Below, piece by piece: positions 1-64,000 of a DNA stretch of 64,000 nt. Below the pieces are notes generated by a model. The model searched no databases. It was not told where the DNA came from and worked only from the letters and a program-made list of their open reading frames with translations. How positions within the stretch are numbered: position 1 is the stretch's first letter; each line of letters starts with the position of its first letter. Source of the DNA: Ylistrum balloti (lineage: Eukaryota); assembly GCF_031769215.1 (NCBI RefSeq), contig NW_026781935.1, positions 1-64,000 on the forward strand, written 5' to 3'. The translations under genes were made by a program, and so were the position numbers.

Positions 1-267
1 TTTTTGAACAAATCAATTCAGAAAGCAAACTTGCGAATCAGCCACTCATTTCCAGTCAGGTTTATGATTTTTTTTTAAAGAAGTTCTATAAAGATTTTTT
101 TGTAATAAATGAACTTGGCTCTTTAAGTTTTTCACAAGAAAAAATTAATTCCTTAGCAGAGAAGAATTTTCTCGTAAACTCTCTTAAATTAGTCACTTCC
201 TTAAAGTCGATTAGTGACAACTAACCCTAATGATTTTCCTTAGAATCATCAATCTTTAACGAACAGT

Positions 268-1254
268 ATGATCAAGAGAATTTGGAGAGGGAAAAAGATT
301 CGTGTGGCTACTCGAAAGAGTCCTCTCGCCCTTGCCCAAACTAAGATGATAATTCGAGAATTTAAAAAAATTCTGCCTATGTTGGATTGGGAGATTGTTT
401 TTGTTTTAAGCCATGGAGATATGGACATGGGAAGACCTCTCCACGGTTTTTCTCAAGTGGGTGTTTTTGTTAAGGCGTTAGAAAATGCTCTTCTTAAAGG
501 GGAGGCAGACTGTGCTATTCATTGCTTAAAAGATATCCCTTCCCCAATTGACCCAAGATTCATATTGCCTTGTTGCTTTAAAAGAGAAACTGTGGAGGAT
601 GTCATTCTTTACCGAAAAGGTTTTGATTTTAAGAAAATTCAAAAAGTATCAACAGGCAGTTTAAGAAGAAGAGCATTTCTTGGTGAAACTTTTCCACAAT
701 GGACTTTTGAAGAACTGCGAGGTAACATCAATACCCGAATTTCAAAACTTGTAAATAAAGAAGCTGAGTCCATTGTTTTGGCACAAGCAGGAATCAGTCG
801 TCTTAAATGTTTTGAAATAGAAGAGGTAGAAGTAAATCAAAAAAAGGATAATCTTCTTTTTAAAGAAAATTTAGATAAAGTCATTGTACAAACTCTTCCG
901 ACTTCTACTCTCCTTCCAGCCCCAGGACAGGGTTGCTTGGTGATTCAATGTCTCAAGATCCAGCAAGAAGAAAATGTAAGCTCCCTTCCAGCTTTGTTAA
1001 ATAGACTTCACCATGAAGAAACATGGGAGGCAGTTGGCTTGGAAAGGAAAGTAATGGAGATCATTGAAGGAGGGTGTCGATCACCTCTTGGTTGTTTTGC
1101 AAGGAAAGTTGATCAAGAATGGATAGTAGAAGCTATTTTAGAAAGGGATGGCATGATCACCCGAAGCAAGAGACAATTAGCTAAAGAGCAGTTATCAGAA
1201 AGAAAGGATCAACTAATTCAACAGGTTACACAAGACTTGCTGGGTGGTGCTTAA
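268..1254 (+). CDS. hemC: Hydroxymethylbilane synthase (porphobilinogen deaminase)
   Basis: Motifs RVATRKSPLALAQ, GVFVKALE, HCLKD, TGSLRR, LRGNINTR, PAPGQG and cofactor-binding EGGC. Confidence 0.95.
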   Translation: MIKRIWRGKKIRVATRKSPLALAQTKMIIREFKKILPMLDWEIVFVLSHGDMDMGRPLHGFSQVGVFVKALENALLKGEADCAIHCLKDIPSPIDPRFILPCCFKRETVEDVILYRKGFDFKKIQKVSTGSLRRRAFLGETFPQWTFEELRGNINTRISKLVNKEAESIVLAQAGISRLKCFEIEEVEVNQKKDNLLFKENLDKVIVQTLPTSTLLPAPGQGCLVIQCLKIQQEENVSSLPALLNRLHHEETWEAVGLERKVMEIIEGGCRSPLGCFARKVDQEWIVEAILERDGMITRSKRQLAKEQLSERKDQLIQQVTQDLLGGA

Positions 1255-1279
1255 TAATTTAAATTTCATTTTAGGAAAT

Positions 1280-3841
1280 TCACTTGATAACAAAATTGAT
1301 TAAACGGTTGGGAATCACAATTCGTTTAACAATAGTTTTATTAGTAAGCCAAGTTCGAACATTTTTTTCTTGCATGGCAAGTTTAACAAGCTCTTCTTGA
1401 TCAAGATCGGCTGTGGTTTTGATTTTACCCCTTACCTTGCCATTGATCTGAATAGGAACGACCACTACAGACAATTTTAAAGAGTTCTTCTTGTAATGAG
1501 GCCAATTACTATCTTTCAAACTTTTTTTCTCAGATTCGCCTTTTTTAGAAAGGACTTTATTGTAAATTTCTTCACAGATAAATGGAGCGAAGGGGGAGAG
1601 AATAGTTACAAATTTTCTCAAAATTTCTAAAGCATCATGAAGGTGGTGTGGATTAATTTTCTTAGCTGAAGCCTGATTTATAAAAATCATCAAACTGGAA
1701 ATGGCAGTATTGAAGTGAAATTTCTCAATGTCGTCTTCTACTTTGGCAATTGTACGATCAAGAAGAGTGTTTAACTCTTCAATGATTTGATGGGATTCTT
1801 TTTTTTGAATTGAGGAAGTTGATCCCTCAACTGAGTTTTTAAGTAAAAAGATCATCTGTGACCAGCGAACCAGTTTTAAAATAAAACGTTGGCATCCCTC
1901 AATCCCGCTTTCATTCCATTCCAAGGTCTTTTCTGCTGGAGCCGCAAAAAGAATAAACAAGCGTACACTATCTGCTCCGTATTTATCAATCATCTTAAGA
2001 GGATCAACCCCATTATTTTTGGATTTGCTCATCTTTTCCATTTTGATAACCAAGGGGACTCCTGTTTCAGGGCAAGTCTTTGGGTTTTTCCCCAATTCAT
2101 GCTGGAAAAAATACTTATTTGCTTTGGGTGAAAAGTACGAAGGTGACACTACCATGCCTTGGGTGAGTAATCTTTGAAACGGCTCTTTGGATTGAAGGAG
2201 ACCGATGTCACGAAGAGCTTTATGGAAAAACCTTGCATAAAGAAGATGCATACAAGCATGTTCGATCCCACCAATGTATTGGTCGACTGGCATCATTTTG
2301 TTTGCAATGTCCGATTTAAAGGGTTGTTCTTCGTTATGAGGGTCAAGGTAACGAAGAAAATACCAAGAAGAGCAGGTGAAGGTATCCATTGTGTCGGTTT
2401 CTCGATGATAGGCTTTACCATCTCTTTTTACTTGTGTAAAGTCTTGATTTTTTTCAAGTGGATTGATTCCACTAGTGAATTTTATATCAAGAGGCAAAAT
2501 AACTGGTAAATTAGAAAAATCTTCAGGAATGAATTCCCCATTTTCATTTTTAAGCATGGGAATTGGATTACCCCAATAACGTTGTCTTGAAATAAGCCAG
2601 TCTTTTAACTTGTATTGAACCTTGCGTTCACCTAATTTTTTTTTTTCTAGATCATCAATAATTTTGCCAATGGCTTCTTTATTAGGAAGATCATTGAAAG
2701 GGTGTGAATTACACAGCATTCCTTCACCAGTGTAAGCTTTATTATCAGAAACCTCTAAATTGGAGGGTTTTTTAATCACTGTAATAATGGAGAGTCCATA
2801 TTTCTTGGCGAAAGCAAAGTCTCTTTCATCATGTGCAGGCACACCCATAATGGTACCAGTCCCATATTCGGCTAGAACAAAGTTCGTAACATAGAGTGGT
2901 ATTTTTTCTTGGGTGTAAGGATGGATAATCATACTGCCAGTAAAAATTCCTTCTTGAACATAATCAGAGTTTTGATCAATTTTTTTGCAATCTTCAGCAA
3001 ATTTTTTGATTTTTTTATGATGATCTTCATTGCCAATTAAATAATTCAGTAAGTCGGGGTGATCAAAAGCAATCCCCATGAAAGATACACCAAAAAGTGT
3101 GTCTGGGCGAGTCGTGTAAATGGGAAAATTCTTTCCTTGGCAAGTGAAATTGATTAAGGCACCTTCACTTCTACCAATCCAATTTCTTTGCATGTTTTTA
3201 ACTCTTTCTGGCCAGCCGCCCATCTGGTCAAGCTCATCAAGGAGCTCTTGAGCATAATCGGTTATTTTGAGATACCATTGTTCAATTTCTCTTCGTTCAA
3301 CCACGGCTCCAGATCGCCAAGCTACTCCCTCATGGACCTGTTCTTTAGCAAGAACCGTTTTGTCAACAGGGTCCCAAAAGACAGCACTCTTTTTCCGATA
3401 GAAAAGTCCTTTCTCATAGAATTTGAGGAAAATCCATTGTCCCCATCGATAGTAATCAGATTGTGCGGTGCAAACTTCCTTACTCCAATCATATGAAAAT
3501 CCTAACTGTTGAAGTTGTTCCCTCATTCTGTCAATGTTAGAAAAGACCCACTTGGCAGGATGTATTTTTTTTTCAATCGAAGCGTTTTCAGCAGGGAGAC
3601 CAAAAGCATCCCATCCGATTGGATGGAGCACATTAAAGCCTTTCAACTGCTTATAGCGTGCTAGAACATCACCAATCGAATAGTTTCGTACATGACCCAT
3701 GTGAAGATCACCACTTGGGTATGGGTACATTTCAAGACAGTAAAATTTAGGTTTATTTTCTTCGTGATGGAAGCGAAAGGTATTATTGTCTCGATAAAAT
3801 TCTCTCCAAAATCTCTCTATTTTTTTAAAATTGTATTCCAT
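1280..3841 (-). CDS. leuS: Leucine--tRNA ligase
   Basis: 853 aa; MYPYPSGDLHMGH (HIGH), editing-domain YTTRPDT and GTGTIMGVPAHD, KMSKS, C-terminal QINGKVRG. Confidence 0.98.
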   Translation of the reverse strand: MEYNFKKIERFWREFYRDNNTFRFHHEENKPKFYCLEMYPYPSGDLHMGHVRNYSIGDVLARYKQLKGFNVLHPIGWDAFGLPAENASIEKKIHPAKWVFSNIDRMREQLQQLGFSYDWSKEVCTAQSDYYRWGQWIFLKFYEKGLFYRKKSAVFWDPVDKTVLAKEQVHEGVAWRSGAVVERREIEQWYLKITDYAQELLDELDQMGGWPERVKNMQRNWIGRSEGALINFTCQGKNFPIYTTRPDTLFGVSFMGIAFDHPDLLNYLIGNEDHHKKIKKFAEDCKKIDQNSDYVQEGIFTGSMIIHPYTQEKIPLYVTNFVLAEYGTGTIMGVPAHDERDFAFAKKYGLSIITVIKKPSNLEVSDNKAYTGEGMLCNSHPFNDLPNKEAIGKIIDDLEKKKLGERKVQYKLKDWLISRQRYWGNPIPMLKNENGEFIPEDFSNLPVILPLDIKFTSGINPLEKNQDFTQVKRDGKAYHRETDTMDTFTCSSWYFLRYLDPHNEEQPFKSDIANKMMPVDQYIGGIEHACMHLLYARFFHKALRDIGLLQSKEPFQRLLTQGMVVSPSYFSPKANKYFFQHELGKNPKTCPETGVPLVIKMEKMSKSKNNGVDPLKMIDKYGADSVRLFILFAAPAEKTLEWNESGIEGCQRFILKLVRWSQMIFLLKNSVEGSTSSIQKKESHQIIEELNTLLDRTIAKVEDDIEKFHFNTAISSLMIFINQASAKKINPHHLHDALEILRKFVTILSPFAPFICEEIYNKVLSKKGESEKKSLKDSNWPHYKKNSLKLSVVVVPIQINGKVRGKIKTTADLDQEELVKLAMQEKNVRTWLTNKTIVKRIVIPNRLINFVIK

Positions 3842-3874
3842 TGATTTTGTAAAACACAGAGACTTTAAAGTAAG

Positions 3875-4315
3875 TTATTTTATCTGTGAAGGAAGATCGA
3901 GAATGGCTTCTTTCAAATCGTCATATTCATGTTTTGCTTTTGAGCCATATTTTTTTAATTGCTCAAGTTCTGCTAAGGCCGCTTGCAAATAAGCTTCTCC
4001 TAAGTATTCTCTTGCTTGAGGAAATTGAGGTCTAATTTTCAAAGCCTTATGGTAGTTGGCTATTGCCTCGTCAATCTGCCCATTTTTTCTTTGTGAATAA
4101 GCGAGTTGATTTAAGGCGTCGGCATCTTTCGAATTAATTTTTAACGCTTTCTTAAAACTTTTTACTGCTTTACCATACTTTTCACTCTTAAGATATTTCA
4201 TTCCTTGATCGAAAACATCCTGAAATTTATCATCTTCAGATGAAGAACTGCTACCAGCTGCTATTACCAAGAAGGCTGCTAAGGATAGTATCCAAATTGT
4301 CATGATTTTTTTCAT
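3875..4315 (-). CDS. Small exported TPR protein
   Basis: Hydrophobic signal peptide followed by TPR helices (AVKSFKKALKINSKDADALNQLAY; AIANYHKALKIRPQFPQAREYLG). Confidence 0.8.
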   Translation of the reverse strand: MKKIMTIWILSLAAFLVIAAGSSSSSEDDKFQDVFDQGMKYLKSEKYGKAVKSFKKALKINSKDADALNQLAYSQRKNGQIDEAIANYHKALKIRPQFPQAREYLGEAYLQAALAELEQLKKYGSKAKHEYDDLKEAILDLPSQIK

Positions 4316-4472
4316 TTTTATTTACTCTTTTAATTTAAATTTATTTAAATCATATCATCATTTTTGTTGGAGAAAAAAAAGAAAAAATATTGATATTTGT
4401 AAAATTTCTTATAGTTCGATAACACTAATATATTATATAATTAAGAGTTAAAAGTTCTTTCCCTCTGATCAC

Positions 4473-6407
4473 ATGGATTACCCACTTCTTAGTAGTATTA
4501 TCGTTCCTGAAGCATTGAAAAAACTTCCTCAAGACAAATGGGCTGAATTAATAGAGGAGGTAAGAACTTGCATTACTGAGAGTGTCAAGAAAAATGGAGG
4601 ACATCTTGGTCCTAACCTTGGAGCAGTAGAAATTATCTTTGCTTGTCACATGGTTTTTAACCTCAATCAGGATCGTCTACTTTTTGATGTAGGGCATCAG
4701 TGCTACGCTCACAAAATTTTAACCTGCCGCTACCGTGAATTTAATCGATTGAGGCAGAAAAATGGATTGAGTGGTTATCCTTACAAAAAGGAAAGTGACT
4801 ATGATGTTTTTCGTGGTGGTCATGCCTCTACAGCTATATCTACAGCTCTCGGAATGCGTTGCGGTTTTGATTTTGACAAAGATCAAACTAAGAAATTTGT
4901 TGTCAGCTTAGTAGGTGATGGTGCTATGACGGGAGGGATGGCGTTTGAAGCTCTCAACCATGCGGGACATATAAAAAATAATTTAATTGTTATTTTGAAT
5001 GATAATTCAATGTCTATTTCTCCAACCATTGGGGGTTTGGCAAAGGCACTCAATAATTTTCGCCACAATCAATTTTACACCCATTTAAAAAAGGGACTCA
5101 TTGACAGACTCAAAAAAATTCCAAAATTAGGTCATAAGTTAGAATTTATGGTAAACCTCACATTAGAGGAGGCGAGCAGAATTGCTAGCCCAGCTCAGCT
5201 TTTTACTGTTCTAGGTTTCGACTACATGGGACCTATTAATGGTAATGATGTGCATGAAGTTATTTCAACCCTAAAGGCAGCTAAAAAGGTCAAGGTTAAA
5301 CCAGTACTTATCCATGCTCTCACTCAAAAAGGGATTGGGTTTCGTCCTCATGGTAAAAATGGAGAAACCATCATTGGTCCCCATGCTCTTTCACCACCAA
5401 AGGCAAAAATAAAAAGTGACAAATCCCCAATGCTATCGTATTCTGTCACAGCAGTTGATGTTCTTAAACAATTGTGTAAGAAAAATGAAAAAGTTATCAC
5501 GATCACGGCCGCAATGGCTGAAGGCACTGGATTGAATAAGTTTGAAGAAGTGTTTCCTCATCGTTATTTTGATGTGGGAATTTGTGAAGCTCATGCAGTA
5601 GGTTTTTCTGCTGGGTTAGCCGCCTCAGGTCTCAAGCCAATTTTCATGGTATACTCAACTTTTTTGCAACGTGCCTTTGATCAAATTTTTCATGAATTGG
5701 TTCTTCAGCAAAATATCCCCACTATTTTTTGTATTGATCGTGCAGGTTTAGTAGGAGATGACGGTCCTAGCCATCATGGGAGTTATGACATTGCCTATTT
5801 GCGTATCTTTCCTAATTTCGTTTTAATGGCGCCTAAAGATGGAGAGGATTTAAAAAATATGATTGCATTTGCAACCCAATTGAATACAATGGTTGCCATT
5901 AGGTATCCCAGGTCTTCCATACCTGATAGAAACTATTTCAAAAAGAATTATAAAAAAAGCCAAAAATTAATCTTAGGAAAGTCTGAAGTTTTATTTAAAA
6001 CTAAAGACAAAAAAGGAATATGCTTATATGCATATGGTAGCATGGTCATTGAGGCAAGCAAGGCATGGAAAATGCTGGCAGAAGATGGGATTCATGTAAC
6101 TCTAGTGAATGCCAGGTTTGCCAAACCCATTGATGTTGGAACACTCCGGCGACTTTACTCACAACATCAATCTCTTATTGTATTGGAAGAAGGAATTAAG
6201 CGGGGGGGGCTCGGATCGGCCGTTTTGGAGGAACTCAATCGCCTTGGACTTGATACTGGTAAGGTTCTTGTTAAAGGACTTCCCGATCAATTGGTTGAAC
6301 ATGCTTCAAGGCAGGAGCAATTACAAGAGTGTGGTTTGGATAGTCGTTCGATTGTTAAGTCGGTCAAATTAATTAAGAAGAAGTTAGCAAATAAGAGGAA
6401 AAAATGA
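4473..6407 (+). CDS. dxs: 1-deoxy-D-xylulose-5-phosphate synthase
   Basis: GGHLGPNLG, DVGHQCYAHK, GHASTAIS, TPP motif GDGAMTGG...NDN, DVGICE, DRAGLVGDDGPSHHG. Confidence 0.98.
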   Translation: MDYPLLSSIIVPEALKKLPQDKWAELIEEVRTCITESVKKNGGHLGPNLGAVEIIFACHMVFNLNQDRLLFDVGHQCYAHKILTCRYREFNRLRQKNGLSGYPYKKESDYDVFRGGHASTAISTALGMRCGFDFDKDQTKKFVVSLVGDGAMTGGMAFEALNHAGHIKNNLIVILNDNSMSISPTIGGLAKALNNFRHNQFYTHLKKGLIDRLKKIPKLGHKLEFMVNLTLEEASRIASPAQLFTVLGFDYMGPINGNDVHEVISTLKAAKKVKVKPVLIHALTQKGIGFRPHGKNGETIIGPHALSPPKAKIKSDKSPMLSYSVTAVDVLKQLCKKNEKVITITAAMAEGTGLNKFEEVFPHRYFDVGICEAHAVGFSAGLAASGLKPIFMVYSTFLQRAFDQIFHELVLQQNIPTIFCIDRAGLVGDDGPSHHGSYDIAYLRIFPNFVLMAPKDGEDLKNMIAFATQLNTMVAIRYPRSSIPDRNYFKKNYKKSQKLILGKSEVLFKTKDKKGICLYAYGSMVIEASKAWKMLAEDGIHVTLVNARFAKPIDVGTLRRLYSQHQSLIVLEEGIKRGGLGSAVLEELNRLGLDTGKVLVKGLPDQLVEHASRQEQLQECGLDSRSIVKSVKLIKKKLANKRKK

Positions 6408-6958
6408 ATTTAATACTACTGGGCATGCCAGGTTCTGGGAAAGGTACAGTGGCTTCATGGTTGCAAGAGAAGTACTTGTATCGTCAAATATCCACAGGCG
6501 ACCTTCTTCGTGAAGAAAGGAAGGTTGGAACTCAATTAGGGAAGCAAGTGGAAGTAATCATGAATGAGGGGAAATTGGTCTCAGATGAAATGATCATTGA
6601 ATTGGTTAAAAAGCATATAAAAACGGTGGGTTTTAAAGGAGTGGTTTTTGATGGGTTTCCAAGAACGGTTTTCCAAGCAAAATCCTTGGATGAAACTACT
6701 AATATTGATCAAGTTATTTTTTTAAAAGTCAGTGAAAAGATAGTTGTAGATCGTCTTCTTAATCGAAGTGATGATTCAGGTCAAAGAAGGGAAGACGACA
6801 ATGAAAGGGTAATCAAGGAGCGAATAAAGGTTTACATGGAGAATACCCAACCTCTTATCGATCATTACGAAAAAAAGTGTTTGCTCACGACTTTAGATGG
6901 AGGAGTTTCGATCGAAAATGTTAGAAATAAAGTTAAAGAGGTCATTGAGAGCTTATAA
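6404..6958 (+). CDS. adk: Adenylate kinase, short-LID type
   Basis: P-loop GMPGSGKGT, ISTGDLLR, DGFPRT, RREDD; 184 aa; ATGA-type overlap with the dxs stop. Confidence 0.95.
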   Translation: MNLILLGMPGSGKGTVASWLQEKYLYRQISTGDLLREERKVGTQLGKQVEVIMNEGKLVSDEMIIELVKKHIKTVGFKGVVFDGFPRTVFQAKSLDETTNIDQVIFLKVSEKIVVDRLLNRSDDSGQRREDDNERVIKERIKVYMENTQPLIDHYEKKCLLTTLDGGVSIENVRNKVKEVIESL

Positions 6959-8102
6959 TTTTACTTTTCAATTATTTCTTTGGTTTATCGGATCGTTTTT
7001 TACTTTTCAATTCGTTTATCCTCAATCTCAAACTCAACCAAAGAATTTTTCTCAATTAATCAAGGAAATCAGCCAAACTCCATATCTTTATAAAAGCTCC
7101 ATTCTCAAAGAAGAATGGATGGTTGGGGAAAAAATTCATCTAACCAATCAAATCAGTCGTGGAAAATTCAAGGTTGCTGGTAAGACAGTGAAAATTTTAT
7201 TTTCTAAACCTGTTTTGATTGAGACAGTCAAAACCTTGAGAGGAGAGCTTGCCTATCATGCCCTTACCAATTTTTATGAAGGTCAAACTGATAAAGAAGG
7301 AGAGGTGAATGTAGTTTTTCGAACTTTGGAAGAAGGCAATTTCATTATAAAAGCTATTTTCTTGGACACTCGTGAAATTTATACCATGAACATTGAAGAA
7401 CTCCATTATCGAGTTTTCTCCGAAGAAAAATTCATTTTTAACTTTTGGATAACTTTTGTACTTTGGTTGTTTTTTTTCTTGATCTTTTGGATGGTATTAA
7501 AAAGTTACTTAGAAAAGGAAAATAGAAATTTGAAGGAGAGTTACTGGAGTGCTATCTGTTTCCCGCATTTTATTTATCTGGAACAATCAAAAAATTTTTT
7601 TTCTTGGATAATGATTCACTTAGCATCCTTTCTTGTCTTTGGTGCAGTGGCGCTTTTAATTGATTTTTCTTACCCTCTAACCCTCCTTGTTTGGTTTGTA
7701 ATCGCTTCTTTAACCACTCAAAATATCAAGGGTATTGGATGGAATGTTGCACTAAGCTATATCAATTCTCTCGGGGTAACCACTTTGCTTATTCTTTTCA
7801 ATTCTTTTCTTAATGAGTATGGAACCTTTGGAATCTTGATGACCTATCTTAACCAAGAAGTTTTTTATTATTTAATTGTTTTATCACTATTATTCACATC
7901 ACCTGGTTTGAGTTTTGGAATTTATGTGCTTTTTTGGTTAAACCTATTCAAGGTTTCAACACTGAGTTTTGAAAGTTTTTCTCAAATATTTTACTTTGAA
8001 GATTATTTGTTAAAAAATTTTTTCTATCTCTTTATACTTTCTTTATGGGTGAGTCTTATATCATCTTTTTTTTATTTTAAGGTTTTTCAAAAAAAAGTTT
8101 GA
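6897..8102 (+). CDS. Hypothetical membrane protein (exported beta-rich N-domain plus polytopic C-domain); true start probably 6918
   Basis: Long ORF packed between adk and tsaC; signal-like N-terminus; about 7 hydrophobic segments in the C-terminal half. Confidence 0.7.
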   Translation: MEEFRSKMLEIKLKRSLRAYNFTFQLFLWFIGSFFTFQFVYPQSQTQPKNFSQLIKEISQTPYLYKSSILKEEWMVGEKIHLTNQISRGKFKVAGKTVKILFSKPVLIETVKTLRGELAYHALTNFYEGQTDKEGEVNVVFRTLEEGNFIIKAIFLDTREIYTMNIEELHYRVFSEEKFIFNFWITFVLWLFFFLIFWMVLKSYLEKENRNLKESYWSAICFPHFIYLEQSKNFFSWIMIHLASFLVFGAVALLIDFSYPLTLLVWFVIASLTTQNIKGIGWNVALSYINSLGVTTLLILFNSFLNEYGTFGILMTYLNQEVFYYLIVLSLLFTSPGLSFGIYVLFWLNLFKVSTLSFESFSQIFYFEDYLLKNFFYLFILSLWVSLISSFFYFKVFQKKV

Positions 8103-8114
8103 TCAATTTTAAAA

Positions 8115-8750
8115 ATGAATGCTTACTTTAATTTAAAAAAATCCGATGAAAAAATTCAAAAAGCTATCTATGTCTTGGAAGAAGAAGGAATTCTTGTCGT
8201 TAATACAGACACCGTCCCCGGTCTGGCCGTGTTGCCAGATAAAAAGGAAGCTATGGACAAACTTTATCGATTAAAAAACCGACCGATTTCTAAGCCTTTA
8301 ATTTGGATGGTAGCCAATTTTAAATATTTACGACCTCACTTAGTAGTTCCTCGTTTAGTAGAAAAACTAATTAAAGACCATTGGCCAGGTACCCTCACCT
8401 TAATTTTTAAAGTTAGATCATCTTCCAAGTTGATGAGAAATTTTACCTCTTTAGCTGTTCGCATTCCTAATGGAGATGGATTTTTGGTGAGATTATTGGA
8501 AAAATTAAAGAAACCCTTGGCGGTAACCAGTGCAAATGTTTCGGGGCAAAGAGAGACTTACGAACTCACAGAAATAAAAAAACAGTTCCCAGAAGTATCG
8601 TTGTGCCTATATAAAGGAGAGAGAGACGAAGTAGAAAATAAGAAAATTAAGAAAAAGGGGAAACTTAACTCTCTTCCTTCAACTATTCTTGATGTAACGG
8701 GTAAAAATCCTGTAGTTGTGAGACAGGGAGAATTGATATTGGGTAAATAA
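8115..8750 (+). CDS. tsaC: Threonylcarbamoyl-AMP synthase (YrdC/Sua5 family, short form)
   Basis: TDTVPGL, LYRLKNRP, WPGTLTL, AVRIP, TSAN, PSTILD, RQG motifs. Confidence 0.92.
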   Translation: MNAYFNLKKSDEKIQKAIYVLEEEGILVVNTDTVPGLAVLPDKKEAMDKLYRLKNRPISKPLIWMVANFKYLRPHLVVPRLVEKLIKDHWPGTLTLIFKVRSSSKLMRNFTSLAVRIPNGDGFLVRLLEKLKKPLAVTSANVSGQRETYELTEIKKQFPEVSLCLYKGERDEVENKKIKKKGKLNSLPSTILDVTGKNPVVVRQGELILGK

Positions 8751-8787
8751 AGACGAAATGGCTTAGACAGGGCAGAGCCATCAAAAA

Positions 8788-9195
8788 TTATTCGTCATAT
8801 TCACCGTAGAAATATTCATCATCACTTTTGTAATCGTCGATGCCGTCTTCGTCAATAAAGTCGGATACATCGCTCGGGTTTTCAAAACTATCGTCTAAAT
8901 CGTTATTATCTAAGTCATCATCGGGATAAAAGTCATCATCCAGGTCGTCTTCAAAATCCTCTTCATCACCATCTTCCTCAAAACCGTCTTCATATTCATA
9001 GGAGTCCTCTTCTTCATCAAAGCTGTCTTGAAATTCGTCATTGTCGTCACCGGAGTCGCTCCTTATTAGGAATAGGTGATTTGAAAATAAATGAATTGAA
9101 TAGCACAGTCGACTGATAGAGTGACTGACTTTATTGATTTTTTCTAATACATTATTTATCGAATTGTTTTTTTCCCAAAAAGTTACTATGTTCAT
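8788..9195 (-). CDS. Small protein with an extremely acidic D/E-rich C-terminal region
   Basis: 135-aa ORF; last ~90 aa dominated by Asp/Glu with Phe/Tyr interspersed; TATAAT about 15 nt upstream of the ATG. Confidence 0.7.
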   Translation of the reverse strand: MNIVTFWEKNNSINNVLEKINKVSHSISRLCYSIHLFSNHLFLIRSDSGDDNDEFQDSFDEEEDSYEYEDGFEEDGDEEDFEDDLDDDFYPDDDLDNNDLDDSFENPSDVSDFIDEDGIDDYKSDDEYFYGEYDE

Positions 9196-9280
9196 TTTCT
9201 ACAATTTTCTATTATAATAATAAAGGTTTTCCTAAAAGTAAAACAAATTTTTTGAAAAATTTAAGTTTTTGGAAAAATAA

Positions 9281-9323
9281 TGAAAAACGGAAATATATAG
9301 TAGGCAATATTTACCGTTTTTCA
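9281..9323 (-). terminator. Intrinsic terminator-like hairpin after the 9358..10209 gene
   Basis: Inverted repeat TGAAAAACGG(T)AAATAT...ATATTTCCGTTTTTCA with T-rich tail on the minus strand. Confidence 0.6.
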
Positions 9324-9357
9324 TAGATTGAGACAATAATAAAAAACTAAAAATGGC

Positions 9358-10209
9358 TTATTTTTTTATGAAGTTTTCGTTACTTCCATCCATATAACTT
9401 TTTAATCGACGAAGTCCAGCCTCAGTAGCTTCATCTGTCGTATAAAAGGTTTTATCAGTGTAATCGTAAATCAAGTCATCATTGAAGTAGAGTTCTGATA
9501 CTTTTTTGTAGTAGTAACGAGCTGGCCCAAACCACCCGAGTTTGGCATGGAAATTACCTAAATAATAAACAGAATCATTATAAATTTTGTTTTTCCGATA
9601 ACGGCCCACTTCATCACTTAGTGTTCGAATGGCTTCTTTCGTTTTGGGATAATCTACATATTGAGTATTAAGCAATACTGCATACCATAAAAGAGCTCTT
9701 GCTTTCAAATCAGAGTCGTCTCTACGAGAAATCACCGAATAGAGTAATTCTTCCCCTCTTTGAGCGAAATCCACTCTTTTTGCATCATCGTATTTTTGCG
9801 TTTCTTGCATCATAACAAAATAGGCGATACCCCTATAATATGTGGAATAATCATCAGTTCTCCCGTCAAGTATTCTGAGTACTTCTGGATAGTTTTCAGC
9901 ATTAAGGTATTGCCTTACGCTTCTAAGTAAATCAGGAGGGATTTCCGAGATGTCTCCATCGTCTTGATAAGGTGAATTCCTTAGTTCTTCGGAATATGAA
10001 TCGGTGTCAGTATCGTTATCTTGATTGTCATTCTCCTGGTTTTCAGTTAAAGTAACTACTGGACTTTCTTCTTGTGTATCTTCGTCACCATTAGATAATT
10101 TGGTTTCTGCACTTTTTTTATCATAGCAGGTAACCAATAAAAAGGATACCAAAAAGATAAAAATTAAAAATTGTGATCTTTTAAAAGATGCTTTTAACGT
10201 TTTTTTCAT
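9358..10209 (-). CDS. TPR-like lipoprotein with acidic N-terminal linker
   Basis: Basic N-terminus, hydrophobic core, lipobox-like LLVTC; D/E/N-rich linker; helical repeats with Tyr/Ala spacing. Confidence 0.75.
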   Translation of the reverse strand: MKKTLKASFKRSQFLIFIFLVSFLLVTCYDKKSAETKLSNGDEDTQEESPVVTLTENQENDNQDNDTDTDSYSEELRNSPYQDDGDISEIPPDLLRSVRQYLNAENYPEVLRILDGRTDDYSTYYRGIAYFVMMQETQKYDDAKRVDFAQRGEELLYSVISRRDDSDLKARALLWYAVLLNTQYVDYPKTKEAIRTLSDEVGRYRKNKIYNDSVYYLGNFHAKLGWFGPARYYYKKVSELYFNDDLIYDYTDKTFYTTDEATEAGLRRLKSYMDGSNENFIKK

Positions 10210-10266
10210 GTTTTCAACCTATATTTTTTTATTCTAATTTTAGCTTAGCAAAGCTAATTAATTTGA

Positions 10267-10294
10267 TTATCGGTTAATAAAATCCTTAATTTTA
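10267..10294 (-). promoter_or_regulatory. Candidate sigma28 (FliA)-type promoter
   Basis: Minus strand TAAA-N16-ACCGATAA about 55 nt upstream of the ATG at 10209. Confidence 0.45.
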
Positions 10295-10731
10295 GTTAGC
10301 ACAAAATTTTAATATTTAATTTAAATTAAATTTAAATTGATAGATTTTCTCTGAAAGTCAAATTCTTTAAAATAGGATAAAAAAATATTTTCTTTTAAAT
10401 TTTATTGAAAAAAATGAAATTTTCTCATTTTATATAGAAAATTACATAACTTTTATGGATTTTTCTATATAAATGCCTAAAAAATAGTTTTTTTTACCCA
10501 TCTACCTACCTTTTATGATAGACTTTGAAAAATTGAGATTATTAAATTATTAGCTTGAATCAATTTCGTTTAGTTTTTAAAACTAGATCATTGATAAAAG
10601 TTATTTTTTAAATTATAATTTCAATTATGTGTGATGATGATCATTGGAAAAAGAAAGGTAAATCTTCTTTTAAGAATAGGTAATCGATTCATTACACTAA
10701 AAGAATAAATATTTTTTTAAGAGGTAAATCA

Positions 10732-12090
10732 ATGAAAAATCTAATTATTAAATTAGCTATGGTAGTGGTTGCTTGTATGTTTGCTTTTAGTTTAGCACAA
10801 AAATCCATTTCTCTTGACTTTGTGGGGGAAACAAGGGTTCAGTTAAGCGGAGCAGAAAATGCACCTGCTGCTTTTTATCAAGATGGATCGATAATTGACA
10901 CTGGTAGCATCACTTTGAAAGCAGTTGTCGACAATGTTACCGCGCAGGTAAAATTAGCAGGAGCAGATGGTGATGTATGGTCTTCTACTAGTTTTGATTC
11001 AGCTTATATTCAAGTTAACGACCTTTTCGATGGTCTATTAAGTTTGAAGTTTTTTGACATCGGCTATGGTGCTGGAAACGGTAATAGCATTAGGTCTGAC
11101 CTTGGGTCACACGGTGTATTATTCACTGTAAAGCCAATTGACATATTAAGCATTGGTGTGGGGTATGGTATCGCTAAGAAAACTTTTAGGTCATATGTGA
11201 AAATAGCTAACACTAATCTAGTTGTTAATGCTCCATTAATACCTAAAGATAATGCTGCAGGTGGAACTATTTACCATGCTATCCAAGCAAATATTGGAAT
11301 TCCGAATGCTTTTGCTCCGGCAACAGTTTACTTCGGAACGGTTATGTTCGACGGGGCAAGTGCTCCAAATGATCTTAAAAATACTAATCATCTTATTAGC
11401 TATGCTGCATCAATGCCTACTGCTGATGAGATTGGTATTTATTCAGTACAGTTAGGGCTCACGGTAGATGCACTAGCTTTCTTAAAGCCTGGAGTTTTAA
11501 ACCTTGATTTAGGAGTTACTCTTCCTGGCGCTGCTTCAAGAGTTTACGATCTAGCAGCAACTGGTGACTTTGAACAAGAACTTAACATGATTGCAATTCT
11601 TCACGGGGGAGTTTCTGGTCTCCTAATTGAGGGATTAGGACTTGATTATTATCTCCACTATGCCTTGGATACCAAAACTAAACATGCAACTCTTGGAGAC
11701 TTGGATGATGACTTTTTTAAGGAAATGCTTAAAATTAAAGTTACACCAAGTTATACTTTAGGTCAGTTTAAATTTTCCCTTGAAGTTGGATTCGGCATGA
11801 TCGGAGAGAACACAGCTACGCATTCTTTGGGTGACAATAGTACTTCTCAGGTTGCCGATATTCCTACAGCTATATCTGGAGGTGCTGCAAATGCTACATC
11901 TACACTTTACACCGGAGCCTACAATAGTCTTTATTTCACACCTAAGGTTGTTTGGAATGTTGCTTCAGGTACTTCGGTGGGGCTCTATTATAAATATACA
12001 GATGATAACTTAGATGTTGATGAAAATCATCATCATCGGTTTGGTATGACTTATGGCATTTCTTTTGGTGTATCCAGCGAGGATCTTTAA
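10732..12090 (+). CDS. Exported, probably outer-membrane beta-barrel / major surface protein
   Basis: Signal peptide (FAFSLA-Q), alternating hydrophobic beta-strand pattern, aromatic-rich C-terminal strand, SD AAGAGG, own terminator. Confidence 0.7.
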   Translation: MKNLIIKLAMVVVACMFAFSLAQKSISLDFVGETRVQLSGAENAPAAFYQDGSIIDTGSITLKAVVDNVTAQVKLAGADGDVWSSTSFDSAYIQVNDLFDGLLSLKFFDIGYGAGNGNSIRSDLGSHGVLFTVKPIDILSIGVGYGIAKKTFRSYVKIANTNLVVNAPLIPKDNAAGGTIYHAIQANIGIPNAFAPATVYFGTVMFDGASAPNDLKNTNHLISYAASMPTADEIGIYSVQLGLTVDALAFLKPGVLNLDLGVTLPGAASRVYDLAATGDFEQELNMIAILHGGVSGLLIEGLGLDYYLHYALDTKTKHATLGDLDDDFFKEMLKIKVTPSYTLGQFKFSLEVGFGMIGENTATHSLGDNSTSQVADIPTAISGGAANATSTLYTGAYNSLYFTPKVVWNVASGTSVGLYYKYTDDNLDVDENHHHRFGMTYGISFGVSSEDL

Positions 12091-12140
12091 ACAAGACAAA
12101 CTTGTTTGAACTTTAAGAAGAAATAAAAAGCAGAAAACCA

Positions 12141-12180
12141 CCCCCCCCCTTGCACTTCTGCAGAGGAGGGGGCTTATTTC
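12141..12180 (+). terminator. Intrinsic terminator
   Basis: GC-rich hairpin C9-TTGCA-cttc-TGCAGAGGAGGGGG followed by T-rich sequence. Confidence 0.75.
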
Positions 12181-12399
12181 TATTCTAATCCAATATTATT
12201 ATTCCCACCCAAAATCAAATTTTTCCTATAGTCCATTTAATCACAATTCGCTTTTTTGATTCTCGTTTGTGTATTATTCATTTAAGTGAGAAATAAAAAA
12301 CTATCATCAGGTAAGAAAAAAATCCTCCAAAAACTTTTACATTTAGTATTGAAATCATTGTAAAATTAATCAATTCTATCGCTTGGAGAGAGAAATATT

Positions 12400-14181
12400 G
12401 TGACAACAACTACAACAGAATATTCCATAAAAGATTTATTAGAAGCAGGTGCCCATTTTGGTCATCAAAGTGTCTATTCCAATCCAAAAATGTCGAGATT
12501 TGTCTTTATGAAAAGAAAGGGCATCCATATCATCGACCTTCAAAAAACGGTTCTTTATCTTGAAAAGGCTTGCAATCAAATTAAAAATATCGCAGCCCGC
12601 GGTGGCAAAGTTTTATTTGTAGGAACGAAGAAACAAGTCAAGGAGATTATCAAACTCAAAATTACCGGAACTAAACAGTACTACATGAATACCCGTTGGG
12701 TAGGGGGATTACTAACCAATTTTAAAGTAGTTGGTAAGTCCATTGATAAGCTAAAACATTATAATGAAATTTTAGAAAAGCCAGAACTCCAAGAGGAATA
12801 TACCAAAAATCAAATGATTAAAATCAAAAAGGAAAGGGATAAGCTTAATGAAGTTTATGAGGGAGTGATTACAATGGAGAAACTTCCAGATGCAGTTTTC
12901 ATCGTGGATATTTACCATGAAAAAAAAGCTGCTTTGGAAGCAAAGAATCTCGGCATTCCAGTTTTCTCAATCGTTGACACAAATGGTGATCCCGACCTGG
13001 TTGATCTGATTATTCCTGGGAATGATGATGCAATTCGTTCAGTGGGTATATTCATCGATTATGTTGTTAGTGCCATTAATCAAGGCGGTCAGATTTTTAA
13101 AAGGAATCGTGAAGAGGATGAACTTTTCCTTGATCAGATTAAAAATGAGGAGAAAGAAAATACTCAATTAGAAACCACTCAAGAAAAAGAAGAAGGAGAA
13201 GGACAAAAGGATAAGGTCAGCAAAAATACTGAAATAAATGATGTAAAAACAGATGAGAAGAATGTTGGAAATAAGGAAAAGAAAGAGAAAGAAGAGGTTC
13301 AGCCAACAAACAGCAATCAAAATTCTGACAATACAAATAGTTCAAGCATCAAAGCAATTGATGTCAAAAAACTTCGTGACTTGACCAATGTCAGTATGAT
13401 GGAATGCAAGAAAGCCCTTGTGCAAACCCAAGGAGATATGGAAGAGGCGGTTAAAATTCTAAAAGAAAGGGGAATGGCAGTTGCTGAGAAAAGATCTGGT
13501 AATCAAGTTAAGGAAGGTGCTGTTTTCGTCAAAGCTGAAAGAAATCAAGCTTGGATGTTTAACGCTTGTTGTGAAACTGATTTTGTTTCAAAAAGTGATC
13601 ACTTCTTAGAAATGCATAAAAAGGCTGGAGAAGAATTTGTTGCTAAGGGTAGCGATTATCTTGATAGTGATGAATTGAAAACCTTACTCAATGAGACAAC
13701 TGCCAAAACGGGAGAAAAATTAGTTGTGAGTGATGGGGTTCTTTTAAAAACGGATGGGCAATTCTTTTCTTATCTCCACTCCAATCAAAAAATTGGAGTT
13801 TTAGTTGCTTTGGATGTTGTAGAGTCGGACAAAAAAGAAATTTTAAGCGATGAGAAGATTGAAAATTTAGGCAAGGATCTTTGTTTGCAAATTGCAGCGA
13901 TGAACCCTATTGCTATTTCAATGAACAAGGTTGATCCGTCTGTGATAGAAGAGCAGAAACAGGTTTTTCTTAAGCAGATGGAGGATGACAAAAAACCTGA
14001 TAATATCAAAGAAAAGGTAATTGAAGGTAAGATCAAGAAATATTTTAGTGAAAAGTGCTTGTTGGAAATGGACTTCGTTAAAGAGGACAATAAAACAGTG
14101 GATCAACTCATTAAAGAAGTAGGTGAGCAAGTTGGTGCAAAAATTGAGGTCATTGACTTTAAAAGAAATCAAATTGGTTAA
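12400..14181 (+). CDS. rpsB-tsf: Fusion of 30S ribosomal protein S2 and elongation factor Ts
   Basis: aa 1-~230 are S2 (LLEAGAHFGH, IHIIDL, FVGTK, RWVGGLLTN, DTNGDPD, IPGNDDAIRS); ~85-aa charged linker; aa ~317-593 are EF-Ts (VKKLRDLTNVSMMECKKAL, ETDFV, IAAMNP, EKCLLEM); GTG start; no stop in between. Confidence 0.93.
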   Translation: MTTTTTEYSIKDLLEAGAHFGHQSVYSNPKMSRFVFMKRKGIHIIDLQKTVLYLEKACNQIKNIAARGGKVLFVGTKKQVKEIIKLKITGTKQYYMNTRWVGGLLTNFKVVGKSIDKLKHYNEILEKPELQEEYTKNQMIKIKKERDKLNEVYEGVITMEKLPDAVFIVDIYHEKKAALEAKNLGIPVFSIVDTNGDPDLVDLIIPGNDDAIRSVGIFIDYVVSAINQGGQIFKRNREEDELFLDQIKNEEKENTQLETTQEKEEGEGQKDKVSKNTEINDVKTDEKNVGNKEKKEKEEVQPTNSNQNSDNTNSSSIKAIDVKKLRDLTNVSMMECKKALVQTQGDMEEAVKILKERGMAVAEKRSGNQVKEGAVFVKAERNQAWMFNACCETDFVSKSDHFLEMHKKAGEEFVAKGSDYLDSDELKTLLNETTAKTGEKLVVSDGVLLKTDGQFFSYLHSNQKIGVLVALDVVESDKKEILSDEKIENLGKDLCLQIAAMNPIAISMNKVDPSVIEEQKQVFLKQMEDDKKPDNIKEKVIEGKIKKYFSEKCLLEMDFVKEDNKTVDQLIKEVGEQVGAKIEVIDFKRNQIG

Positions 14182-14199
14182 TAACCAGTATTTAATTTG

Positions 14200-14751
14200 A
14201 TGGAAAAGTTTTTTCTTGAGATTGAAGAAAAGATGGAGAAAGTACTGCAAAACCTTCAAAAGGAATTCGCATCCATAAGGTCTTTAAGAGCTCACCCAAG
14301 CTTATTAGAGAATTTAAAAGTTGAGATTTATTCTCAAAGTATGCTTTTAAAAAATGTCGCTTCTATCTCGGTGCAAGACACAAATACTTTATTGGTTACT
14401 GTTTGGGATCAAAGTGCGGTTCAAGGTGTTGACAAAGGTATTCGAAACAGCAACATGGGATTTAACCCCAGAATTGAAGGCAATAAGCTTTATATTCATA
14501 TCCCCCCTATCACGACTGAGCGTCGACATGAGTTCATTAAGATTGCCAAGGAGAAAGCAGAAAATGCTCGTATTTCCATCCGAAGTATTCGACGCCAATT
14601 TAATGATGAAATAAAAGAAAAAAATAAATCAGGAGAAATCAGCGAGGATATTCAAGAAACATCTCTTAAAAAAATTCAACAAACCACTGATTCTTTCTCT
14701 GAAAAAATCGATCATAGCTTAAAAGAAAAAGAAAAAGATTTAGTGAGTTAA
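14200..14751 (+). CDS. frr: Ribosome recycling factor
   Basis: FASIRSLRAHPSLLE, IPPITTERRHE, ARISIRSIRR, IQQTTD; position after tsf. Confidence 0.95.
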   Translation: MEKFFLEIEEKMEKVLQNLQKEFASIRSLRAHPSLLENLKVEIYSQSMLLKNVASISVQDTNTLLVTVWDQSAVQGVDKGIRNSNMGFNPRIEGNKLYIHIPPITTERRHEFIKIAKEKAENARISIRSIRRQFNDEIKEKNKSGEISEDIQETSLKKIQQTTDSFSEKIDHSLKEKEKDLVS

Positions 14752-14764
14752 TAATTTTTTCTTA

Positions 14765-15499
14765 ATGAAAAAATTACGACACATTGCTTTCATCATGGAC
14801 GGAAACAATAGGTGGTCGAAGTCTAAAAACCTCCATTTTTCTGAAGGCCACAAGCAGGGTCTTATAACACTTGAAAACATCTTGGAACATTGCATTAAAA
14901 GGGAGATAGAGGTCATCTCTCTTTACGCTTTCTCAAGTGAAAACTGGAAACGCTCCGAAGAAGAAAGAAGTTTTCTATTCGATCTTCTTTTTGAATATTT
15001 TAATGTGGACGATTTTCCAGAAAATCCTAAAGGTAGAAATAAAATTAATGTCTTGATAGAAAAGGATGCCCGGATTAAGATTATTGGGGATATTTCCCGT
15101 TTCCCAGATCATATTGTGAAAGTTTTAAAGAAATCCGAAGCAACTTCAATTAAACACCGAAAACATCTTATCCAAATTGCTCTTAGCTATGGGGGAAGGG
15201 AGGAAATCCTTCGTGCTGTTAAAAAAATCGCTCACTTCGTTCAAGACGGGAAAGTTCAAATTAGCGATATTGATGAAAATTATTTCAGTCAGTGTCTTGA
15301 CACCGCAGGGATTCCTGATCCAGACCTTTTGATTAGAACAAGTGGAGAATATCGAATTAGCAATTTCCTCCCTTTTCAAAGTGTCTATACAGAATTTTTT
15401 TTTACGAATACATTATGGCCAGACTTTGGACCGAAGGAATTGGATGAGGCAATTGATGAATATTATCGAAGGGAGAGAAGGTATGGGGGAAGGCTTTGA
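14765..15499 (+). CDS. uppS: Undecaprenyl diphosphate synthase
   Basis: HIAFIMDGNNRW, YAFSSENWKRS, ALSYGGR, DPDLLIRTSGEYRISNFL, LWPDF. Confidence 0.97.
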   Translation: MKKLRHIAFIMDGNNRWSKSKNLHFSEGHKQGLITLENILEHCIKREIEVISLYAFSSENWKRSEEERSFLFDLLFEYFNVDDFPENPKGRNKINVLIEKDARIKIIGDISRFPDHIVKVLKKSEATSIKHRKHLIQIALSYGGREEILRAVKKIAHFVQDGKVQISDIDENYFSQCLDTAGIPDPDLLIRTSGEYRISNFLPFQSVYTEFFFTNTLWPDFGPKELDEAIDEYYRRERRYGGRL

Positions 15500-16410
15500 T
15501 TAAAGATCAAAACCTCATTTCAAGAATAAAATCTGCTTTTATTTTTCTTCCGTTAATATTTGGCTTTGTCTTCATCAATTCATCATTTTTTAGTATTGCC
15601 TTTTTTCTCTTAGCCAGCTTTTGTCTCACTCGGGAATTCCATGGTTTTCATCCAGAACTTTCAAGAGGATTAGGAAAAGTCTCTATGGCTTTTATTTTGG
15701 GTGCCCTTCTTATTCAGTCTCTTTATTTTACAAGTCATGATTTTATGAATGGTTTTTTTTTAAAAGAATGGGAGGGGAGTTCATTATTGTTCGTCATGGC
15801 ATTAGAGTTTCTTGTACTTTCCTTTGTCTTTATTTTTTTTTATAAAGATTTTTCTTCCAGCTTTAAAATTCAGCAATTCTTATTGTTTACTTTTTTTTAT
15901 GTAACTTTTATTTTTTTTCATATCTTCAAAATTAAATTTTTTTTTCAAGGCGAAATAGATCAAAACCTTCGTTACCTCGCTAACTTCTATTTATTCTATG
16001 CTTTTTTATTAGGATGGCTTTACGACGCAATTGCTTATCTATTCGGCAAAAAATGGGGAAAGAAAAAAATCAACCTTAAAGTGTCCATGGAAAAAAGCTG
16101 GCTAGGTTTGATCAGTGGAATTTTGTCGACCACGATTTCGTTAATAATCACTTCCACCTTACTCAAATATTTTTTCAATGAACTTTGGGAAATCAGTTTA
16201 TTTAAGAATCACTTATTAGCTGTATGCATTTCACTATTGTTGGGTTTATTTGCTCAATTAGGGGATTTAATCGCTTCTCTTCATAAACGCTCGTTAGGAT
16301 TAAAGGATTCTGGTGCCTTTTTAAAAGGTCATGGAGGTTTCTATGATCGAACGGATAGCATTATTTTAGTGAATTTTGTCCTTTACTATATCCTGGTTCT
16401 TTATCACTGA
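15496..16410 (+). CDS. cdsA: Phosphatidate cytidylyltransferase
   Basis: Polytopic; DAIAYLFGKKWG, QLGDLIAS, KDSGAFLKGHGGFYDRTDS; follows uppS. Confidence 0.92.
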   Translation: MIKDQNLISRIKSAFIFLPLIFGFVFINSSFFSIAFFLLASFCLTREFHGFHPELSRGLGKVSMAFILGALLIQSLYFTSHDFMNGFFLKEWEGSSLLFVMALEFLVLSFVFIFFYKDFSSSFKIQQFLLFTFFYVTFIFFHIFKIKFFFQGEIDQNLRYLANFYLFYAFLLGWLYDAIAYLFGKKWGKKKINLKVSMEKSWLGLISGILSTTISLIITSTLLKYFFNELWEISLFKNHLLAVCISLLLGLFAQLGDLIASLHKRSLGLKDSGAFLKGHGGFYDRTDSIILVNFVLYYILVLYH

Positions 16411-16434
16411 TTTCTTAGCTTCTTCGGTTTGTTA

Positions 16435-18528
16435 TTACTCGTCGAAAAACAAACTGACATAATCTGAAATTTCTTTCCTTCTTAAATGTGCCTTGTCCTT
16501 GTGAAACCAAATGTCTTGTGTTTTTCGGCATTGTTTGATATCCTTGACCCCAATACAGATAAGCCCATTCATGATTGCATAACTCATTCCTTCTCTGCTT
16601 GTTTCTCCTAATCCTTTGTTTCGTTTCTTTCTTATGAGTTGGCAATCAGATTTTTTTGCTTTGGAGATGAGAACATCATACTCGTTATCGTCTATGCAAT
16701 AGAATACTCTTTTCTTCTTGTCTGGGTTTTCCAGTTCTACTTCATAAAGGGGCGCCTCTACCATATAGATCATATTAAAACTAAAAAGCTCCGGCCAATA
16801 TTCAAAGAAAAAGCTTAAAATAAGAGAACGGATAGAGTAGCCGTCATAATCGGCATCAGTCATGATAGCAATGCGATCAAAGGTAAGGTCTTTCGGATTT
16901 TGAATCTTGTCACTAAATGGGAGTTTTAGAATGCTTACAATGTTCTTCAATTCTTCATTAGCCAAGGCTTTAGACAAAGAAAGCCCCTTGACGTTAAGGG
17001 GTTTCCCCCGGAGAGGGAAAAGCCCATGAATGGTCGGTTGACGAACAGGACGAAGTCCCGCAATGGCAGAGTCGCCTTCTCCAATAAACAAGGTTTTGAT
17101 TTCATTACTTGAAGTTGGAGTGCAAGGAATGAATTTCGGAATAGAAGTGAATGAGGTCTTCTTTAAATCTTTTTGTGCAGAATCTATATCTTTAATCTTG
17201 ACGCGTCGACTCATTTCCTCCTTAATCTTGTTGACAAGTCCCAGTCGTTTAATAATTTTATCGAGGTGTGTGTCTATCACTTCTCTGATTTCTTGTTTTA
17301 GATCGTTAATGAGGTAGGATTTATCTTGACTTTTGAATCGAGGAGCTGATAACCTAAAATTGTTATACATGTGAAAACAAGCTCGAACATCATTTCGAGT
17401 AGCACTGGTTTTTAATCTTTTCTCATAAGCAACAATGGTCGGCTTCCTCCGTGTTTCATCACAAACACGATTGACTAAATATTCGATGGCGGATCCTCCC
17501 AAGGAAACAAAGTTACTATTTACCCAAGAAAGGGTTTTGCCTTCTTCACCAACAAGAATGGATGATAATGTAAAATCTTTTTTGGGAGTTTGAAATTTTA
17601 AATGATAGTAAGGCTGAGGGGTGTTTTTAAAAATATCTTCCAATCCTTTTTTGAAAAAAAAGACCTGTTTATCCTTTTCTGTTTCAAGAACAATCTCTAG
17701 ACCTGGATTGATCATTGCTAGATCTTGAAGATACTGTGCAGTATATTTTTCATTAAATGAAGTATTTTCATTAGAAAAGTATTTGGGATCAAGTTCAAAT
17801 TCGATGGAAGTACCATGTTCATTTTTGTCCACTTGTTTTGTTGTCGTTCCCATTCCATTACTCTTCACAGTTTTTTGAAGTTGACTAATTAGCTTCCCTT
17901 CTAATTTGCTAAAATTTTTAATGCTACCATTTTCGTCAAAATGAAGAAAAAGTTTTTCTTGTAAAGAGGAAGGAATTTTGAGCTTTTCGCAGGCCTCTTT
18001 GAATGTGTCGGATATGGTGAATAGTTTGGAAAAAGATTCTCCTTGATGGGAGGTTTGGACTTTGAAATATTTGGAAACAATCCTCACCAAGGAGATCCCA
18101 ACTCCGTTTTGACCAGTGATATGTTCTTTCCGAGCTTGGTCATCGAAATTTTCACCATACATAAGGTGAAGGAAAACTTGTTCGGCATTCTTGGAAGGAA
18201 TACCTCTTCCATTGTCAACGACTTTAACACGCCTCCCTTTTTGGGATAAGCTCACCCAGAGTGTAGTCATTTTTCTTGAAGAAGGGATTTTACGATCAAT
18301 GAGATTTCGATTGTACTCATCGATGGCATTCATACAGGCTTCATCTAAGCATTTTAGCTTGGCAGGAACATCTTGAATTTCTTGATGGGATATGTCGTAA
18401 GCACCGTCTTTTTTTAGTTTAAAAAAATGTTGCTCAAAAAGAGAGGGGGAGTTCTGTCCTAACCACATGCCTGTACGAAGACGTACATGTTCGACATTCG
18501 AAAGTTTTCTGAAAATTCGCTTACTCAT
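16435..18528 (-). CDS. Type IIA DNA topoisomerase subunit B (GHKL ATPase + TOPRIM), T4/eukaryote-like
   Basis: EHVRLRTGMWLG, VPAKLKCLDEACMNAIDE, DNGRGIP, GQNGVG, EGDSA, PLRGKPLNV, IMTDADYDG, KGLGE. Confidence 0.93.
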   Translation of the reverse strand: MSKRIFRKLSNVEHVRLRTGMWLGQNSPSLFEQHFFKLKKDGAYDISHQEIQDVPAKLKCLDEACMNAIDEYNRNLIDRKIPSSRKMTTLWVSLSQKGRRVKVVDNGRGIPSKNAEQVFLHLMYGENFDDQARKEHITGQNGVGISLVRIVSKYFKVQTSHQGESFSKLFTISDTFKEACEKLKIPSSLQEKLFLHFDENGSIKNFSKLEGKLISQLQKTVKSNGMGTTTKQVDKNEHGTSIEFELDPKYFSNENTSFNEKYTAQYLQDLAMINPGLEIVLETEKDKQVFFFKKGLEDIFKNTPQPYYHLKFQTPKKDFTLSSILVGEEGKTLSWVNSNFVSLGGSAIEYLVNRVCDETRRKPTIVAYEKRLKTSATRNDVRACFHMYNNFRLSAPRFKSQDKSYLINDLKQEIREVIDTHLDKIIKRLGLVNKIKEEMSRRVKIKDIDSAQKDLKKTSFTSIPKFIPCTPTSSNEIKTLFIGEGDSAIAGLRPVRQPTIHGLFPLRGKPLNVKGLSLSKALANEELKNIVSILKLPFSDKIQNPKDLTFDRIAIMTDADYDGYSIRSLILSFFFEYWPELFSFNMIYMVEAPLYEVELENPDKKKRVFYCIDDNEYDVLISKAKKSDCQLIRKKRNKGLGETSREGMSYAIMNGLICIGVKDIKQCRKTQDIWFHKDKAHLRRKEISDYVSLFFDE

Positions 18529-19885
18529 GATCCCACTTTTTTAACATTTGAATTTCCTCTATGATAAATTCGACGAGCTTTCTATCCTTTTCACAAAGCA
18601 TGGTGAATTCTTTAAGTTTTTTCTTTGCTTCATCAATTCCCTTTAGGCATTTATTCACTTCTTCAGCGGTGAGGCGATAGATAGGAATTTCAGACAGCCA
18701 TTCATAGTGCCTAAATTGATGTTCTTTGAGGTTTTCTTCGAGCATTTTTTTACTCTTGATTGAAACAACTTTTTGATTCCACTTTTCTTTGATGAAACGG
18801 ATCAATTCATTTAGTTTATCAATTTTCTCTTTTTCAACACCAGCTAATCTTTGAAACCGTTTGATAAGGTGGATTTTACGGATGTTGCAAAATTCTTTAA
18901 TGACTTCCTCAGTGGACATTTTTTTAAGTTTCCCTTGGGAATTGATAACGTTCTGCTCCACCATTTCTTTATTCACTTTATTGAATAATTGTTGAAGTTT
19001 TGGTTGGGTTATTTTCTCACCACGTTTAAAAATCAGTTGAATCTTAAAACGATCTTTAGAGAGATCAAGGTAGTTACGAATTTCTTCTTTTTCTTTCATA
19101 AGTTCGTCTAAATAGGTGATGGTTTTCTCTCGATTCCATCCTTGAGGTGCATCCGTTAAAAACCACTGATGATTTTCTTGGCTAAAGCCAAATCCTGTGT
19201 TTAAAAAAAATTGTCCTTCTTCATTCTTTTGATAGTTTTGATAACCCTTAAATCCTTTATACCAAGGGGATATGGGTGGAATAGATTTTTTTTTCAAGGC
19301 TTGAGTCATGGCATCAACGACATCAGATAATTTATGGGACATGATATTGGATCGAAATCCAGTTGCAATGCCTCGAACCGAATTTAGTAGGATGAGAGGA
19401 ATTTTAGGCACAAAGTAAATTGGTTCTTTTGAAGTTTCATCATAATTACTTTCATAGTCGATGTCGGGAGTGGATTCAAACAAGCCGATGTCTTTGGCAA
19501 AGGCAGAAATTTTTACTTCAGTGTAGCGGGGGGAGGCAATGGCTTTGGCGTCAAGAATGTCTCCGAAAGTGCCAGATCCACTGATCAAGGGATAATTGTT
19601 GGTAAAGGGAAAGTCTTGAACCATTTGGCTAATGGCATCCTCAATAGAGGCATTACCATGTGGATGGTAGGCCATGACCATGCCGGCAACTTTCACTGTT
19701 TTAGTGAAATGTTCTCTAATCGGAGAGCTATAAATAGTCCACAAAATCCTTCTTTGTACCGGTTTAAGTCCATCAATCATATTGGGAATGGCACGAGAAT
19801 CGCAAACATACCTTGAATACCTTTTTTGATCTAAACTGATTTGATCGCTTAAATCTACTTTTTTTATTTTTTCTGCCATTTTCAC
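18521..19885 (-). CDS. Type IIA DNA topoisomerase subunit A without C-terminal pinwheel
   Basis: RAIPNMIDGLKPVQRR, YHPHG, catalytic ASPRY, GIATG, PWYKGFKG, IPIYRLT; only 454 aa. Confidence 0.93.
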   Translation of the reverse strand: MKMAEKIKKVDLSDQISLDQKRYSRYVCDSRAIPNMIDGLKPVQRRILWTIYSSPIREHFTKTVKVAGMVMAYHPHGNASIEDAISQMVQDFPFTNNYPLISGSGTFGDILDAKAIASPRYTEVKISAFAKDIGLFESTPDIDYESNYDETSKEPIYFVPKIPLILLNSVRGIATGFRSNIMSHKLSDVVDAMTQALKKKSIPPISPWYKGFKGYQNYQKNEEGQFFLNTGFGFSQENHQWFLTDAPQGWNREKTITYLDELMKEKEEIRNYLDLSKDRFKIQLIFKRGEKITQPKLQQLFNKVNKEMVEQNVINSQGKLKKMSTEEVIKEFCNIRKIHLIKRFQRLAGVEKEKIDKLNELIRFIKEKWNQKVVSIKSKKMLEENLKEHQFRHYEWLSEIPIYRLTAEEVNKCLKGIDEAKKKLKEFTMLCEKDRKLVEFIIEEIQMLKKWDHE

Positions 19886-19966
19886 TGCTTAGGTAAATTA
19901 ATAATAGTAAAGTGCGTAAAATCTAATGTCGAACCTTATGAGATTTGAGATGCACAGGAGTTTTTT

Positions 19967-20494
19967 CTAAGATGAATAGGCTTTAGATAATTGATAATAC
20001 TTTTCTGCCCATTTTTCATGTTCAATTACAATATTTTCGGATAAAGTTTTGATTTTTTTAGCTGGAATTCCAGCCATTAGAGACATGGGGGGAATTTCCT
20101 CATTTTCTTTCACAAGAGCACCTGCTGCGATTACCGACCCCCTTCCGATCCTACATCCAGTGAGAAGAATGGCACCAATGCCAATTAAGGACTTTTCTTC
20201 TATACGGCAACCATGGAGATTGACATGGTGACCTACGGTAACCATTCTCCCGATAACACATGGATGATGATTAGTGACATGAATAACACAACTATCTTGA
20301 ATATTAGTGTATTCATCAATTTCAATGTAATTAACATCTCCTCTTAAAACGGCATTAAACCAAATGGACACTCCCTTCGATAATCTTAAATCACCAACGA
20401 GGCGTGCTCCTTCGGCTACAAAAACATGGGAATGCTTTTTGATATTGAATGGTTGGGTTTGGAGGTGTTTTGGAATCTGAAATTTGTCGGTCAA
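19967..20494 (-). CDS. Gamma-carbonic anhydrase family protein (YrdA/PaaY-like)
   Basis: Hexapeptide repeats; SIWFNAVLRGD, TNIQDSCVIH, VTVGHHVNLHGC metal-binding histidines. Confidence 0.92.
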   Translation of the reverse strand: MTDKFQIPKHLQTQPFNIKKHSHVFVAEGARLVGDLRLSKGVSIWFNAVLRGDVNYIEIDEYTNIQDSCVIHVTNHHPCVIGRMVTVGHHVNLHGCRIEEKSLIGIGAILLTGCRIGRGSVIAAGALVKENEEIPPMSLMAGIPAKKIKTLSENIVIEHEKWAEKYYQLSKAYSS

Positions 20495-20497
20495 TTT

Positions 20498-20669
20498 AAA
20501 AAAAATTACTGTTTGGTAAGGGACTCCAAATGAATATTAAGGTTCACTGAGATCCCCCATCGCGGTGTATTCCTATCCTTACTTTCAACATTAGTAGTTA
20601 CTCGAAGTAAGAAATGCATGTCTAATAGAAGATTCTAAATGGTTGTAGGGGGTTTCTTCGCCATAGTTC
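20498..20669 (-). ncRNA. Candidate structured RNA of about 170 nt, possibly 6S (ssrS)
   Basis: Extended -10 TGATAGAAT at 20676-20684, nested stems, TGAACC..TTCA hairpin near the 3' end, U8 tract at 20498-20505; no ORF in the interval; family not confirmed. Confidence 0.45.
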
Positions 20670-20727
20670 TGTTTTATTCTATCATATTTTGAAAGGAGTT
20701 GTATTGTATTCCAGAATATGGGATTGT

Positions 20728-21612
20728 TCAAGATTTAGAAACGGCTTTTCGGTAATACTCCCTCATTTGAGATAAATCAGGGTAAAGAGATGTCCATGTC
20801 TGTAACTGAAGACGAGCTTGTCCCAAAAACATATTAAGTCCGGTAATAGTAGAAGCTCCCCTCTCTTGAGCTTGCCTTAACAATTTTGTTTTTTCGGGTT
20901 TGTAGACAATGTCGTATACGATCATTTGAGAATGAATGTTGTTATTCAATAAAGGGCTTTCATTAGTATTTGGTTCCATACCGACAGAGGTGGTATGAAG
21001 AACAATGTCGATACCTTCCATGGGATAAGGTGATTGAAGCTGGCTTAGGGGAAGGTAGTTAATCTCTATGTTGGACCTCATCCTTTGTGCCTGCTCAATT
21101 AAATCAACAGCTTTTTTTTCATTGCGAGCACTCAATGTGATCTTGCCTTGGAATAACTTTTCTTTTACCAAACTTATGAGAATTCCTCGTGCTGCTCCCC
21201 CGCTACCTATTAACAAGAAGTTCTTTGTATGCCAATGGTTTCTATGATCTCCTTTGAGAAGGTAAAACTCATCCAATCCAAGAAGTGCTCCATAGCCATC
21301 GAAGTTATAACCTATCAATGTGCCTTCACGGTTTTCAATAGTGTTAATACACCCTAAAGCTTGAGCTAAGGGATCCACCTTATCGAGGAATGGAAGGGCT
21401 TTCTCTTTAAAAGGAATAGTCACTGAAAAACCTTGAATGTTTAAATTGCGCATAGAAGAAATGAGTTTTTCTATGTGAGGATTGTCGAAAGCAAGATAGA
21501 CATTGTTTAGATTGTGAGATTGGAAAATTTGATTGAATAGCGATGGTGAAAGAGAATGCTTCACAGGATGACCAATGACACCATAGAGTTTTGTTTGCGT
21601 ATTGAAATGCAT
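20728..21612 (-). CDS. aroE: Shikimate dehydrogenase
   Basis: GHPVKHSLSP, SVTIPFKE, INTI, GYNFDGYG, GSGGAAR, DIVYKP, GLNMFLGQA. Confidence 0.96.
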   Translation of the reverse strand: MHFNTQTKLYGVIGHPVKHSLSPSLFNQIFQSHNLNNVYLAFDNPHIEKLISSMRNLNIQGFSVTIPFKEKALPFLDKVDPLAQALGCINTIENREGTLIGYNFDGYGALLGLDEFYLLKGDHRNHWHTKNFLLIGSGGAARGILISLVKEKLFQGKITLSARNEKKAVDLIEQAQRMRSNIEINYLPLSQLQSPYPMEGIDIVLHTTSVGMEPNTNESPLLNNNIHSQMIVYDIVYKPEKTKLLRQAQERGASTITGLNMFLGQARLQLQTWTSLYPDLSQMREYYRKAVSKS

Positions 21613-22371
21613 CTATGAATGGCTTTTTAGTTCGAATTTTTTCTGTGTTTTTAATTTTTCTCTAAAGAAGTCTGGTAGTGGAATTTTTAGAGAAAGTACT
21701 TGTCCTGTGATAGGTTGCATTAGTTCAAGAAAATAGGCACAAAGAAACAAAGAAGGGTATTTTTGTTCATCATTGTTTTTTGGTGTCAAATTTTTATGAG
21801 ACCTACTGTTGTCGTAGAAGGTGTCGCCTATGATGGGGTAGCCAAATTTCGCTAATTGTAGACGAATCTGATGGGTGCGACCTGTGAAAATTTCAATATC
21901 CAGCAAAGTAGCATCTTGATAATAGGCAAGGGGATGAGCTAGTGTCTCTGCCCTCCTTGCTTTGTCGGGAGAATGCGGAGAATTTATTAATTCGGAGTTG
22001 ACTACTTTCATCCTAGTGCGTTTATTTGGGTCTCTAGTTAAGTAATTGATTAGTAGTTTTTCAGATTGGAAAAAATGACCATGAACTAATGCCTGATATT
22101 TCTTGACAACTTTTCTTTGTTTAAAAATAGCTTGCAATTCTTTGAGTGCTTTAGGATTCTTGGCGAGGATCACTAATCCAGATGTATCTCGATCAAGGCG
22201 GTGAACTAAGCCCTGTTTGATGTCTTCATTGTCAAAATCCATTTTTTCACTGAAAATTTCCACTAAGTTTTCTACGAAGTGTCCAGGGTGATTCCTGTGG
22301 CTATAAATACCTGCTGGCTTATTGACTACTAGTAAGTCTTTATCTTCAAAAACGGTTACAAGTTGGTTCAA
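21613..22371 (-). CDS. RluA/RluD-family pseudouridine synthase (no S4 domain)
   Basis: VVNKPAG, catalytic VHRLDRDTSG, TGRTHQIR, PIIGDTFY. Confidence 0.95.
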   Translation of the reverse strand: MNQLVTVFEDKDLLVVNKPAGIYSHRNHPGHFVENLVEIFSEKMDFDNEDIKQGLVHRLDRDTSGLVILAKNPKALKELQAIFKQRKVVKKYQALVHGHFFQSEKLLINYLTRDPNKRTRMKVVNSELINSPHSPDKARRAETLAHPLAYYQDATLLDIEIFTGRTHQIRLQLAKFGYPIIGDTFYDNSRSHKNLTPKNNDEQKYPSLFLCAYFLELMQPITGQVLSLKIPLPDFFREKLKTQKKFELKSHS

Positions 22372-22398
22372 GGTATTAGTTTATGAATGAAATTCAAA

Positions 22399-22989
22399 TC
22401 AGTGGAAATTGTGATTGATTAAATTCAAGTTAAAACGGTTTCCTTTCATGGCTTGTTTTTCTTTCTCCCATACCTTGGGGTCGTGGATTCTCTCAAGTAA
22501 GTCGTTGACCACAATGATGATTGGCCACAGTATTCCATTGGTCCATTTGAAAAGATAAAATGGATCGGCAACAGCAGAGGGATAGTTGTCGTGGTTATAT
22601 GAGAAATTGGAAACTCGTAGGTCTCCTCCTCGGGCTCCCTCAAAGAAAGCTGAAATCAAAGATATATCTCTAAATCGTTGGACTAAGAAGTCTGTCCACA
22701 AGATAGAAAAGGGAATGGAAATAAAAAAAAGAATATCCGCACGCCTTAGAGGGTGAACGGAAGTGGTTCTTTCATAAAACTCCATGGGTGAGGGATCCGT
22801 GTTTGTAGATCCGAAAAAAACTTCACTAGTTTCTGTCACGATTGTGGCTTGTGCATTGCCTTGGGCTTCTTTCAAGTTAGCAACTTCTTCAACTTCTTGG
22901 GCATAAAGTGGAGGGACTGCAAATAAGAAAAAAAAAAGCAAGGTTGGCTTCCAAACCCTGTAAGAAAAGTCAAAGAACAGTTTTTTCAA
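22399..22989 (-). CDS. Hypothetical exported/membrane protein
   Basis: Signal peptide (PPLYA-Q); LRRADILFFISIPF segment recalls a small conserved spirochete membrane-protein family (from memory, unverified). Confidence 0.6.
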   Translation of the reverse strand: MKKLFFDFSYRVWKPTLLFFFLFAVPPLYAQEVEEVANLKEAQGNAQATIVTETSEVFFGSTNTDPSPMEFYERTTSVHPLRRADILFFISIPFSILWTDFLVQRFRDISLISAFFEGARGGDLRVSNFSYNHDNYPSAVADPFYLFKWTNGILWPIIIVVNDLLERIHDPKVWEKEKQAMKGNRFNLNLINHNFH

Positions 22990-23018
22990 TCTAATATTAT
23001 ACTATCTAATAACAGTAA

Positions 23019-23027
23019 TGATAGAAT
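23019..23027 (+). promoter_or_regulatory. Extended -10 promoter element
   Basis: TGATAGAAT ending 9 nt before the ATG at 23037. Confidence 0.5.
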
Positions 23028-23036
23028 TATTTGAAT

Positions 23037-24359
23037 ATGGCTACCATTTTAATTGTTGATGATGAAAAGAATATCCGAGAAGGTCTTAATCAGTCTTTAA
23101 TGAGCAATGGTTTCAAAACCCTGATGGCTAACAACGGTCAAGATGGTCTTTTCATGATTATGAATGAATCGGTGGATTTAGCCATTCTAGACATTCAGAT
23201 GCCGAAAACCAATGGCATTGATTTATTTAAAAAAATCATTACACTTGAAAAGGACATCCCTGTTATTTTCATCACGGGTCATGGCAGTGTAGAACTTGCT
23301 GTCGATGCCATGCGTTTAGGGGCCTATGATTTCATCACCAAGCCGATTAATCTAGAGAAATTAGAACTCATTGTCCAAAGAGCACTTAAGCAAAAGAATA
23401 TTGAAAAAGAGAATCAAACTTTAATTGTCAAGCTGAATGCCTATGAAATGCACAAAAGCATCATCGGTGAATCGAAGGCGATCAAGCATTTAACAGGGGT
23501 GATTGAACGGGTGGCACCTTCAAAGGCGAATGTCTACATTTGCGGAGAAAGTGGAACTGGCAAGGAATTGGTTTGTGACGCCATTCACTCAATTTCTGGC
23601 AGAAATCAACCTTTAGTCAAAGTCAACTGTGCAGCACTCTCACCCACTCTGCTGGAAAGTGAACTTTTCGGGCATGTCAAGGGAGCTTTTACAGGCGCCG
23701 ATAGCCACAAAGTTGGTAGATTTGAGCAAGCTAATCACGGAATACTTTTTCTTGATGAAATTAGTGAGGTGCCTACGAATATTCAAGTTAAACTCCTTCG
23801 AGTACTCCAAGAAAAAGAAATTGAGAGGGTTGGAAGTGGACAACCTATTCCTTTGGATATACGTATTATTTCGGCATCTAATAAAGACCTTAAAAAGGAA
23901 GTGGAAAAAGGAAATTTTCGTGAGGACTTTTTTTATCGCCTGAATGTCATTGACATCTATGTCCCCCCGCTTCGTGAAAGGGAGAAAGATGTCATACTTT
24001 TAGCAAGCCATTTTTTTAAGACTTTTTGCAAAGCCAATAAAAAACACTTGGATGTTACACCTCAGTTTTTTTCAGCTTTGGATAATTATCATTGGCCAGG
24101 GAACATCCGTCAACTTTCAAATGTAATTGAAAAAGTTGTTGTCCTCAACCAAACCGGCAAAGTCACGATTAAAGACCTCCCTGCCGAGATCAAAAAGGAC
24201 ATTAAGGTTAAAGAGACTATTGAAATCACACTTGGACAAACTCTTGAAGAAATAGAAAAAAAAGTAATTGATGAAACGATTCGTTATTGCAATGGAAATA
24301 AAAGCGAAGCAGCTAAGGTCTTAGGTATTGGTAGGAAGACACTTTATAGAAACAGTTAA
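23037..24359 (+). CDS. Sigma54-dependent response regulator (NtrC/AtoC/Rrp2 family)
   Basis: Receiver (ILIVDDE, DIQMP, KP), AAA+ GESGTGKE, ESELFGHVKGAFTGA, LFLDEI, C-terminal Fis-type HTH. Confidence 0.97.
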   Translation: MATILIVDDEKNIREGLNQSLMSNGFKTLMANNGQDGLFMIMNESVDLAILDIQMPKTNGIDLFKKIITLEKDIPVIFITGHGSVELAVDAMRLGAYDFITKPINLEKLELIVQRALKQKNIEKENQTLIVKLNAYEMHKSIIGESKAIKHLTGVIERVAPSKANVYICGESGTGKELVCDAIHSISGRNQPLVKVNCAALSPTLLESELFGHVKGAFTGADSHKVGRFEQANHGILFLDEISEVPTNIQVKLLRVLQEKEIERVGSGQPIPLDIRIISASNKDLKKEVEKGNFREDFFYRLNVIDIYVPPLREREKDVILLASHFFKTFCKANKKHLDVTPQFFSALDNYHWPGNIRQLSNVIEKVVVLNQTGKVTIKDLPAEIKKDIKVKETIEITLGQTLEEIEKKVIDETIRYCNGNKSEAAKVLGIGRKTLYRNS

Positions 24360-24476
24360 TAAGAAATATAATAAAACTCTGCATTGATTAAGTGCAATAA
24401 CTTTAACTCTAAAGCTTTCTTCATAGAGAATTTGTTTGATGATATTTTGAATTGCAGATTGAGAAATGCTCATCTT

Positions 24477-25391
24477 CTATTGTTTTTCTTCAATAAGAAT
24501 AGATAATTTCATTATACCAATATCTCTGAAATGTACTGTTGGTATTGTTTGACCATTTACAACTAGTTTAGGTAACTCTTCAGTCCAAGGCAAAACATAG
24601 CTGTATATATAATTTGGTTTATTTAAATTTAAATCAGAAAAAGGGAAATCTATAACTACTTCATCAGGATCTCTCATTGAGCTTGTTTTTGAGGGAACTG
24701 GATATGGTTTTTCATTGATTTTAAGATAAAAATTTTCAGATTGACCTTCTCTAATGCCTCCATGAAACGACTTTAGTAAAATTTTTGCACGAAGTTGACT
24801 ATTATTTACATCAATTCCATTACGAGCCATTTCAGCTTCTAAGGTAAAGTACTTCGCGAAACCAATAGCTACGTACCTATTGTAATAATTACCTTCAAGT
24901 TCCTCACTTGCTATCAAAGCAGTTGCTCCTAGATCGACAAATTGAGATGTTCCCTTATACTTTAATACTAATTCTTCATAACGGCTTTCACCAATATCAA
25001 CTGCAAATATATATTTATATGCACTATAATCATACTTTAATATTACTTCCGAAATACTGTCTACTAATCGCTGTCCAATTTGAGTAGGTCCTCCCAAATC
25101 TGCTATGAAATCACGATTTAGCTTGTAAAAAAATGCAAGTCCATTTTTAGGTTGAGGGTAAATCTCTGTCATCTCTATCAATAAAGGATTGTAAGGAGTT
25201 CCCCATGTATTTGGAAAAATATTATCTCCTAAATGAACTTTATTGTTATTTAATATATCTATATATGCTTTTTTTGGCGAAGGACAAATTTTTATTATAA
25301 TATCATTGGAAGAAATCAAAGTAAAAATACCTGTAATTATTGAAGAAAATATTACGAATCCACCTGCTATTAATATATTTTCTAGTATCAC
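24477..25391 (-). CDS. Hypothetical protein with an N-terminal membrane anchor
   Basis: 304-aa ORF with one hydrophobic N-terminal helix; no recognised motif. Confidence 0.65.
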   Translation of the reverse strand: MILENILIAGGFVIFSSIITGIFTLISSNDIIIKICPSPKKAYIDILNNNKVHLGDNIFPNTWGTPYNPLLIEMTEIYPQPKNGLAFFYKLNRDFIADLGGPTQIGQRLVDSISEVILKYDYSAYKYIFAVDIGESRYEELVLKYKGTSQFVDLGATALIASEELEGNYYNRYVAIGFAKYFTLEAEMARNGIDVNNSQLRAKILLKSFHGGIREGQSENFYLKINEKPYPVPSKTSSMRDPDEVVIDFPFSDLNLNKPNYIYSYVLPWTEELPKLVVNGQTIPTVHFRDIGIMKLSILIEEKQ

Positions 25392-25486
25392 GTTTGATTT
25401 TCATATTTTTAGTATATTTACTTACTATCTATATATATATATAATAGTGTAAGTATAAAAACATGATAAATTTATGGTTTTTATAA

Positions 25487-25739
25487 AATACTGTTTTTAA
25501 TAATGATGATTACAGTAATTACTAGTTGCAAAAAAAACACTAAAATATAGTTAAAAACACTAGTTTTTATAAAAAGCAACAAAAAATTTTGAGAAAAACG
25601 AAATAATATTCGAAAAATATACTAAAATTATAGTAAATTTATAGTTTTTATATAAAAGGCATTTAAAAAATGAAAAAAGTATCAATATTTACTTTAATAC
25701 TGTTTTTAATAATGATGATTGCAGTAATTACTAGTTGCA
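25487..25739 (+). repeat. 44-bp direct repeat (25487-25530 and 25696-25739, one mismatch)
   Basis: AATACTGTTTTTAATAATGATGATT[A/G]CAGTAATTACTAGTTGCA occurs twice; the second copy encodes the chitinase signal peptide and lipobox. Confidence 0.9.
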
Positions 25740-27598
25740 GCCAAACACTATTAGATGATGGTACAGTGGAATTAGGGACACAGGTTGGTCAGCCACCAGA
25801 ATTAACACTGGTTGCTCAGCAAAGTTATTCTTCTGTTGAATCCTTTTCATCGTCTGGTAGCTCACTTGCAACTCTAGAAGTGTCTACATCTGCCGTAGAA
25901 GAGTATCAGAGTAGAATGACAGATCGTGATGGCAAGGGACAGGATGTTACTAAAGAAATAATTGCTGCGAATAAACCAGCTGAATGGAATAGTAACACAA
26001 CATATGACAAACCAGGAAATAAAGTTTTTTATTCAGACGGATCGGGTAGTCGTGGTGTCTTTATTAATGCTTGGTGGTCATCCGGTGATGCTCCAACCTT
26101 TCCCGAAAGCGGACCATGGAAATTGCTTGCTGAAACTGATGTCAATGGTAATAAATTAGATAGCATTCCCATTCGGGGTTGGAATGAAGCCATTGCCTAT
26201 ACAGCGGGAGCGTATGTTAAGCATAATAATAAATGTTATAGGGCAAAGTATTGGAGTAGAGGTAATGAACCGCCAGACCCATATCCAAACAATGCATGGG
26301 AAACTCCCTGGTCTACCAACAGTAGTTGTGCAGATGTTAATCAAGCAGTGCGAGAAGTCAATGATGTGGTAAGGCATATTGATAAAATTGATGAGGATAG
26401 TGTTGATAGAAATAATGGAGATGACGGTAAGAAAAAAACAGTTGTTAATCCACCAGCTATTCCTGCTCCACCAGAACCGAATATTATTCGGGGACCAGCG
26501 ATTGACAATATTCCTACCGTTTTGCCTGCTACTGGGTATGAGTTTTTGAGGGAAATTGATCTTAATGATTGGGATTGGTTTTTCCCACTTCGAAGTGGAA
26601 AATATGTTGAAAATGGGGGTATAAGAAATAAACCTCCTTATGCGATGACTGACGGAAGTAAAGATGTTTTTTCACTAAACAACTTTCTTAACGCAGTGCT
26701 TCTTTATAACACTTGGGCTTCGAATAATCAGTACCCTCAGTTTTTAAATGAAGGATCCAAAAAGTTACAAGCAGAAGAGTTCGTGGCTTTCTTTGCCAAG
26801 TCGGCACGAGAAACATCAGGATCCTGGGTGGGTGCCACACCTCCGTGGGCTGAAGAGGAAGTAGGTGTAGGAAATGTTTGGAAAGGTGCACTTTATTGGG
26901 TGGAAGAAGTAGGACATTCTACTGATAGCAGTGGGATAAGCCCTTCTCAACAATATGTCGATAGAGCATCATCTTTTATTCCAGCCACAGGTCGTTCTTA
27001 CTACGGAAGAGGTCCTATTCAGTTGTCCTGGAACTATAACTATGGAGCCTATTCCCAGTGGTTATATAACAATAGATTTTTTCCCGACAGAATCACTGCA
27101 GAAAACATTTTGCTTCTTAGACCAGACTATGTTGCTACAGACGGAGAAATTTCATTGATGTCGGCAATTTGGTTTTGGATGACGGCTCAAGGCCCTAAAC
27201 CGTCTTCTCATGATGTGATGTTGGGGAATATTACAAATGTTTCCACTTCTACGCAAGATCGAGGGTTACCTCAACGAAAAGATGGTGGAATAATTCCTGT
27301 TGCTCAAGGAGAAACTACTGATGAATCAGTTATTGCGGCTCGAATAGGGACTATTATAGATATTGTCAATGGTGGTTTAGAATGCAACGGACAGGCTTCA
27401 TGGCATCCAGGCCCACCCCAGAGAGTATCTTACTACAATGCTTATGGAAAATATTTGAATAATGAAAAAGGTGCTGGTATTACAATCATTTCACAGATAG
27501 GCAATGATGGCTTGTGGGGTGATAATGTCGATGATAGTTCTCATGAAAATATTAAACTTTCGACTTGTTATGCATTTAAAGCATATTACGGTTGGTAA
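25670..27598 (+). CDS. GH19 chitinase lipoprotein with two CBM5/12 (ChtBD3-like) modules
   Basis: Lipobox ITSC; aromatic CBM repeats (EWNSNTTY...NAWW; WNEAIAY...YRAKYW); Pro-rich linker; GH19 ARETSG, WVEE, YYGRGPIQLSWNYNYG, SAIWFWM, IVNGGLEC. Confidence 0.92.
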   Translation: MKKVSIFTLILFLIMMIAVITSCSQTLLDDGTVELGTQVGQPPELTLVAQQSYSSVESFSSSGSSLATLEVSTSAVEEYQSRMTDRDGKGQDVTKEIIAANKPAEWNSNTTYDKPGNKVFYSDGSGSRGVFINAWWSSGDAPTFPESGPWKLLAETDVNGNKLDSIPIRGWNEAIAYTAGAYVKHNNKCYRAKYWSRGNEPPDPYPNNAWETPWSTNSSCADVNQAVREVNDVVRHIDKIDEDSVDRNNGDDGKKKTVVNPPAIPAPPEPNIIRGPAIDNIPTVLPATGYEFLREIDLNDWDWFFPLRSGKYVENGGIRNKPPYAMTDGSKDVFSLNNFLNAVLLYNTWASNNQYPQFLNEGSKKLQAEEFVAFFAKSARETSGSWVGATPPWAEEEVGVGNVWKGALYWVEEVGHSTDSSGISPSQQYVDRASSFIPATGRSYYGRGPIQLSWNYNYGAYSQWLYNNRFFPDRITAENILLLRPDYVATDGEISLMSAIWFWMTAQGPKPSSHDVMLGNITNVSTSTQDRGLPQRKDGGIIPVAQGETTDESVIAARIGTIIDIVNGGLECNGQASWHPGPPQRVSYYNAYGKYLNNEKGAGITIISQIGNDGLWGDNVDDSSHENIKLSTCYAFKAYYGW

Positions 27599-27617
27599 TC
27601 AATAGTTTTAAATAATA

Positions 27618-27659
27618 AATAAGTGCATAGATCCTGATTTCAGGTTTTATGTACTTATT
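27618..27659 (+). terminator. Terminator hairpin after the chitinase gene
   Basis: AATAAGTGCATAGATCCTGA-tt-TCAGGTTTTATGTACTTATT inverted repeat with G:U pairs. Confidence 0.7.
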
Positions 27660-27799
27660 ATTCTCTAAACTCTACTTTTTTCAGTTCATTAAATTTTCAC
27701 TGATTTCACTAATACTTCCCTAATAGAATTAAATATCTTACAATTATCCGTAATTTATAATATAATTTTAAGATTCTTTTACTTTAACTAGTATGTACC

Positions 27800-29005
27800 A
27801 TGAGCCCACTACAACGAATTAATAAAATATTAACTGAATTCTCTATCCCTTTAATAATAGGAGTTATCATTGCGTTGTTTTGGAATAATTATGATGGGGA
27901 AAGTTTCAATGAAATAAGTTATCTAAACTTCATCAGCCATGACTTTTTGCCAGGCTTCACTTTCCTTGGACATAAAATTACTTTTTACTTTTTGGTAAAT
28001 GACATTTTTATGGTTTTCTTTTTTGGAATTGCTAGTATTGAAATCACGACTGCTTTTTTGAAGGGTGGTCCTCTTAATCCCATTTCTAAATCGATTAATC
28101 CACTCTTTGGAACTTTGGGAGGTATTCTGGGACCTATTGGGATTTTTTTCTTATTTGCTTTCTCACTTCCACTTGATAATCTTTTAGCACAAGCTACTTT
28201 TAAAGACATTGTCAATGGTTGGGGTGTGCCTACTGCTACGGACATTGCCTTAGTTTGGCTTTTTGCGGGAATGATTTTTGGCAGAAAGCATCCAGTGATT
28301 AGTTTCCTGCTACTTTTGGCAATTGCAGATGACGCCATTGGTTTGATTATTATCGCAGTGTTTTATCCATCCCCTGAATATACAGTGGAACCGATTTTCT
28401 TGTTGATAAACCTAGTCGCTATATTCATAGCCATGGGTTTAAGAAAGAAAAATGTTCAAAATATTTGGGCCTACTTTATTTTAGCTGGTATTCCTTCATG
28501 GATTGGGCTACTTCTCACTCATGTGCATCCCGCACTGGCACTCGTTCCTATCCTTCCCTTTCTTCCGTCTAAAGGGAAAGGGACAGATCATAAAGAAGAA
28601 GCGCCCCTTTATAAGTTTGAACATGTTTTTAAAAACAAAGTGGATATCGGATTGTTTTTTTTTGGTATTGCGAATGCAGGTGTCAGTTTTGGGGTAATCA
28701 ATGGATTAACAGCTATGATTTTCTTTGCTCTTTTTCTTGGAAAGCCCATTGGCATTTTTTCTTTTTGTTTTGTTGCTAAAGTCTTTTTTAAATTTGATCT
28801 TCCCGATCATGTTGGTTATAAAAGCCTTCTCATAGCAGGAGTTATTTCAGGCACAGGTCTTACTGTTGCTTTATTTGTTTCGGGGCAGGCCTATGTTGAT
28901 CCTCTATTGCAAAGTTCGGCTAAAATGGGAGCTTTGCTATCAGTATTTTGCGTTCCAGTGGCATGGTTTTTAGCAAAATTATTTAAAATCAAGAAATTTA
29001 GATAA
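27800..29005 (+). CDS. nhaA: Na+/H+ antiporter NhaA
   Basis: VNDIFMVFFFG, GWGVPTATDIA, LAIADD, GKPIGI, GTGLTVALF. Confidence 0.95.
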   Translation: MSPLQRINKILTEFSIPLIIGVIIALFWNNYDGESFNEISYLNFISHDFLPGFTFLGHKITFYFLVNDIFMVFFFGIASIEITTAFLKGGPLNPISKSINPLFGTLGGILGPIGIFFLFAFSLPLDNLLAQATFKDIVNGWGVPTATDIALVWLFAGMIFGRKHPVISFLLLLAIADDAIGLIIIAVFYPSPEYTVEPIFLLINLVAIFIAMGLRKKNVQNIWAYFILAGIPSWIGLLLTHVHPALALVPILPFLPSKGKGTDHKEEAPLYKFEHVFKNKVDIGLFFFGIANAGVSFGVINGLTAMIFFALFLGKPIGIFSFCFVAKVFFKFDLPDHVGYKSLLIAGVISGTGLTVALFVSGQAYVDPLLQSSAKMGALLSVFCVPVAWFLAKLFKIKKFR

Positions 29006-29027
29006 AACATTCTTTTAGGGTTATTAG

Positions 29028-31652
29028 TTGAAATTAAAAGATTTTTTTTACGAAAAGGTCGTTTTAAACTACGAAATCTATAAAAATGTTCTTCTAACTT
29101 TACCTTTCAGTGATGTTGAAAAATTTGGTGTTTTGCTTTCTCTTTTTTCACAATCTTGCGAGAAAGGAATTGAAAATAAAGAAAATGCCAAGACGATCGT
29201 TGATAACTTTTTTCTCAATCAAATAAAAGACTTTTCTTCCTTTTCTTTCAAGAGGACGGATACCTTATTTAAATTTATTCAATTCATTGAGCGACAAGTC
29301 ACTATTTTTGATTCTTTAGAAGATGTGGCATTTGATGACATTCATGATACTAAGGGTAAGGGTACCTTAAACTATTTTTTAAATTTAGTTAATGCAAATT
29401 GGAAATCGAAGGAGTTAGAAAGAAAAATTAGAAATTTCAAGGTAATGGTGGTGCTTACTGCCCATCCCACTCAGTTTTACTCAACTCATGTATTGGATAT
29501 TCTCCACCGTCTTAATGTGGCCTTTACTAAGAAAGACTCTTCGCATATTCGCACACTTTTAAAACAGCTTGGCAAAACTAGTTTTTATAATCGCCAAAGA
29601 CTCACCCCCATTGAAGAAGCTAAAACCATTCTAGTCTACCTTAAGCGAGTATTCTATCACAATATTCCTAAGATTGTTGAGAAGCTGGAGAAACAAATTC
29701 ATTTTATTCTAAGTCAAGACTACTCCATGCAGCCCTTGGAAAATTTTATCAAAGTGGGGTTTTGGCCAGGTGGTGATCGCGACGGTAATCCTTTCGTTAC
29801 ATCGGATATTTCATTAGAAGTAGCTCGATTATTAAAAAAATCAATTATCCAATGTTATGTAAAGGATCTTAAAAGGCTACGAAAAACCCTTACTTTCACT
29901 GGAGTCCATGATGAAATCAAGTTGGCCACCAATAGGCTGAAAAAAACTTTATTTAAAAATGGAAATAACGATGAAGACCGATATGACAGTTTTGAAGATT
30001 TTAGACAGCATCTGTCTTTTATCAGAGAAATTATTGAAAAAAAACATGAGGGTATTTTTCTCGACAAGTTTGATCGTTTTATCAAAAAGGTTAATTGCTT
30101 TGAATTTTATTTTTCTACATTGGATATTAGGCAGAATAGCAGTGTTTACACTAAAACGATTGAGGAGATTTATTTATTCTTAGAGAAGAAAAATTATTCG
30201 GAGCTTAATGAGAAACAGAAGATTAAATTTCTTGTGCAAGTCCAAAAAATAAAAAAGCAACATACCAATCTATTAACTCAACTAATTAAACACGAAGGTT
30301 TTGAAGAACTCACCCGAGAAACGCTTAAAACTGTAGAGGTAAGTTATCAAATTCAAAAGGAAAACGGAGTTGAAGGGCTCCGCCGCTATATCATTAGCAA
30401 TTCCCAATCAGTTGTCAATGTTTTGGAAGTTTACTTTTTACTTGAGCTTGGAAATGTTCAAGAGAAATTACCATTCAACATCATTCCGCTTTTTGAAACC
30501 ATGCAGGATTTGGACAATGTAGATACTACCATGGATAAACTCTATCAAGTCCCCACCTACATGAAACATCTTAAAACTCACCAAAACAACCAAGTGGTCA
30601 TGCTTGGGTTTTCTGATGGTACTAAGGATGGAGGATACATTGGTGCTAACTGGAGTATTTTCAATGCTAAAGAAAAAATTACACGAGTATCAAGGAAGCA
30701 TAAAATCAAGGTAGTTTTTTTTGATGGACGAGGTGGTCCTCCAGCTCGAGGAGGAGGTGAGACTAATAAATTTTATTCTTCACTTGGTAAGAAAATAGAA
30801 AATTATGAAATTCAACTCACCGTGCAAGGACAGACCATCAGTTCCAAGTATGGTACAAGCAAGTCCTTTTGTTATAATATTGAACAACTTTTAATTGCAG
30901 GATTGGAAGAAAAACTCTTTGGTCATGAACAAAATAACCTCAACAAAAAAAATCGCACCTTGCTTACCGAAATGGCACGGTATAGTTTTGAGGCTTACGA
31001 TGAATTAAAAAAACATCCTCAGTTTAGCAACTATTTAAGTGAAGCCACCCCACTTAACTTTTATGGACAAGCGAATATTGGAAGTAGGCCTGTTAAACGG
31101 AATAAAGAAGCTCGATTGACGCTTAATAATTTAAGGGCTATTCCTTTTGTTAGTTCATGGAATCAAGTCAAACAAAACATTCCTGCTTACTATGGAGTGG
31201 GGATAGCCATTGAGAAGATGATCGAAAAAGGAAAAGGAAAGGACATCATCAATCTCTACAAGCAATCTTCATTCTTTAGAACCTTGATGGGTAACTCCAT
31301 GCAAGCTCTTCTTAAAACTAATTTAGCCTATACTATCCATCTTAAAGAGGACAAGAAGTTTCACAGTATCTGGAAAAAAATTGAAAGAGAAACCAAGCTA
31401 GCGAACAAAATGATAGCTTGGATGATAGGCAAGAAAACATTATTTACATCAAACAGTATGAATGAACATTCTATCGTCTTTAGAGAAAAAATTGTTTCTC
31501 CATTGGTCATCATTCAGCAATATGCTCTTATCAAGCTGCTTGAATGTAGGAGAGGGGAAATCAAACTAAGTGAAAAAGAAATCAACAATTACGAAAAAAT
31601 TATTATTCGATCCATGCCAGGCATCATTAATGCTGGGCGGAACTCAGCCTGA
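29028..31652 (+). CDS. ppc: Phosphoenolpyruvate carboxylase
   Basis: LTAHPT, GGDRDGNPFVT, PLFET, MLGFSDGTKDGG, GRGGPPARGGG, LRAIPFV, C-terminal RNSA; TTG start. Confidence 0.96.
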   Translation: MKLKDFFYEKVVLNYEIYKNVLLTLPFSDVEKFGVLLSLFSQSCEKGIENKENAKTIVDNFFLNQIKDFSSFSFKRTDTLFKFIQFIERQVTIFDSLEDVAFDDIHDTKGKGTLNYFLNLVNANWKSKELERKIRNFKVMVVLTAHPTQFYSTHVLDILHRLNVAFTKKDSSHIRTLLKQLGKTSFYNRQRLTPIEEAKTILVYLKRVFYHNIPKIVEKLEKQIHFILSQDYSMQPLENFIKVGFWPGGDRDGNPFVTSDISLEVARLLKKSIIQCYVKDLKRLRKTLTFTGVHDEIKLATNRLKKTLFKNGNNDEDRYDSFEDFRQHLSFIREIIEKKHEGIFLDKFDRFIKKVNCFEFYFSTLDIRQNSSVYTKTIEEIYLFLEKKNYSELNEKQKIKFLVQVQKIKKQHTNLLTQLIKHEGFEELTRETLKTVEVSYQIQKENGVEGLRRYIISNSQSVVNVLEVYFLLELGNVQEKLPFNIIPLFETMQDLDNVDTTMDKLYQVPTYMKHLKTHQNNQVVMLGFSDGTKDGGYIGANWSIFNAKEKITRVSRKHKIKVVFFDGRGGPPARGGGETNKFYSSLGKKIENYEIQLTVQGQTISSKYGTSKSFCYNIEQLLIAGLEEKLFGHEQNNLNKKNRTLLTEMARYSFEAYDELKKHPQFSNYLSEATPLNFYGQANIGSRPVKRNKEARLTLNNLRAIPFVSSWNQVKQNIPAYYGVGIAIEKMIEKGKGKDIINLYKQSSFFRTLMGNSMQALLKTNLAYTIHLKEDKKFHSIWKKIERETKLANKMIAWMIGKKTLFTSNSMNEHSIVFREKIVSPLVIIQQYALIKLLECRRGEIKLSEKEINNYEKIIIRSMPGIINAGRNSA

Positions 31653-31655
31653 TTG

Positions 31656-32588
31656 CTATTTTGAAAGAGGGTGGTACTGGGTATAACGTTTTTTCAATAA
31701 CTCGGGTGAAAGGTGGGTATAAACTTGAGTGGAGGCGATAGATCGGTGACGAAGAGCCTTCTGTACTTGTTTAATTCCTGCCCCATTTTTTAAAAGATGT
31801 GTTGCCATGGAATGCCTTAAAGCGTGGGGGTGAGTGACCTCTTGGTGGTTGTTCTTTAATCTTTCTTGAAAAGAATAGCGAATCCCCCTTACTGTTAGTG
31901 GATCACCTAAATGATTGCAAAGAAGCATTCCATGATCCTCTTTTTTACAATTTTTAATAAAATTCTTTCTTATTATTTTATAAGAAGAAAGTTCATTAAT
32001 CAATATGGGAGAGAGAGGAACTAAATGATAATGTCCTCCCTTAGCTAAAATAAGAACTACCTTCTTTTTTAAATCAATATTATTAATTTTTATTTGAGCC
32101 AATTCTGAAATTCTTAGCCCTAAACCATAGAGGAAAATAAAAACTAATCGATCTCGAATACTCAAGTAATTTTCTTCGGGGTATTCCTTAAATTTATTAA
32201 TCATTTTCTTAATTTTTTTTTCGGAAACCCATTCGGGAATAGTTTGGGTTTTTTTGAATTTTCCCAATTGTTTAGCTGGAGAATGATTGATGACTTCTTG
32301 CTTCACTAAGAAATCAAAAAAAACTGAAAGTGAACAGCGATATCGATAGATAGTAGCATTGGAGTATTTTTTTTCAAAACAGTCTTTTAAAAATAATCTC
32401 AAGGTTGTCCTTTCCTTCCATTCATGGTATTGGTTTTTTCCACAAAAGGCTAAATATTTATTTATGTCTTTCACATATCCTTGGACGGTATGAGGTGAAA
32501 AGCTTTTGATATAAAAAAGGTAGTCATTAAATTCTAATAGATGGTGATCTATCTTTTCAAAAATCTTGTTAATTTGCTTGATTTTCAT
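31656..32588 (-). CDS. xerC: Tyrosine recombinase XerC/XerD family
   Basis: SAM-like N-domain (SPHTVQGY), GLRISE, HPHALRHSMATHLL, catalytic TQVYTH. Confidence 0.85.
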   Translation of the reverse strand: MKIKQINKIFEKIDHHLLEFNDYLFYIKSFSPHTVQGYVKDINKYLAFCGKNQYHEWKERTTLRLFLKDCFEKKYSNATIYRYRCSLSVFFDFLVKQEVINHSPAKQLGKFKKTQTIPEWVSEKKIKKMINKFKEYPEENYLSIRDRLVFIFLYGLGLRISELAQIKINNIDLKKKVVLILAKGGHYHLVPLSPILINELSSYKIIRKNFIKNCKKEDHGMLLCNHLGDPLTVRGIRYSFQERLKNNHQEVTHPHALRHSMATHLLKNGAGIKQVQKALRHRSIASTQVYTHLSPELLKKRYTQYHPLSK

Positions 32589-32716
32589 GCACTGCTTTTA
32601 ATCATCGTCATCGAATCAAGGAAAATCAAGAAAACAAGTAGGGGAGGGTGTGATCATGATTTAACTGTTCTTATCTTTTCTTGGCTACTCGTTGATTGAC
32701 TCTCTGACTATAAGAT

Positions 32717-33496
32717 TTGAAAAATGGTAGCTCGTCAATAAGTTGTTCATTATACAATATAATAATCAATAATAATCAATTTAATAAGCAATTGGAAACG
32801 CCTTTAATCATAGAACTTGTTGATGAATTCTTTCGTAAAAAAGAATTAAATGTTGATCAATTGGATCATAAAAAAATCATTCAGCAAATTCAATCTCAAT
32901 GCCAAGCAAGTCTCCAGCGTGAATCCTCTTCATTGGAAATGATTAATACCTTTATCTCGACTCAGGAAGATGCCCTCATGATTGACGACCAACCGAAATT
33001 AGTCATTGATGCAGGGGGCACAAATCTACGGGTTGTCGTCATTGACCCTTGTCAAGGCAATCCTGAAATAAAATATTTTAAAAACTATCCTATGCCAGGA
33101 TCACTTGGTCCTATTGACAAGGATACTTTTTTTAATGCCATTGCAGACTACCTCCTTCCTCTCATCAAGGACTTTACTATTATTCAATTTTGTTTTTCTT
33201 ATTCAACGAACGTGCTTGAAACCGGTGAAGGCATCGTTAATTTTTTATCCAAAGAAATTGCTATTGAAGATTTAGTCGGGAAGCCCCTAAAAAAAAATCT
33301 CTTAGAAGCATTAAGAAAAAGAGGTGTTAACCATGTTCAAGATGTGATCATCCTCAACGACACCACGGCTGTCTTGTTAGCCTGTTATTATGCAAAGAAA
33401 ATCTTAAAAAAGGAAGCAAGTGAAGATGTGGGATTCCTCGGTTTAGTTTGGGGGACAGGGTTTAATATTGCTTATGAAGAAAATTTTTTTTTTTAA
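32717..33496 (+). CDS. Eukaryote-type hexokinase, N-terminal part (frameshifted)
   Basis: SSLEMINTFI, VIDAGGTNLRV, FCFSY, ILNDTTAVL, GLVWGTGFN; stops at TAA right after a T11 run. Confidence 0.85.
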   Translation: MKNGSSSISCSLYNIIINNNQFNKQLETPLIIELVDEFFRKKELNVDQLDHKKIIQQIQSQCQASLQRESSSLEMINTFISTQEDALMIDDQPKLVIDAGGTNLRVVVIDPCQGNPEIKYFKNYPMPGSLGPIDKDTFFNAIADYLLPLIKDFTIIQFCFSYSTNVLETGEGIVNFLSKEIAIEDLVGKPLKKNLLEALRKRGVNHVQDVIILNDTTAVLLACYYAKKILKKEASEDVGFLGLVWGTGFNIAYEENFFF

Positions 33497-34154
33497 GCAA
33501 TCCTATATTGTGAATACTGAATGTGGCAACTTTGATGGTTTCCCGATGACCTTCATCGATATAGAGATTGACAGGCATTCACAATATCCGGGTTCAGGAT
33601 TGGCAGAAAAAAAAATTTCTGGCTATTATTTCGGAATTCTATTTTTAAAAACCTTGAAAAGTTTTGATAAAATGTTTCTTGCTAGTGAAGGTTTTAACGA
33701 TGATTTAAGTCAAATCATCCAGCAATGTAATGAATATAAATCGGAGGATGTTTCAAAACTTCTTTCTCAAGATACTAAAAGTTTTCGCCTAAATGAAGTG
33801 TTTTTCTTCTACGAACTCCATGATCAAAAAAAGAAATTAAAATTGAATGGTAGGGATTTCCAAATTTTAATAGCAATCGCTAAGAAATTATTAGAGAGAG
33901 CTTCCTTTTTAACTAGCTTACTTACTACGGCATTCATTCTTCAATCCTTAGGGCTACCTTTAAAAAAATCCAATAGAAAATTCTTTTTGCTTTTAGATGG
34001 AAGCATGATTTCTAAAATGCCTGGACTAAAAAAAATTTTTAATCAGCATCTTAGTACTTTTTCTAAAAAGTATGGGTTTGAGGTAGAGATCTTTGAGGTG
34101 GATAATGCACCATTGATAGGAACAAGCATCGCTTGTTATTCTTTAGAGGAATAA
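33468..34154 (+). CDS. Eukaryote-type hexokinase, C-terminal part (other frame)
   Basis: IVNTECGNF, AEKKISGYYFG, DGSM, LIGTS; joins the N-part in frame if the T-run were 10 nt. Confidence 0.8.
   Translation: MLMKKIFFFKQSYIVNTECGNFDGFPMTFIDIEIDRHSQYPGSGLAEKKISGYYFGILFLKTLKSFDKMFLASEGFNDDLSQIIQQCNEYKSEDVSKLLSQDTKSFRLNEVFFFYELHDQKKKLKLNGRDFQILIAIAKKLLERASFLTSLLTTAFILQSLGLPLKKSNRKFFLLLDGSMISKMPGLKKIFNQHLSTFSKKYGFEVEIFEVDNAPLIGTSIACYSLEE
33484..33494 (+). repeat. T11 homopolymer at the hexokinase frameshift
   Basis: GAAAA-T11-AAGCAA read directly. Confidence 0.9.
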
Positions 34155-34156
34155 AA

Positions 34157-35671
34157 TTAGATTTTGATGAAACGAAGGGGGTTCACAAATTTCCCCTTGT
34201 GTTTGACTTCAAAATGTAGGTGTGGCCCTGTTGAAAGACCAGTGTTGCCGACTCTCCCGATAAATTGTCCTTTCTTCACTTTTTGGTTTTTCTTCACCCA
34301 AATAGCATTTAAGTGGGCATAGGTGGTTTGATATCCGTTACGGTGCTTGATCACAATGAATTTACCATATCCACCGTTTTTCCTAGCTAAAACGACCACA
34401 CCGTCGGCTGCTGCTTTAACTTTTTCATTATTGTTCTTGGCAATATCAATACCTGTGTGGAAAAAGCGTCCAGCTTTAATGGGGTGGATCCGAAATCCGT
34501 ATTTGGAAGAAAGTACTCCACTAACTGGGCTACTAAAAATCCTTCCAAAAATATTGTCCTTTTGATTTTCTGTATAGCTGGCCCCATGGAGAAAAATGGT
34601 TTGACCTACCTTGATGTAATTATCAATTTTATTGTATTCCTCAATTTTGGCAATGGGAATATTGAATTCTTTGGAAATATCATAGAGGGAGTCCTTTTTC
34701 TTAACTCGATAAAAAATACCTGACCATTCAGGAATTAACAAATTCTTACCATTCGGGAGTGATTCTGGATTGGTGATTTGGTTCAAAGAAATAATGCTAT
34801 CGATACTCACCTGGTATTTCTTTGAAATACTCCAAAGAGATTCCCCCTTCTTCATTCGATGTTTATTGTACTCAAAAATTTTTTTCAAGATGTCTTCTTT
34901 TTTAGGTCGGTTAAAAGGATTCTCAAAGCTATTGTCACTTGGCAGTAGTTGATTATTTTGATCCATCCAATCGCCGATGGAATCTTCTGAAATGATTTCA
35001 TTGGTGGATTCTAAGTTAATAATTTGCTCATATTTAGATGGTAATTGCTTTTGTTTGTCTATAATCTTTTTAAAGTCTCCTTTAAGAGTGAATTCTGGAT
35101 GGATCTTGGTATATCTTAGATTACCAAGTGGCTTGTCTAAAACGACAACTTCTGGGTATTCATTCAAGGACTTATTTAGAGATTTTAAAGTTTGGTCACT
35201 TTCAATTGCTGACGAATTTTCTTCAGCTTGCAAATTTGATTCAATCCAATTAAGGAAAAAACTCTTTTCATGTTCAGCATCTAAATAAAAGAAAGGGAAA
35301 AGTAAAATCAAAACAAAAAAAATGAAGTAATATTTCATCCACTTTCTAGGACCTGATTCAATCAGTTTATCTTGATGTTTTTCTTCAATGATTGGTTGAT
35401 TCTCGTTGGATAGGTAGTTATAATCAGCAGGAGGAGATTCGTTTCTTTTCCTAAAATTAATTTTAGGAGAAATTTTGAAAGAAAAAGAGAGTGATTTTTT
35501 AATTTTTTTGACTGAAGACCAAAATTTAGTTAAAAAACTAACTTTCGACTTTAAAGAATTAAATCGTTTATTTTTCTTATATTTATTTTTTTTAAAGGTT
35601 TTTTTCTTATTCTTATAATGATTACCTTGTGAGGCAATAAATTTACCATAATGTGACTTAAAAGATATCAA
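34157..35671 (-). CDS. Membrane-anchored LysM + M23 peptidase
   Basis: TM helix, two LysM repeats (GESLWSISKKY, KDSLYDISKEF), HTGID, TTYAHL, STGPHLHFEV. Confidence 0.93.
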   Translation of the reverse strand: MISFKSHYGKFIASQGNHYKNKKKTFKKNKYKKNKRFNSLKSKVSFLTKFWSSVKKIKKSLSFSFKISPKINFRKRNESPPADYNYLSNENQPIIEEKHQDKLIESGPRKWMKYYFIFFVLILLFPFFYLDAEHEKSFFLNWIESNLQAEENSSAIESDQTLKSLNKSLNEYPEVVVLDKPLGNLRYTKIHPEFTLKGDFKKIIDKQKQLPSKYEQIINLESTNEIISEDSIGDWMDQNNQLLPSDNSFENPFNRPKKEDILKKIFEYNKHRMKKGESLWSISKKYQVSIDSIISLNQITNPESLPNGKNLLIPEWSGIFYRVKKKDSLYDISKEFNIPIAKIEEYNKIDNYIKVGQTIFLHGASYTENQKDNIFGRIFSSPVSGVLSSKYGFRIHPIKAGRFFHTGIDIAKNNNEKVKAAADGVVVLARKNGGYGKFIVIKHRNGYQTTYAHLNAIWVKKNQKVKKGQFIGRVGNTGLSTGPHLHFEVKHKGKFVNPLRFIKI

Positions 35672-35880
35672 TTTTATATTTTTAGTTCTAACTTATATTA
35701 TTTTCGGTTGTTTGAGATTAAAAATAAAAAAATTTAATATCAAAACAACTATTCAAACTTTGAATTTATATCAAAGTCATGACAAAACTTATCAAAAAAT
35801 CGTCATGAGAAAAACCGATTTATTTTATAATTTTAAGGCACTTTTTCTAAAAAAAAAATCAATATACTTCTATAAAGACC

Positions 35881-37302
35881 TTGAGAAATAATCCCAAAAT
35901 TACAAAACACTTTATATTTTTACTTTTACTCCTAACTCTTACGAATTGTTTTAAAAGATACACTAAAAGTGAACACATCATTGCTGTTGATGACTATTTT
36001 GTTAATCGGCAATTCGCTCAAGCATTGGATGCGATTCGACCACGCACTCTCAAATCTCAAGATAAAGATAAATTACTATATTTAATGGAAGCAGGGAGCA
36101 TCTTACACACAATGGGAGAATGGGAGAAAAGCAACCTAGTTTTTGAAGAAGCTAATGAAATAGCAGACAAAATCACTAAAAGTTTTTCAAAAGAACTTCT
36201 CTCATTCTTCATTAATGAAAGCAAGAATAGTTATAAGGGAGAGAGTTTTGAGAGAGTAAAAATTAAGCTTTATATTGCATTGAATTACATTTTGCAAAAT
36301 GATTTTGAAAGTGCAAGAAGGTTTTTCCGTCTTCTTAATCAAGAGTTGAAGGACATCCGGGATTTGGATAAGGATTATAAGCAAAACCAGGCAGCTCGAT
36401 ACTTAGGGGCTATCTTAGCTGAAAGAATGGGAGATTACAACGACGCTCGTGTGCAATACAACAATATGCTATTGTCACAGAGGTTCACTGATATTGCCAA
36501 GGAAGGGTTATTTGTTATTGCAAAATTAGAGCAAGATCAAGAAGATATAAAAACTTTCGAAGAATGGTCTGACCTCCCTTCCTATGGAATGCTAAATAGT
36601 AATTTTCAAAAAATAGATTTTAACGAAGATCTAGGTAGCCTTGTTGTCATCCATGAATCGGGACTTGCTCCAATTAAAGTATCTCGTGGCAAGATAGGGG
36701 AGGACGAAATTTTCCAAGTTTTCTTGAAAGGAACCATCAATACAGCGATTAGAACTGAAGGATATAGCGGTGTTGATGAAGCAGTGTTATTGGGAATGAT
36801 AGCCGAAGGTGAAAATCCCATTCCTATCTATTCCCCAAGAAAACAAAAAAATGTTGTCATGTCACCCATGTTGTCTATCTCAAATATTCAATTCAGCTCT
36901 GTTAGTATGGATAATTACACTACTACGGCTATACAAAATTACAATGATCATTATTCAGATTATGTTAGTAAAAATGTTCTTAGCATTGTTGTAAAGGTGC
37001 TCTCCGTATATGCAACGAAGACACTTGTTAAGTCCAGTCAAAAGGATAGTGATTTAGGAGATTTTTTAGGATTATTAATCAGTGCTGTCGGGGGGGGAGT
37101 TGTCGCATCAACTCTGGGACCGGACCTTCGTGCATGGAATCTAACTTATGATAATTTACAAATCAAAAGAATATGGCTTAGTCCTGGAAAGTACTCTCTT
37201 AATATTTTTGCTCCCCAAAATGTCAATTATTTAAGCAATCATTCTAAAGAAGTCGTCATTGAGCAGGGAAAAAGCAGTTTTGTTTTGATTAAAAGTTTTT
37301 AA
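35881..37302 (+). CDS. COG3014-like TPR lipoprotein
   Basis: Lipobox LTNC; LLYLMEAG...SNLVFEEA, SYKGESFE, DLRAW motifs. Confidence 0.75.
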   Translation: MRNNPKITKHFIFLLLLLTLTNCFKRYTKSEHIIAVDDYFVNRQFAQALDAIRPRTLKSQDKDKLLYLMEAGSILHTMGEWEKSNLVFEEANEIADKITKSFSKELLSFFINESKNSYKGESFERVKIKLYIALNYILQNDFESARRFFRLLNQELKDIRDLDKDYKQNQAARYLGAILAERMGDYNDARVQYNNMLLSQRFTDIAKEGLFVIAKLEQDQEDIKTFEEWSDLPSYGMLNSNFQKIDFNEDLGSLVVIHESGLAPIKVSRGKIGEDEIFQVFLKGTINTAIRTEGYSGVDEAVLLGMIAEGENPIPIYSPRKQKNVVMSPMLSISNIQFSSVSMDNYTTTAIQNYNDHYSDYVSKNVLSIVVKVLSVYATKTLVKSSQKDSDLGDFLGLLISAVGGGVVASTLGPDLRAWNLTYDNLQIKRIWLSPGKYSLNIFAPQNVNYLSNHSKEVVIEQGKSSFVLIKSF

Positions 37303-37337
37303 AAATATTCGAATATACTAATTACAAATGAATACTA

Positions 37338-38078
37338 ATGGAAAATTTAGAAGACTTAAAAAATAACTTTCATCCCAGTTCCACTGTTATGACTCCCCAT
37401 CCCAAGGTTGTTTGTGGTTTCTTTTCCCGTTTTGATGGCTTGGATCATCCTCTTTTTAAGAGCTTTAGGATTATTAGTTTCAAACAAGTTCACGGAAACG
37501 ATATTTGTATCATAAAAAATCAGGAAGATTTAAAAAAACTTAATCAAGAAAGAGAATATGATGGAAGTATTAGTTATTTGCAGAATAGCGTCATCCAAAT
37601 CAGAACTGCAGATTGCGTACCCATTTTATTTTATAGTAAAAGAAATAATACCTCAAAGGGTGAAATTTCGCTAATTGGTGCACTCCATTGTGGTTGGCGG
37701 TCATTAGTTTCCGGAATTATAAAAAAAACCTTGAATATAGTGAAAAAAGACTCCAAAGTGGAAATAAAAGATCTTTTTTTTTTAATTGGACCATCCGTTT
37801 GTCAAAATTGCTACGAAGTCGGAGAAGAGCTTTTGGAACAATTTTTAGCTAATCAACTCTTTAATGAGTCAGAAAAAGATGATTTTTTTAAACCTTGCGG
37901 AAAAGGCAAGTTTTTAGCTGACTTAAAAAAAATAGCAAAAAAAGTCCTAACTAATAATAAAATAAATAAAGACAATATTTGGATAAACCCAATATGTACC
38001 GTTTGTCATAACGACTATTATTCTTACAGAGAAAATAAAACTCAAATGAGAAATATTAATTTTATTGCATTAAGATGA
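37338..38078 (+). CDS. pgeF: Peptidoglycan editing factor / YfiH laccase-domain protein
   Basis: QVHGN, TADCVPIL, LHCGWR, IGPSVCQNCYEVG, CTVC, YSYR. Confidence 0.93.
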   Translation: MENLEDLKNNFHPSSTVMTPHPKVVCGFFSRFDGLDHPLFKSFRIISFKQVHGNDICIIKNQEDLKKLNQEREYDGSISYLQNSVIQIRTADCVPILFYSKRNNTSKGEISLIGALHCGWRSLVSGIIKKTLNIVKKDSKVEIKDLFFLIGPSVCQNCYEVGEELLEQFLANQLFNESEKDDFFKPCGKGKFLADLKKIAKKVLTNNKINKDNIWINPICTVCHNDYYSYRENKTQMRNINFIALR

Positions 38079-38082
38079 TCAA

Positions 38083-39594
38083 ATGTTTAAGTTTTTAAAA
38101 AAAATTCTCCTTCCACAAACCAGATCCTTTCTTTCTAAAGAGTTTAAAAAGAAACACTTGGTTGATGAGAAAAAACAGGAAGAAATCAAAAAATTCAAGC
38201 AATCCATTAACGATCGGCTTACTGATATTTTCCACTCTTCATCATCTTCTTCTGGAATTCGAATAAATCACAAGAAAAATCTTAGAAAAAAGAAAATTTC
38301 TAACTCCAACAGCTCTAGAGATGGCAATGGTTTTTCTGAAAAAAATTCGAGGATGCACAGGTTTAATCGATCTAAGAGTTTTCCTAAAAAACCTCAACTA
38401 AGTTCAGTGACCCCTTCTTCCATTTCTCACACAGGGCAAGCTAATACCTCTTTATTTAACCCTGATCTCTCTTTTGAAGAATTCGGCTTCTCTCCAGCCT
38501 TAATCCAATCTTTAACGGAATTGAACTTCATCCATCCCTCTGAAGTTCAAGAAAAGACCATTCCTTCTATTTTGGAAGGCAAGAATGTCATCTGTTCTTC
38601 ACAAACTGGCTCGGGCAAGACATTGGCTTTCACTATTCCTATTATTGAGAAATGGATTAAAAAGGAAATCTCCCAAGTTGTTATTCTCTCTCCCACACGT
38701 GAGATAGCTATTCAAATTGAGTCAGTTATTAAACAATTCAGTAAACTATGTAATTTCAATATTGGACTTGCCATTGGAGGAATGGATATGCTGGTCCAAA
38801 AACAAATTCTCAGAAGTTATCCAGAAATTTTAATCGCTACTCCAGGAAGAATGGTCGATGTTTTATCTCAGGGACTCATTTGGATAGATTACACTTCATT
38901 AGTTGTGATGGATGAAGTAGATAGGATGTTGGACATGGGTTTTGAAAAAGACATTTCTATTTTGTTTAAAGCGTTCCCCAAAAACATCCAATCTCTCATG
39001 TTTACTGCGACTTTTGACGAGCCTACTGAAAAAATTGCCAAGAATTATGTCAAGGACTACGAAGTCATTAAGATCGGTGAAACCATGAAAACGAAGGAAA
39101 GTATTGATCATCTTTTCTTCTCTATTGAAAACAAAGATAAATATAATACACTCAAGCTCTTGCTTAAAAAAAAGTTCAACTCTAAAGTACTTATTTTCTT
39201 TAATTCGATTGATGAGACTATATCAGTTTTTAAGAAACTTAAAAAAGATAGATTCAGAGCAACGGACTGCCTCCATTCTAAAAAAAGTCAGGAAGAAAGG
39301 AATGCGGTTTTAAATGATTTTCGAAATGACAAAATCAATCACCTTCTTTCTACGGATGTTCTAGCACGGGGTGTGGATATTCCAAATATCGACTTGGTGA
39401 TTAACTATGAACTGCCTTATGATTCGGAAGATTATATTCACCGTATTGGAAGAACAGGTCGTGCAGATTATTTGGGGAAGGCACTTAGTTTTGTTGAACA
39501 CAAGAGCAAACATAAGCTAAAAAAAATTAAACAAATTGTAAAATCTTCTCAAGGGTTTAATTTTATTAAAAATGATCTATTGAAGCATTTTTAA
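38083..39594 (+). CDS. DEAD-box RNA helicase with basic N-terminal extension
   Basis: Q motif, QTGSGKT, PTRE, TPGR, DEVDRMLDMGF, TAT, ARGVD, HRIGRTGR. Confidence 0.95.
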   Translation: MFKFLKKILLPQTRSFLSKEFKKKHLVDEKKQEEIKKFKQSINDRLTDIFHSSSSSSGIRINHKKNLRKKKISNSNSSRDGNGFSEKNSRMHRFNRSKSFPKKPQLSSVTPSSISHTGQANTSLFNPDLSFEEFGFSPALIQSLTELNFIHPSEVQEKTIPSILEGKNVICSSQTGSGKTLAFTIPIIEKWIKKEISQVVILSPTREIAIQIESVIKQFSKLCNFNIGLAIGGMDMLVQKQILRSYPEILIATPGRMVDVLSQGLIWIDYTSLVVMDEVDRMLDMGFEKDISILFKAFPKNIQSLMFTATFDEPTEKIAKNYVKDYEVIKIGETMKTKESIDHLFFSIENKDKYNTLKLLLKKKFNSKVLIFFNSIDETISVFKKLKKDRFRATDCLHSKKSQEERNAVLNDFRNDKINHLLSTDVLARGVDIPNIDLVINYELPYDSEDYIHRIGRTGRADYLGKALSFVEHKSKHKLKKIKQIVKSSQGFNFIKNDLLKHF

Positions 39595-39637
39595 AGCATT
39601 TGGAAAAGTATTTTAATAAAAAAAAGAGGAAATACCA

Positions 39638-40114
39638 ATGAGTAAAACAGATTACAACATCACCAGGAACCTCAAAGAAACCGATTTTAAGGCATTGTGT
39701 CATTTTTTTGATAAAAACAATCTTGAAGAATTTCATTTAAATGAAGATGGAATGGAAATTACCTTAAAAGCTGCTTCTACACCTAATCAACTAACTTTAC
39801 AATCATCTTCAACAACAGAACAGATCAAACCTGTAAGAAAGGATGAGCCTATAAAAAAAGAAGAGACCGACATCTTGGATGCTCAGGCAGTACTCACTCC
39901 TATATCAGGGACTTTTTATGCATCACCGTCTCCCGATAAAGAAAATTTTGTTAAAGAAGGTGACAAGATAAAAAAGGGAGATAAACTTTGCATTGTTGAA
40001 GCGATGAAGGTCATGAATGAAATAGAATCCCCTTATTCAGGTAAGGTGGTTACAATTTTAGTGAAAGATGGTGAAACGGTCAAAAGCGGTCAAAAAATCA
40101 TGCTGATTAAATAG
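39638..40114 (+). CDS. accB: Biotin carboxyl carrier protein
   Basis: TPISGTFY, biotinylation site EAMKVMN; SD AGAGGA. Confidence 0.95.
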   Translation: MSKTDYNITRNLKETDFKALCHFFDKNNLEEFHLNEDGMEITLKAASTPNQLTLQSSSTTEQIKPVRKDEPIKKEETDILDAQAVLTPISGTFYASPSPDKENFVKEGDKIKKGDKLCIVEAMKVMNEIESPYSGKVVTILVKDGETVKSGQKIMLIK

Positions 40115-40129
40115 TGCATTAACCCAGCA

Positions 40130-41365
40130 TTGGACTTTCTTCGTTTAACTTGCTTCAACTTTTTTAAAACCACTAAACCCCAATTCAGACGACCTGTTTT
40201 TTCATTTATCATTGGTTTTTTGCTTCTTTTAATGACAGGAAGTCTTTTTGCTAATTCCATCAACCAAGCTATTGGTTTCATTCCTATCCCTAGGAGTTTG
40301 GTCGGTTATAGAACTTGGCAAAGTATTGAACAACCGACTGTGAAAATCATCTTACAACTTACATCAACTGGAAAATTGAAAAAACAATCTCAGTTATCCA
40401 TTAAAGCCAAAGGTGCAGTTCAAATGAAAATCAGTAACGATCCTAAATTTGAGAATTATCGATGGTTGGAATATAAAGAAGAGCAACCGTGGATACTGGA
40501 TTTAAATAAAGAGATCATTACCGTTTATGCAGTATTTCGATATTTTAATAAGAAAAATAACCGTTATGAGATCTCTCCGATTGTGCATGACTCCATTAAG
40601 AAAGATAATCCCAGTAGAAAAGTTACCGCTACTCCATCAGGTTATTTTGATTGGAGTGAACTTACTTTGCATTCTCAAGTTACTCTTTCCTCAAAAAAAC
40701 CTATTCAAAAATATCAACAGAACTTGAGCTTTGTTGAATTACAACAACAAGCAGAAAACTTTGTTGAAAAAAATAGCTATCAACTCTTCCTGCAACTACC
40801 GATCAACTCCAAGTATTCTATAAAAGACTTTTTAATCAACAATCAAAATTACTCTCCTTTCTTTAAAGAAAAATTTAGTCAAATGGATTTAGAGAAAGTC
40901 ACTTATCCTTCTACTTCATCGATCTTAATACAAAAGAAGTTACCTTTGCTCGATCTTTCATTCTCTTCAAATCGAACTATTTATGAAATTTTACTAAAGA
41001 ATAGTTTTAATTTTAAAAAAACTCCAAATTTAGAGACATTCTCCAAGAATAAAATTTTGAGTTTAGTGATTGACACACGAGGATTTCATTTTAGTCCAAC
41101 ACTTTTTGTCAATGTACTGAATGATCAAAATGAGACGGTGCTTAGTCCAGCTTTCCATTCCAAAACTGGAACTGCCTTTGTTCGTTACTATAGAGGATTG
41201 GAAGGGAAAACTTTTCCGAAAGAGAGTCTCTTGGTTCGTGCTTTAGACGTGGATCATGTCCGCGGTCGAGTCTACATTCAAAAATTTTATGGAAATCTTA
41301 TCAAAAATAATTCTGATCAGATCAGCACTATCAGTAATGGGAATTTCTACATCATCACTGACTAA
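40130..41365 (+). CDS. Hypothetical exported protein
   Basis: Signal peptide; ISND...W..Y...W.L...TVYA Ig-like module; C-terminal VIDTRG..PTLF segment. Confidence 0.6.
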   Translation: MDFLRLTCFNFFKTTKPQFRRPVFSFIIGFLLLLMTGSLFANSINQAIGFIPIPRSLVGYRTWQSIEQPTVKIILQLTSTGKLKKQSQLSIKAKGAVQMKISNDPKFENYRWLEYKEEQPWILDLNKEIITVYAVFRYFNKKNNRYEISPIVHDSIKKDNPSRKVTATPSGYFDWSELTLHSQVTLSSKKPIQKYQQNLSFVELQQQAENFVEKNSYQLFLQLPINSKYSIKDFLINNQNYSPFFKEKFSQMDLEKVTYPSTSSILIQKKLPLLDLSFSSNRTIYEILLKNSFNFKKTPNLETFSKNKILSLVIDTRGFHFSPTLFVNVLNDQNETVLSPAFHSKTGTAFVRYYRGLEGKTFPKESLLVRALDVDHVRGRVYIQKFYGNLIKNNSDQISTISNGNFYIITD

Positions 41366-41427
41366 TCACAAGTGAACTACTAAGTAAATCTAATAACAAT
41401 TATTAATTATCTTTTATGAGAAATTAC

Positions 41428-42180
41428 TTAAAGGCCAGTAGGAAGGTCAATGAAAGTAGTAGGGATAGAAAGCTCCTTAGAAATTTTTTCTCCTAATGCT
41501 TTGATACCGAGCACTTCTGTGTTGTAATGACCTCCTGATATGAGATGAATATCCAACTCCATCGCCAAATGGTAGGTTGTATGGGATGCATCTCCAGTAA
41601 TATAGGCATCACAGTTGCGCTTTTTTGCTTCTTCGATACCGAAAAGTCCTCCACCAGTACAAACTCCGATTTTTTTTATTCGCCTTTGCGAAATTGAGGT
41701 GACATGAAGTGGTTCACCAATCTTTTTTGTTAATTGATCAACTAATTCTTTTAATGAAATTGATTCTTGAGTCGTTCCCGAAAAGATGATAGGTGTTCCT
41801 TTATAATCTCCAAAAGTTTCATCATGATTAAATCCTAATGCCTTAAGGAGGAGAATATTATTACCAAATTTCAAATTAATGTCTAAAGGCAAATGATAAG
41901 CCATCAATGCTATATTATTTTCTAATAATCCCTTGATCAATGAATAGTAGCGACGAGTAATTGGAAATAGTTTCCCCCAATAAATTCCATGATGAGCGAT
42001 AATCAAGTCACCTTTTAATGTAATCGTTTTTTCGAGTAATTGCATGGAAAAATCGGTGGCGGTGATGATCTTACTTACTTTTCCATTATTTTCTACTTGA
42101 ACCCCATTGATCGCTAAATCTGGAATTGACATATCCATCTCATTTTCTAAATAACGAGCTAGTTTGTTTAATTCAATCAT
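41428..42180 (-). CDS. Nif3-like dinuclear metal-centre protein (YbgI)
   Basis: NGVQVE, IIAHHGIYW, YHLPLD, CTGGG, ITGD, GHYNTE. Confidence 0.95.
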   Translation of the reverse strand: MIELNKLARYLENEMDMSIPDLAINGVQVENNGKVSKIITATDFSMQLLEKTITLKGDLIIAHHGIYWGKLFPITRRYYSLIKGLLENNIALMAYHLPLDINLKFGNNILLLKALGFNHDETFGDYKGTPIIFSGTTQESISLKELVDQLTKKIGEPLHVTSISQRRIKKIGVCTGGGLFGIEEAKKRNCDAYITGDASHTTYHLAMELDIHLISGGHYNTEVLGIKALGEKISKELSIPTTFIDLPTGL

Positions 42181-42197
42181 GGATGGTTATCAGAAAA

Positions 42198-42271
42198 TAG
42201 GATTGAGAGGATTCGAACCTCCGACCCCCGGTTTAGGAAACCAGTGCTCTATCCAGCTGAGCTACAACCCC
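42198..42271 (-). tRNA. tRNA-Arg (anticodon CCU), CCA not encoded
   Basis: GGGGTTGTAGCTCAGCTGGATAGAGCACTGGTTTCCTAAACCGGGGGTCGGAGGTTCGAATCCTCTCAATCCTA folds as a cloverleaf; A20 present. Confidence 0.97.
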
Positions 42272-42324
42272 ATTTTATCAATTTTAACATAATGAAAATA
42301 AATTTGAAATGGGCGGTTCTTTCA

Positions 42325-42333
42325 TGATATAAT
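42325..42333 (+). promoter_or_regulatory. Extended -10 element placing the transcription start at or near the secG ATG
   Basis: TGATATAAT ends 7 nt before the ATG at 42341; no SD. Confidence 0.55.
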
Positions 42334-42340
42334 AAAAGCC

Positions 42341-42673
42341 ATGACTTTATCTGTTATTATTTATATTATTATTTGTGTGATAGCAATTATTGTATTCCTT
42401 CTTCAGCAGTCTGAAAAAGGAGGAATGGGAGTCATTGGAGGTTACAGTAATACTATCCTGGGTACTTCAAGAATGTCTTTCATGGCTAAGGTCGCCACTT
42501 TTTTTTCTGTTTTATTTCTAACTAGTGCTCTCTTTCTATCTATCATTAGTAGTGGAAATAAATCTATTTTAAAGGATTTTGAGGAAATCTCTTCACCTGA
42601 AGAGGTTACAGAAGAAAGTCTTGACTCACTTCTTCCAGATGAAACACCTCCCGTATCCAATACCAATCAATAA
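42341..42673 (+). CDS. secG: Preprotein translocase subunit SecG
   Basis: Two TM helices with LLQQSEKGGMG...GGYSNTILG...MAKVAT and an acidic tail. Confidence 0.88.
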   Translation: MTLSVIIYIIICVIAIIVFLLQQSEKGGMGVIGGYSNTILGTSRMSFMAKVATFFSVLFLTSALFLSIISSGNKSILKDFEEISSPEEVTEESLDSLLPDETPPVSNTNQ

Positions 42674-42676
42674 TTA

Positions 42677-43660
42677 TTGAATACTAAAAACTCTTCTACT
42701 AACCCCAATTCTGCTACCAAGATCAACCTTTCTAAGTCAGTTTCTATCAAGGAAATTTTAATTATATTTATCAAAGGTTTCACTATGGGAATTGCCGATT
42801 TGATTCCTGGAATTTCTGGATCAACTATTGCCCTTATTCTCAAAGTCTACCACCGTTTTATCACAAGTATCAAGAACATTATTAGTCCTATAAGCATTCA
42901 ATTGCTTCTTTCATTTCAATTAAAGAAACTATTTGACCATATCAATCTTTTTTTCATTGCACCACTTTTAATTGGTCTTTTCTCCTGTATCTTTACTCTT
43001 TCCCATTTCATTTCTTCACTTTTAGAAAACTATCCAATTCAATTTTGGTCGTTTTTCTTTGGATTAATTCTCTCTTCTTCGATTCAACTTCCCGATTACA
43101 CGACAATTCGTCAGGCAAAGAAAGCCATTTTAGTTTTGTTAGGTCTTTTATCTGGCTATCTCATGGTTAGTCTTACTCCTCAACAAACTCCTGAGACAAC
43201 TTGGATGATTTTCATTACTGGCATGATATCCATATCGACCATGCTTTTGCCTGGAATTTCAGGGAGTTTTATGTTAGTAATTATTGGAAAATACGAATTT
43301 ATGATCAACGCCATTAAATCTTTAAATCTAAGTGTCTTGATCCCTTTTTCTTTTGGAGGCTTTGCAGTTGTCGTTATTCTTCCTAGAATCATTAATTGGG
43401 TATTCAAAAAGAATAAAGAGTACTTTATTATCTTTATTGCTGGATTCCTCATTGGCTCGATTAAAAAAATATGGCCTTGGCAAATCACGGAACCTGTAAC
43501 TTCGACATCGCATGCCGTTTCGCCATTTTATTATGAATTAATTCTTGGCAAAAATCCCTACTTGATCTCATCTGTATTTTTCTTCATTCTTGGAATACTT
43601 GTTATTTTAGCAGTTCATCAATTAGATCGGTATTCCGTGAAGAACATAGAAAAATCTTAA
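42677..43660 (+). CDS. DUF368 family (undecaprenyl-phosphate transporter)
   Basis: KGFTMGIADLIPGISGSTIA, FFFGLIL, MLLPGISGSFML, GSIKKIWPW. Confidence 0.9.
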   Translation: MNTKNSSTNPNSATKINLSKSVSIKEILIIFIKGFTMGIADLIPGISGSTIALILKVYHRFITSIKNIISPISIQLLLSFQLKKLFDHINLFFIAPLLIGLFSCIFTLSHFISSLLENYPIQFWSFFFGLILSSSIQLPDYTTIRQAKKAILVLLGLLSGYLMVSLTPQQTPETTWMIFITGMISISTMLLPGISGSFMLVIIGKYEFMINAIKSLNLSVLIPFSFGGFAVVVILPRIINWVFKKNKEYFIIFIAGFLIGSIKKIWPWQITEPVTSTSHAVSPFYYELILGKNPYLISSVFFFILGILVILAVHQLDRYSVKNIEKS

Positions 43661-43662
43661 AA

Positions 43663-44619
43663 TTGAAAGCTATTATTTTCTCTCATTTATTTGAAAGAGA
43701 AAAAGAAGTTTTTACAAACTCAAAGGTCCGTTTCATCGTTTGTCCGAAAAGAGATGAAAATCAATTCATTAAATTCCAAAAAAGACATCAAGCTAGAGCC
43801 GTCGTTATCGACTCTAGAAAACTAAGTGATCAATTTTTTGAGAACTTGCTTCCTAACACGCTTATCATGAGGTTTGGAGTTGGAATTAATAACTTGCCTG
43901 TTAACCTGTGTAAACGGCTGGGTCATTACATCGCTGCAACTCCAGGGACTTCAATAGTTTCAGTTAGTGAATATGTGATTACTCAAATGATTTTACTCTC
44001 TCGACAAATTTTAAAATCTGATAGTAGTCTTAAATCTCAAAAATGGGATCGAATCATTGGAAGTGAAATTCAAGGAAAAACCTTAGCTATATTGGGATTA
44101 GGAAACACTGGGAAAGACTTAGCTAAGAAAGCCAAACTTGGATTTGGAATGAAAACTATTGGTATGGTTAAAAAAGAAACAAAAAAGAAAATTGTAAAGA
44201 ACATGAAGCCTCTTCTTTATATTGACAAAGTGACAGACAACCTCAAAGATGCGGTCAGTCAAGCTGATTTTGTATCTATCCATTTAAGCTTAAATACGCA
44301 AAATGAAAATATTATTAATAATGAAAGCCTTAGTTTTTTCAAGAGAAATGCAGTTTTAATTAACACTTCAAGGGGTCGGCTTATTGACGAAAATGCTTTG
44401 TATTATTATTTAGAAAAAAAAAAAATCAAAGGAGCTGCTTTGGATGTCTTTATTCATGAACCCTATTGTGGACTTTCAAAGAAATACGATTTAAGAAAGT
44501 TAGACAATATTATTCTAACACCCCATATTGCAAGTAACACCGTTGAAGCTAATTATCGTACTGCTAGAATGGTGATCAAAAAGATTACCGATTTTCATAG
44601 AAAACTGAAATTAAATTGA
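43663..44619 (+). CDS. D-isomer-specific 2-hydroxyacid dehydrogenase
   Basis: RFGVGINN, GLGNTG, INTSRG, LDVFIHEP, LTPHIAS. Confidence 0.93.
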   Translation: MKAIIFSHLFEREKEVFTNSKVRFIVCPKRDENQFIKFQKRHQARAVVIDSRKLSDQFFENLLPNTLIMRFGVGINNLPVNLCKRLGHYIAATPGTSIVSVSEYVITQMILLSRQILKSDSSLKSQKWDRIIGSEIQGKTLAILGLGNTGKDLAKKAKLGFGMKTIGMVKKETKKKIVKNMKPLLYIDKVTDNLKDAVSQADFVSIHLSLNTQNENIINNESLSFFKRNAVLINTSRGRLIDENALYYYLEKKKIKGAALDVFIHEPYCGLSKKYDLRKLDNIILTPHIASNTVEANYRTARMVIKKITDFHRKLKLN

Positions 44620-44644
44620 CCCCTGTTATTAATATTCACAAACT

Positions 44645-45358
44645 TTACCGTGATTTATAATATAAATACTCATTAAAGTACTTTAAGGTCTTCTCGTCAT
44701 CTCTTTGTTCAATATACCATCGAGTGAGTTGAATGTATCGATCTTGGAGATGCCTTATTGCTTTTGCTTTAATTTCTTCATCACCATCTTCCGTATTTAA
44801 AACCATTTTTAATATCTCTTCAGATTTCGTTTGATAATTCATATCATTAAGAACTAAGCCTAGTTTTAAAAGTCCTTCAAGACCAAAATTTGAATTGAAA
44901 TGAACATTAACTACATAGATATAAAAATGATAAGCTTCTTTCAAGTTATTAGCTTTTTCTTTGAAATCACCTAAGAGAATTGCTGCCCAAGCAGCTTCAG
45001 CATTGAAGTTATTTCGAGTGATAATGTCTATTAAGATAGAGCGAAAGTTTTCGATATTATTTTGTTTTTCATAGACTAGTGCTGATTCAATTCTCCTAAT
45101 AAGTCTTTCAGCATTTGTGCTAACATAATCTTTCTGATAAGTAGAAATCGGCAATGCACCTTGTGGTTTGATTTTTCTTAAATCGTAAGGAATTTCTTTG
45201 TAGGGTTCAACAAGTGGTGCTTTCATAATTAACTCCATATCATCAGTAGGAATGATGGTTGACTCATTTGTGACCGTATTAGACCAAAGTGTGAAAGAGC
45301 AAATTACGAAAAAAAATGATGAGATTAAAAAGAATTTAAATAAAAAGTTTCTCATCAT
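44645..45358 (-). CDS. Exported TPR protein (BamD/CpoB-like helices)
   Basis: Signal peptide; TPR pairs AAWAAILLG..., GLLKLGLVL. Confidence 0.65.
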   Translation of the reverse strand: MMRNFLFKFFLISSFFFVICSFTLWSNTVTNESTIIPTDDMELIMKAPLVEPYKEIPYDLRKIKPQGALPISTYQKDYVSTNAERLIRRIESALVYEKQNNIENFRSILIDIITRNNFNAEAAWAAILLGDFKEKANNLKEAYHFYIYVVNVHFNSNFGLEGLLKLGLVLNDMNYQTKSEEILKMVLNTEDGDEEIKAKAIRHLQDRYIQLTRWYIEQRDDEKTLKYFNEYLYYKSR

Positions 45359-45361
45359 CTA

Positions 45362-46180
45362 TCAAAAATCAATTAAAGCTCTTACGAAAGGTCTAAAAAT
45401 TAAAATGTTATCAGGAAAAAAAGTTATTCCTAATCCTACATATTTATATAGGAATTCAAATTTTGCACTGAATCTTAATAGCTCAGGGTTGAAATTAACA
45501 CTCAATAGGCTTTCCCAACTACTTCCAGGAATAAGAAAAGTTATTCCAACGAAAATATCGTGAAGCATCCAGTTCCGTTCAATCTTTTTTTCTTGGAGGG
45601 TGGCTTGATACTGATTGAAAACACTGTCTGGGAAATCTATAGTGAGCATTCCATGGCTGAAACGATAGCCAGAAAAAAACTTAAAGTTGGTCTTAAATGA
45701 CTTAGCCGTACCGACAAAGCCTGAAAAATTTTGCAGTTTAACTTCTTTTAAAAGCAGTCCGTAATCACCTTTAATTGTAGATCCGTACATCGGGACATAA
45801 AAGAAGTGGCCAAAACCTAAATAAAATTCAGGAATGAAAATGCTTTCCCTAACCGCGGTGGCTTTTATACTGTAATTGATTATGGATAGGGCGATGGAGG
45901 TAAGATTAATAGAAGCGGAAAATCTTTTATCCCAAAAACTTTTAAAGATGTCATCGGTTTTTCGATTGACGACTTGCCTCCATTCTGCTGGCATGTGTTT
46001 TTTCCCGTGAATTGGATTGTAGTTATCAAGTTCGTACTGGAAACTTTGGAAAAAAAGTTCAGGAGATTCAGCAAATTTTATTAACGATGGATAGACTTTT
46101 ATTGTCTCCAAAAAATTGGCCTTTAAGCCCAACACGACCAGAAGAAATAAAATTAATAATAGTTTTTTTATTTTCTTCAT
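45362..46180 (-). CDS. Hypothetical exported protein, possible outer-membrane beta-barrel
   Basis: Signal peptide; alternating aromatic/hydrophobic strands; C-terminal Phe. Confidence 0.55.
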   Translation of the reverse strand: MKKIKKLLLILFLLVVLGLKANFLETIKVYPSLIKFAESPELFFQSFQYELDNYNPIHGKKHMPAEWRQVVNRKTDDIFKSFWDKRFSASINLTSIALSIINYSIKATAVRESIFIPEFYLGFGHFFYVPMYGSTIKGDYGLLLKEVKLQNFSGFVGTAKSFKTNFKFFSGYRFSHGMLTIDFPDSVFNQYQATLQEKKIERNWMLHDIFVGITFLIPGSSWESLLSVNFNPELLRFSAKFEFLYKYVGLGITFFPDNILIFRPFVRALIDF

Positions 46181-46241
46181 TTTTATTAAATTATTGTCTA
46201 TTGATCAATAATTTAATATATGGATATTACGGCCATATTAA

Positions 46242-46943
46242 TTAAATACTAAGGATTTTATCCAAAGTACTTTTCAATGATTCTGCTACTTTTTGTCCGA
46301 GTAAATCATAAATTTTTTCGATCTCTTGATAATGATTCCTTTCAACAGGTTGAAGATTGATTTCCTTATTTTTAATTAAATAAGGAGACTCTTTGTCGAA
46401 TTCTATATAAGGTGAAAAATGATTGATTTCTTCTCTCCAAATAACTTTCCCTTGCGATGAATAAATTCTAAAAAACCCAACTACATTTTGATTCCAAATT
46501 GAAGTTTTAATTTCAATGGTAGCATAAGCATAACCATTGATTTTAGAATGATTGTTTTTTATCCATTTAGAGTTTAATGATTCCGCTAAGGCCTCTTCTC
46601 CTAAGGGAATGAGTTTTTCGTTACTGTTTTCAAAAAGACTTGTTTGTTTATCAGAGGGGAGCATTTTAAGTGAAATATTATTAGTATTATCATTAAAATT
46701 TTTAATAACTCCATTTATGAATTTTTCATTAATGACTGAACTTGAATAATAGACGACATTGTTCTGATAAGAATCACTTTCATTATTAATCATAACGCTT
46801 AAAAGGTAAATCTCTTTAACTTGTTTAAAGGAGCTTTTATCAAAATAGACATATCGATATTTAGAGCAAGAATTAATAGCAATCGTTGACAGTGTAAAGA
46901 AAATAAATGGAATTAAAAAACCCGTTTTAAAAATATTTTTCAT
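46242..46943 (-). CDS. Hypothetical lipoprotein
   Basis: Signal peptide ending in lipobox INSC. Confidence 0.65.
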   Translation of the reverse strand: MKNIFKTGFLIPFIFFTLSTIAINSCSKYRYVYFDKSSFKQVKEIYLLSVMINNESDSYQNNVVYYSSSVINEKFINGVIKNFNDNTNNISLKMLPSDKQTSLFENSNEKLIPLGEEALAESLNSKWIKNNHSKINGYAYATIEIKTSIWNQNVVGFFRIYSSQGKVIWREEINHFSPYIEFDKESPYLIKNKEINLQPVERNHYQEIEKIYDLLGQKVAESLKSTLDKILSI

Positions 46944-46944
46944 A

Positions 46945-47637
46945 TTATAGTCTATTTAATAAAATTTGACGGTAAAATGATTGCCCCCTATTAAGCTCTT
47001 TAATTTTACGAATGATTTTTTCTTTTTCCGTATTCTCACTTAAGTTTAAAATACATTGAAGAGAAGATTCAAAAACATAAGAGTTGGGGTGAGATAAATT
47101 ATTTAGACAGGTATCCAAGAAATCTGAAGGGTTACTTATCATTTTTTTTTGATACCTTTGAATCGTTAGTTTAGATAATAAGATGATGTTTTCTGGATTG
47201 CTTTGAGTGTTATTTAAATTTTGCAGATAAGCGTCATTTACTTGATTATTTTGCGATAGAAGTAGATTGTAAAAAACAATGTTTTTTAGATTGAACCCAA
47301 TACTTTTTTCTGCTAACTCCAAAAAATAAATTTCCAAATCCCTTAAAGCTATTTCCTCTTCTTGAGATTTTTTTGTATTAATCAAATTTCGATAGTAGTT
47401 ACCTAACTGTACCAAGGCATTTGCTGCAAGGTCACGATTTTCTTTTTCAACAACTCTTTTCAAAGAATCAATGTAACGGAAATCATATTGAGTATAGGCT
47501 TTTCTGATCTCACTATGATTGAGGATGATGTAGCTTTTTTGACAGTTAAAGAGGAGTAGCAGAAAAAGAAATCCATTTAAAAATACAAAGGATGAGCTCC
47601 TAATTCGGGAAGAACAAAGTAAAAAATGAAACAACAA
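46945..47637 (-). CDS. Hypothetical lipoprotein, helical
   Basis: Hydrophobic stretch ending LFNC; tightly packed in the operon. Confidence 0.55.
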   Translation of the reverse strand: MLFHFLLCSSRIRSSSFVFLNGFLFLLLLFNCQKSYIILNHSEIRKAYTQYDFRYIDSLKRVVEKENRDLAANALVQLGNYYRNLINTKKSQEEEIALRDLEIYFLELAEKSIGFNLKNIVFYNLLLSQNNQVNDAYLQNLNNTQSNPENIILLSKLTIQRYQKKMISNPSDFLDTCLNNLSHPNSYVFESSLQCILNLSENTEKEKIIRKIKELNRGQSFYRQILLNRL

Positions 47638-47892
47638 CTAAACCTTGACTATAACCTGACCTTTTAGGATTCTACATTGACAAAGAAGTCTTTCATTGTC
47701 ATGCAATCCGAATATTTCTTCCTGTTCATTTAGAGGGGTGAGGTTCTCCATTCCTTCTTGAATTTCGACTAAACAAGTTCCACAATTACCTTCAGTGCAG
47801 CTAAAAGGAACACCAATTTTCTCCCCAGCTTCAACAAGAGAGTGGTTTGCTTCCACTTCTACACTCTTTTTACCATTACTAAGTTGTACCAT
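47638..47892 (-). CDS. [2Fe-2S] ferredoxin
   Basis: FSCTEGNCGTC...RLLCQ cysteine pattern; 84 aa. Confidence 0.93.
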   Translation of the reverse strand: MVQLSNGKKSVEVEANHSLVEAGEKIGVPFSCTEGNCGTCLVEIQEGMENLTPLNEQEEIFGLHDNERLLCQCRILKGQVIVKV

Positions 47893-47901
47893 TTTAAAAA
47901 A

Positions 47902-48261
47902 AACTTTTGAGCTGTAAGCCGGATTCTGTCGAGGGAGTTTATTTGTCTAGTTTAATGATCACTCATTAAATCCTGCAATCTACCTAGCTTTATATAGTCA
48001 ACAACTCTAATTAGCATATTTAATCTTACTCCGGATGGGGTTTACAATACCAATTTTATTACTAAAACTGTGGGGGTCTCTTACACCTCCGTTTCACCAT
48101 TACCTATTTTCTTTAAAAAAAGAATATTAAGGCTGTTTACTTTCTGTTGCACTTTCCGTTTCTAATTTCTTAGAACCCAGTTATTAGCTGGCATCCTTTG
48201 TTGAAGGAGTCCGGACTTTCCTCATTCCAATTTATGAAATGCAAACTCCAACTCAAAAGTT
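47902..48261 (-). ncRNA. rnpB: RNase P RNA
   Basis: Minus strand GAGGAAAGTCCGGACTCC (48206-48223) and ACAGAATCCGGCTTA (47915-47929); terminal helix AACTTTTGAG/CTCAAAAGTT. Confidence 0.97.
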
Positions 48262-48478
48262 ATTCTTAAATTATAAAATGAAATCACTAAAAAGTGTTAC
48301 TTTACAAACTTTGTTTCTAAGATGGTTTGGTTTTAAGAAATCATTCAAGAAGAGCCAGGTGAAAAACGGATATTATGATCGGTGTTAATGTGATGAATTT
48401 TCGAAGTCGTATTTTTGGATAAATAATTTAAGTAAAAATTTTTTATATCGCAATTCTTTTAAAATATAGTAAATTATT

Positions 48479-48973
48479 TTGATGTTATATTTAGTCTTAA
48501 TGAATTGGGTGTCTCGATTTATTCGCTTAAAGAAAAAGTTTCACGACTACTTTAAACAAATGTCAGAAAGAAATAGTCTTTTTTTAAAGATTATTTTTTT
48601 GTTTTCCATTCCTTCTATTTTATTTTATCTTGTTCCTAATGAATACATTGAAAGAATTAAACTTTTAGGTGAGGAAATCTATTCCCAAAAAGAACCCTAT
48701 CGAGAGATTTTTCTTCAAGGTCCCTTTAAAAGTAAAGGATTAATCAAAACTGAAAGAATCTTATCTTTAAAGGATTTGGTGAAAAAAGCGGGGGGGTTAG
48801 AATACGGCTTTTTTTATAAGAAAGATCTTCTTTTAACGATTTCTAATCAACAAAAAGAATTAGATGCAACTGCTTTTTTTTTTAAAAAGAAGCGCTCCTA
48901 TGATAAAATAATTAAAAAGAGGTTTAATAATGGAGAAAAAAAAAACACTTGGAGAAGACTTAGGTATCGATGA
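48479..48973 (+). CDS. Membrane-anchored SLBB-domain protein (ComEA N-terminus-like); start probably near 48560
   Basis: TM helix then IFLQGPFKSKG...LKDLVKKAGGL; no HhH repeats. Confidence 0.5.
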   Translation: MMLYLVLMNWVSRFIRLKKKFHDYFKQMSERNSLFLKIIFLFSIPSILFYLVPNEYIERIKLLGEEIYSQKEPYREIFLQGPFKSKGLIKTERILSLKDLVKKAGGLEYGFFYKKDLLLTISNQQKELDATAFFFKKKRSYDKIIKKRFNNGEKKNTWRRLRYR

Positions 48974-49502
48974 AGATGTTGGTCTAACAGCTGAAGAAAT
49001 TAAGGATATTGCTGATTTAGATATTCAAGAATATACTGACGGTATTGAAGATACTGAGAAATTTGACGAATCCCAAGACATTCATTTAGATGATGATTCT
49101 GATCTTGAGAAACATGTTGAGGGAATAGATCTTTCCCATTTAGATGAAGAAGTTAACTGGGGTTTGGAACTGAATCCTGCGAAAAAAGCTGCTAAGAAAA
49201 AAACTAGTCCAAAAAGGGAAAGTTTTATGGTGTCTAAAAAATCGCTTCAAAAACCTCCATCTAAAGTTACAAAAAAAGCTAATACAAAGGTTGTAAGCTC
49301 ATCTAAACCTAAAGTTCGAATTCAAACATATTCCAAGCCTACAGTCTACAAGGATATTTTTTCTGATAAGACCAAAATGAAAAATCTTTTTCAACAACTT
49401 GATAAGATGTTAGCTGGATTGCCTCAAGAAAAAGTCAAGCAATTTGCTTGTTCTAAAGAATATGAGTATTATATCGAAGTTCTTAAGAAGTTGAATATTT
49501 AG
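48930..49502 (+). CDS. Hypothetical protein (acidic N-half, Lys-rich middle, helical C-terminal motif)
   Basis: SD AAGAGG; ORF composition. Confidence 0.7.
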   Translation: MEKKKTLGEDLGIDEDVGLTAEEIKDIADLDIQEYTDGIEDTEKFDESQDIHLDDDSDLEKHVEGIDLSHLDEEVNWGLELNPAKKAAKKKTSPKRESFMVSKKSLQKPPSKVTKKANTKVVSSSKPKVRIQTYSKPTVYKDIFSDKTKMKNLFQQLDKMLAGLPQEKVKQFACSKEYEYYIEVLKKLNI

Positions 49503-49509
49503 AATTAAG

Positions 49510-50784
49510 ATGTCGCTTCGTCAAAAAAGTATTGAAGTTCTTTTTCAAGAATTTATAAAAAAACATGGATCAACTTTCCAAGTCAATCATTTAAAACTAA
49601 CCACTCATTTAAGTCTTCAAAATATTCTTGTAAATCAAGAAAAACTAACTCTTTATCAAAAAGCAATTGAAATGTTTCTTCATTTGGAAAGAAAAGATTA
49701 TCTTAGTAATGCTACATCTATTCATCAACTTTGTGAAAAGATTCGCGCGGCTTTTTCTTTAAAAAATTTCTACTTTCTCCTTATTAACTATCAGGAAATG
49801 AAAATTGATTTAAGTTATCACTTCCCTCAGAAAAAAAATTATCTACCTTTAAAGATTAACCAAGCCTTTTTAAATAAAATTCAATCTTCCCTCCATGATA
49901 CCAAAGTAGTGGAGGGGTTGAAGACTTTTTTTGATATTGACTTTGAAGACTTGATTTTTTACAAATTGAAAAAGAATAAAAAAGTATTGGCTTATATTTT
50001 CTATAAAAACTTTCATAATTCTCAATCTTTTCTAAAGGAAGATTATCATCAGATATTCGAATGGATATTCTCTTCTAATGTAAATGAAGCAGAAAAAAAT
50101 GAAGAAGCGACAAAAAAAGTTGATAAAAAGAATCCACCAACTATCAAAAATAGTTATTCAAAAACTACACAGGTTCCCAACAAGAAAATTTATTTTTATC
50201 AGAAGCTTACTTCCTCTCTTCACCGTTTTTTAAGTGATAATCCTAAAGAAATCAAGGAAGCTCTTAACACTATGCTTTCATTGGCCTCTATTAAAAAAGT
50301 AGTACTAATTGAAAAAAAAACACAAAAAATTCTTGCTTACTCTAACGTTTTTCCGAATAAAACTAGTATCGAACAGTTTCCTGTTGATCTGAAAAAAGAA
50401 TTTAGAGAGGAAGAAGAAAAGAACTTAGCTAGAAAGATAGATGTGGACTCCCAAAAGTCACTCTTGGTTTTTTTAAAAAAAAGTATTCACCCTCAAAAAA
50501 AATCTTTAGACCTCCCTTTTAAAAACTATATTCATAGCATTGAGAAGTTGCTTCTTAGACTCTTTAATGATTTCAAGTTAGAAAAGAAGAAAAATCCTTC
50601 TAGCATGACAGTGAAAAAATTAAAGAATAATTCTCAAAATGAATCAACGCAAATACCAAACAGCATTCAAAAGAATATTAATGAAAAAATTATAAAAGTT
50701 AAGACAAAGAAATCCAAAAAGAAGCCAGTTAAAATTACAAAGAGTATACCCTCAAAAACTATAAAAATTAAGATCAAAAAATAA
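49510..50784 (+). CDS. Hypothetical protein with Lys-rich tail
   Basis: 424-aa ORF abutting def. Confidence 0.65.
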   Translation: MSLRQKSIEVLFQEFIKKHGSTFQVNHLKLTTHLSLQNILVNQEKLTLYQKAIEMFLHLERKDYLSNATSIHQLCEKIRAAFSLKNFYFLLINYQEMKIDLSYHFPQKKNYLPLKINQAFLNKIQSSLHDTKVVEGLKTFFDIDFEDLIFYKLKKNKKVLAYIFYKNFHNSQSFLKEDYHQIFEWIFSSNVNEAEKNEEATKKVDKKNPPTIKNSYSKTTQVPNKKIYFYQKLTSSLHRFLSDNPKEIKEALNTMLSLASIKKVVLIEKKTQKILAYSNVFPNKTSIEQFPVDLKKEFREEEEKNLARKIDVDSQKSLLVFLKKSIHPQKKSLDLPFKNYIHSIEKLLLRLFNDFKLEKKKNPSSMTVKKLKNNSQNESTQIPNSIQKNINEKIIKVKTKKSKKKPVKITKSIPSKTIKIKIKK

Positions 50785-51336
50785 ATGGTTTTGCCCATTC
50801 TTCAACTTGGTAATAAAGTTTTGTTAAAAAAAAGCAAGTCTATCAAAAAAGAGGATCAAGGAGAAGAATTGGAAATATTAATTGAGAATATGGCTGAGAC
50901 GATGTATTTTCACAAGGGAATTGGTCTTGCTGCTGTTCAAGTAGGTATTTTAAAGCAATTGTTTATTATTGATATTCCTAAAGTAACTAATGGTATGATG
51001 GTTTTTTTCAATCCTAAAATCAAAAAAGCATCAAAAAATTTGCTAGAGAATGAAGAAGGTTGTCTGTCGATACCCGATGTCAAAGTAAATATTAGGCGAC
51101 AACATTCAATATTGGTTCAATATCTCGATAGGGATTTCAAGATCCAAGAAAAAATTTTTGATGACATGCTTGCTGTTTGTTTCCAGCATGAACTAGACCA
51201 CTTAAATGGCATCTTATTTTTAGAACGTATTAATAAAAGGGATAAAAAAAATGTGAAAGAACAGCTTGTAGAGCATTATCCTAATGAAGCCTATGAGGCA
51301 ATTGCCTTATCATCTAGGTCTTATGGACAAACTTAA
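50785..51336 (+). CDS. def: Peptide deformylase
   Basis: GIGLAAVQVG, EGCLS, QHELDHLNG. Confidence 0.97.
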   Translation: MVLPILQLGNKVLLKKSKSIKKEDQGEELEILIENMAETMYFHKGIGLAAVQVGILKQLFIIDIPKVTNGMMVFFNPKIKKASKNLLENEEGCLSIPDVKVNIRRQHSILVQYLDRDFKIQEKIFDDMLAVCFQHELDHLNGILFLERINKRDKKNVKEQLVEHYPNEAYEAIALSSRSYGQT

Positions 51337-51345
51337 AGGTGAGCC

Positions 51346-51843
51346 GTGTTCGAATCAAAGACGATTAAAATTAATTTTGTTTGCTTGGGCAATATTTGTC
51401 GATCTCCTCTTGCGCAAGCTATTATGGAAAAAGAAATTACAGATAAGAATTTATCCGATCGATTTTTTATTGATTCATCTGGTTTAGGTAATTGGCATGT
51501 CGATAGTCCGAGTGACAAAAGAATGATTGAAACCGCCCACCAGTATGGTTATCCCATGACACATAGAGCGAGACAATTTTATCCCAAGGATGGGGAGTTG
51601 TTTGATCATATTTATGCGATGGATGAAAGCATTCATCAAGGTATCTTGGGAATAATTGATTCCCAATATTACTCCAAAGTTAAAATGTTTCGAGAACATG
51701 ATAAAGATGCAAATAAGAATGTTCCTGATCCTTATTATGATGCTTTGGAGGGGTTTGAAAAAGTTTTTCAAATCGTTAAACAAAATTGTGAATTAATCAT
51801 TCATCAATTTATAACTAAATATTCAATTAGAGAGGTAAAATGA
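51346..51843 (+). CDS. Low-molecular-weight protein-tyrosine phosphatase
   Basis: P-loop VCLGNICRS; DPYY. Confidence 0.95.
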   Translation: MFESKTIKINFVCLGNICRSPLAQAIMEKEITDKNLSDRFFIDSSGLGNWHVDSPSDKRMIETAHQYGYPMTHRARQFYPKDGELFDHIYAMDESIHQGILGIIDSQYYSKVKMFREHDKDANKNVPDPYYDALEGFEKVFQIVKQNCELIIHQFITKYSIREVK

Positions 51844-52322
51844 AAATACTTATCATCATCGGTAGTCAATCAGATTTAACAACAGTTAATAAAACAAAAG
51901 AAAGATTAAATGAATTTGGGATAGAAGCCGAAGTGAGAATTGCTTCAGCTCATCGTACTCCATATAAAACAGAGAGTTTGGTGAAACAAGCGGAAGAACA
52001 GGGACACGAATTGATTATTGCTGCTGCAGGTTTAGCAGCTCATTTGCCTGGAGTTTGTGCTGCCCACACCACTCTTCCAGTGATTGGCATTCCTGTAGAA
52101 AATGGTCCCCTAAAAGGTGTTGACTCTCTCTATTCGATTGTAATGATGCCTCCAGGGGTTCCTGTGGCTTGTATGGGAATTGGGAGTAGTGGTGCAGATA
52201 ATGCAGCTATTTTCGCAACCCAAATCCTGTCTTTAAAATATCCTGAATTGAAAGAAGCATTAAAAAAGTTTAAGGTGCAGATGTCTGAAAAGGTAGAGAA
52301 AGCGGATCAATCCTTGTCTTAA
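51840..52322 (+). CDS. purE: N5-carboxyaminoimidazole ribonucleotide mutase
   Basis: GSQSD, ASAHRTP, AGLAAHLPG, PVIGIP, SIVMMPPGVPVA. Confidence 0.97.
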   Translation: MKILIIIGSQSDLTTVNKTKERLNEFGIEAEVRIASAHRTPYKTESLVKQAEEQGHELIIAAAGLAAHLPGVCAAHTTLPVIGIPVENGPLKGVDSLYSIVMMPPGVPVACMGIGSSGADNAAIFATQILSLKYPELKEALKKFKVQMSEKVEKADQSLS

Positions 52323-52535
52323 AGGATGACTTTTTCCACTTAATATTTATAATTATTAATTAGTCCATGAAGTCTATAAGTAGATGGATTCCCCTATCAT
52401 ATGGGCATATAGGTATTGAGTAATTGTCTTCTTTTGATAGAAAAAATAACTTTCGACTCTAAAATTGTTTTTCGAAATCAAAAAGTAATGAGAGGAAAAA
52501 GTAGCACAAAAAGAGAATTTTATTATACAATTTAA

Positions 52536-52646
52536 TTCCCACTCAGGGAACTCTTTTCTACAGGTATAAGCCCAATTCCGCCAGGATCGGAAGATAGCAA
52601 CGGTAAGTTTATATTTGTCGAGAGAAGATGGTTGTCTGAGTGGGAA
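52536..52646 (+). ncRNA. ffs: SRP RNA (4.5S, small bacterial type)
   Basis: Single long hairpin closed by TTCCCACTCAG/CTGAGTGGGAA; helix-8 core CAGG-ATC-GGAA-GAT-AGCA; canonical position upstream of dnaX; -10-like TACAAT at 52526-52531. Confidence 0.93.
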
Positions 52647-52650
52647 TATC

Positions 52651-54324
52651 ATGACCTATCAAATCATAGCAAGGAAATATCGGCCACAAAATTTTAAGCA
52701 GGTTGTTGGTCAAGATAAAATCATGACCATTTTAAAAAATGCCCTTGAAAGTGATCGCATTGGGCAAGCCTATTTATTCTCCGGTCCAAGGGGGGTAGGC
52801 AAGACCACGATGGCAAGAATATTGGTTAAATTTCTTAACTGCGAAAAAACAAGAAATTCAATTCCATGCAACGAGTGTACAAGTTGTTTAGAGGTTAATA
52901 AGGGAACTTCTCTTGACTATCTTGAAATTGATGGTGCGTCGAATAGGGGAATTGACCAAATTCGAGCTTTGAATGAGCAGCTTAATTTTGCTTCACCGCA
53001 AGGAAACTATCGAGTCTTTGTGATTGATGAAGTGCACATGCTCACCAATGAGGCTTTTAATGCTCTTTTGAAATCTCTTGAAGAGCCACCTCCAAAATTT
53101 ATTTTCATTCTTTGTACGACTGAAAATCATCGGATTCCACTTACCATCCGTTCTCGCTGTCAACAGCTATTTTTTTCGGGTATCGATTCCCACTTGATTG
53201 AAAAGCATCTTGAAATGATTCTCTCCAAAGAATCCATTCCTTTTGAAATCGGCTCACTTTTTAGTCTAGCAAGAAAATCAGAAGGCTCTATTCGGGATGC
53301 TGAAAATTTATTAGAAAAGATTATTGCTTATAGCAATCATCAAAGAATCACAGAGAATATTATTCAGGAAGTATTAGGAGAAACACCCATTGAAAAAAAA
53401 TATGATTTTCTTACTTTTTTGTTAGAGCATAAAATTAAAGAAAACTACCAACTGTTTAAACAGTTAATGATGGAAGGGTACAGCCTCAACGAGTTCCTTT
53501 ACAGTTTGATAGAGACGCTTTCTAATCTTGTTTATTTTAAATCTGGAGTACATGATTGGAAGTCTTTAGAAATTTCGCCTGAAGAATTAGAAAAATTAAA
53601 AAAATTTGAAAATCTTTTTACCACTAATGAAATTTTCTCTCTCACAGATATTTTGTTTGACTTCCTTAAAATTTTTAAAAACTCTTCCAATCAAAGAATG
53701 ATTACTTATTATCTTTTGTTAAAACTTCACCGTTATCAAAAACTAATCACTCCGGAGGAGTTGAAACAAAACATATTGGAATTATCTAAGTATGTTATTC
53801 CTGATGAAAATTTGAACAACAAATTGAATCCAATTAAAAAGACAGAAGAACCCTTGTCTATACCCACTAAATCAAAAAATTCATCTGAAAAAATTAAAAA
53901 AAAGGAAGAGAGTAATTCACAAAATAGTATCTTAAACAACTCTATTAACAACCCAAGAAAAAGTATTCCTAAAGAAAATAATATTAATAAAAATACAATT
54001 GTAGGAGAATGGACGCGAGAGAAATACCAAAACATCATTGAAAGTATAAAAGAAAGTGATCATGAATTATTTGGCTATTTGATGGACTTGCCTTTTCAAA
54101 AAGTTGAGAATGCCACTTTGCTTTTAGTGAATCAAGGAAACCTCCCTCAAGAAAAACTCAATATAGTGGAAAAAAGACTATTGGGTTTAGTTCAAGAAAA
54201 AGCGAAATCTTTAAATGTTGAACAAATTTTTAATGTCTCAATAGTCGAATACATTGTAAAATCTAATGTAGAATCTAACTTGGAAAAAGTAAAAAAGGTC
54301 TTTCCTCCTTCATTAGGTAGGTAA
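52651..54324 (+). CDS. dnaX: DNA polymerase III subunit gamma/tau
   Basis: ARKYRPQ, SGPRGVGKTT, zinc Cys cluster, EIDGASNRG, IDEVHML, IRSRC; start revised from 52615 to ATG 52651. Confidence 0.97.
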   Translation: MTYQIIARKYRPQNFKQVVGQDKIMTILKNALESDRIGQAYLFSGPRGVGKTTMARILVKFLNCEKTRNSIPCNECTSCLEVNKGTSLDYLEIDGASNRGIDQIRALNEQLNFASPQGNYRVFVIDEVHMLTNEAFNALLKSLEEPPPKFIFILCTTENHRIPLTIRSRCQQLFFSGIDSHLIEKHLEMILSKESIPFEIGSLFSLARKSEGSIRDAENLLEKIIAYSNHQRITENIIQEVLGETPIEKKYDFLTFLLEHKIKENYQLFKQLMMEGYSLNEFLYSLIETLSNLVYFKSGVHDWKSLEISPEELEKLKKFENLFTTNEIFSLTDILFDFLKIFKNSSNQRMITYYLLLKLHRYQKLITPEELKQNILELSKYVIPDENLNNKLNPIKKTEEPLSIPTKSKNSSEKIKKKEESNSQNSILNNSINNPRKSIPKENNINKNTIVGEWTREKYQNIIESIKESDHELFGYLMDLPFQKVENATLLLVNQGNLPQEKLNIVEKRLLGLVQEKAKSLNVEQIFNVSIVEYIVKSNVESNLEKVKKVFPPSLGR

Positions 54325-54355
54325 ATTTTAATAACTCAATATCAGAGGAGTACTT

Positions 54356-54670
54356 ATGTTTGATATGAATGAATTGATGAAGAAAGCTCAAAAACTGCAG
54401 TCAGAAATGCAAAAGAACCAAGAAGAATTAGCTAAGAAGGAATATGAAGCCAGTTCAGGTGGAGATATGGTTGCTGTTAAAATTAATGGTAAGATGGAAA
54501 TTAAGAGCATCAAGATTGCTAAGGAAATTGTTTCTCCCGATGATATTGAAATGCTTGAGGACTTAGTTTTGGCTGCGGTGAACAGTGCTATCAAGAAGGT
54601 TGGAGAAGATAGCTCTTCTGAATTAAAAAACCTCACTAAGGGAATGAATCTCCCACCAGGATTTTTGTAA
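54356..54670 (+). CDS. ybaB: YbaB/EbfC nucleoid-associated protein
   Basis: LMKKAQKLQ, SSGGDMV, DDIEMLEDLV.AAVN; between dnaX and recR. Confidence 0.95.
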   Translation: MFDMNELMKKAQKLQSEMQKNQEELAKKEYEASSGGDMVAVKINGKMEIKSIKIAKEIVSPDDIEMLEDLVLAAVNSAIKKVGEDSSSELKNLTKGMNLPPGFL

Positions 54671-54687
54671 GCTCACGATGGGTTTTT

Positions 54688-55332
54688 TTGACGGTGCCTT
54701 CAACCTTTTCTCAAGTTGTTAAAAGTCTTAAAAAATTCCCAGGTATTGGACAAAAATCGGCAGAGAGAATCGCATTTTACTTTTTAGAAACGACTCAAGA
54801 TGAAGTTAAGTTTTTCACTCAAATTGTTAATCAATTCGTTGAAAAAACCATTTTTTGTAAAAATTGTGGTTTGATATCCGAACAATCACCATGTCGAATT
54901 TGTTCATCCAATAAAAGAAATCATTCTATTATTTGTGTCGTCAAAAATATTCAAGACGCTATTCAAATTGAGCGTTCTCAAAGTTATGGGGGGATTTATC
55001 ATGTTTTAGGCGGTCTTTTATCTCCTTTATCAAATGTTTATGAAAAAGATTTAAAAATTGAAGAACTCTTAAGAAGAATTTGCGATCATCATCAACATAA
55101 GAATCATCAAGTTAAGGAAATTATTTTTGCTTTTGAACAAAGCATTGAAGCCGATACCACTATTCAATTAATCAGTGAAAAAATTCAAAAACAAAAAGGT
55201 AAGCAATTTGCCAATCCAATTACTTTCTCAAGAATGGCAGTTGGGATACCCATGGGAACTGGGTTGGAATTCATTGACAAAAGTACTCTCAAACAATCTT
55301 TAAACAATAGGTATTCTTTAGACAAAAACTAA
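54688..55332 (+). CDS. recR: Recombination mediator RecR
   Basis: PGIGQKSAER, CxxC..CxxC zinc finger, YHVLGGLLSP, GIPMG. Confidence 0.95.
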   Translation: MTVPSTFSQVVKSLKKFPGIGQKSAERIAFYFLETTQDEVKFFTQIVNQFVEKTIFCKNCGLISEQSPCRICSSNKRNHSIICVVKNIQDAIQIERSQSYGGIYHVLGGLLSPLSNVYEKDLKIEELLRRICDHHQHKNHQVKEIIFAFEQSIEADTTIQLISEKIQKQKGKQFANPITFSRMAVGIPMGTGLEFIDKSTLKQSLNNRYSLDKN

Positions 55333-56513
55333 TGCAGAAAGTTTTTTTGGCTGGAGCGACTGGATCTATTGGACGAAATACTCGTTACTGTATTAAAGAA
55401 ATTAACCATTATTACAGGAAACATCATAGAGACGATAAACTCTTTTCTGTAGTTGGAATAGTCGCACGCGATAATCTTGATGAAATAAAAAAAATAATCG
55501 AGGAATGGAGTGAAACATTAGAAAGTCTGGTTTGCACGAATGAAAAAAATCTTGAAGTAATTCAGAAAAGCTACCCGAATATTCGTTGTTTTAATAATAT
55601 TCAAAGTTCTATGGAGCAAACTTCTTTTAATGTGTTAATTAATGCTTTGGTTGGTAGTGTCGGATTAGAGGCGACCTTGTTAGGAATTCAAAAAAAGGCC
55701 AAGATTCTCCTTGCTAATAAAGAAAGCCTAGTGATGGCAGGGGAGATAATCAATCAATTGTTAGAAAAATACCAAACTAAACTCATCCCAATTGACAGTG
55801 AGCACTCGGCTATTTTCCAATTAATCAATCGGTTTGGACATTCCAACATTAAAAAAGTTATTCTAACAGCCTCTGGTGGTCCTTTCTTTAAGAATCTTCC
55901 AAGAAAACCAAGTGTAGAAGAAGTTCTTAACCACCCTAATTGGAAGATGGGAAGGAAAATTACTGTTGATTCAGCCACTATGATGAATAAAGGACTTGAA
56001 GTCATTGAAACACATCACTTATTTGGTCTGCCATATGAAAAAATTGAGGTGATTGTCCATCCTCAGTCCATCGTTCATTCTTTAGTACAGACGGTGGATG
56101 GGGAACAATACGCTCAAATTGGATCAACAGATATGCGTCATCCAATTTTCAATGCTCTAACTCATCCAGAAATTCTTCCTAATCGATTATCTCCATTTCA
56201 GTTAAATAGCTATCCCAAATTGGAATTCTTCCAACCGGATTTCAAGAAATTTCCAATGTTAAAACTTGCTTATGAATGTGGTAAACGTGGTGGAAGTTAT
56301 CCTATTGTTATGAATGCGACTAGTGAACAAGCCGTATATCTTTTCTTAGAAAAGAAGATTGATTTTGAAGAAATTTACTCTTTAACAGAAACAATGATCA
56401 AACAACATCAAGCTATGGAGATAAATAACATTAAAGAGATTATTTTATTAGATCTAGAGATAAAAAAGAAATTAAAAGAGAAAGTTTTAAAAAATCAGTT
56501 TCTTCAACCTTAG
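55332..56513 (+). CDS. dxr: 1-deoxy-D-xylulose-5-phosphate reductoisomerase
   Basis: GATGSIG, LLANKESLV, PIDSEHSAIFQ, LTASGGPF, HPNWKMG, DSATMMNKGLE. Confidence 0.98.
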   Translation: MQKVFLAGATGSIGRNTRYCIKEINHYYRKHHRDDKLFSVVGIVARDNLDEIKKIIEEWSETLESLVCTNEKNLEVIQKSYPNIRCFNNIQSSMEQTSFNVLINALVGSVGLEATLLGIQKKAKILLANKESLVMAGEIINQLLEKYQTKLIPIDSEHSAIFQLINRFGHSNIKKVILTASGGPFFKNLPRKPSVEEVLNHPNWKMGRKITVDSATMMNKGLEVIETHHLFGLPYEKIEVIVHPQSIVHSLVQTVDGEQYAQIGSTDMRHPIFNALTHPEILPNRLSPFQLNSYPKLEFFQPDFKKFPMLKLAYECGKRGGSYPIVMNATSEQAVYLFLEKKIDFEEIYSLTETMIKQHQAMEINNIKEIILLDLEIKKKLKEKVLKNQFLQP

Positions 56514-56703
56514 AGGAGAGGATTTAAAAAAAAACTAACTTTTATTATAGAACAACAAACTATTTGGATTGCCAGAAATCACAATATCTATGTTTAGGTA
56601 TTGTAATTAAAACTAGTTCGAGTTATAAGCTATGCTGAATTAATTCCTTGAATTCCAAAAGTAATCAATATCTACTATATATGGAATGTATAAAATAAAA
56701 GAA

Positions 56704-57555
56704 TTAACCGAGCAAAGCTAAAACAGTTTGTAATTGAGCATTAGCCTGAGCAATCATAGCTATATTGGCCTGATTAACAATCAAATTTTTAGTTAGCTCA
56801 CTAACTTCTTCAGCAATATCAGTATCTCGAATTACACTTTCACTCGCAATAGCGTTTTCCTTAGCTATACTTGTTGTAGTAATAATGCTATCTAAACGAG
56901 CTTGATAGGAGGCCAAGTCATTTCTTCTTTGAGCAACTGCACTTAAAGCTAAGTCAACTTTCTGTAAAGCATCAAGTGCCAATGTTGGGTTGCTCAAACT
57001 AATTTCATTAATTTGAAGAGCTGTTGAGTTGAAAGTATTAATATAGGCTCGAATAGCATTAGAGTCTTTCGCAGCGTTGTGTCCTATATGAAACCATAGC
57101 GACATAAGAGGAACTGAGTCAGCAGTAGGCCGTGAATAATTGCCAGTGAGTAGTTTAAGACCATTAAATTCTGCGTGAGAAGAAATCCTATCAATTTCAG
57201 CCACTATTTCTCTTATGGCAAAATTGGAAAATTGCCTTTCTGCATCTGAATAGATGCTATTAGCAGCTTGTACAGCTAATGCCTTAAAATTCTTTATTAA
57301 ATTATTCACTTCAGATAAGTATCCATCTGCTGTTTGCAACATGGATAGAGCGTCAGTGGCATTTTTATTGGCTGCATCAATACCTTTGATTTGAACACGC
57401 ATTTTCTCAGAAACAGAAAAACTAGTGGGATTAATTTTTGGAGAAGATAACCTGTCTCCACTTGAAATATTTGAGAAACTCTGTTGAATTTTATTACTTC
57501 TTTGTTTTAGTACTCTATTTGAATTAAGAGATGAAATATTGTTATTTATAATCAT
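56704..57555 (-). CDS. flaB: Flagellin, spirochete FlaB-type, divergent
   Basis: 283 aa; MIINNNISS, SEKMRVQI, LQTADGYL, EFNGLKLLTG, SLWFHIG, ESVIRDTDIA, AQAN. Confidence 0.9.
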   Translation of the reverse strand: MIINNNISSLNSNRVLKQRSNKIQQSFSNISSGDRLSSPKINPTSFSVSEKMRVQIKGIDAANKNATDALSMLQTADGYLSEVNNLIKNFKALAVQAANSIYSDAERQFSNFAIREIVAEIDRISSHAEFNGLKLLTGNYSRPTADSVPLMSLWFHIGHNAAKDSNAIRAYINTFNSTALQINEISLSNPTLALDALQKVDLALSAVAQRRNDLASYQARLDSIITTTSIAKENAIASESVIRDTDIAEEVSELTKNLIVNQANIAMIAQANAQLQTVLALLG

Positions 57556-57570
57556 GTTAAGCCTCGTTGT

Positions 57571-57597
57571 TAAAGTTTTTAAAAAATTAACCGATAA
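57571..57597 (+). promoter_or_regulatory. Sigma28-type promoter consensus oriented away from flaB
   Basis: TAAA-N15-ACCGATAA on the plus strand. Confidence 0.45.
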
Positions 57598-57609
57598 TAA
57601 TTTTAACTA

Positions 57610-57618
57610 ATTATATCA
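57610..57618 (-). promoter_or_regulatory. Extended -10 (sigma70-type) element upstream of flaB
   Basis: TGATATAAT on the minus strand about 55 nt before the ATG. Confidence 0.5.
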
Positions 57619-57717
57619 TTTTTTAATGTAATAAAAATAAGTTTTAATACTTTTTTTAAAGAAATCAGTGTTTTTTTATTGAAATTTGATAGAATTTAGA
57701 TAAAATTTTAAAAAAAT

Positions 57718-59103
57718 TCATCTTTTATAAAATTTATCAAAACGGGATAAAATGGAAATTCTTTCCAATAAACTCCCTAGATGGCTACCTTTTCCTAAAG
57801 AAAGATTACTAACGACCACTGAAGAGAGAATATATTCTTCCCCTTTAGACCCTCTATAAGAGTAAGTACTTTGAATGTAGTAGTCTTTACCACCATGCTT
57901 ACCTAAGTATAATAATATATGGGTCGGTCCTGGAATATAAGCAAAAGTTAGTAATGGTTCTAAATAATTTTTCGCTTTAATATAATCTTGCTTAGTTTTT
58001 ATATCTTTTTTACTGTTTAATACCTTTATTTGCTGAGAAGAACTTCTTGGCAAATCAATTCCAAATGAGCGATAAAGTCGATAGAGAAAAATTGAACAGT
58101 CAGTACGATTATTCCCACCTCCCCATAAATATCCTGTGTTAAGAAATTTAAATGCTTGCTTGATGATATTTTGATAAGAAAAATCTAAATATTGGTTGGA
58201 AATTTCACTAGTTTTAATGTAATAAATGCCTAGCTGAAAATTCTTTTCGGGAATATAAATAGGTGTGAATTCTTCAAGAGAGTTGAAATCCTTATAATAA
58301 AACCTGTTACCAATCGGTAAAACAATGTCAGTAGCATAGTTTTTATTATCAATAGGTTTTTGATAAACCTGAGACTCCACTTCTAAAACAACACCTTCAT
58401 TGTCTTGGTTTATAAATTCTCTGACTTGTTTCCTGCTTCCGATGGCTAAAAAATTTTTTTTTATCCAGCCACGGGAAAAAATGCTTTCAACATAAAGCCA
58501 TTCTTGATCTTTGGATTGATGAATAATTGCCACAGGAGAAAAAGGAGGGAGGTGGGTTTTTTTAAAAATTTCAAAGTCGTGATCGCGTTTCTTCCTAAAT
58601 ATTTTAAGATCAGTCGGAAAATACCTTAGTTCACTATCCTTGTGTAATACAATCCCATAAGATACCTTTATCTTTTTGATATTTTGAAAAGCAGAGTAGT
58701 TTATGAGGTCTTTTAAATATTTTGAGAATTGAGGATCTCTCCTTCTAACTCCCTTTAAATCGTATTTAATATAGGTTCTCATGAGTTTTAAATCTTGGTC
58801 AAGGTAATTTTTTACCATTTTAGCGTTCAGGTAGTTTCCTAACACCAGAGGATTGAGAATGATTTTTCTTGACAAGTTTTTTTTGTTAAAATCTTTAATT
58901 CTTTCTTTGGACCAAATAATTTTTTGGGGATGATTTATTTTTTTTAACCAAAAGTAAGGATTAAGAAATTGTTTCTCAAAACCCTGCAAGGATTCTTGGT
59001 TGATTGTAATTTTTTGATTCTCTTTACCCTGGATAAATAGAAATGACAAAATTAAGAATTTTAGTAAAAGCAAGAAAAAAAACTTCGAAAAAATTGTTTT
59101 CAA
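57718..59103 (-). CDS. SH3-containing NlpC/P60 cell-wall peptidase
   Basis: Signal peptide; PFSPVAIIHQSKDQEWLYV SH3-like module; YLWGG..DCS..LPRSS..HILLYLG. Confidence 0.88.
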   Translation of the reverse strand: MKTIFSKFFFLLLLKFLILSFLFIQGKENQKITINQESLQGFEKQFLNPYFWLKKINHPQKIIWSKERIKDFNKKNLSRKIILNPLVLGNYLNAKMVKNYLDQDLKLMRTYIKYDLKGVRRRDPQFSKYLKDLINYSAFQNIKKIKVSYGIVLHKDSELRYFPTDLKIFRKKRDHDFEIFKKTHLPPFSPVAIIHQSKDQEWLYVESIFSRGWIKKNFLAIGSRKQVREFINQDNEGVVLEVESQVYQKPIDNKNYATDIVLPIGNRFYYKDFNSLEEFTPIYIPEKNFQLGIYYIKTSEISNQYLDFSYQNIIKQAFKFLNTGYLWGGGNNRTDCSIFLYRLYRSFGIDLPRSSSQQIKVLNSKKDIKTKQDYIKAKNYLEPLLTFAYIPGPTHILLYLGKHGGKDYYIQSTYSYRGSKGEEYILSSVVVSNLSLGKGSHLGSLLERISILSRFDKFYKR

Positions 59104-59112
59104 AGTTAAAAA

Positions 59113-59829
59113 TTAGAAACCACGAGACTTTTTAATTTTTTGGTAAGCTTCGTTGATAATTTTAAATTTTTCCTCTGCTGATTTACGAATATTCTCCCCT
59201 AAGTGAGCAACCTTATCAGGGTGGTTTTGAAGGGAAATTTCTCTAAAAGCTTTTTTTATTTCTTCATTGCTTGCAGATTGAGGAATATCAAGTACACGAT
59301 AGTAATGGACTATATCATGTTCTTGATTACCATACAAATTTCTCATTGAATGAAAAACATGACTTGGTATTTTTAGTAAAACAGCAATCCTTGACAAGAT
59401 GTCTATCTCTAAACTGTGCGATTGTCCATCTGAATTGCTTAAACCAAACAAAAAGTGGAGGAGTTGGTTTTTCTCTTCAGTTAACATGCACTGGTTGATT
59501 TGATCGCAGACTTCTTCTAATGAGTATTCTTTCTTTTCAATATCTCTAAGAAACATCATCATTTCTTGAACTTCCTCTATCTGGAAATGTTGAAGAAGGA
59601 ATTCTTTAACATACTCAATCTCTTTAACGGTTATCCGATTGTCTGCTTTCATCACTTTGGAAGCGAGTATTAACATGGAAAAGATAAAATCAGAATGGGT
59701 AGTTTGTTGTCGACCGACCCTTGGTTGAGAAGATTGATCTAATTTCCCAGCTAACCACCAACCAATTAAACCACCGATCGGCCCTCCTAATGACCACCCT
59801 AACCCTGCTCCTAAAATTCTTTTAAACAT
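59113..59829 (-). CDS. djlA: TerB + DnaJ co-chaperone
   Basis: Gly-rich TM (GWSLGGPIGGLIG), KADNRI TerB-like domain, J-domain with HPD. Confidence 0.9.
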   Translation of the reverse strand: MFKRILGAGLGWSLGGPIGGLIGWWLAGKLDQSSQPRVGRQQTTHSDFIFSMLILASKVMKADNRITVKEIEYVKEFLLQHFQIEEVQEMMMFLRDIEKKEYSLEEVCDQINQCMLTEEKNQLLHFLFGLSNSDGQSHSLEIDILSRIAVLLKIPSHVFHSMRNLYGNQEHDIVHYYRVLDIPQSASNEEIKKAFREISLQNHPDKVAHLGENIRKSAEEKFKIINEAYQKIKKSRGF

Positions 59830-59832
59830 GCT

Positions 59833-60363
59833 TTATTGTAAATTTAACTTCCAATATTGATCATTTAATTCTATTTCGTAAACCCCTTTATTTAAAATCA
59901 ATTCCAGTTGAGGAAGTTTGTTGCCTTGATAAATAGTTTGGCCATTTTGGTCGTTTATTTGTAAGTTTGAAAATTTTTTAAAAAAAAAACTGTACTGATC
60001 GTTTTCATTTTTCACCGAAAAAGAAGAGAAATTAATCTTTTGTGACTGACTGGTTTCAAATTCGTTTGAATCTCTTGTGAGTCCGGTTTGTGAAACCCAT
60101 TCAAATTCTTTCCCAGCAATTAATTCTAATCCTTGGTCAATTCTTTTAATAATCACTTCAAAAAAATTAACGGTCTTTTTTTTAACTGGTGTGAAGGAGG
60201 GTGGCTTTATAATTTCATCTATTTGCTTTAATTCATTCATAGATTGATAAAAACGGAAAACCTCTTTTGCTTTCTCTTGGTCATCTCCTATCCATTCTGA
60301 GATGACTTTGAAATTTTTTTCTTCGAGAGCTTGATGGATGGATAACAATTCTTGTTCTTTCAT
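59833..60363 (-). CDS. Hypothetical protein, candidate soluble anti-sigma factor
   Basis: Directly downstream of the sigma-like gene; short helical N-domain then beta-rich C-domain. Confidence 0.5.
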   Translation of the reverse strand: MKEQELLSIHQALEEKNFKVISEWIGDDQEKAKEVFRFYQSMNELKQIDEIIKPPSFTPVKKKTVNFFEVIIKRIDQGLELIAGKEFEWVSQTGLTRDSNEFETSQSQKINFSSFSVKNENDQYSFFFKKFSNLQINDQNGQTIYQGNKLPQLELILNKGVYEIELNDQYWKLNLQ

Positions 60364-60406
60364 TTGAATTTGCTAAGAGATTTGAAATTGTAACGTACAG
60401 ATGAAT

Positions 60407-61282
60407 TCATTTTGTTCTGTTAAAAACCACTTTGGAAAGACTTTTCTCCAAACTTTTCCGGTAATAAACGATCGTATTCGCTATCTTGGTTTCATTTTGA
60501 TTCAGAATTGTTGCTATATTTTTAAACGGCGGAAAGGCAGAAATAGTTTTATATTTTTTTAACAATGCTTCACGCCGATAGTTAATCTTCTTTTCTAACT
60601 GTATTCTTTCCGTATTAGATAGGGATTTTTCCCTTGTTTGAAGATCTAAAATTTCAAAATAAATTTTATTAATTTTTTCTTCTTGTTTCAATTGGAACAT
60701 GGTTTTTTCAAAAATCTTACTCTTTAAATCATCGATTTGAGATAAAAGCTTCATGTAATCCTTACCAGTAAAATCTTTAAGTAAAACATAGTCATCTTCC
60801 GTGAAATAGTCGAAATAATATAGCTTTATTACCAAGTATCTAAAAATACCTTCCTTAGGGTTAGGGAAAACTTGACTATCTATGGGGGGGCTTTCCATAA
60901 AACTATCTCTTAAAACAAGTGACTCTTCCATTGATTCCTTAAAAATTTCTTCGTTTTCTGAATAAATGACTCTTTCTTTACGGTTTTTTTGATATTGGAG
61001 GAAATTTAAATAATATGTTCTAAGTCTTATTGAAAGGTAGACCGAAAAACTTGCCAATTGGGAATTGAATTTTTTTAAAAAAATCCGTCTTTTCTCAAAG
61101 ACATAAAGATAGAAATCTGAAATAGTATCTTCATCTTTTTCTCTAAATGCGAGGGTAGGAAAGAAACGAATATAGAGTGAAATTTTCTCCCATAGTAGAT
61201 CCAGTAAGTCTTCTTCTCCTTGTTGAAATTTTTTGACAATATCTCCTAATTTGTCAAGATGAGATTTATGGAATCTATCCAT
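60407..61282 (-). CDS. ECF-like sigma factor with long inter-domain insert
   Basis: Region-2-like DTISDFYLYVF...SFSVYL...NFL and region-4 HTH FKNIATILNQNETKIANTIVYYRKSL. Confidence 0.6.
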   Translation of the reverse strand: MDRFHKSHLDKLGDIVKKFQQGEEDLLDLLWEKISLYIRFFPTLAFREKDEDTISDFYLYVFEKRRIFLKKFNSQLASFSVYLSIRLRTYYLNFLQYQKNRKERVIYSENEEIFKESMEESLVLRDSFMESPPIDSQVFPNPKEGIFRYLVIKLYYFDYFTEDDYVLLKDFTGKDYMKLLSQIDDLKSKIFEKTMFQLKQEEKINKIYFEILDLQTREKSLSNTERIQLEKKINYRREALLKKYKTISAFPPFKNIATILNQNETKIANTIVYYRKSLEKSLSKVVFNRTK

Positions 61283-61334
61283 TAATTTTTTTGTTTTATT
61301 ATAATTTGTTTATAAATACAAGTCAAATGAAAAA

Positions 61335-61343
61335 ATTATAACA
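61335..61343 (-). promoter_or_regulatory. Extended -10 element for the sigma-like gene
   Basis: TGTTATAAT on the minus strand in the dnaG/sigma gap. Confidence 0.5.
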
Positions 61344-61361
61344 TAATCGATTTTTTCAAAA

Positions 61362-63233
61362 TTAAATGAATTTTTTTAGATTATCTTCTTCGACATAGAG
61401 TCCCATCCGCTCCTCTTGTAAAATACACTCAAGATCCCAATTGTTTTCTTCCCTAGCTTTTTGAATTTTTTCATTAATTAATGCCTTTTTTTTCTTAAGG
61501 TATTCTTTTTTAAGAATGACGACGCGGGTATTGAATTCTTCTTGGATATTTTGATCCATATTTGTATTAGAATGATTGGAATTCAATTCTTTATTTATTT
61601 GGTGAATACCCGTTTTCTTTTTTATTTCCTCTTCGATCTTATCTTTCATGAAGTCTTTTCTTAAACAATTAGAAGAAATGTATTCAGCTACTTTTTTTTG
61701 ATTGTCGTCATTAAAAAGATTGAGAATGTCTTGAAAAGAAATGTGTATTGCCCCACTTAAACTTAACAAACGGCTATAGATATATTTAGAAAGTTGGTCG
61801 TCTATGCTTTCAGATAAAATTACTGATGAAGCTGGTTTAATGTAATGAGGGTGATTACATAAGAACAAAACAAAACTTCTTTCTTTGGTGGCAAGTCTAC
61901 TAGGGAAGGAGGTTTTTGCTTTAGTAAAACGTACCGTTGAGCGATGTGGAGTTTGATTGTTCTCAAGCCATTTTTCTAAATCGATGTTAAAAGATTGGTC
62001 GATTAAACCAGCAAAATTTTTTTTTACGAAATCATCTTGGATGGAAAGATAAACTGGGATTAAATTATGAAGAGTATTTTTTTTTTCAACAGGTGAAAGT
62101 TTTTGATGGTTGTTACCTACCAGGTAACGATAAAGGTTCAATCCTTTGTTTTTAAAGAAATCATCAATTGTCTCTAAACTATGCTGATGAATAAAACTGA
62201 ATGGATCTTCCCCTTTGGGTAGATTGAAAACATTGCCGTCTATTGATAAAGTAGCAAGGTCACAAGCCGATCGCCAAGTTGCTTTCTTGCCAGATTCATC
62301 TCCGTCAAAAAGTAAATGAATTTTGTCCACATATCTTTTCAATTTTAAGATATGTTCGAGAGTAAGAGCCGTACCTAAGGGAGCGACTGCTGGAATATTT
62401 GCTTTATGACAAGCGATAACATCGAGATAACCTTCCACGACATAACATTCTCTGGTTTGGCTCATTCTCTGGTAGGATTCTTTAAACCCATAAAGGGTCT
62501 CTCTTTTTTTAAACCAAGGCGACTCTCTTACATTGAGGTATTTGGGTTCATCTTGTCCAATGGTTCTTCCACCAAAACCGATCACTTCATTTTTTTCATT
62601 GTAAATTGGGAAGATAATCCTATTTCTAAAAAATTCATTTGATTGATGATAATTAAAAAAAAACAATGATGATTTTTTTAAGTCTTCTTTAGAGTTTTTA
62701 AAGAGATTTTTCGAGTTGATAATTTTTTTTAAAAAACCTTCATTAGGTTTAAAGTCGGGGACAAATCCGACTTCAAATTTTTGAATGGATTTTTTCCCAA
62801 TTTTTCTTTGCCTTAGATAATTATGTTCAGGCAATCCTCCCTTGGTATCTAACAAGTATTGGTGAAAGACATCCTTAGCCCATAGATTAATTTGTTTCAT
62901 GTTGAGATGGGGATCCACTTTAACAGCTTGTCGAAATGAAAACCTTTCTGGGAGAGGAATGTTGTAAAAACTAGCAATTCTTTTGACAGCTTCTTTAAAT
63001 TCTAATTTGTCATATTCCATTACGAATTTGAAGACATCACCCCCGGCTCCACAAGAAAAGCATTTATATAGTTGCTTTTTCTCTGAAACAAACATTGAGG
63101 GACTATGGTCATCATGAAAGGGACAAATGCCTACCCACTCCGCCCCTTTTTTCTTTAGTGCAATGCGTTTAGTGACAATATCAACGATATTAGAGCGATT
63201 TCTTAGATTATCAAAAAAATTATCGTTTTTCAC
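61362..63233 (-). CDS. dnaG: DNA primase
   Basis: CHC2 finger CPFHDD...CFSCG, FRNRIIFPI, FGGR, KYLN, VEGYLD, LGTALT, FDGDESG. Confidence 0.98.
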   Translation of the reverse strand: MKNDNFFDNLRNRSNIVDIVTKRIALKKKGAEWVGICPFHDDHSPSMFVSEKKQLYKCFSCGAGGDVFKFVMEYDKLEFKEAVKRIASFYNIPLPERFSFRQAVKVDPHLNMKQINLWAKDVFHQYLLDTKGGLPEHNYLRQRKIGKKSIQKFEVGFVPDFKPNEGFLKKIINSKNLFKNSKEDLKKSSLFFFNYHQSNEFFRNRIIFPIYNEKNEVIGFGGRTIGQDEPKYLNVRESPWFKKRETLYGFKESYQRMSQTRECYVVEGYLDVIACHKANIPAVAPLGTALTLEHILKLKRYVDKIHLLFDGDESGKKATWRSACDLATLSIDGNVFNLPKGEDPFSFIHQHSLETIDDFFKNKGLNLYRYLVGNNHQKLSPVEKKNTLHNLIPVYLSIQDDFVKKNFAGLIDQSFNIDLEKWLENNQTPHRSTVRFTKAKTSFPSRLATKERSFVLFLCNHPHYIKPASSVILSESIDDQLSKYIYSRLLSLSGAIHISFQDILNLFNDDNQKKVAEYISSNCLRKDFMKDKIEEEIKKKTGIHQINKELNSNHSNTNMDQNIQEEFNTRVVILKKEYLKKKKALINEKIQKAREENNWDLECILQEERMGLYVEEDNLKKFI

Positions 63234-63310
63234 TTCTTGAATTTAAGATGAATTTATTTAATTGGACAACTTCTTTTAATTGTACAATTAAAAGAATAAG
63301 GAATCACTCT

Positions 63311-64000
63311 ATGATTGGAATTATTGGAATGGGGAATATGGGTAAAGTACTGTCTTTGCCCCTTTTGAATTTTATCAACAAAAAGGAAAAAATTGTCATT
63401 TTTGATCAAAATTCTTCAGCCTATAAATATTTTAAAAAAAAACCATCAATTAAAATTTGTAAAAATCTTCAAGAATTTTTTCGTATCACTCAAACCATTT
63501 TTCTATGTATTAAGCCAAAAGATGCTCAATCTTTTTTTAAAGAAAGTCGTTTCCACCTTAAACCCCATCATGCAATTATTTCTATTTTAGCTGGAGTTAG
63601 TTTGAGTCAATTACATCAAATGGTTCAACCATCTCAAAAAAGACTTTCTAAATTAAATCTATCCAAGATTCAACCGAAGTTAATTAGATTAATGCCAAAC
63701 CTTCCCTCCCAAATTGCTGCTGGCAGTGGTGGATTTTGTTTTAGTAAAAATATTTCTAAAGTTGATAAAGCTAAAATATCCAAAATATTCTCTGTGTTTG
63801 GTCATTATGTTGAAATCAATGAAAAACTTTTTGATGCACTGACTTCTTTATCGGGGAGTGGTCCTGCATTTGTTTTTTTATTTATTGAAGCTCTTGTATC
63901 TGCTGGACGTCGACTTGGACTCTCGAAACAACAAGCAATGGTTTTAGCAGGGTCGACCGTAAGCGGAGCTGCCCAAATGGTGTTGGCTACAAACGAAGAT
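63311..64000 (+). CDS. proC: Pyrroline-5-carboxylate reductase, runs off the window end (absent from the ORF track)
   Basis: My translation from ATG 63311: MIGIIGMGNMG...CIKP...ISILAG...RLMPN...SLSGSGPAF...IEAL. Confidence 0.93.
   Translation, partial: MIGIIGMGNMGKVLSLPLLNFINKKEKIVIFDQNSSAYKYFKKKPSIKICKNLQEFFRITQTIFLCIKPKDAQSFFKESRFHLKPHHAIISILAGVSLSQLHQMVQPSQKRLSKLNLSKIQPKLIRLMPNLPSQIAAGSGGFCFSKNISKVDKAKISKIFSVFGHYVEINEKLFDALTSLSGSGPAFVFLFIEALVSAGRRLGLSKQQAMVLAGSTVSGAAQMVLATNED

Follow-up and report, generated by a model that had tools for sequence, protein, structure and literature searches.

A fusion of ribosomal protein uS2 with elongation factor Ts in a bacterial lineage affiliated with Spirochaetota

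Elongation factor Ts (EF-Ts) is usually regarded as a recycling factor that diffuses freely. In the bacterial DNA described here, a single reading frame encodes ribosomal protein uS2 and EF-Ts. Is this joining of two essential genes real and inherited, and does EF-Ts stay attached to uS2 once the chain is made? The locus lies within a stretch of 64,000 nucleotides (the window) at the start of contig NW_026781935.1, which is about 64.7 kb long. Since this contig belongs to an animal genome assembly (Ylistrum balloti, GCF_031769215.1), its source is probably a bacterium associated with the animal or contaminating it. Its lineage is a ready natural experiment on whether EF-Tu exchange anchored to the ribosome can work, or is even helped by anchoring. 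It also poses the question of how strictly the amount of EF-Ts must match the number of ribosomes.

The reading frame and its two domains

The features of the locus are listed below, with the evidence for each.

12385..12392, plus strand: Shine-Dalgarno-like GGAGAGAG, 7 nt 5' of the GTG start (direct sequence read)
12400..14181, plus strand: uS2-linker-EF-Ts fusion, a single ORF of 593 codons, stop included (ORF list, Pfam and NCBIfam)
12421..13086, plus strand: uS2 core domain, aa 8-229 (PF00318, TIGR01011, PDB chains, pLDDT >95)
13087..13194, plus strand: predicted uS2 C-terminal helical extension, aa 230-265, prolonging the last S2 helix (AlphaFold2 and 5li0_b)
13192..13341, plus strand: predicted disordered polyampholyte tether, aa 265-314 (pLDDT <50)
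13342..14178, plus strand: full-length EF-Ts, aa 315-593, with N-terminal three-helix domain, core and C-terminal module (TIGR00116, 1efu_B alignment, pLDDT >90)
13576..13587, plus strand: TDFV motif, T393 D394 F395 V396 (alignment to E. coli TDFV)
14200..14751, plus strand: frr (ribosome recycling factor), the next gene (ORF list; RRF Pfam match at the same place in relatives)

The initial annotation described one frame of 593 codons with an intact S2, a linker and a full-length EF-Ts, and its coordinates are accurate when compared with the Pfam and NCBIfam matches. Direct reading of the frame gives a GTG start and no internal stop. The GGAGAGAG element in front of it is among the few clear SD-like sites within the window. 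The gene order fusion-frr-uppS-cdsA is conserved. No second rpsB or tsf is present within the 64-kb window. Rfam found no known rpsB leader in the 309-nt region upstream of the fusion, and a simple consensus scan found no promoter-like site inside the linker.

The N-terminal part is a full-length uS2 that scores above the curated cutoffs. Pfam Ribosomal_S2 (PF00318) matches aa 13-229 over profile positions 1-216 of 216 (263 bits, cutoff 26.1, 1.8e-78), and NCBIfam rpsB_bact (TIGR01011) matches aa 9-230 (265 bits, cutoff 76.3). The uS2 chains in PDB align to this part with E of about 1e-62. About 25 of the columns that are invariant among 84 fused proteins lie in the S2 part, and these conserved residues suggest that the fusion's uS2 would join the 30S subunit.

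Between the domains lies a linker of 86 residues (aa 230-315), dominated by E, K, N, Q and T, with 44% charged residues and a net charge of -8. The base composition of the window gives a probability of about 0.0013 that 86 codons stay open by chance; the other two frames contain 3 and 13 stops over the same region. The linkers of relatives are not conserved in sequence and are alike in composition and length. An AlphaFold2 model built with the 84 fused sequences has a mean pLDDT of 89.9, with both domains above 90, and a pTM of 0.51. In this model, the two domains are predicted to have no fixed mutual arrangement. A helix spans aa 212-265 (pLDDT 82-97), and the alignment of a Staphylococcus uS2 chain (5li0_b) reaches aa 256. 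The low-complexity stretch between the domains reported in the initial annotation is thus retained with a refined extent: the model predicts an S2-type helix to about aa 265 and disorder over aa 265-314.

The C-terminal part is an EF-Ts of full length, including the N-terminal domain. NCBIfam tsf (TIGR00116) covers aa 315-593 with 215.8 bits (cutoff 104), and Pfam EF_TS (PF00889) covers aa 386-593 with 156.8 bits (cutoff 27); the Pfam EF-Ts_N match is sub-threshold. This part aligns with residues 3-253 of E. coli EF-Ts (1efu_B), and AlphaFold2 predicts N-terminal helices at aa 319-364. The TDFV motif is also present. CETDFV at aa 391-396 aligns with CQTDFV of 1efu_B, and among the 84 fused proteins E392, D394, F395 and V396 are invariant and T393 is nearly so. 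We take this motif to be the counterpart of Asp80/Phe81 in E. coli, a contact to EF-Tu. In work attributed to Kawashima in 1996, the Asp and Phe of E. coli TDFV reportedly open the nucleotide site of EF-Tu, displacing Mg2+ and GDP. Full-length family scores, a TDFV motif whose positions are invariant or nearly so, and two confidently modelled domains suggest that both halves are competent, with exchange activity as a prediction.

No in-frame ATG, GTG or TTG occurs across the 98 codons of aa 230-327, which bears out the earlier remark that a separate tsf start is not evident. Such codons first appear at aa 328 (TTG) and aa 333/334 (ATG), 12-18 residues into EF-Ts, and the latter lie within the conserved GMM(E/D)CKKAL segment. 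The missing Shine-Dalgarno site is a weak argument against internal initiation because few genes in this genome have an SD-like site. Such sites precede about 5 of the 34 first start codons in the window, with a background of 0.13 for the pattern, and this argument was dropped.

Fused relatives and the origin of the junction

The fusion is shared by the closest relatives. A whole-protein search, restricted by length so that proteins of normal length were outside its view, returned more than 110 protein clusters with both PF00318 and PF00889, at 30-61% identity. By HMM mapping, about 105 of these hold both S2 and EF-Ts at full length. The proteins closest to that of the window (P0001-P0009, 43-61% identity) are all fused and have the same architecture, a single ORF that opens with S2, runs through a low-complexity linker and finishes with EF-Ts. 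They come from Logan, JGI and ENA/NCBI assemblies, at least nine of which are independent, including long-read contigs of 2.11, 1.81 and 1.69 Mb. In two relatives (L081 and L082), the same fused ORF is followed by frr, uppS and cdsA. The initial annotation had regarded the fusion as genuine unless close relatives all had split genes, and the opposite was found. The named relatives are metagenome-assembled genomes (MAGs) labelled Spirochaetota, and the taxonomy given here is based on these labels and on trees.

Two unbiased searches used one half of the protein each. An exhaustive HMMER search with EF-Ts only, run without a length filter over 1.84 billion representatives, placed four representatives of fused clusters at the top (60, 49, 47 and 43% identity); standalone EF-Ts begin at 41-44%. 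With S2 only, standalone proteins reach just 50-55%, a generic level found in many phyla, and the S2 part of the fused L081 is 72% identical to that of the window. The best relatives of the window's LeuS are on contigs equal in length to those that carry fused P0001, P0007 and P0009, and these are probably the same contigs. This match points to the owners of the fused genes as the closest relatives genome-wide.

Unfused relatives suggest how the junction arose. The four nearest standalone tsf genes are P0245, P0246, P0388 in the P0247 cluster, and P0248. Immediately upstream of each is a standalone rpsB, whose product ends in a low-complexity tail of 25-70 aa. The gaps between rpsB and tsf are 3, 15, 36 and 9 nt, and the two genes share a frame in all four cases, for which the chance is about 1 in 81. 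One stop codon is the sole barrier to fusion in three of the four. The junction of L085 reads ...GGG TAA ATA ATG.... In a tree of concatenated S2 and EF-Ts, L085 and L086 fall in one clade with the window group (SH-aLRT 100). This clade nests in a larger group of unfused Treponema MAGs and many fused proteins, and the few fused proteins with source names in this group carry the labels Spirochaetales, Spirochaetes or Olavius spirochete endosymbiont.

The tail of the unfused relatives' S2 is likely the precursor of the linker. These relatives have a tailed rpsB that ends in the same frame 3-36 nt before tsf, and the simplest history is a lengthening of the S2 tail as far as the tsf start, followed by loss of the stop codon, which made the tail a linker. 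On this history, the Spirochaetota-affiliated ancestors had a uS2 with a long disordered C-terminal tail, its stop a few nucleotides from an in-frame tsf start. Loss of the rpsB stop joined the genes, with the old S2 tail as the linker. In the window clade, the ancestral tsf Met was then lost, leaving EF-Ts solely as a C-terminal domain of uS2.

This Met is expected eight residues before the V of VKxLR, and it is kept at the following frequencies.

Window clade: 0 of 16
Spirochete clade A: 16 of 19
Spirochete clade B: 6 of 13
Spirochete clade C: 4 of 13
Sporadic fusions in other phyla: 20 of 37
Separate clade grouping with Gammaproteobacteria in the tree: 0 of 17

At the ancestral position, L084 keeps ATG with AGGAG 11 nt upstream, L081 has GTG without an SD site, and no start codon of any kind is present in the window or L082. 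Since the ancestral Met is lost, EF-Ts of the window clade appears to be made only within the fusion, unless a near-cognate codon serves. With no internal start left, an essential factor would be lost to any stop in the linker, and the fusion is thereby locked as by a ratchet. Persistence of the fusion need not mean an advantage; a neutral ratchet can suffice. The series of states gives an unusually clear stepwise record of two essential genes becoming irreversibly joined, from split genes in the same frame, through a fusion with an internal start, to a fusion without one. We consider it very probable that the fusion is real, inherited and obligatorily co-translated, a judgement on the genetic part alone.

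Precedents and the state of the product

The fusion resembles the canonical rpsB-tsf operon in its two proteins, their order and the downstream frr, uppS and cdsA. It differs in lacking the stop, the intergenic spacer and the tsf start codon. E. coli has roughly one copy of EF-Ts per ribosome, and a 1:1 fusion is therefore compatible with normal stoichiometry.

Extensions on either partner have been seen before. The tailed S2 of the unfused relatives and the NCBIfam 'sunset domain variant' (Rho_N) indicate that the S2 C-terminus tolerates disordered tails and extra domains. However, none of these extensions is a translation factor; they run into a stop or bear a Rho_N-type domain. The window protein falls outside the 'sunset domain' variant, with 227 bits for NF051451 against a cutoff of 710 and no match to PF07498. 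An engineered S2-S1 chimera (PDB 4toi) illustrates that a C-terminal fusion on S2 can fold, and the single-chain EF-Ts-EF-Tu of Q-beta replicase structures (3agp, 4r71 and 3mmp) illustrates the same for covalent fusions of EF-Ts. All four are laboratory constructs, and in 3agp and 4r71 the link is at the C-terminus of EF-Ts, whereas the window fusion occupies its N-terminus.

The closest precedent is the plastid polyprotein PETs, which is of independent origin. It had been named in the initial annotation and is real: in two articles (PMC1939882, PMC8343077), PETs is described as a polyprotein of PSRP-7 and EF-Ts (Beligni et al. 2004, cited therein) that undergoes processing in Chlamydomonas and mostly escapes it in Arabidopsis, and it is discussed as a covalent link between EF-Ts and the chloroplast ribosome. 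Both systems translate EF-Ts as the C-terminal portion of a protein that belongs to the small ribosomal subunit. The partner in PETs, however, is the S1-domain protein PSRP-7 instead of uS2, and PETs is nuclear-encoded with a transit peptide and two tandem EF-Ts units. Pfam finds no S1 domain and one EF_TS in the window fusion, which is an analogue of PETs and not a member. PETs-like proteins with several EF-Ts matches appeared as separate entries in the EF-Ts-only search. A search of the full-text literature, with many subscription papers outside its coverage, turned up no article about such a fusion in bacteria. The bacterial fusion is conserved and, as far as could be told, uncharacterised, as the initial annotation had supposed.

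We give a probability of about 0.5 to the whole of the preferred reading, in which a vertically inherited fusion encodes an uncleaved exchange factor tethered to the ribosome. The 67-kDa product would most likely remain intact. Through its uS2 part it would be built into the 30S subunit at the solvent side, with the uS2 C-terminus exposed, a placement suggested by the natural tailed and domain-extended S2 and by the 4toi chimera. EF-Ts would hang from a helix of about 35 residues followed by an acidic, flexible tether of about 50 residues. Tethered there at a fixed one per ribosome, it would swap GDP for GTP on EF-Tu released nearby. That EF-Ts has become a permanent, covalent, one-per-ribosome component of the 30S subunit, which recycles EF-Tu beside the ribosome and possibly serves a neighbouring ribosome of the polysome, is a tentative proposal that we place slightly below an even chance. 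If the tethered reading is true, this is a bacterial ribosome with a built-in nucleotide-exchange factor instead of one served by free diffusion.

The main rival reading is cleavage. The chain may be a polyprotein that is cut in the disordered linker into a tailed uS2 and a free EF-Ts, so that only synthesis is coupled. A disordered segment of 50 residues is an easy substrate for a housekeeping protease, and EF-Ts is free everywhere else, with split genes at all 80 GTDB loci examined. PETs can be used on both sides, given that the Chlamydomonas protein is processed after translation and the Arabidopsis protein is largely uncut and works. The latter case lends weak support to an intact chain. 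So do two features of the linker region: no clade has a conserved motif at the junction, either at the EF-Ts N-terminus or ahead of it, and the minimum linker lengths are 47 and 49 aa in the two Met-less clades (21 aa in sporadic fusions). These arguments from motif and length are weak, since the tail predates the fusion and its length may reflect S2's own function. No dedicated polyprotein protease for housekeeping proteins is known in bacteria, which also counts against cleavage. On balance, we regard the polyprotein as less likely than the tethered chain, though a serious competitor. Even with an intact chain, tethering may have little functional effect, because one or two point mutations separate the fused from the split form, and the clade contains both.

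The remaining alternatives are much less probable. Free EF-Ts could also be initiated inside the fusion, at near-cognate ATC/ATT codons at aa 318/321 or at ATG at aa 333/334, which would make the tethered copy dispensable. Other spirochete clades keep the ancestral Met, in L084 together with AGGAG, L081 has its GTG, and starts in this genome mostly lack SD sites, so initiation independent of SD is conceivable. However, the window has no ATG, GTG or TTG in the 98 codons concerned, the Met is missing in all 16 members of its clade, and no internal promoter was seen in the consensus scan. With a start at aa 333, EF-Ts would also lack the opening helix of its N-terminal domain (aa 319-329). Such dual expression is very improbable. 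That a separate tsf or rpsB elsewhere is the essential one, with the fused copy a tolerated extra or decaying, is very improbable. The search for second copies covered 64 kb of the genome, which leaves this reading some room, and found none there; both halves are full-length equivalogs whose functional residues are invariant in the 84 fused proteins. In addition, the four nearest standalone EF-Ts are primary copies beside their own rpsB in other organisms, not spares. A sequencing or assembly error that erased a stop or shifted the frame between truly split genes might be suspected in a contig from an animal assembly. Errors, however, break ORFs instead of keeping a linker of this length open, and similar linkers join the genes in the independent assemblies of relatives. 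The fusion of the Olavius spirochete endosymbiont, moreover, is present on 18 contigs. An artefact was therefore rejected, and its probability is negligible.

Recurrence and naming of S2-EF-Ts fusions

Fusion of these genes has a wide distribution and has recurred. This goes beyond what had been noted earlier, as do the loss of the rpsB stop that created the window's fusion and the loss of the tsf start that then made it obligatory. In a tree of 163 rows, at least 17 switches between fused and split genes are required by the starred branches, and a single origin of all fusions was rejected on this count. One ESM Atlas cluster bears the names of both domains; it has 263 members, and Actinomycetota is their commonest phylum. 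Many of the scattered fusions have short linkers rich in Arg, Ala and Pro and retain the Met; these look like translated spacers, that is, recent events or errors.

Split genes form the background. An alignment-based scan of GTDB genomes yielded 80 loci for examination, each a split rpsB-tsf pair with a stop after rpsB, and these were used solely as background and outgroups. A scan of the GTDB genomes with the single protein gave no match, and a metagenome scan gave one unrelated AT-rich pair, which is unfused.

Where source names are given, the fused proteins are called only "30S ribosomal protein S2" (or an equivalent) or only "elongation factor Ts". Because the names cover one half each, automated gene inventories could wrongly call one of the two essential genes missing.

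Translation initiation and the upstream region

The following features of the window are considered here.

12400-14181, plus strand: fusion gene of 593 codons encoding uS2, a linker and EF-Ts
12091-12399: the 309 nt upstream of the fusion gene
14182-14765: stretch following the fusion gene, with frr
1280-3841, minus strand: LeuS

The window has 34 open reading frames of at least 250 aa, and a Shine-Dalgarno (SD)-like motif precedes the first start codon in only about 5 of them. Since these motifs are few, translation in this organism seems, as judged from the sequence, to start largely independently of SD pairing. In contrast to this scarcity, the relatives that retain separate rpsB and tsf genes (loci L085-L088) carry strong SD sites for tsf, which lie inside the tiny rpsB-tsf spacer. 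Fusion of rpsB to tsf might be one possible way of keeping tsf expressed where reinitiation is weak. An Rfam search of the upstream region matched no family, ribosomal-protein leaders included. If S2 autoregulation operates at this locus, the element used would be an undescribed one.

Gene order and representation in databases

The usual place of pyrH is between tsf and frr. No pyrH (AA_kinase) is present between the EF-Ts part and frr in the window, and the gene is likewise missing from this position in the close fused relatives L081 and L082, in the unfused L085-L087, and in the fused locus of the Olavius algarvensis spirochete endosymbiont (L083). It is found there in L084, a fused locus that keeps the ancestral tsf ATG, and in the unfused L088. 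The Olavius symbiont (GCA_905176685.1) encodes a 702-aa fusion with an acidic linker of 200 aa, which is present on 18 contigs from separate assemblies.

The LeuS protein of the window is found in the 5.8-billion-protein collection with 100% identity, as P0397 on a contig of 64,740 bp. The S2-EF-Ts protein is missing from the same collection, where its best match reaches 61%; both the whole-protein and the S2-only searches lacked a 100% match. The fused gene may have been left uncalled on the window contig, which is part of an animal assembly.

Other architectures of EF-Ts and uS2

The best EF-Ts relatives include proteins, 470-1130 aa long, that each contain four matches to EF-Ts (P0250, P0254, P0256, P0270, P0274, P0290, and others). 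These are presumably polyproteins of the plastid PETs type, which carry tandem EF-Ts units. The C-terminus of uS2 also receives a further recurrent addition, the Rho_N domain (PF07498), which is carried by many of the top standalone S2 matches in the S2-only search (P0134-P0150 and others). S2 proteins bearing this domain are named the 'sunset domain' S2 variant in NCBIfam.

What the first reader, a model, noticed from the sequence alone, without database searches (positions are those of the whole stretch)
16435..19885. Chromosomal type IIA topoisomerase with T4-phage/eukaryote-like signatures and reversed gene order
Seen: A is transcribed before B with an 8-nt coupling overlap; A is 454 aa and stops without a beta-pinwheel CTD or GyrA box; no phage genes are nearby. 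Established (recalled): RAIPNMIDG matches T4 gp52; VP..K..DE...NA.D, PWYKGFKG and FFxYWPEL are typical of T4-like, giant-virus and eukaryotic Topo II rather than GyrA/B or ParC/E; bacterial operons usually run B then A; without the CTD it cannot supercoil like gyrase. Inference: a domesticated virus-derived enzyme acting as the decatenase in place of Topo IV, possibly with different quinolone/novobiocin sensitivity.
Basis: partly seen in the sequence, partly recalled or inferred. Interest (0 to 1): 0.8.

Follow-up and report, generated by a model that had tools for sequence, protein, structure and literature searches.

The report
Deep-branching tail-less bacterial type II topoisomerase
This Leptospira-like bacterium (a contig inside a scallop assembly) has a two-gene DNA-untangling enzyme that lacks the DNA-wrapping tail of gyrase; all Leptospira and the predatory Bacteriovorax group share it, and it forms its own old branch beside, not inside, ordinary gyrase and topoisomerase IV.

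Summary
Two translationally coupled ORFs on the minus strand encode an A subunit (18521-19885; 454 aa, probably 452 from the ATG at 19879) and a B subunit (16435-18528; 697 aa). They overlap by 8 nt (ATGAGTAA). A has no C-terminal domain, all catalytic motifs are intact, and the neighbours are housekeeping genes with no phage genes.

The pair is not special to this contig. It is conserved, in A-then-B order, in all Leptospira sampled (54% identity in L. interrogans) and in Leptospiraceae MAGs. A related pair in B-then-A order is chromosomal in Bacteriovoracia (Bdellovibrionota).

Every NCBIfam GyrA/ParC/GyrB/ParE model scores far below its cutoff, while phage Topo II profiles and T4/T6 and eukaryotic Topo II structures score best.

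ML trees of A, of B and of B+A agree. Leptospiraceae plus Bacteriovoracia form one clade (99/92) that is sister (100/100) to a monophyletic canonical gyrase/Topo IV clade (100/100). Sampled phage and eukaryote/giant-virus enzymes lie outside.

An AU test rejects grouping the clade with a divergent Treponema ParCE (p=0.004). It does not reject grouping with the nearest phage lineages (p=0.08).

So this is neither ordinary ParCE nor a chimera. A viral origin is possible but not shown. The decatenase role is inferred. I found no paper describing the enzyme.

The parts
18521..19885 (-). A subunit (cleavage core: winged-helix domain with catalytic Arg-Tyr, tower, coiled-coil C-gate). It has no C-terminal DNA-wrapping domain. 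The likely true start is the ATG at 19879 (452 aa).
   Evidence: ORF and start. Pfam PF00521 covers residues 31-445 at 1.2e-94. The ASPRYTE active site aligns with R121-Y122 of E. coli GyrA. The AF2 model has pLDDT 90.3 and TM 0.80-0.87 to T4/T6 gp52, T. cruzi Topo II, ParC and GyrA cores.
16435..18528 (-). B subunit (GHKL ATPase, transducer, Toprim). Its N-terminal segment is extended as in phage/eukaryote enzymes, and there are lineage-specific inserts after the N-box and at about residues 160-235.
   Evidence: ORF. Pfam HATPase_c, Toprim and a weak DNA_gyraseB match. phrog_543 at 2e-118. Motifs E..NAIDE, DNGRGIP, GQNGVG, SQDK, EGDSA, PLRGK and TDADYDG are aligned.
18521..18528 (-). An 8-nt overlap (ATGAGTAA) between the stop of A and the start of B, giving translational coupling.
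   Evidence: The A-then-B junction is also tight in L. interrogans (4-nt overlap). It is 27-60 nt in more distant relatives.
19886..19966 (-). An 81-nt intergenic region upstream of A. It holds one weak sigma-70-like match (TCGACA-17-TACTAT, 19932..19904).
   Evidence: The number of promoter-like matches in the region is not above the shuffled expectation, so this is only a candidate.

Best explanation
The two ORFs encode the A and B subunits of a functional A2B2 type IIA topoisomerase. It belongs to a distinct, old lineage found on the chromosomes of Leptospiraceae and Bacteriovoracia.

It has the full ATP-operated two-gate machinery: GHKL ATPase, transducer, Toprim, a winged-helix domain with the catalytic tyrosine, a tower and a C-gate. 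It lacks the beta-pinwheel C-terminal domain that lets gyrase wrap DNA.

It should therefore pass one duplex through another without introducing negative supercoils. That means relaxing supercoils and decatenating or unknotting DNA, as T4 Topo II, eukaryotic Topo II and Topo IV do. Most likely it serves as the cell's decatenase alongside a separate gyrase.

In evolutionary terms it branches from the stem between the sampled phage enzymes and the canonical bacterial gyrase/Topo IV clade. That position explains its mixture of 'phage/eukaryote-like' and 'ParC-like' characters.

Shown here: the anatomy, the intact motifs, the conservation and the tree position. Inferred: the enzymatic activity, the cellular role and the direction of any transfer.
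For: Anatomy and motifs.

Conservation: the A-then-B operon with both genes intact is in every Leptospira hit, including L. interrogans, and in many Leptospiraceae MAGs at 53-76% identity. It sits on L. interrogans chromosome I. In the closest relatives it has the same neighbours as in the window: hexapeptide transferase upstream, and cdsA-uppS-frr and the S2/EF-Ts fusion downstream.

Separate family: at 50% identity clustering the family collapses to one representative at 552 bits. The next hit scores 240 bits at 33-37% identity. All NCBIfam equivalogs are far below their cutoffs.

Second bacterial lineage: Bacteriovoracaceae, Peredibacter and Halobacteriovorax carry a related chromosomal pair.

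Trees:
- A-only, 155 rows: the clade is sister to the canonical clade at 99*, and the canonical clade is supported at 100*.
- B-only: the same topology.
- Concatenated careful tree with a site-heterogeneous model: Lepto+Bacteriovoracia 99/92, canonical clade 100/100, and the two joined at 100/100.
- Leaving out either lineage leaves the other in the same place (96 and 94).
- AU rejects a clade with Treponema ParCE (p=0.0044).

Mosaic characters.
Against: - No activity, expression or genetic data were examined, so the decatenase role rests on domain logic alone.
- I could not check whether Leptospiraceae or this bacterium lack canonical parC/parE, or that they carry gyrAB elsewhere. The window holds no other type IIA gene.
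- The Leptospiraceae and Bacteriovoracia stems are long (about 1.2 changes per site), so long-branch effects on their placement cannot be excluded.
- Canonical sampling was 30 pairs chosen by a ParC-like motif, with only one spirochete ParCE.
- The AU test does not reject a clade with the nearest phage groups (p=0.082), so 'sister of canonical' is preferred but not proven.
Confidence: 0.72

Rival explanations
1. A domesticated phage enzyme. An ancestor of Leptospiraceae, and separately or by later transfer Bacteriovoracia, captured the two-subunit Topo II of a tailed phage. That phage belonged to a lineage close to the origin of bacterial Topo IIA, and the captured enzyme became the host decatenase.
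For: - A is the same length and architecture as gp52-type subunits (about 450 aa, no CTD).
- Nearly all of the 60 best non-family hits among 1.84 billion representatives are 430-480 aa gp52-like proteins. One of the best (P0245, 37% identity) sits in a T4-like phage contig.
- The PHROG Topo II profiles score 1e-106 and 2e-118.
- T6/T4 and eukaryotic Topo II are the best PDB sequence matches over the full length, whereas GyrA and ParC match only residues about 22-199.
- Phage/eukaryote-type indels and motifs are present: the extended B N-terminus, GQNGVG, WPEL, PWYKGF, and the absence of the canonical tower insertion.
- AU does not reject a clade with the nearest phage groups (p=0.082).
- The patchy distribution in two unrelated phyla fits transfer.
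Against: - The ML trees of A, B and B+A all place the clade next to canonical bacterial enzymes, not inside any sampled phage clade (100/100).
- No viral contig holds a close relative. The best IMG/VR and GenBank phage matches are 31-35% identical.
- There are no phage genes or integration scars around the operon in any lineage.
- Adjacent phage pairs run B then A.
- Half of the diagnostic A-subunit columns are canonical-like.
Confidence: 0.3
2. A fast-evolving ordinary Topo IV. On this view, canonical ParC/ParE lost the CTD and diverged so far that long-branch attraction pulls it out of the canonical clade towards the viral outgroups.
For: - The DGLKPVQRRI motif is ParC-like.
- CTD-less A subunits of 477-538 aa do exist inside the canonical clade.
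- The one spirochete ParCE sampled (uncultured Treponema) is also very divergent, basal in the canonical clade, and lacks the canonical tower insertion.
- The Leptospiraceae and Bacteriovoracia stems are long.
Against: - AU rejects the cheapest nested alternative, a clade with Treponema ParCE (p=0.0044, delta lnL 52).
- Canonical monophyly excluding the clade has 100/100 support under a site-heterogeneous model and is recovered independently for A and for B.
- Regaining three phage/eukaryote-type insertion blocks in the B N-terminus, plus motifs such as WPEL and PWYKGF, by convergence is unlikely.
- All ParC and ParE equivalog models score at a fifth or less of their cutoffs.
Confidence: 0.1
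3. An assembly chimera, or a phage or contaminant fragment joined to a bacterial contig.
For: The contig comes from a scallop genome assembly, so it is foreign to the host.
Against: - GC content is even across the region.
- The same operon with the same flanking housekeeping genes is present in independent assemblies (L174, L010) and in complete L. interrogans chromosomes.
Confidence: 0.01

Closest known systems
Bacterial topoisomerase IV (ParC/ParE)
   Same: It is a two-subunit A2B2 type IIA enzyme encoded on the chromosome and lacks a GyrA box. Its predicted activity is non-supercoiling relaxation and decatenation. It has the ParC-like DGLKPVQRRI motif. The clade is the closest relative of the canonical bacterial clade in all trees.
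   Different: It lies outside the canonical GyrAB/ParCE clade (100/100; AU p=0.0044 against a Treponema ParCE grouping). The CTD is absent altogether. It lacks the canonical tower insertion and has the phage/eukaryote-type extended B N-terminus and the WPEL and PWYKGF motifs. NCBIfam ParC and ParE models score 108-184 bits against cutoffs of 600-900.
T4-type phage topoisomerase II (gp39/gp60 + gp52; T6 two-subunit form)
   Same: The A subunit is about 450 aa with no CTD. Sequence similarity runs the full length (31% identity). It gives the best PHROG and PDB sequence matches. Several motifs and indels are shared. The expected biochemistry, ATP-dependent relaxation and decatenation without supercoiling, is the same (PMC11461880 for the T4/T6 structures).
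   Different: It is chromosomal, vertically conserved across a bacterial family and has no phage neighbours. It does not nest in the phage clades in ML trees. Its B subunit is about 80 aa longer because of lineage-specific inserts. Its gene order is A then B.
CTD-less or CTD-reduced canonical ParC proteins, seen here as 477-538 aa proteins inside the canonical clade
   Same: They are short A subunits without a wrapping domain in bacteria.
   Different: They branch inside the canonical GyrA/ParC clade, whereas the Leptospiraceae/Bacteriovoracia type does not. Their organisms were not identified here.
Eukaryotic and giant-virus Topo II
   Same: It shares the PWYKGFKG and WPxL motifs, the extended N-terminal strap region of the ATPase and a G.NG.G ATP lid. 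T. cruzi Topo II is the top structural and sequence match in the PDB.
   Different: Eukaryotic and giant-virus enzymes are single fused polypeptides. They form a separate clade (100/100) that is the most distant group in the trees.

Membership tests
Type IIA topoisomerase (Topo IIA superfamily) | A part: winged-helix domain with the catalytic Tyr preceded by Arg, a tower and a coiled-coil C-gate | tested here: met
   PF00521 covers residues 31-445. The Arg-Tyr pair in ASPRYTE aligns with GyrA R121-Y122. The AF2 model has pLDDT 90.3 and TM 0.80-0.87 to solved cleavage cores.
Type IIA topoisomerase (Topo IIA superfamily) | B part: GHKL ATPase motifs (N-box Glu/Asn, DxGxG, Gly-rich lid), a transducer Q-x-K, and Toprim E-GDSA and DxDxD | tested here: met
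   LDEACMNAIDE, DNGRGIP, GQNGVG, SQDK (Thr replaced by Asp, Lys kept), EGDSA and TDADYDG are aligned. Pfam finds HATPase_c and Toprim.
DNA gyrase (GyrA/GyrB) | A beta-pinwheel C-terminal domain with a GyrA box on the A subunit | tested here: not met
   A ends with the C-gate. The CTD length is 0 and no GyrA-box pattern is present.
DNA gyrase (GyrA/GyrB) | A score above the NCBIfam gyrA and gyrB equivalog cutoffs | tested here: not met
   gyrA scores 154-164 bits against cutoffs of 877-902. gyrB scores 176 against 882.
Canonical topoisomerase IV (ParC/ParE) | A score above the NCBIfam parC and parE equivalog cutoffs | tested here: not met
   The best parC models score 116-153 bits against cutoffs of 598-813. 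parE scores 148-151 against 723-900.
Canonical topoisomerase IV (ParC/ParE) | Branches within the canonical bacterial GyrAB/ParCE clade | tested here: not met
   The canonical clade excludes it at 100/100. AU rejects a clade with Treponema ParCE at p=0.0044.
Canonical topoisomerase IV (ParC/ParE) | Decatenation and relaxation activity, with a role in chromosome segregation | not testable with these tools
   This needs enzyme assays and genetics.
T4-type phage Topo II | A CTD-less A subunit of about 440-460 aa and a strong match to the phage Topo II profiles | tested here: met
   phrog_551 at 1.2e-106 and phrog_543 at 2e-118. Full-length 31% identity to gp52-type proteins.
T4-type phage Topo II | Branches within phage Topo II clades | tested here: inconclusive
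   The ML trees place it beside canonical bacteria, not inside the phage clades. AU does not reject a clade with the nearest phage groups (p=0.082).
T4-type phage Topo II | Encoded in a phage or prophage genome | tested here: not met
   The context is housekeeping genes in the window and in four other lineages.

The most novel reading that the evidence does not exclude
The Leptospiraceae/Bacteriovoracia enzyme could be a third cellular lineage of type IIA topoisomerases, distinct from gyrase/Topo IV and from eukaryotic Topo II. It would be either a relic of the bacterial Topo IIA that existed before the wrapping CTD and the gyrase/Topo IV split, or a capture from the phage lineage that is the closest viral relative of all bacterial Topo IIA. 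Either way it would be a living intermediate that could help polarise the debated phage-to-bacteria, or bacteria-to-phage, origin of gyrase.
Probability: 0.3. Interest if true: 0.8.

Novelty: new variant of a known kind. Interest (0 to 1): 0.6.

Why it matters
Bacterial type IIA topoisomerases are usually treated as two kinds, gyrase and Topo IV. Published Topo IIA phylogenies that I could read (PMC9752973, PMC2647321) sample bacteria through gyrase and E. coli Topo IV and do not mention this group.

A conserved, CTD-less enzyme branches between the phage enzymes and all canonical bacterial ones. It offers a new outgroup or intermediate for the open question of where gyrase came from. It also gives a minimal bacterial strand-passage enzyme for mechanistic comparison with T4 and eukaryotic Topo II.

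The enzyme is present in every Leptospira, including the agents of leptospirosis, where databases label it 'DNA gyrase subunit A' or 'toprim domain-containing protein'. The residue aligned with GyrA Ser83 is Ala in this sequence and Lys in L. interrogans. Its inhibitor profile may therefore differ from that of ordinary Topo IV, which is worth measuring on purified enzyme.

Tried and rejected
- Genome-collection scan for the taxonomic spread of the family. The scan is therefore useless for distribution. It did supply named canonical pairs, the two Bacteriovoracia loci (L014, L015) and the Treponema pair (L074).
- Viral-contig scans for a donor phage. Nothing was closer than 35% identity.
- Fold comparison. 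The model is good, but TM scores of 0.80-0.87 to phage, eukaryotic, ParC and GyrA cores do not discriminate.
- AU test on the full 69-taxon set with the mixture model did not finish. I repeated it on a 34-taxon subset.
- Identifying P0244, a 569-aa relative of the A subunit, by its context. It could not be resolved as phage or cell.
- Cluster name look-ups for nearest neighbours. Almost none carried names.
- Literature searches for a description of the Leptospira enzyme. Nothing relevant turned up.
- I could not test for canonical parC/parE or gyrAB in Leptospira, or elsewhere in this bacterium.
Full report
**What is there.** On the minus strand, an ORF at 18521-19885 (454 aa from GTG) is followed by an ORF at 16435-18528 (697 aa). 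An ATG two codons in, at 19879, gives MAEKIKK... and is the likelier start for the first ORF. The stop of the first ORF and the start of the second share ATGAGTAA, an 8-nt overlap.

Pfam sees only the type IIA cleavage core (PF00521, residues 31-445) in the first protein. In the second it sees HATPase_c, a weak DNA_gyraseB match and Toprim. Nothing follows the C-gate in A: there is no beta-pinwheel domain and no GyrA box.

Alignment with reference enzymes shows every catalytic element:
- the Arg-Tyr pair in ASPRYTE;
- the ATPase N-box (E..NAIDE), DNGRGIP and a GQNGVG lid;
- the transducer Q-x-K (SQDK);
- Toprim EGDSA and TDADYDG.

An AlphaFold model of A is confident (pLDDT 90.3). It superposes on solved cleavage cores of T. 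cruzi Topo II, T4/T6 gp52, ParC and GyrA at TM 0.80-0.87, so the fold is standard and does not discriminate among them.

**Context and organism.** The window is ordinary bacterial chromosome. It holds leuS, dxs, an rpsB-tsf fusion, frr, uppS and cdsA, with cdsA convergent on the B gene. Upstream of A lie a hexapeptide transferase, aroE and a pseudouridine synthase. Further out are a sigma-54 response regulator, a GH19 chitinase, nhaA, ppc, a XerD-like recombinase, RNase P RNA, SRP RNA, one tRNA and dnaG. GC content is even.

Protein hits place the bacterium among Leptospiraceae. Earlier notes of the scan show that the assembly is a scallop genome, so this is an associated or contaminating bacterium. 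There are no phage genes.

**Distribution.** The short A subunit (450-490 aa) and the roughly 700-aa B subunit occur in every Leptospira species among the hits. L. interrogans, kirschneri, santarosai, the saprophytes and others are 53-56% identical to the window. Many Leptospiraceae and 'Spirochaetota' MAGs also have them, and the closest is 68% (A) or 76% (B) identical. Source annotations call them 'DNA gyrase subunit A', 'DNA gyrase/topoisomerase IV, A subunit', 'toprim domain-containing protein' or 'DNA gyrase subunit B'.

- In L. interrogans the genes lie on chromosome I in A-then-B order with a 4-nt overlap.
- In a distant MAG and in the closest relative the order is again A then B.
- The closest relative has the same neighbours as the window: hexapeptide transferase upstream; cdsA, uppS, frr and the S2/EF-Ts fusion downstream.

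This rules out a chimera and shows long vertical inheritance.

**How far it is from known families.** All NCBIfam GyrA, ParC, GyrB and ParE models match at a fifth or less of their cutoffs. The phage Topo II profiles phrog_551 and phrog_543 match at 1e-106 and 2e-118.

Against PDB sequences:
- The best A matches are T. cruzi Topo II and T6/T4 gp52 over the full length. GyrA and ParC chains match only residues about 22-199.
- The best B matches are T6 gp39, T4 gp39-gp60 and human and yeast Topo II, followed by GyrB.

By BLASTP:
- A scores 172, 154 and 150 bits against three phage gp52-type proteins. It scores 134 against E. coli GyrA and 118 against ParC, the latter over the N-terminal 190 residues only.
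- B scores 170 and 145 bits against phage B subunits, 117 against GyrB and 108 against ParE.

An exhaustive search of 1.84 billion 50%-identity representatives collapses the Leptospiraceae family to one representative at 552 bits. The score then drops to 240 bits, at 33-37% identity. Nearly all of the next 60 hits are 430-480 aa gp52-like proteins. GyrA/ParC-length proteins appear only from about rank 65.

**Nearest neighbours.**
- P0245 (37% identity) lies in a T4-like phage contig with clamp-loader, clamp and RegA genes.
- P0246 (33%) lies in a bacterial context with argS and transaldolase, directly after a 676-aa B subunit. Its family belongs to Bacteriovoracaceae, Peredibacter and Halobacteriovorax, so a second, unrelated bacterial group has a chromosomal CTD-less pair, there in B-then-A order.
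- P0244 (569 aa) could not be assigned to a phage or a cell.

**Phylogeny.**
- A-core tree of 155 proteins: Leptospiraceae (99*) join P0244 and P0246. This group is sister (99*) to a canonical GyrA/ParC clade (100*, stem 0.76). The canonical clade also contains four CTD-less 477-538 aa proteins. Phage gp52-like clades and the eukaryote/giant-virus clade lie outside.
- B-subunit tree of 69 paired taxa: the same topology. Leptospiraceae plus Bacteriovoracia (92) are sister (86) to canonical GyrB/ParE (99*).
- Concatenated B+A tree (1071 columns, LG+C20+F+G4 PMSF, ultrafast bootstrap/SH-aLRT): canonical clade 100/100 (stem 0.68), Leptospiraceae+Bacteriovoracia 99/92, and their union 100/100. Next come fused phage-like proteins, the T4-like contig, Salicola phage SCTP-2, Xanthomonas phage X1 and the eukaryote/giant-virus clade.
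- Leaving out either Bacteriovoracia or Leptospiraceae leaves the other in the same position (SH-aLRT 96 and 94). The placement therefore does not depend on attraction between the two long branches.

**AU tests (34-taxon subset).**
- Forcing the clade together with the most basal and divergent canonical pair, an uncultured Treponema ParE/ParC, costs 52 log-likelihood units and is rejected (p=0.0044).
- Forcing it together with the nearest phage groups costs 28 units and is not rejected (p=0.082).

**Characters.** I took columns where canonical enzymes and virus-plus-eukaryote enzymes each have their own conserved residue.
- In A, Leptospiraceae have the canonical state at 6 of 15 columns and the viral state at 6.
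- In B, they have the canonical state at 4 of 18 columns and the viral state at 8.

Indels are also mixed. The clade has the three virus/eukaryote-type insertion blocks in the N-terminal part of B. It lacks the roughly 11-residue canonical insertion in the A tower (GPDFPT...), and PWYKGFKG sits there exactly as in giant-virus and eukaryotic enzymes. It does share some canonical-type insertions. DGLKPVQRRI, however, is ParC-like. This mosaic is what a lineage branching from the stem between the two groups should show.

**Interpretation.** The enzyme is a functional type IIA topoisomerase without a DNA-wrapping domain. By the established role of the GyrA CTD in wrapping and supercoiling (summarised in PMC2647321), it should relax and decatenate rather than supercoil. 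T4 Topo II behaves this way, and its two- and three-subunit structures are known (PMC11461880).

Its universal retention in a bacterial family, with tight translational coupling, argues for an essential housekeeping role, most plausibly the decatenase role. This is an inference. I could not verify that these genomes lack canonical ParCE or that they carry gyrAB elsewhere.

The positive claim of viral derivation is not demonstrated either. The preferred position is sister to all canonical bacterial enzymes, and no close viral relative exists in GenBank phages or IMG/VR.

The reversed gene order is conserved in Leptospiraceae but is not diagnostic. Bacteriovoracia run B then A, and canonical pairs in Hyalangium, a Planctomycetota MAG and a Nannocystineae MAG run A then B.

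**Novelty.** The proteins are in public databases under generic gyrase names. Eight literature searches and two Topo IIA phylogeny papers (PMC9752973, PMC2647321) gave no description of this lineage. The library does not cover subscription journals, so an earlier mention cannot be excluded. I class it as a new variant of a known kind.

**Caveats.**
- The clade has long stems.
- Canonical sampling is limited and motif-biased, with one spirochete ParCE.
- Most reference proteins are unnamed metagenomic sequences.
- The trees are unrooted.
- There are no experimental data.

Noticed in passing
window 12400-14181 (+): A single 593-aa ORF joins ribosomal protein S2, a Glu/Lys/Asn-rich linker and elongation factor Ts. 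The closest relative (L174) has the same fused gene. The scan has already noted and followed this up (s1-262743).
   Followed up: partly
whole window: The contig is a Leptospiraceae-like bacterial chromosome fragment sitting in a scallop genome assembly. A GH19 chitinase with a CBM5/12 module lies at 25670-27598.
   Followed up: no
L074 (uncultured Treponema sp.), B 493-2322, A 2297-4321: This spirochete ParE (610 aa) and ParC (675 aa) pair is very divergent, with a terminal branch of 1.4. It is basal in the canonical clade and lacks the canonical 'GPDFPT' tower insertion.
   Followed up: partly
L013, L014, L015 (Bacteriovoracaceae MAG, Bacteriovorax stolpii, Halobacteriovorax): Predatory Bacteriovoracia carry a chromosomal CTD-less type IIA pair (B 676-710 aa, then A 474-481 aa). 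It is the sister of the Leptospiraceae enzyme.
   Followed up: yes
L011 10001-11710: P0244, a 569-aa relative of the A subunit with a low-complexity tail, lies among very large unannotated ORFs (1233 and more than 1362 aa), a UvsX/RecA-like gene and an SbcD-like gene. No B subunit lies within 10 kb. Whether it is phage or cellular is unknown.
   Followed up: partly
P0257, P0258, P0259, P0261: Single-chain B-A fusions of 1050-1087 aa fall inside the phage gp52-like clade, separate from the eukaryote/giant-virus fused enzymes. This suggests an independent fusion of the subunits.
   Followed up: no
L021, L031, L053: Canonical type IIA pairs in Hyalangium (Myxococcota), a Planctomycetota MAG and a Nannocystineae MAG are arranged A then B.
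   Followed up: no
window 18521-19885 and 16435-18528: The public gene calls for this contig are shorter than the ORFs: P0001 is 419 aa and P0121 is 677 aa. They start inside conserved N-terminal sequence, so they are probably start-site miscalls.
   Followed up: partly
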